Assembly (NCBI GenBank): GCA_018238625.1
Contig: JABCSY010000091.1
Location: 1-16,821, forward strand
Origin: Promethearchaeota archaeon
Lineage (GTDB): Archaea > Asgardarchaeota > Lokiarchaeia > Sigyniarchaeales > SOKP01
DNA: 16,821 nt
Reading direction: 5' to 3'
Shown here piece by piece: positions 1 to 16,821 of this stretch. Within the stretch, counting starts at the first letter, position 1. Every line of letters begins with the position of its first letter. Both the position numbers and the translations under genes were made by a program. The notes beneath the pieces were generated by a model. The model saw only the letters and a program-made list of their open reading frames with translations, did not search any database and was not told where the DNA came from.

Positions 1-652
1 CGGCTGCGACTTCTTTTACAGCTGTTCTGACGGCTCCACCAGCACCACAGCACATGAATTTTTCCTTATATTCAATACTAGTTGCCCCAGTGAGTTCAAC
101 TATCTCGTCAAGGAAGGTAGGATTCTCGTATTCGCCATCCCATGGACGCTTATCGCTAGGTTTAACGATGTGACATCCATAATGCACTGCAACTTTTAAA
201 TCCTTAAATTTGTGCTTAATAAATCCTCTGATGTATTCCTTCCCCATATCTAAGTATAAAGCTTGCATGACGTGTTTTGGCTCGAAATTTCCAGTATATT
301 GTTTCCCTATTTTAGCAAGGAGATTGTTTACGTGTTTTTTTTCTTCCTTGTCATGTTCTAAGTCCCACCAAGCGTCGCGTAGCGTACCGTAACACCCATT
401 ACACCCAGTCATAGTGCTAACACCCATCTCTTCAGCTATTGCTATATTACGCGCCGCAATAACGAGCCAAGTAGGAATATGAAAACTCCTAAATACTCCC
501 GGGGCGGGGCAGCACGACGCTCCAAGCATATCTAGTAATTCTGCACCTAGCTCCTCGAAAACATCGCGTATGCTACGCTCTATCATTGGATATCTATTTG
601 GAATAACACATCCTAAAAAAAAAGCGTATCTCCAATCTTTTTGGTCGCTCAC
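1..652 (-). CDS. hdrB: Heterodisulfide reductase subunit B (CCG-domain Fe-S protein), 3' end outside the window
   Basis: Not in the ORF track; translated by hand from GTG at 652: MSDQKDWRYAFFLGCVIPNRYPMIE...ASCCPAPGVFRS...AARNIAIAEE...TGCNGCYGTL...VAVHYGCHIVKP...KFMCCGAGGAVR. These are the CCG motifs typical of HdrB. The start lies 1 nt after the hdrC stop and the frame stays open to the window edge. Confidence 0.95.
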   Translation of the reverse strand, partial: MSDQKDWRYAFFLGCVIPNRYPMIERSIRDVFEELGAELLDMLGASCCPAPGVFRSFHIPTWLVIAARNIAIAEEMGVSTMTGCNGCYGTLRDAWWDLEHDKEEKKHVNNLLAKIGKQYTGNFEPKHVMQALYLDMGKEYIRGFIKHKFKDLKVAVHYGCHIVKPSDKRPWDGEYENPTFLDEIVELTGATSIEYKEKFMCCGAGGAVRTAVKEVAA

Positions 653-653
653 T

Positions 654-1265
654 TTAATTACCCTCCTTTTCATTTTCTTTTTCTTCTTCTAGCTTTCTTT
701 TATCCTTTAATTTTTTCGCGTTATCCAGTAAATCTCTGAAACCTACTTCTTTCATTAAAGTTTGACATTCTTTCACGGCTTCTGGATAGGAATGAACTGT
801 CGGAGGTAGTGGTGGTAATCCATAAGATTCGCGTAAATCCCTCCACTTTTTGTTGTTTTCACCATTAGCCGGTACTCCATGACCTGTTTCATAAAAAATA
901 TCGCTAGCCAAACCAAAGTGAGAGTCTAAAATATAGCCCTCTTCAACAGCAATGTTTCTAAGTTTTATAATCATATCAGTTACAGGTATGTCTCGTGGGC
1001 ATCGCTCATAACAGTAATAACAAGTACTACAAAGCCAGATGTCAATATCACTTAATACCGACTCATCTCCCGTTAACGCGCGTCTGAGCACAGAACGTGT
1101 TCGAAAAGCAGTTCTTCTACCAGAAGGACAACTACCGCTACAAGTTCCACAGTTAATACAGGCTCTAAGCTTCTCCAAACCAGCATCAACAAACTTTTGA
1201 GAAATCTTAGAGCTCGTGCCTTTATAAACCTTGCGCTTGATATATTTTTCTATATTTTCGCTCAT
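654..1265 (-). CDS. hdrC: Heterodisulfide reductase subunit C (2x[4Fe-4S])
   Basis: Two CxxCxxCxxxCP motifs (CINCGTCSGSCP and WLCSTCYYCYERCPR), the HdrC-like segments ETGHGVP and GLPPLPPTVH, and direct adjacency to hdrB. Confidence 0.95.
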   Translation of the reverse strand: MSENIEKYIKRKVYKGTSSKISQKFVDAGLEKLRACINCGTCSGSCPSGRRTAFRTRSVLRRALTGDESVLSDIDIWLCSTCYYCYERCPRDIPVTDMIIKLRNIAVEEGYILDSHFGLASDIFYETGHGVPANGENNKKWRDLRESYGLPPLPPTVHSYPEAVKECQTLMKEVGFRDLLDNAKKLKDKRKLEEEKENEKEGN

Positions 1266-1340
1266 TATAAATACAAGTCTCTTTTATAGTTTTAAAATTG
1301 ATAAGTAATTGCGTAAAAAAGTACAGATTTTTCTTTTTTG

Positions 1341-1358
1341 ATTGTTTGATCAAACAAT
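1341..1358. promoter_or_regulatory. Perfect 18-bp palindrome ATTGTTTGATCAAACAAT, candidate operator of hdrCB
   Basis: Exact inverted repeat about 75 nt upstream of the hdrC start. On the minus strand it lies just downstream of a TATA-like TTATAAAT (1363-1370). Confidence 0.6.
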
Positions 1359-1665
1359 TTTAATTTATAATATTAAGAAGTGAAAAGAACTTTTTAATAA
1401 AAAATTTGTTATTGAATTTGGTAGTTAAAATGAGAGTAATAATTAATTGCAATGCCTATATGTTTTTTAAGTGGAATAATTCGCAAGAAAATTATGTTAA
1501 TTCGATAAAATGTGCCTTTTTTTGTTTAACTTAAAAAAAAAACATAGATTTTTTCTGCGAAAACCTACTAAACGATTTCGACAGAATTGTAAAAACATTT
1601 AAAAAATAAAACTTATTATATAAAATTTAGAGCGAATATGTTATTTTTTAAAGAGAGGTCGAATT

Positions 1666-1944
1666 TTGAAAAACGAACCAATTGCAGGTAACAAAGATCT
1701 TAAGCAATCAACAGCAAACGGAATTAGCGACGGTTCTGAAAAGATTACTAGAATTATTGAAGTAAGTAAGATCATGAATATTATGGAAAAGTCCGAAGAA
1801 GAAAAAGAAAAAATCATTATTATTCTCAGAGAAGAGATAAATTTAATAAAACAAATAAATCAAAAAATTATCGAAGAAAAAGATAAAACGATAGAACAGC
1901 TAAAAAAAAGACTAAAAAAGGAAACGAACTTCGCATTCTTATGA
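1666..1944 (+). CDS. Small hypothetical coiled-coil protein
   Basis: 92-aa ORF with a TTG start preceded by SD-like GAGGT. The C-terminal half is E/K/I-rich and heptad-like. It fills the space converging on the TPR gene (3-nt gap). Confidence 0.55.
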   Translation: MKNEPIAGNKDLKQSTANGISDGSEKITRIIEVSKIMNIMEKSEEEKEKIIIILREEINLIKQINQKIIEEKDKTIEQLKKRLKKETNFAFL

Positions 1945-1947
1945 TTT

Positions 1948-2427
1948 TTATTGGGTTTTATCTTCTGTTAAACCGCTTAAGAGTTTTTCAGCTTCAATAT
2001 TTGTAGGGTCAAATTTAAGGATTTCAGCAAAACAATGCATTGCTTTCTTAAAATCACCTAACGACTCGAATAATCGCCCTAAATTAAACCAAGTAGCGCT
2101 ATCCTGCGAGTCTATTTTAATGGCTTCTTCATAGCTCAAAATCGCATCTTGAGATTTTTCTAATTTTTCATATGCTACTCCTAAATTATACCACGCCCAA
2201 TTATCCAAAGGATCGATACTCACTGCTTTTTCGCAGCATTCTCGTTCTTTGTCGAAATTTTCTAACTTTTCGTAAGCAACTCCCATGTTACTCCAGGAAA
2301 CGCTACTTAACGGGTTAATCTTTACTGCTTTTTCAAAGCACTCTATTGCCTTTAGGTAATCTTCTGCTTTAAAATATTTCATTCCTAATTCGGACCAATA
2401 CAAGGCATTTTTTTTGTCTTTTGTCAA
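1948..2427 (-). CDS. Tetratricopeptide repeat protein (about 4 TPRs)
   Basis: Repeated 34-aa units with TPR consensus (W..LG..Y...A...Y/F..A..I.P), e.g. WSNMGVAYEKL, WYNLGVAYEKL, WFNLGRLFESL. Confidence 0.93.
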   Translation of the reverse strand: MTKDKKNALYWSELGMKYFKAEDYLKAIECFEKAVKINPLSSVSWSNMGVAYEKLENFDKERECCEKAVSIDPLDNWAWYNLGVAYEKLEKSQDAILSYEEAIKIDSQDSATWFNLGRLFESLGDFKKAMHCFAEILKFDPTNIEAEKLLSGLTEDKTQ

Positions 2428-2439
2428 TTAATTTCAGCT

Positions 2440-2655
2440 TTATTTTTTCTTAGATAATTCGTTCAAGTAATCTTTCTGTTTTTCTTCAGGTAAGAAAACT
2501 AATTCTTTTTTAACTTCTTTTAATTCGTCTTTTGATAGGTTTAAATCCATCAGTTGTTCTCTGACATCTTTAGACATTACAGTGAATATCTTTTGGAAAT
2601 ATTTTTTTACTACATCTAATTTTTCAAATCCCCTTTCTTTACTATTGTTACTCAT
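2440..2655 (-). CDS. Small helical hypothetical protein
   Basis: The ORF track starts at GTG 2664, but ATG at 2655 has an AGGTGG SD-like motif about 5 nt upstream and is the likelier start. The sequence is charged and helical and ends 12 nt before the co-oriented TPR gene. Confidence 0.65.
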   Translation of the reverse strand: MSNNSKERGFEKLDVVKKYFQKIFTVMSKDVREQLMDLNLSKDELKEVKKELVFLPEEKQKDYLNELSKKK

Positions 2656-2768
2656 GAGTTCCACCTATAGTTTTTTGATAAAAACAATATTTTGTTTTTC
2701 TCAATTCTATTTAGTAAAGTAAGAAAGTGGCTGTTAATAAAAAATATGGAGTCCAAATTTTTCAAAAA

Positions 2769-5639
2769 TTATTTTTTTTCAATTGGTAAAGTAAAGAAAA
2801 AAGTACTTCCTTTGTTTCGGCCTTCAGATTCGACCCATATCTTCCCATCGTGAAGGGCAATTAATTCTTTCGAAATGTACAAACCTAGCCCCGTCCCTTC
2901 GATGCCTACGTCCCATCCCTGGCCGTATCTTTCAATCTTACCAAACTGCGTAAAAAGTTGCGATATTTCTTTTTTAGTTAGTCCAATGCCGGTGTCCTTT
3001 ATCGAAATTACATAGTGATTGTTTTTTTGATGAGAATCAATTGTAATTGTACCACCTATAGGTGTATACTTGATTGCATTTATCAATAAATTGGTGATAA
3101 CTTCGTAAATTTTCTCTTTATCAAAATTCGTATATATATTGTTCTTTATATTTAGTTTAACCTTCTGCTCTCTTAATTGAGCCATACCTTGTAGTTGTTT
3201 AATACAATATTTGATTAAAAATGTAAGGTTCTCTCGTTTCTTTTTTAATTTCAACAACCCTTGATCTAATTGAGAACTATCGACAAGTGCGTTAATGTAA
3301 TCCTCAAGACGCTTACTACCGCTCTTGATCTCTTCTAAAATCGAAATAACATCGCTATCCAACTTTTTTGAGTGTAGTTTTAACAATAATTCAGTGAATC
3401 CTTTAATTGAAATTAAAGGGGTTTTGAGCTCATGAGATGTTCTACTGAACAAATCGCTTTTTAATTTGTTTATTTCGCTTAACATTCGGTTCTGTTCCTC
3501 CAAATGCTGTTGAGATTCCCACCGCCTTTGTTCTATTTCGAGAGCATCGCATATTAAGAATAATACTAATTTGTTTTGGTTAGTAATAGTTGGATTTTGT
3601 TGAAACAAAACGCAGAGTAAACTATTTAAGTCGTTTCCAGATAATATTAATTTACCATAACAAGCTTTGATACCGCTTTCAACTATATAACGATCAGATT
3701 TGGCATACTTCGTTTTATGAATGTCAAAGAATTCCTGAGTAAAGTCGTGATTTTCTTTAAATAACTCGCTTATGAATAAATCTTTCGTAAATTCTTCCGA
3801 AGTATAATTAGTGATTTCCCCCTTACTACTCATTACTCTATATTGCTCTTCTTCTTCATGATCGCTTTTAGTGATATATAGTACAATGTTTCCACTAAGT
3901 AATTTTAAGCAAGTTTTTAGCAATAATTCAATATTTTGCTGAATGTCCGTTGTGTAGTTTAAAAAATTAATATTTAACTCATAAATCAATTCTTCGTACA
4001 TTTTTTTTTCAGTGACGTCTTCTAACCATAGTCTAAAACTAATTAGATTATCTTTATCGTCGTATTGATTTAATCTTTTTCCTTGTAACCATTTTATTTT
4101 TCCTTTATTAGTCACAATTCTAAATTCGATATCCTTTCCCTCTTCTGAATTTAACAACTTTAGCAGATCGTCTGGATGAATTATTTCATCCATTAATTTT
4201 TTGTTGACATAGTCAACATCTTTATCTTGATACCCAATAAATTCTAATAATTTTGGATTAATGTAAGAAACGCTATTGTTTTCCAATTCTATTTCTAAAA
4301 TACCAATTGTTGATGTCTCTAATAAATCCTTATATTTTTCTTCTGAATCTTTAATCATTTTTTCAGCTAGTTCTTTTTCAGTAATATCCTCTACTGTAAA
4401 AATGATATTCTCAATTTCTCCGTTGTTCTTTAACAAAGGCGTTCCATTGATAGAAAGTAGAATATTTGTATTCGTAGATACCTTAAAAGTTGCATGAAAA
4501 TCAAATATTGGTTTTTTCGTTTTCATAATAATCTGAAAAGGGAGCTCATTCTTAGGAATATCTTTGCCTTCTGAGTCTAAAAATTTAAATTTATTAGTTA
4601 TAAATGTTTTTTTTAATAATTCTTCTTTAGGATAGTGTAAAACTTTTTCAGCTTGGGAATTGACATATGTAATATGGCCGCTCGTATCAACAGATAAGAT
4701 CCCTGCGGGATTAGTCTCCATGATCCGTTCTAATCTCTCATGTTGTTTACGCAAATTCTCTTCAGCGTTCTTCCGTTCGGTAATATCTTCAAAGGTAATC
4801 AAAAGTCCTGCAACTTTTCCATCAGAATTTAACAAAGGAATTCTATTTACATCTATCCAAATCTTATCTCCGTTTCTGAGGGTCCAAGATTCATTAGTAT
4901 GAAAAACAACTTTGTTAGATTCGATAACTTTCCTTTCTTGTTCTTTGTTAAATTGTATTTGATTCTTATCTAAAAGCAATTCTTCGTCAGTTTTACCTAT
5001 AATATTTTCGGGATGTTCAATCTCAATTAAATTGGCATAATTATCGTTACATCCGAGATAACTCAGATCAATATCCTTCCATATAATATATTGTGGAATA
5101 TTTTCTATGACCATCTGTAGCATTTCATAGCTGCTCTGTAAAGCTTCTTCATACTTTTTAGGATTAAATAATTTCCAAAAGCGTATTTCTGGGATAGTTT
5201 CTGTTATTTTTTTAAATCTATCTTCAGTTTCTCTTAAATTTCCTTCTATTTTTTTTTGTTTTGAAATATCTTTCAAAATAATTAAGATTTTCTCGTTTTT
5301 ATCCTCGTCGGTAAATTTTCTTGCTTTTATTTCCGCCCAAATTATTTCATCTTTCGTTGTAAATAGCATTATTTCTTGAAAATTACTAAAACTATCGATC
5401 TCCTTTTCTAAAAATTTTATCGTTTTTTTTTTATCTTCTGAAAATAGTATATTTAGGAAAGAATTTCCAACTAATTCGGTCTCAGCGTATCCTAATTTTT
5501 CCAATAATGGGCAATTGTTAATTAGCTCAATTTTGAAATCTTCTGTTTGATCTATAATCATCACCAAATCGGTAACAATTTCCATAAAAATTTGAAATTG
5601 AGTCTTAACATTTTCGCGCTTGTTATCGTCGGAAATCAA
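2769..5639 (-). CDS. Soluble multi-PAS sensor histidine kinase (4 PAS/PAC, GAF-like region, HisKA, HATPase_c)
   Basis: PAS ends DIS/DITERK/DITEK/DVTEK; H-box SRTSHELKTPL; N-box NLLINAIKY; G1 DTGIG; G2 GTGLGL. No transmembrane stretch. TTG start preceded by GAGG motifs. Confidence 0.95.
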   Translation of the reverse strand: MISDDNKRENVKTQFQIFMEIVTDLVMIIDQTEDFKIELINNCPLLEKLGYAETELVGNSFLNILFSEDKKKTIKFLEKEIDSFSNFQEIMLFTTKDEIIWAEIKARKFTDEDKNEKILIILKDISKQKKIEGNLRETEDRFKKITETIPEIRFWKLFNPKKYEEALQSSYEMLQMVIENIPQYIIWKDIDLSYLGCNDNYANLIEIEHPENIIGKTDEELLLDKNQIQFNKEQERKVIESNKVVFHTNESWTLRNGDKIWIDVNRIPLLNSDGKVAGLLITFEDITERKNAEENLRKQHERLERIMETNPAGILSVDTSGHITYVNSQAEKVLHYPKEELLKKTFITNKFKFLDSEGKDIPKNELPFQIIMKTKKPIFDFHATFKVSTNTNILLSINGTPLLKNNGEIENIIFTVEDITEKELAEKMIKDSEEKYKDLLETSTIGILEIELENNSVSYINPKLLEFIGYQDKDVDYVNKKLMDEIIHPDDLLKLLNSEEGKDIEFRIVTNKGKIKWLQGKRLNQYDDKDNLISFRLWLEDVTEKKMYEELIYELNINFLNYTTDIQQNIELLLKTCLKLLSGNIVLYITKSDHEEEEQYRVMSSKGEITNYTSEEFTKDLFISELFKENHDFTQEFFDIHKTKYAKSDRYIVESGIKACYGKLILSGNDLNSLLCVLFQQNPTITNQNKLVLFLICDALEIEQRRWESQQHLEEQNRMLSEINKLKSDLFSRTSHELKTPLISIKGFTELLLKLHSKKLDSDVISILEEIKSGSKRLEDYINALVDSSQLDQGLLKLKKKRENLTFLIKYCIKQLQGMAQLREQKVKLNIKNNIYTNFDKEKIYEVITNLLINAIKYTPIGGTITIDSHQKNNHYVISIKDTGIGLTKKEISQLFTQFGKIERYGQGWDVGIEGTGLGLYISKELIALHDGKIWVESEGRNKGSTFFFTLPIEKK

Positions 5640-5835
5640 TCTTATTCCTCTACCTCTAAGAACAAAACTTTTTAAAATCTCTAAATTTAGTGATTACTCT
5701 TCAAATACTGAAGTGAAGATTCTTTTATTTATATATTAGTATAATTATTGGTTTTTTTCGTAATGGTTACACAAACAATTAAGATAATTTTATTTTTAAT
5801 ATTAGAGAGTAGAAAAGATTATGAGTTTTGATAGT

Positions 5836-7698
5836 TCAATAACTATTAGCCCAACCAATATCGAGTTCATCCAATTTTATTTTTGAAGGAACGCCATTTT
5901 TGTCCCAGCCCATCATTTCGTAGTAGATGTTTTTGGCTTCACTGAATTTTTCTAAATCGATAGATGTTTCAGCTAGAGCTCCTGAAGTGTGAGGTTGGAA
6001 AAATCTATCTGGTAAACGATCGTCATCACTCGAAAATCCTTCTCTTAAGTTAAATATTCGGGTCATATTCATTATACGCTCGCCTACCTTCATCAATTCG
6101 AAAGTTGAGGTATTCCAACCAGTAACTGCTCTAACTATTTCTGTTTGCTCAAATGAATTCCACGGCACAAAATAGCACATTACGAGAGCATTGCCTAAAG
6201 CACCCCAATTCATCTGATATATTAAGGCTCGAACCTTTTGTGCGCTCAAATCGTCAAGTTGGAGTGGTGTTAATATTCCAAATGTATTAAAATTAGCTAT
6301 CGAGCCTTCACTTGCAATAACTGTATCGTGGAGATTGTGCATGTGTTCTGCTCCTGTAGGTGAAATCGTGTATCCTAACCCCAATCCTTGTTTTAAGCGT
6401 GGTTCGTGCATCGGAAGCTCTTGTCCCTTCACATGAATGGCGAATTCTTGCGCTCCGTTTTGAATTTTTTCGGCGGCTCTTTTTACACCCTCAGCTAAAA
6501 TATCTCCTAAACCTTCTCGCTTAGCAATTTTTTCAATCATTTGAATCATGGCTTGGGAATTACCAAACTTTAAGATTATCCCTCCAGTATCGGATTCATT
6601 TAATATGTTATTTTCAAAGCACTCCATGGCAAAACTAATGCTCATACCAGTAGAGATCGTATCAATTGAGTACTTATTACAAAGTTCATTAGCCTTACAC
6701 ACAGCTTTTAAGTCATAAATTCCACAATTAGAGCCGAAAGCGGCAAGTGTCTCGTATTCTGGGCCACCATATATTGGATCTACGACCCACGGTTCTTTAA
6801 TTTGTACCACCTTTTTGCATTTAATTGGACACGCAAAACAAGTTTCCATTTTTAGATTAATTTCTTCTTTGTTAATTTTAGGGTCTAGAGTCTTTGCCCT
6901 ATTAGTCCCCCCTGCTTTAAAATTTCGAGTTGGAAGGTTCCCTATAGTGGCAAACATTTCCATTACACCTCCACCAGTTCCATACGAGTAATATTCTTTA
7001 TAATTTTTCAAGTAGTTATTACTAAAAGAATCCCTTAATTCTCTTAACTTTTCCTTGTTAGCCACTTTAGGTCTCTTATTACCCCTCACAACTACGGCTT
7101 TAAGGTTTTTAGAACCCATGACGGCTCCCATACCCGTTCGACCCGCAGCGCTACGAAGATCGTTTATCACACAAGCGTATCGCACCAAATTCTCGCCTCC
7201 CGGGCCAATCTGACTTATATGCACAAATTTATCGTCTAATTCTTCAATTATTGTTTTTTGAGCTTCACCGGTTGTTTTCCCCCAGATATGGCTAGCGTCT
7301 CTTATCTCTACATTTCCATTTTTTATCCAAATAAAAATTGGGTTTTTTGCTTTTCCCTCAATGATTATTGCGTCGAAACCAGCTCTTTTTAACTCCGCCC
7401 CCCAATATCCCCCTACTTCAGCTTCGCCAAATCCATTTGTTAAGGGTGATTTTGCACCGACGCTATTTCTCCCCGCTCCCGCAATAGATACGCCCGTTAT
7501 AGGTCCTGTAGCAAAAACTAACTTGTTTTCGGGACCAAGAGGATCTATGTTAGGCTTTAATTCTTTTAGAAGATAATACGCAACAAAACCCTCTCCACCA
7601 ATATATTTCCTATAGAATATCTCTTCGGGATGTTCTACACTAATCTTATCATTTGACAAATTAATCCTTAAAATTTTGCCACTATATCCATATTCCAT
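5836..7698 (-). CDS. aor: Tungsten-containing aldehyde:ferredoxin oxidoreductase family protein
   Basis: Family motifs GYSGKILRINLS, AKSPLT, IGPGGENLV, AAGRTGMGAVMGSKNLKA, CFACPIKC (Fe-S ligands), GPEYET, DTIS, HVKGQELPMHEPR, YYEMMGWD; 620 aa. Confidence 0.95.
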   Translation of the reverse strand: MEYGYSGKILRINLSNDKISVEHPEEIFYRKYIGGEGFVAYYLLKELKPNIDPLGPENKLVFATGPITGVSIAGAGRNSVGAKSPLTNGFGEAEVGGYWGAELKRAGFDAIIIEGKAKNPIFIWIKNGNVEIRDASHIWGKTTGEAQKTIIEELDDKFVHISQIGPGGENLVRYACVINDLRSAAGRTGMGAVMGSKNLKAVVVRGNKRPKVANKEKLRELRDSFSNNYLKNYKEYYSYGTGGGVMEMFATIGNLPTRNFKAGGTNRAKTLDPKINKEEINLKMETCFACPIKCKKVVQIKEPWVVDPIYGGPEYETLAAFGSNCGIYDLKAVCKANELCNKYSIDTISTGMSISFAMECFENNILNESDTGGIILKFGNSQAMIQMIEKIAKREGLGDILAEGVKRAAEKIQNGAQEFAIHVKGQELPMHEPRLKQGLGLGYTISPTGAEHMHNLHDTVIASEGSIANFNTFGILTPLQLDDLSAQKVRALIYQMNWGALGNALVMCYFVPWNSFEQTEIVRAVTGWNTSTFELMKVGERIMNMTRIFNLREGFSSDDDRLPDRFFQPHTSGALAETSIDLEKFSEAKNIYYEMMGWDKNGVPSKIKLDELDIGWANSY

Positions 7699-7832
7699 CT
7701 TTAAACCTCTATATAATAAAATTTTGATTATTCTAAAAATTTATTATTCATAATCATAAATTATTTGATAAAACAGATTTTTTTGTTAAGTATGAATAAA
7801 TAAATTTCCAAAAAAATGAGAGAGATTATTTA

Positions 7833-8678
7833 ATGGAAACGGATGATTTTCTTAGATGTTTATCTTGTGGCAAAAAGTTGAGTTTAAAATCAATGAATGG
7901 AAGGACTCTATGCACAGATTGTTTGTTAAAATTAGAATTTAAAACGGATGATTTGGATTACAGCGAAATTAACAAGTACCTTCCAAATATTCTAAATTTC
8001 TTTGTTTCAGATGTGAATGCTGCGTTTAATAAAGATCCCGCTGCACGCACCTTAATTGAAGTGTTAACAAGTTATCCTGGGATTAAGGCCGTGTTATTAT
8101 ATCGTATAGCGCATTTTTTTTGGAAATTAAGACTACCATACATACCTAGATATATTTCCGGTATTGCACGAGATCTAACGGCAGTAGAAATTCACCCAGG
8201 TGCAGAAATTGGGTGTGAATTCTTTATAGACCACGGAGCAGGGGTAGTTATAGGGGAAACCGCTGAGATTGGAGACAACGTAACGATTTACGCAGGCGTA
8301 GTTTTAGGGGGTACTAATTTAGAACAAAAAAAAAGGCATCCAACTTTAGGTAATAATGTTGTTGTTGGAACTGGCGCTAAGATTTTAGGACCTATTACTC
8401 TTGGAGATAACGTGAGAGTTGACGCGAATTCCGTAGTTGTTAACGATGTACCTTCAAATTGCGTAGTCGTAGGGGTTCCTGCGAAAATAGTATCGAAAAA
8501 AGGAAAAAAAATCGAAAAAATTGATTTGCGCCACGGTGAACTTCCCGACCCAATTTCAATCGCTATCTCGAGTTTAAATAAGAGAATCGAAGAATTAGAG
8601 AAACATTTTCCACATATTTCGGAAACAACAGAAGAAGATATCGAAATATTTTACGGAGAAAATGGTAGTGGAATATGA
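7833..8678 (+). CDS. cysE: Serine O-acetyltransferase with N-terminal zinc-ribbon-like extension
   Basis: DPAAR...YPG, EIHPGAEIG, FFIDHGAGVVIGETAEIGD and KRHPTLG with hexapeptide repeats; C-terminal Ile; immediately upstream of cysK. Confidence 0.95.
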   Translation: METDDFLRCLSCGKKLSLKSMNGRTLCTDCLLKLEFKTDDLDYSEINKYLPNILNFFVSDVNAAFNKDPAARTLIEVLTSYPGIKAVLLYRIAHFFWKLRLPYIPRYISGIARDLTAVEIHPGAEIGCEFFIDHGAGVVIGETAEIGDNVTIYAGVVLGGTNLEQKKRHPTLGNNVVVGTGAKILGPITLGDNVRVDANSVVVNDVPSNCVVVGVPAKIVSKKGKKIEKIDLRHGELPDPISIAISSLNKRIEELEKHFPHISETTEEDIEIFYGENGSGI

Positions 8679-8719
8679 AGTAGATTATTTTTAATGATTG
8701 ATGGTTTTAAAATAAAAAG

Positions 8720-9658
8720 ATGAATTTAATGGCAAATTATTATAATAATATAGTTGAAGCAATTGGGAAAACGCCCTTAGTGAAATTAAACAGAATCACC
8801 GGAAGCGTTAAGCCAAATGTATTTGTAAAATTGGAGTTTTTTAATCCCGGAGGTAGCGTTAAAGATAGAATTGGAATGAACATGATACAGAAAGCAGAAG
8901 AGGAAGGTCTTATTAATAAAGATATAACCATTGTAGAGCCTACTTCTGGAAATACTGGCATTGGTTTAGCGCTCGTGTGTGCGTCAAAAGGATATAAAAT
9001 AATTTTAGTAATGCCCGAAAGCGTAACTATCGAGAGAGTCCAAATTCTTAAAGCTTATGGTGCTGAAGTGGTTTTAACACCAAAAGAAGGCGGTATGAAA
9101 GGATCGATTTCAAAAGCGGAAGAAATAGCTAAAGTAAAAGGAAAAGTTTTCATCCCTCAACAATTTAAAAACCTAGCAAACCCAGATGTACACCGAAAAA
9201 CTACGGCTTTAGAGATATTTAACGATTTAGCCGGCCAAGTGGATGGGTTTGTTGCTGGAATAGGGACTGGGGGAACAATAACAGGTGTCGGTGAGGTATT
9301 AAAAGATAGGGTTGGTGCGAGAATGAAGGTTTACGCAGTAGAACCTAAAGAATCTGCGATCCTATCAGGTGAGAAACCAGGACCTCATAAAATCCAGGGT
9401 ATAGGGGCCGGGTTTATCCCCGAAGTGCTAAACGTCAAAATTTACGACAAAATTATAACGGTTGACTACAATGATGCCATCGAGACGGCTAGAAAATTAG
9501 CTAAAATGGAGGGCATATTCGTTGGAATTTCAGCAGGAGCTTGCGCATGGGCAACAATTCACGAAGCTTCAAAAGACTTCGTAGAAGGGGAAAATATCGT
9601 GGCACTCTTACCTGACGGAGGAGAAAAATATCTCTCAACAGAATTGTATCGCTTTTAA
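8720..9658 (+). CDS. cysK: Cysteine synthase A (O-acetylserine sulfhydrylase, PLP-dependent)
   Basis: IGKTPLV, NPGGSVKDR (PLP lysine), EPTSGNTGIGLA, QQFKNLAN, GIGTGGT, HKIQGIGAGFIP, PDGGEKYLST. The true start may be ATG at 8729. Confidence 0.97.
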   Translation: MNLMANYYNNIVEAIGKTPLVKLNRITGSVKPNVFVKLEFFNPGGSVKDRIGMNMIQKAEEEGLINKDITIVEPTSGNTGIGLALVCASKGYKIILVMPESVTIERVQILKAYGAEVVLTPKEGGMKGSISKAEEIAKVKGKVFIPQQFKNLANPDVHRKTTALEIFNDLAGQVDGFVAGIGTGGTITGVGEVLKDRVGARMKVYAVEPKESAILSGEKPGPHKIQGIGAGFIPEVLNVKIYDKIITVDYNDAIETARKLAKMEGIFVGISAGACAWATIHEASKDFVEGENIVALLPDGGEKYLSTELYRF

Positions 9659-9704
9659 GTAAAAATCCTAAATAAAAATATAAAAATAGTTAAAAAATTT
9701 AATT

Positions 9705-10601
9705 CTATTCTATTAACGCTGTTTCTATCAATAAGATATCGTAAATTTTTTTCCAATATTCCTCGATGTTCCAATTCAATTTATTTTTAATCTTATCAGA
9801 TAAATCAGTAAACACGTCTTTAATCTTTAAAGTGTGAAAATAGTTAATTAATGGCGCGATAACTGCAATCATATATTGTTTTTCTCCAAATCTTTCTTCT
9901 TTATCAGGATACGAATCAAAAAAAAGATATCCACGGCTATTTAGATTGTCAATATTTAATAACACACCTTCAGCTTTAGTGATTTTGTCGTGGCCATAAA
10001 TGGAAGTTGCTACAGAAAACAATTGGTTTGAAATGTCGTTTAAGGATATGGAAAAGTCTTTTTCTTCTGGGTAATAACAATTTAATTCGGGGCCAAACTT
10101 GTCGTCCCAAAACGTTAGCAATAAGCAAATAAATTCTCCTTGCTCACTAGTAGCTGGCATCTTCATTTCAATATTCATAGTTGAAAAGACTTCGTCGATT
10201 TTGTTGTTTAAAGTCTTTACTCTGTTAATACGTGCTATTCTGCCAGATATTATAGCTAACAAGTCTTTCTCGTCAAAAGGTTTTGTTAAATAATCGTCTA
10301 CTCCTAGCAACTTTCCAAGCCTTATATCTTTAGGAGTAGTGCGAGCGGAAAGAAACACGAAAGGAATTCGATTCCATCGTGGTTCGTTGGATATCGCTCT
10401 AAAGAATTCATAACCATCCATTTCAGGCATCATTATATCGCTAATAATAATATCAGGAACTTGTTCGAGTTCCGAAAGAATTTTTAGAGCTACTTTTCCG
10501 TTTTTCGCTGTAATTGTTTTATAATTGTTCGATTCTAACATTAAATTTAAATTGTACAACAAATCAACGTTATCCTCAACAACCAGAATTAGAGGTTTCA
10601 A
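9705..10601 (-). CDS. Response regulator: N-terminal REC domain plus putative C-terminal longin/uDENN-like output domain
   Basis: Intact REC: VVED, phospho-acceptor D55 (SDIMMPEMDG), FLSA, K107 (YLTKPF). The C-terminal domain starts LLLTFWDDKFGPELNCYYP, resembling the longin/uDENN beta1-beta2 pattern F-D-x3-GP-x5-YP. The REC call is secure; the output-domain call is pattern-based. Confidence 0.9.
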   Translation of the reverse strand: MKPLILVVEDNVDLLYNLNLMLESNNYKTITAKNGKVALKILSELEQVPDIIISDIMMPEMDGYEFFRAISNEPRWNRIPFVFLSARTTPKDIRLGKLLGVDDYLTKPFDEKDLLAIISGRIARINRVKTLNNKIDEVFSTMNIEMKMPATSEQGEFICLLLTFWDDKFGPELNCYYPEEKDFSISLNDISNQLFSVATSIYGHDKITKAEGVLLNIDNLNSRGYLFFDSYPDKEERFGEKQYMIAVIAPLINYFHTLKIKDVFTDLSDKIKNKLNWNIEEYWKKIYDILLIETALIE

Positions 10602-10665
10602 ATCAAATCTGACTGAATTTGCGTTTTTTTAGTTATCTATTAGGATAGAATAAGAAGAAATTAGC

Positions 10666-12885
10666 TTATAATCTTTTTTCTATTATTGGTAGAAAAATAG
10701 AGAAAGTTGATCCTTTACCATATTCGCTTTGAGCCCATACGTCACCATCGTGAAGTTTTACTAGCTCTTTCGCGATAGGTAATCCTAATCCTGAGCCAGG
10801 AATATCGCTTACTTGTTCAGATCTAAAAAATCTTTGAAAAATTAGTGGTAAATCTTCTTCCGAAATTCCTATTCCATAATCATTGATCTGGAACAAAACA
10901 CCATCTTTTTCATCTATGTTGTGTTTCCCTTTGTAATGATTAGTGGCTCTAATCTCTATATTATTATTCTGCTTTGAATATTTTATGGCGTTATCGATAA
11001 TAATACGGAAAATTTGGTCAATTTTCGTTGTATCCCCATATAATTTAATGTTTTTATCTACATCTACGCTAAAAGTAATATTTTTCTCATTTCCAATAGG
11101 CTCCATTAAAGTTAATATGTCATCAATAATCGTGAGTGGATTATATTCGACCCACTTTAATTTAGTTTTACGCTCGTCTATTTTTGATAGCGTCAAAATA
11201 TCGTCTACTAATTCTTTTAGAAGATAAATGTTTCTTTTGATTCCTTCTTCTAATTTTTTAATTATGTCTGGAGTAACAGAATCAGAATGATTATCTAAAA
11301 AATCAAGCGACATAATTAAAACCGAAATTGGAGTTCGTAATTCATGCGATACTGTTGACACAAAGCGTTCCAAACTTCCTTCAGCTTCTTTCCGAGCTGT
11401 TATATTCATGCCATAAATATTTGCATATCCCCTATCTTTCATTGGTACAATGAAAAGAGTGTAAATTTGATCTTTAATGTTCAACTCTATTTCTAAATCT
11501 AGGTTCTCAGAAAAAGACTTATTAACGTGTTCCCGTAAAACCTTAGGGATTTTACTCCCTTCTCCGATTAAGAATAACTCTTGACTCGCTTTATTTGCCA
11601 AAAGAATGTATTTGTTACTTACTCTTAACACGGGGTTAGGATTTTCTGATGGAAACCTTGCCATATCCGCAATTTTTTCTTGCGCGATCTTACGCTCAGT
11701 AATATTAGTATAATTTTGTATAATTCCAATGAATTCGCCATTTGTGTTTTTATGGGGAACTGTTCTTACAAGACTAACAATTGTAGTATCGTCATCGAAT
11801 TTTGTAACTAATTCGTATTCAAAATGACCTTTTCCTTCTTGTATTTGATTCCTCGAACATATTTCTGTATGACATCGATGTTCGTACCCTAATTGAAGGT
11901 CGTAACATTTTTTACCAATAAGGTCTTCTTTGGATAAGCGGAAAAGAGAAGAGTATGTCTCGTTAACGCGCACGATTTCGCAATCATTGCTGATTACCCT
12001 CAATGGTAGAGATGCGTTGAAGATTTGGCTAAATTCAGAGTACGCTTGTTCTAATTGGTCCGCTTTTTCAATCGAAGATTCCTCGCTCAACTTCAACTTC
12101 CTAAATAATAAATCAAAGGGGGTTTCTATGCCCAATTCGATTACTGCCTTGTAGACAAAGAAAAAGGCAATTATTTTAAAAATGTGACCAATAAAATTTG
12201 AGAAGCCAAATACACTAATATAGAAAGTAAACGCCAATTCTGAAATCATTGTAGCAATAATGGATATAACAATTAAAAGAAATATTTTCTGAGCAAACTC
12301 GTCTTTATGCTTGTATAGCACTATTAGTGTAACTAAAAGAATTGCATCAATTACGTATTCACTAATTATTTTAAAAGGAGTTAGCCCCGAACCTTCGATA
12401 TAACATACAGGGAAGAAACCCTGAAATATGGTGGTTAATAAAATAAGAATTGCAATGATATAGCTTACGAATAAATAATTAGCACTAATCTTTTTTTTGA
12501 TGACCATGGAAGCAAATAAAAAGGAGAGCGCTTGCCAATATCGGGCTACAATCCACAATTGCGTTGGAAGATTCGCGTCATATTCAAGGAATACGCCCAT
12601 TCCTGAGTAAGCTAAGGTGTGAAGTAAATCTATTACACTTACGAAGAGAAAAGAGACGCCTAACACCAAAAAGAAGGAACTATTCATGTATTTTCTTGAG
12701 TGCCAGCCAATAAGAAAAACTCCTCCTGAAATAACAACACTGATTACTTCTATAATCGAATGAAAAAGTAAGAAACTGTAGAGACTTGCTAAATAAGTAA
12801 GAAATAACCCTACAATTAATATTGCATATTCAATCGACTCACGCCGACTTATCGATGCTTCTGAATCGTTCTCATTGTCAAGCAA
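10666..12885 (-). CDS. Membrane sensor histidine kinase (MASE3, PAS, short PAS-like, HisKA, HATPase_c)
   Basis: About 7-8 hydrophobic helices with MASE3-type motifs LLFHSIIE, IDLLHTLAYSGM, NLPTQLWIVARY, GHIFKIIAF; PAS ending NITERK; H-box STVSHELRTPI; IIDNAIKY, DYGIG, GSGLGL. Confidence 0.93.
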   Translation of the reverse strand: MLDNENDSEASISRRESIEYAILIVGLFLTYLASLYSFLLFHSIIEVISVVISGGVFLIGWHSRKYMNSSFFLVLGVSFLFVSVIDLLHTLAYSGMGVFLEYDANLPTQLWIVARYWQALSFLFASMVIKKKISANYLFVSYIIAILILLTTIFQGFFPVCYIEGSGLTPFKIISEYVIDAILLVTLIVLYKHKDEFAQKIFLLIVISIIATMISELAFTFYISVFGFSNFIGHIFKIIAFFFVYKAVIELGIETPFDLLFRKLKLSEESSIEKADQLEQAYSEFSQIFNASLPLRVISNDCEIVRVNETYSSLFRLSKEDLIGKKCYDLQLGYEHRCHTEICSRNQIQEGKGHFEYELVTKFDDDTTIVSLVRTVPHKNTNGEFIGIIQNYTNITERKIAQEKIADMARFPSENPNPVLRVSNKYILLANKASQELFLIGEGSKIPKVLREHVNKSFSENLDLEIELNIKDQIYTLFIVPMKDRGYANIYGMNITARKEAEGSLERFVSTVSHELRTPISVLIMSLDFLDNHSDSVTPDIIKKLEEGIKRNIYLLKELVDDILTLSKIDERKTKLKWVEYNPLTIIDDILTLMEPIGNEKNITFSVDVDKNIKLYGDTTKIDQIFRIIIDNAIKYSKQNNNIEIRATNHYKGKHNIDEKDGVLFQINDYGIGISEEDLPLIFQRFFRSEQVSDIPGSGLGLPIAKELVKLHDGDVWAQSEYGKGSTFSIFLPIIEKRL

Positions 12886-12916
12886 AATATATCCCTTCCT
12901 TTTCTTATTTTTATTT

Positions 12917-13468
12917 TTATATTCCTAATTTTTGAAAAACAGTAAATATCGATGTTTTGTAAATCTGATATGTAAAATCGTTTGGAATTACTTCTTTTAT
13001 ATTCCTGATTAATTCAGAAACCGCTTTTTCGCTAAAATCTTTATTTGTTAATTCCAAATCTGGGTCGTATTTATGTAAAAATACAGAGAAATCTACATTT
13101 ACATTATGTTTCCTTAATAGGATAACGATTTTATCTAAGTAGTCTAACGAGATATCAAATCGCTCCTGATCTTGGACGTCCAATACGTAAATGAACTTAT
13201 TGGTTTTTTTTATGTGGTTTTGAAAGTCGTTTAAATAACCTTCTCGAAATTGTTCTTGTCCACCGAAATCCCAGATGCTATATTCCGAGCCTAACGCTTG
13301 AAACTTATTAATTTTAAAGCCTCTCGTAGGATTTAATGAGGAAAACGACGAAAGATTTTTCATACCCTTCAAACATAACACAATAGATGTTTTTCCGGAA
13401 TTGTCTAACCCCATAATTAAAACTTTTTTTGCGTTAATTATTGTGTTTTCTCTCATCGCTGTATTCAT
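12917..13468 (-). CDS. Small Ras-superfamily GTPase, Arf/Rag(Gtr)-like (eukaryotic signature protein type)
   Basis: G1 GLDNSGKTS, G2 PTRG, G3 WDFGGQ, G4 HKYD, G5 TSI; 183 aa, single domain. Confidence 0.92.
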   Translation of the reverse strand: MNTAMRENTIINAKKVLIMGLDNSGKTSIVLCLKGMKNLSSFSSLNPTRGFKINKFQALGSEYSIWDFGGQEQFREGYLNDFQNHIKKTNKFIYVLDVQDQERFDISLDYLDKIVILLRKHNVNVDFSVFLHKYDPDLELTNKDFSEKAVSELIRNIKEVIPNDFTYQIYKTSIFTVFQKLGI

Positions 13469-13497
13469 TTTAATAATAAATTAAAAAAATGGATTAA

Positions 13498-13833
13498 TCA
13501 TAATAACGTATCTATAACGTCTAAATCTCTCAAATCTTTGAGCTTTTCTTGGTTGATTTTCACAACAAAAGATTTTATTTCTTCTACGAGCTTAAAGATA
13601 TTAGGATTCTTAATTTTATAGGATTTAACATTATTAATTTTATCAAAAATAATGAGGTTTTTGTTACTTAGAGCCTTTAAGTGTTGAGAAATCGTAGATT
13701 GAGACTTGTCTAATGCTGTTTGAATTTCAGAAGAAGTCTTTTTCTCATATCGTAATAAATCTAGTATATCTAACCGAGTCTGATCTGCTAAAACCCTTAA
13801 AAACTCAATAAAATCTATTTTACTTTCACTCAT
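13498..13833 (-). CDS. ArsR/SmtB-family winged-helix transcriptional regulator
   Basis: LRVLADQTRLDILDLL...SEIQTALDKSQSTISQHLKAL matches the ArsR HTH pattern; 111 aa with no Cys. Confidence 0.9.
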   Translation of the reverse strand: MSESKIDFIEFLRVLADQTRLDILDLLRYEKKTSSEIQTALDKSQSTISQHLKALSNKNLIIFDKINNVKSYKIKNPNIFKLVEEIKSFVVKINQEKLKDLRDLDVIDTLL

Positions 13834-13999
13834 TTAATAATATCCTATTGTATTTTATGTATATTGATTTTAATCGCTTTTAAAGATATTTTTAATGATT
13901 TATTAATATTAATTAAAATTTTATTAATAAAGTATCGTAACATTTATATATCGGCATATCGTTATTAACCAATATAAGTAAAAAAATTAAAAATTTAAG
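13834..13999. promoter_or_regulatory. Divergent promoter region between the ArsR cluster and the Lrp gene
   Basis: Very AT-rich 166-nt gap. TATA-like TTTATATA at 13943-13950 overlaps an imperfect inverted repeat ATATCG-N6-CGTTAT (13948-13965). A TTTAAAAG lies on the minus strand at 13877-13884. Confidence 0.55.
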
Positions 14000-14527
14000 A
14001 TGGAGATAATGGAAAGTCAAGTCTTTAAAATCGACGAAATAGACAAGAGCATAATTGAATTAATTCAAAAGGAACCTATGCTAACTCATACAGAAATCGC
14101 AAAAAGAGTCGATCGGAGCCAACCCACAATCGGTATGAGAATTCGGAAGCTTGAAAAAGCGGGAGTCTTAAAATTTCAAGCTGGTATAAATGTTAAAACC
14201 ATGGATTTAATCCTTGCACGAGTAGAAATTCAAACTTTAGAACCAAACGAATTAATAGAATTAGTTAAAAGATGTCCATATATGTTAAACGCATTTCGAC
14301 TGAGTGGTACTTTTAATCTCAGCGTTCTTGTAATGGGATCTAAATTAGCTCATATTGATGAGATGGTTAACAATCATTTTAGAAAGAATTCTAAAGTCTC
14401 TTCGGTTTATATGGATATAATTACCGATGTTACAAACGATTTTGTATTGCCATTTGACTTTAATTTCGAAAGCTGTAGTTTAAATTCAAGTGGTGAATGT
14501 TGTAAAAAATGTTTTAACCTAAATTAA
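14000..14527 (+). CDS. Lrp/AsnC-family transcriptional regulator with Cys-rich C-terminal tail
   Basis: IDEIDKSIIELIQ...THTEIAKRVDRSQPTIGMRIRKLEKAGV HTH, then a RAM-like domain (FRLSGTFNL). ATG at 14009, preceded by GGAG, may be the true start. Confidence 0.9.
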   Translation: MEIMESQVFKIDEIDKSIIELIQKEPMLTHTEIAKRVDRSQPTIGMRIRKLEKAGVLKFQAGINVKTMDLILARVEIQTLEPNELIELVKRCPYMLNAFRLSGTFNLSVLVMGSKLAHIDEMVNNHFRKNSKVSSVYMDIITDVTNDFVLPFDFNFESCSLNSSGECCKKCFNLN

Positions 14528-14737
14528 TAAAATTATTATTTCTTTATTTGGATATACATCCATGCGAGCGCTGGACTAATTTTGTGATTTACAATTGATA
14601 GCTTGGATAAAATATTTTCCACTTCTTTTAGAGCATAACTCGATTGGATGGAACCTAACGGTTTGTTAATCTCTTTTAAGGGTTCAAGAACTACTATTTT
14701 ACTTATAAAAGCTAAAAACCCGTAAAATAAATTCAAT

Positions 14738-16453
14738 TCATGAAGCTGTAGGTACTCCAGGAATGAAGTAGGAATCTCTAAACCACAGGTTTCTCTGGAT
14801 GTTAACGCAAGGATTACCAACGCTTCTATGGTGGACTGCCATGACCATATCGAAAGAAACTGGTAAGGCGACGTAGAGTTCATTAACCGCTCTATCTTGA
14901 ATCTTATACAATAGCTTAGCTTTTTCTGTTGTATCTGTTTCTTGCTCGTATTCCGCTAACCATCCCATAATTTCTGGGTCGTTGAGTTGAAGGTGGTTTG
15001 CGCTAGACAAATTACTTAATAAAGGCTCAATCATGGCGAATGGGTCCAAGTAATCTGGTACATAACCGGTATACCAAATACCAAGTATATCATAATTTAT
15101 TGACCAAATATACTCCCATGGTTCAAATGGCTCAAAATCATAACCATATACATGAATACCAATTCTATCCATGTCAGCAGCAAATGCGAGATTCATTTCT
15201 ATTCCAGCACTCCATCCTGAATGTTCTAAAATATAATATGTTATAAGGTTTAGCGCGGACCAAGCGGCATCGTTAGTTGCATTCACACCCCAATCTTGAG
15301 ACGTAAGGCCAGCGGTTTCAGTAGGTCTTGCTGCCATCATTGCTTCTCTTGCGATTGTAACGTTCCAGTATGGCGCTTTAAAGGTTGCGTTGTAGTATGG
15401 GAATCCAGGCGGTAAGTATTGATGTGCTCGAATTGCGTAACCTTGACGGATGACGTCAATGAAATAGGAGTAATTGTATGCGTAGGCAATAGCTTTTCTT
15501 ACGAGAGTTTCGTTGATCTTACGATTGTTTAATCCAAAGTATCTAAAAATTGTACTTGTTCCTAAATTTACAAAAATTAAATCTGGATCAGCTATATATA
15601 AGTCAATCATAGAGGTTAGAGCTCCTCCTGCGTCTACTTCACCACCTAACAAAGCGTTGGCGGCAGCTACGCTATCGGGGTAATAAACCCAAATTACTTC
15701 GTCCCAAAAGGTGTTAGGACCCCAATACATGTCAAATCGTTTAAATCTCATTTCATAGCCTAGAAACAAATGTACGTATTCGAAAGGGCCAGTTCCAGTC
15801 AGGATATCTCTCTCGAGTTCTAAGTACTCAGTTGCGGGAGTTGAATCTGGGTGTAAAATTGCACAAGCGTCATAAGTAAGTAAAGGAACGAAAATAGCGT
15901 TTGGTGCGTTTAAGAAAAAGGTAACGTTGTATTCGCTATTAATTACAGTCTTGTTAAGGATTGATATGCCTTGCATATTGATGAATAAGCTCGCAGGATC
16001 GCAAAGACGTGAGTAATTTGGTAATGTACCGGTTGCGTTGATGAAATAGAGAATTCTGTCGAAAGTAAATTTCACTGCGGTCGCATTGAATAAAGAACCG
16101 TCGTGGAAATAAATGTTTTCCCTTAGAATAACTTCTACTTGATCTTTAGCGGTATTATATTCGTAACTCGTTGCTAAACGCATTTGGAGCGCAAAATCAG
16201 GATCGCAGAGGTCGTAGTACCATAAATTGTCGCAAACTTGTCTTATCACGTCATTAGAAACGCTATCCCATGAATCGACGGGATCCAAAACTGCAGGGGC
16301 GGAATTTTCTGAACAGGCGTATTTCAGTACGTTTAATTCTGGAGGTGATCGAACCTCTCTACCCATTATTTCTAATACGACATTGCCCACACCAGAACCG
16401 ATTAATGCTACGATAAGAACCATTATTGCGACGTTTTTCTTTTCCTTTTCCAT
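14738..16453 (-). CDS. ABC transporter substrate-binding protein, family 5 (OppA/DppA-like), N-terminally membrane-anchored
   Basis: Basic N-terminus plus hydrophobic helix; LDP, LRENIYFHDGSLFNATAVKFTFDR (SBP5 signature region), GTGPF, VRKAIAYA, YVPDYLDP. Confidence 0.92.
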   Translation of the reverse strand: MEKEKKNVAIMVLIVALIGSGVGNVVLEIMGREVRSPPELNVLKYACSENSAPAVLDPVDSWDSVSNDVIRQVCDNLWYYDLCDPDFALQMRLATSYEYNTAKDQVEVILRENIYFHDGSLFNATAVKFTFDRILYFINATGTLPNYSRLCDPASLFINMQGISILNKTVINSEYNVTFFLNAPNAIFVPLLTYDACAILHPDSTPATEYLELERDILTGTGPFEYVHLFLGYEMRFKRFDMYWGPNTFWDEVIWVYYPDSVAAANALLGGEVDAGGALTSMIDLYIADPDLIFVNLGTSTIFRYFGLNNRKINETLVRKAIAYAYNYSYFIDVIRQGYAIRAHQYLPPGFPYYNATFKAPYWNVTIAREAMMAARPTETAGLTSQDWGVNATNDAAWSALNLITYYILEHSGWSAGIEMNLAFAADMDRIGIHVYGYDFEPFEPWEYIWSINYDILGIWYTGYVPDYLDPFAMIEPLLSNLSSANHLQLNDPEIMGWLAEYEQETDTTEKAKLLYKIQDRAVNELYVALPVSFDMVMAVHHRSVGNPCVNIQRNLWFRDSYFIPGVPTAS

Positions 16454-16821
16454 CTTAAATTCACTTAAATTTTAATTTTTATTATAGAAAGATTTGTTGC
16501 TAAAGATCTTTTAGAATACGTAAACTTATAAAAATTTTCTTTTTCATAATTCCTTGTTCTTTATATAGATAGAAGAGGGTTGCTCGGGAATGCGCGATCA
16601 AACTATGCGAGGATGGACGATGTATGGGGGATTGCGATAAATGTGAGCTCTGTAAAAACAAGTATTACGCGTGGGGGGATGAATCCTAAAATAAGCGGTA
16701 CACAACAACAAAAAAAAAAGGTTATAACAAACATTTTTTTATATCATTTCTTGTTTTAATGAGTAGAATTAAAGAGTTAGAACAAACATTTTTATTACAT
16801 TAACAACAAATTTTTAGCATA

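Follow-up and report, generated by a model that had tools for sequence, protein, structure and literature searches.

Fusions of NPRL2-like longins to two-component domains have been described from Asgard archaea (Liu et al., 2020 preprint, 10.1101/2020.10.19.343400). Asgard longins with a GP motif have been termed 'FLCN/SMCR8-type', and the cited passages leave the choice between Arf-related and Rag GTPase partners open (PMC12290439). The components of the Streptomyces conservon (CvnA-D) and of the Myxococcus Frz/RomR/MglA-MglB system cooperate and are often encoded together, according to the passages cited (PMC4316618; PMC12236503). REC-NitrOD3 of ammonia-oxidising archaea couples a receiver, within one protein, to an output from the Roadblock/LC7-longin superfamily (Galperin et al., PMC5847659).

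The locus analysed here lies in a window of 16,821 nucleotides (the whole stretch of DNA studied) from a Promethearchaeota archaeon of the Lokiarchaeia. It encodes an ArsR regulator, a small GTPase, a histidine kinase and a response regulator, REC-X, whose output domain (X) is a predicted longin. The earlier note on this DNA called it a candidate new system, which was overstated, since NPRL2-like longin/two-component fusions in Asgard archaea were already reported (Liu et al., 10.1101/2020.10.19.343400) and bacterial wiring of GTPases to two-component proteins is known (PMC4316618). The locus is very probably one of the fusions of Liu et al. In the text covered, the GTPase pairing and the operon were not found in print; Figure 5c or the supplements of that preprint may show such an architecture or neighbourhood. 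The phylum, the kind of longin and the idea of two-component input to eukaryote-like regulators are shared with the Asgard longins of the cited passages (Liu et al.; PMC12290439). The passages cited name no partner GTPase for the fusions, whereas here a specific family of Rag-like G domains is tied to the REC-longin by conserved, rearranged and fused gene contexts and a predicted interface.

As in the conservon and the Frz/RomR/MglA-MglB system, as described in the passages cited, a sensor kinase or phosphorelay is combined with a regulator of the roadblock/longin superfamily and a Ras-superfamily GTPase. In those systems the GTPase is of the MglA type and the roadblock is MglB, and in the same passages no receiver is fused to the GTPase regulator; the conservon, unlike the present cluster, is described without a response regulator. 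The present cluster instead combines a Rag/Arf-like GTPase with a predicted GAP-type longin as regulator. REC-X resembles REC-NitrOD3 in being an archaeal receiver with an output of the Roadblock/LC7-longin superfamily, but NitrOD3 is Roadblock-related and from a different phylum, and the cited passage mentions no GTPase partner (PMC5847659).

Gene cluster and two-component proteins

The four co-oriented genes and the gaps of 29, 31 and 64 nt given in the earlier note were confirmed (13469-13497, 12886-12916 and 10602-10665, respectively), as were by Pfam the identities ArsR, small GTPase, MASE3-PAS kinase and REC protein.

9705..13833, minus strand: four-gene cluster in the order ArsR, GTPase, kinase, REC-X
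13498..13833, minus strand: ArsR/SmtB-type winged-helix regulator leading the cluster, 111 amino acids; HTH at 13651-13785
12917..13468, minus strand: small Rag/Arf-like GTPase, G domain only, 183 amino acids
10666..12885, minus strand: membrane sensor histidine kinase, 739 amino acids, TTG start
12118-12786, minus strand: MASE3 domain of the kinase (Pfam 4.2e-80)
11689-12012, minus strand: PAS domain of the kinase (Pfam PAS_9 2.6e-09)
11173-11373, minus strand: HisKA domain of the kinase (Pfam 3e-13); H-box histidine H514 at 11344-11346
10684-11037, minus strand: HATPase_c domain of the kinase (Pfam 5.3e-27)
9705..10601, minus strand: REC-X response regulator, 298 amino acids, TTG start
10248..10589, minus strand: REC domain, residues 5-118 (Pfam Response_reg 4.2e-24); phospho-acceptor D55 at 10437-10439
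10179..10271, minus strand: long helix, residues 111-141, extending the last REC helix and joining it to the output domain (DSSP of AlphaFold2 model mcf24c77dd491)
14000..14527, plus strand: Lrp/AsnC-family regulator, 175 amino acids, divergent from the cluster

The ArsR protein matches Pfam HTH_5 (1.1e-13) and NCBIfam HTH_metalloreg (1.9e-16, exceeding the cut-off). Of the 37 canonical loci, i.e. those with the order GTPase, MASE3 kinase, REC-X, 36 have a homologue upstream on the same strand; the other, locus L113, ends short of that position. The Lrp/AsnC regulator (Pfam HTH_24 3.5e-12, HTH_AsnC-type 1.3e-09) also travels with the cluster, most canonical loci having an AsnC homologue upstream on the opposite strand. 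Expression of the cluster may be under the control of ArsR and perhaps also of the divergent regulator. A run of seven T in the gap between ArsR and GTPase could end transcription and was counted against the proposed pathway.

The kinase falls under the cut-off of the NCBIfam MASE3_PAS_HK subfamily (1.7e-110), and tblastn of the genome gave no MASE3 match besides it. Its TTG start is preceded, at a distance of a few bases, by purine-rich GGAAGGG. REC-X can start only at the TTG, because the stop-to-stop frame of 307 amino acids has just nine codons upstream of it and the next methionine (M21) would drop strand 1 and D10. Among 68 aligned homologues, D10 is conserved in 63, the acidic residue at the phospho-acceptor position, D55, in 67 (as D), S/T85 in 66, Y104 in 64 and K107 in 66. 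With the canonical phospho-acceptor residues D10, D55, S85 and K107 all retained, the domain is, judged by its sequence, an intact receiver. Residues 1-80 are modelled with a pLDDT of 91-98, and the long helix may act as a dimeric stalk.

The longin output domain and the GTPase

9708..10151, minus strand: longin output domain X, residues 151-298 (predicted fold)
10089-10109, minus strand: WDDKFGP motif of X, residues 165-171
9891-9893, minus strand: conserved R237 of X
13388-13411, minus strand: GTPase P-loop GLDNSGKT, residues 20-27
13319-13333, minus strand: GTPase switch I NPTRG, including T48
13256-13273, minus strand: GTPase WDFGGQ, residues 66-71, with Q71 in switch II
13064-13075, minus strand: GTPase G4 motif HKYD, residues 132-135
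12944-12955, minus strand: GTPase TSIF, residues 172-175

Residues 135-298 of REC-X have no match in Pfam or NCBIfam. The models of full-length REC-X and of X only (pLDDT 81.2, pTM 0.77) both have the element order b-b-a-b-b-b-a-a, which is that of longins. In the VIA structure comparison against 48,161 chains, X matched 6nzd_H (Z 13.0, rmsd 2.4, 130 aligned), 4zy8_C (12.7), 8yqg_B (12.3) and 7o2w_A (11.5). Chains of the FLCN complex (FLCN-FNIP2), Lst4, a Lokiarchaeota longin, C9orf72-SMCR8 and GATOR1 occupied the range Z 13.0 to 10.2, and generic longins and roadblocks Z 7-10. The four Foldseek matches at E <= 1e-3 were all GATOR1 or FLCN-FNIP2 chains (E 9e-5 to 1e-3), with weak PAS/LOV matches lower in the list. 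As modelled, X is a longin closest to FLCN/FNIP (Lst4), C9orf72/SMCR8 and GATOR1. The earlier note's assignment of a longin output is borne out, with GAP longins of Rag and Arf as nearest solved relatives, and its statement that the output is not a DNA-binding domain holds for this C-terminal domain without family match.

The most conserved positions in 58 X sequences are W165, G170 and P171 (57 each) and R237 (52). WDxxxGP is placed where strand 1 ends and strand 2 begins, and R237 is located in the neighbouring loop between strands 4 and 5. In position and in the distance from W-D to G-P, WDxxxGP agrees with the GP motif of GAP longins and with W33-D34/G38-P39 of C9orf72; according to the cited passages the motif occurs in GAP longins and is absent from FNIP2, NPRL3, adaptins, TRAPP and DENND proteins (PMC12290439). 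No sequence-level link to the eukaryotic longin families was observed: the X profile gave nothing at E <= 10 against PDB sequences, none of the 58 X sequences had a significant Pfam match, and the Pfam NPR2 model was above cut-off in none of 400 genomes of the phylum.

The GTPase exceeds the curated cut-offs of both Pfam Arf (5.4e-22) and Gtr1_RagA (1.8e-21). All motifs G1-G5 were read in the sequence, as the earlier note had claimed, with G4 being HKxD rather than NKxD. Residues G20, N23, G25, K26, T48, D67, G70, Q71, H132, K133 and D135 do not vary among 39 sequences. Among solved structures, Rag-like GTPases of Lokiarchaeota come first, 8yl2_A (9.3e-28) and 8zla_A/9m28 (2.1e-19); Arl3 (1e-13), RagC (4e-11) and Gtr1 (3e-10) are weaker. 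The C-terminal roadblock domain found in true Rag proteins is absent, which was counted against the proposed pathway.

Linkage and predicted complex of GTPase and longin

Sixty loci around X homologues were fetched. The synteny of GTPase, MASE3 kinase and REC-longin, suggested in the earlier note as a check, is conserved in 37 of them, in four genera, with rearranged and fused forms in addition. In ten others a differently arranged GTPase lies within 7 kb, and no GTPase was found near X in 13 of the 60 by tblastn or in nine by profile. The absence of the conserved Arg from two PAS-X proteins and P0197 was counted against the proposed pathway, as was the position of the GTPase on the opposite strand in L144 and L146. 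It has been considered that the GTPase is a vertically inherited neighbour and that the longin-like domain serves ligand binding or dimerisation as an output towards some other target. Related genera of a single family contribute most of the canonical loci, and X is present in 119 of the 134 genomes of that family, so the conserved gene order could reflect inheritance. X also occurs in fusions with PAS, RsbRD_N, DUF1638 and kinase modules, the pattern expected of a generic output or dimerisation module; the loci without a nearby GTPase and the PAS/LOV fold matches point the same way. Against this, the GTPase profile matches 51 of the 60 loci, far above the 0.17 matches that the density in the window's own genome predicts for 14.5 kb (0.047 with a single-protein query), and the pairing recurs in other gene orders. 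L160 has REC-X, a Rag-like GTPase and a PAS kinase on one strand, with a first gap of about 9 nt, and L159 has kinase, REC-X, a 168-amino-acid protein and then three GTPases; both belong to other families of the phylum. A divergent kinase is followed by REC-X and a Rag-like GTPase in L164, L166 and L168, which form a separate, co-duplicated paralogue clade in both trees. The X and GTPase trees have their major clades in common (r = 0.79 for pairwise distances). Direct fusions of X to Ras-like or Arf-like G domains were found in P0138, P0177, P0258 and an ORF of L167, all four retaining WD..GP and the Arg. With the predicted interface formed by the most conserved X residues, the absence of any direct functional link is improbable.

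For a predicted 2:1 complex of two X domains and the GTPase, with GTP and Mg, the median score was 0.64 (runs 0.64, 0.77 and 0.51) against 0.04 for the best control. In the calibration, 116 of 157 solved complexes and two of 215 mismatched pairs attained that mark; the present runs differ from the calibration in using their own alignments and riding ligands. The runs share at least 72% of contacts, and the partner pLDDT is 77 or more. On the longin side, the interface is made of residues 31-38 and 103-104 of X copy 1 (165-172 and 237-238 in full length) and 33-37 and 103 of copy 2; the GTPase contributes residues 22-23, 46-50 and 71-74. The WD-GP motif and the Arg, exactly the most conserved residues of X, are thus predicted to lie against the P-loop and both switches. 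This prediction of a longin/GTPase complex, a kind of check suggested in the earlier note for the REC-longin protein, passed its controls, and this may mirror likeness to the solved GATOR1-Rag, FLCN-RagC and C9orf72-SMCR8-ARF1 complexes instead of pair-specific binding.

Most longins are GEFs or platforms rather than GAPs, which was counted against a GAP function; DENN, Mon1-Ccz1, TRAPP and Ragulator exemplify this mode, typical of most longin and roadblock modules. X could accordingly bind the GTPase to promote nucleotide exchange, or to serve as a platform or effector specific for a nucleotide state, the Arg being structural or nucleotide-reading. Its fold matches include DENND1A (6ekk_A, Z 9.8), TRAPP (7b6d_H, Z 10.0) and Mon1-Ccz1 (about Z 8), the interface spans both switches as for a GEF or effector, and synteny, fusions and complex fit equally well as with a GAP. 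Such proteins act chiefly as GEFs and occasionally as GAPs, according to the passage cited (PMC13408092). This is nevertheless rather unlikely, as the best structural matches are longins of GAP complexes and X has, with a conserved Arg in the adjoining loop, the GP motif reported in the cited passages for GAP longins and not for TRAPP or DENND (PMC12290439).

The flow could also be reversed or looped, with the GTPase as input to kinase or receiver, as has been suggested for the actinobacterial conservon, and the REC-longin reading the GTP state and relaying it to another target. Conservons unite a histidine kinase, an MglB-like roadblock and a small GTPase, and interactions there need both catalytic activities, as far as the cited passages go (PMC4316618, PMC12236503). 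The GTPase gene is upstream of the kinase gene in the window, and the cluster encodes no downstream GTPase target. Little credence is given to this direction, however: a complete set of phospho-acceptor residues and kinase-REC adjacency, the most constant trait of X loci, are the usual signature of forward His-to-Asp transfer, L157 has ArsR, GTPase and REC-X but no kinase, and a DUF742/CvnC-like gene is absent from the window (Pfam).

Proposed mechanism and relation to eukaryotic longin complexes

It is proposed, with modest confidence, that the kinase, by phosphorylating D55, gates a dimeric longin that acts as GAP on the co-encoded GTPase. Two-component control of a longin acting on this GTPase, as the earlier note had it, gains support from the longin fold, the conserved linkage and the predicted complex. 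A membrane or redox signal would set kinase activity, and phosphotransfer from His514 to Asp55 would alter the dimer geometry of receiver and helical stalk, so that the two longins would either come together in a composite groove or leave it. From this groove, WDxxxGP hairpins and Arg237 would contact the GTPase at its P-loop, at switch I and at Gln71 of switch II. With Arg237 as a putative arginine finger, the phosphorylation state would set the rate of GTP hydrolysis and so the on/off state of the GTPase.

X shares the longin fold and a Rag/Arf-like candidate client with FLCN-FNIP2 (RagC), GATOR1 NPRL2-NPRL3 (RagA/B) and C9orf72-SMCR8 (Arf). GP is at the start of strand 2 with WD five residues before, as for C9orf72 in the passages cited, and a conserved Arg is found in the adjacent loop. 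The GTPase is predicted to lie across two longins with its nucleotide pocket facing them, as in eukaryotic GAP complexes. In contrast to the eukaryotic heterodimers with divided roles, each X subunit carries WD and Arg; with one gene here, the dimer is presumably a homodimer. Unlike eukaryotic longin GAPs, X, a putative GAP, is without a DENN or NPRL2-specific C-terminal domain and without detectable profile similarity, is fused to a receiver and is co-encoded with a histidine kinase.

The pathway is somewhat more probably than not a two-component one with a putative GTPase regulator, instead of a transcription factor, as output. The cluster joins a bacterial-style sensor kinase and receiver to a eukaryote-style longin and Rag-like GTPase, and this GTPase is a testable candidate partner for archaeal longins.

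Genes of the cluster and its surroundings

The cluster comprises four ORFs on the minus strand with intergenic gaps of 29, 31 and 64 nt. The last gene is referred to as REC-X, where X is the C-terminal output domain.

Genes of the cluster, with Pfam E-values
13498-13833, minus strand: ArsR-type regulator, 111 aa (HTH_5, 1.1e-13)
12917-13468, minus strand: small GTPase, 183 aa (Arf, 5.4e-22; Gtr1_RagA, 1.8e-21)
10666-12885, minus strand: MASE3-PAS-HisKA-HATPase_c histidine kinase, 739 aa (MASE3, 4.2e-80)
9705-10601, minus strand: REC-X, 298 aa (receiver, Response_reg, at residues 5-118, 4.2e-24)

The earlier note had described these genes, their spacing and the phospho-acceptor D55, and the description is correct in every checkable detail; position 55 is D in 67 of the 68 homologues of REC-X. 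The rest of the receiver pocket is also conserved, with D10 kept in 63 homologues and S/T85 and K107 in 66 each, so that the acidic pocket, the Asp, the Ser/Thr and the Lys of a receiver are all present. The kinase has HisKA (3e-13) and HATPase_c (5.3e-27) domains and a phospho-accepting His, H514, in the H-box SHELRTP. The adjacency of the two genes suggests phosphotransfer from this kinase to this receiver. Close homologues of REC-X, where named, are Lokiarchaeota or Promethearchaeota response regulators, and residues 135-298 have no family match in Pfam or NCBIfam.

The four genes may be co-transcribed. Read by eye, the gaps are AT-rich; a run of seven T follows ArsR, and a stretch rich in purines precedes the kinase start. 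No feature of this kind is decisive. Four sequencing runs, probably a DNA library and one metatranscriptome, gave short contigs only, 90-99% alike and with no usable bridge across the gene junctions; these contigs say nothing either way on transcription of the cluster.

The GTPase has a complete set of G motifs (G4 is HKYD) and matches both the Arf type and the Gtr1/RagA type of G domain with about equal Pfam scores (Arf 78.5 bits, cut-off 22.3; Gtr1_RagA 77.1 bits, cut-off 22). The closest solved relatives by sequence are the Lokiarchaeota Rag-like GTPases 8yl2_A (9.3e-28) and 8zla_A/9m28 (2.1e-19), with weaker matches to Arl3 (1e-13), RagC (4e-11) and Gtr1 (3e-10); the Arl3 and Arf chains range from 1e-13 to 1e-9. 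Rag dimerisation is mediated by a C-terminal roadblock domain. The solved Lokiarchaeota relatives, of 342 and 385 residues, have a C-terminal domain; the cluster GTPase ends with the G domain at residue 183 and has no roadblock domain. Being a bare G domain, it is therefore named Rag-like and not filed as a Rag. Members of the Arf family have an N-terminal amphipathic helix and a Gly2 for myristoylation, and the N-terminus of the cluster GTPase, MNTAMRENT, has no such Gly2. Q71 of switch II is invariant in 39 relatives of the GTPase.

Genes around the cluster
14000-14527, plus strand: divergent Lrp/AsnC-family regulator, upstream of the cluster
7833-9658, plus strand: hexapeptide-repeat acyltransferase and PALP enzyme, converging on the end of the REC-X gene
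2769-5639, minus strand: soluble-looking histidine kinase, 956 aa, four PAS stretches, no adjacent receiver gene
1948-2427: TPR protein, 159 aa, just downstream of the 956-aa kinase
14536-14883, minus strand: 115-aa ORF of no family, overlapping the end of a 571-aa solute-binding-protein gene (14738-16453)

The Lrp/AsnC regulator ends in a tail rich in Cys (five in the last 18 residues) and adjoins the cluster in most loci with the same gene order. Lrp-type regulators usually sense amino acids, and a regulator of this type beside a Rag-like module may be suggestive. The acyltransferase and the PALP enzyme are probably a serine acetyltransferase and a cysteine synthase, which would place them in cysteine synthesis; the PALP gene is kept at the same position in the window's genus and in some others. 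The 115-aa ORF is probably not a gene.

Fold and motifs of the output domain

REC-X was modelled with AlphaFold2 from an alignment of 68 homologues. The model (pLDDT 88.4, pTM 0.84) has two domains, a receiver followed by a 31-residue helix (111-141) and then X. Since a Foldseek search with the full-length model gave receiver domains only, among the matches listed, X was folded by itself from 58 sequences, which resulted in the same topology (pLDDT 81.2). In both models the secondary structure assigned by DSSP is b-b-a-b-b-b-a-a with a five-stranded sheet, which is the longin order. Foldseek of X against the PDB gave four matches at E <= 1e-3, all of them chains of GATOR1 or FLCN-FNIP2 complexes, and the next rows were the active FLCN GAP complex, DENND10, the Lst4 longin and a Lokiarchaeota longin. 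A VIA structural search, which is independent of Foldseek, compared X with 48,161 chains and placed it at Z 8-13 to solved longins overall.

Structural matches of X in the VIA search
6nzd_H, FLCN-complex chain: Z 13.0 (rmsd 2.4 A, 130 residues aligned)
4zy8_C, Lst4 longin: Z 12.7
8yqg_B, Lokiarchaeota longin: Z 12.3
7o2w_A, C9orf72-SMCR8: Z 11.5
6lt0_B, C9orf72-SMCR8: Z 10.6
8fw5_C, GATOR1: Z 10.2
Various chains, generic longins, adaptin sigma/mu and roadblock/MglB: Z 7-10

A roadblock (MglB-like) fold is less likely for X: the GAP longins outscore the roadblock chains (Z 7-8.6), and the pair of C-terminal helices typical of longins is present in X. A PAS-like ligand-binding fold appeared in weak Foldseek rows only (E > 0.01). 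From the model and the structural matches, X is thus a longin whose nearest solved relatives are the longins of Rag/Arf GAP complexes, and the longin output domain proposed in the earlier note is borne out at the level of predicted models.

The motif WDDKFGP (residues 165-171) lies where strand 1 ends and strand 2 begins, and R237 is part of the strand 4-5 loop. Among the 58 sequences of X, W165, G170 and P171 are kept in 57 each, R237 in 52 and D166 in 50. According to the accessible text of PMC12290439, GAP longins are marked by a GP motif that either closes the loop leading to strand 2 or opens that strand; the motif is found at the same structural position in C9orf72, SMCR8, FLCN and NPRL2, is lacking in FNIP2, NPRL3, adaptins, TRAPP and DENND proteins, and has the arginine finger as its spatial neighbour. 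In the model of X, strand 2 begins with G170-P171. C9orf72 has W33-D34 and G38-P39 in the same account (PMC12290439), and the WDxxxGP spacing is identical in X. R237 is a candidate arginine finger, given its conservation in 52 of 58 sequences, its place in the strand 4-5 loop and its position inside the predicted interface with the GTPase. X therefore combines on one chain features that eukaryotic heterodimers split between subunits. Asgard longins with both a GP motif and an arginine finger are already reported in the available text of PMC12290439.

Sequence profiles did not connect X to the eukaryotic families. The X profile had 0 matches to PDB sequences at E <= 10, and Pfam gave nothing significant on any of the 58 sequences, with the Folliculin model (PF11704) appearing in one of them at E 0.19. 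No profile match to the FLCN/SMCR8/NPRL2-type families Pfam NPR2 (PF06218), Folliculin (PF11704) or C9orf72-like was found for X. The NPR2 model had 0 matches in the window's own genome and 0 above the cut-off in 400 genomes of the phylum, where three sub-threshold matches were unrelated to X. In the ESM Atlas, an archaeal neighbour cluster with NPR2 in 19% of its members (score 0.93) and a eukaryotic C9orf72-like/NPR2 cluster (0.76) offer a lead towards NPR2-type families.

The Folliculin model gave two sub-threshold matches in the window's own genome, both outside the window. A 472-aa protein in the same genome (L170 = G000:C13, 1267-2685, plus strand) has a Folliculin-like stretch at residues 79-140 (E 0.0034, sub-threshold) before a Gtr1/RagA G domain. 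At another locus (L171 = G000:C122) an ORF of 142+ aa with a similar weak Folliculin match is divergent from a 343-aa Rag-like GTPase. Judged by these stretches, both would be further longin-Rag pairings in the same organism.

The conserved Arg is missing from two PAS-X proteins and one long REC-X relative (L154 6464-7468, plus strand; P0140; P0197), and P0197 has no WD either. Such proteins may be non-catalytic partners or regulators, comparable to the subunits without a finger in eukaryotic heterodimers.

Linkage and predicted contact of X with Rag-like GTPases

A library of 1.84 billion proteins contained 166 cluster representatives with X at E <= 1e-3, mostly REC-X proteins of about 295 aa. 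X was found in 145 of 400 genomes of the phylum; the window's own family contributes 119 of these, from 134 genomes, and the window's genome has one copy. From the 150 matches listed, 60 loci of about 14.5 kb were fetched; 40 were the genome's best match with enough flank and 20 were lower-scoring, paralogous or distant, and G251, G245, G260, G218 and G123, which lie near contig ends, were left out.

With tblastn of the window's proteins, the order GTPase, MASE3 kinase, REC-X was recovered on the same strand in 37 of the 60 loci (20 from the window's genus, 14 from a second, 2 from a third and 1 from a fourth). Of these canonical loci 36 include ArsR, and the 37th ends short; in every one of the 37, X is preceded by a kinase core on its own strand, at a distance of 460-560 nt. 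Another 10 loci had the GTPase within 7 kb in a different arrangement, and none was found by tblastn in 13, one of which has just 607 nt upstream. The GTPase query matched 14 places in the window's own genome of 4.29 Mb, a background of 0.047 per 14.5 kb. A GTPase alignment profile matched in 51 of the 60 loci, where 0.17 matches per 14.5 kb would be expected; since the genomes are related and hence not independent, these counts set against expectation are not probabilities.

The non-canonical loci are more telling than the canonical ones. In L164, L166 and L168 a divergent kinase is followed by REC-X and, directly downstream, a Rag-like GTPase of 182-184 aa. In L160, which belongs to another family of the phylum, a single strand carries REC-X, a 462-aa Rag-like protein and a PAS kinase, the first gap being about 9 nt. 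The order in L159 is kinase, REC-X, a 168-aa protein and three GTPases. In L152 a hybrid kinase comes first, then REC-X, two small ORFs and two GTPases, one Ras-like followed by one Rag-like; in L157, where the kinase is missing, the genes are ArsR, GTPase and REC-X. Direct fusions occur as well: in P0138, P0177, P0258 and an ORF of L167, X follows a Ras-like or Arf-like G domain on the same chain, and all four fusions keep WD..GP and the Arg. The linkage of GTPase, MASE3 kinase and REC-longin, suggested for testing across Asgard genomes, is thus conserved, in 37 of 60 loci and in rearranged and fused forms.

The 157-168-aa protein between REC-X and the downstream GTPases in L159 (6444-6950, minus strand) and L152 (6311-6784, minus strand), both from another family, has no Pfam match and could be a further component of the module.

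The trees of X and of the nearest GTPase, for 48 loci, have the major clades in common. These include a separate L164/L166/L168 paralogue clade in both, and the X-GTPase pair was therefore duplicated together. Pairwise distances of X and GTPase correlate (r = 0.79, 48 loci), much of which is explained by shared species history.

A search of contigs with the whole REC-X protein gave mostly bacterial receiver domains, and the only clear full-length relative was in a Sigynarchaeum MAG (L002, 47% over residues 2-290). A Larkinella MAG of the Bacteroidota (L036) has 29% identity over residues 3-289, and the close homologue P0057 is labelled Nanopelagicaceae bacterium at its source; the label may reflect a binning error, or a rare bacterial relative may exist.

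The prediction of the complex used two copies of X (domain residues 18-164) and the GTPase, both proteins with their own alignments, together with GTP and Mg. The median score was 0.64 (runs 0.64, 0.77 and 0.51) and the best control reached 0.04, with contact agreement of at least 72% and partner pLDDT of at least 77. A score of 0.64 is attained by 116 of 157 solved complexes and by 2 of 215 mismatched pairs, a calibration made with other alignments and riding ligands than those used here. Similar complexes are already solved, and passing therefore means likeness and is not proof that the pair binds. In copy 1 the predicted interface involves X 31-38 (WDDKFGPE, 165-172 of the full-length protein), X 103-104 (R237 and F238) and residues of helix 1, and in copy 2 X 33-37 and 103. 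On the GTPase it involves residues 22-23 (P-loop), 46-50 (NPTRG, switch I) and 71-74 (QEQF, switch II), and the lowest-error contacts run from G170 and its neighbours to Q71. The predicted interface has the geometry expected for an arginine-finger GAP seated across a longin dimer. An interaction between REC-longin and the GTPase had been put forward for structure prediction, and as a prediction the X domains with the GTPase passed the controls.

Known systems and reading of the cluster

The cluster had been presented as a candidate new system, and in this it is not categorically new. The accessible text of Liu et al. (10.1101/2020.10.19.343400) already contains the general idea of eukaryote-like longins joined to two-component domains in Asgard archaea, and suggests that growth regulation there is still centred on two-component systems with 'eukaryotic' regulators. 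In the available parts of the other sources, 'NPRL2-like longin domain' is a standard annotation category in Asgard archaea (PMC9834061), small GTPases of prokaryotes are linked to two-component proteins in the conservon and Frz/RomR/MglAB (PMC4316618), and ammonia-oxidising archaea have REC proteins with a Roadblock-like output (PMC5847659). The actinobacterial conservon (CvnA-D), as described in the accessible part of PMC4316618, consists of a kinase-like sensor, an MglB roadblock, a DUF742 protein and an MglA-type GTPase and has no response regulator, whereas the cluster has a response regulator and neither DUF742 nor a separate roadblock gene; it is thus not a conservon. No description of a conserved ArsR, Rag-like GTPase, MASE3 kinase and REC-longin cluster was found in open-access papers and preprints, and in their running text no specific GTPase partner was found assigned to such longins. 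WD, GP and Arg on one chain were not found in open-access text either; the figures and supplements of Liu et al. and the data files of PMC12290439 may contain this architecture.

The interpretation in the earlier note, of a membrane signal passed by phosphotransfer to a longin acting on the co-encoded GTPase, holds as far as the in silico tests of fold, linkage and predicted complex reach. A signal at the MASE3/PAS kinase would determine whether D55 is phosphorylated. Through the receiver and its helical stalk, the arrangement of two longin domains would then change, in whichever direction, and the longin pair, if it dimerises, would bind the GTP form of the co-encoded GTPase and supply R237 to the active site, acting as a GAP and not as a GEF. 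That REC-longin acts on the co-encoded GTPase is likely, and the full GAP reading is slightly favoured over its negation.

In a more tentative joint reading, rather doubtful at present, the cluster would preserve, in a living organism, the state from which the eukaryotic Rag/Arf longin GAPs evolved. The ancestor would have been a homodimeric longin with C9orf72-type WD, FLCN/SMCR8/NPRL2-type GP and the arginine finger on one chain, acting on a roadblock-less Rag-like G domain and switched by a His-Asp phosphorelay. Nutrient or stress control of Rag-type GTPases would then have begun as the output of a prokaryotic two-component system, and FLCN-FNIP, NPRL2-NPRL3 and C9orf72-SMCR8 would have come later, through duplication and division of labour.

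Asgard archaea have many small GTPases and many longin and roadblock proteins, and to our knowledge the pairing of regulator to GTPase is largely unknown. In MK-D1, according to the available text of Tran et al. (PMC10933270), GTPase genes generally lie outside operons with such regulators, which 'makes matching ... difficult', and the accessible text of PMC12290439 poses the question of whether the partners of GP-motif Asgard longins are Arf-related or Rag GTPases. The cluster offers a concrete regulator-GTPase pair of small soluble domains (183 aa and about 150 aa), in which the switch (D55) and the residues of interest (W165, G170, P171 and R237) are defined. Its main value lies in making a question left open in print accessible to a simple biochemical experiment. 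If the longin is a phosphorylation-gated GAP, GAP-type longin chemistry would predate eukaryotes and would have been driven by two-component signalling, as Liu et al. suggested from domain fusions alone.
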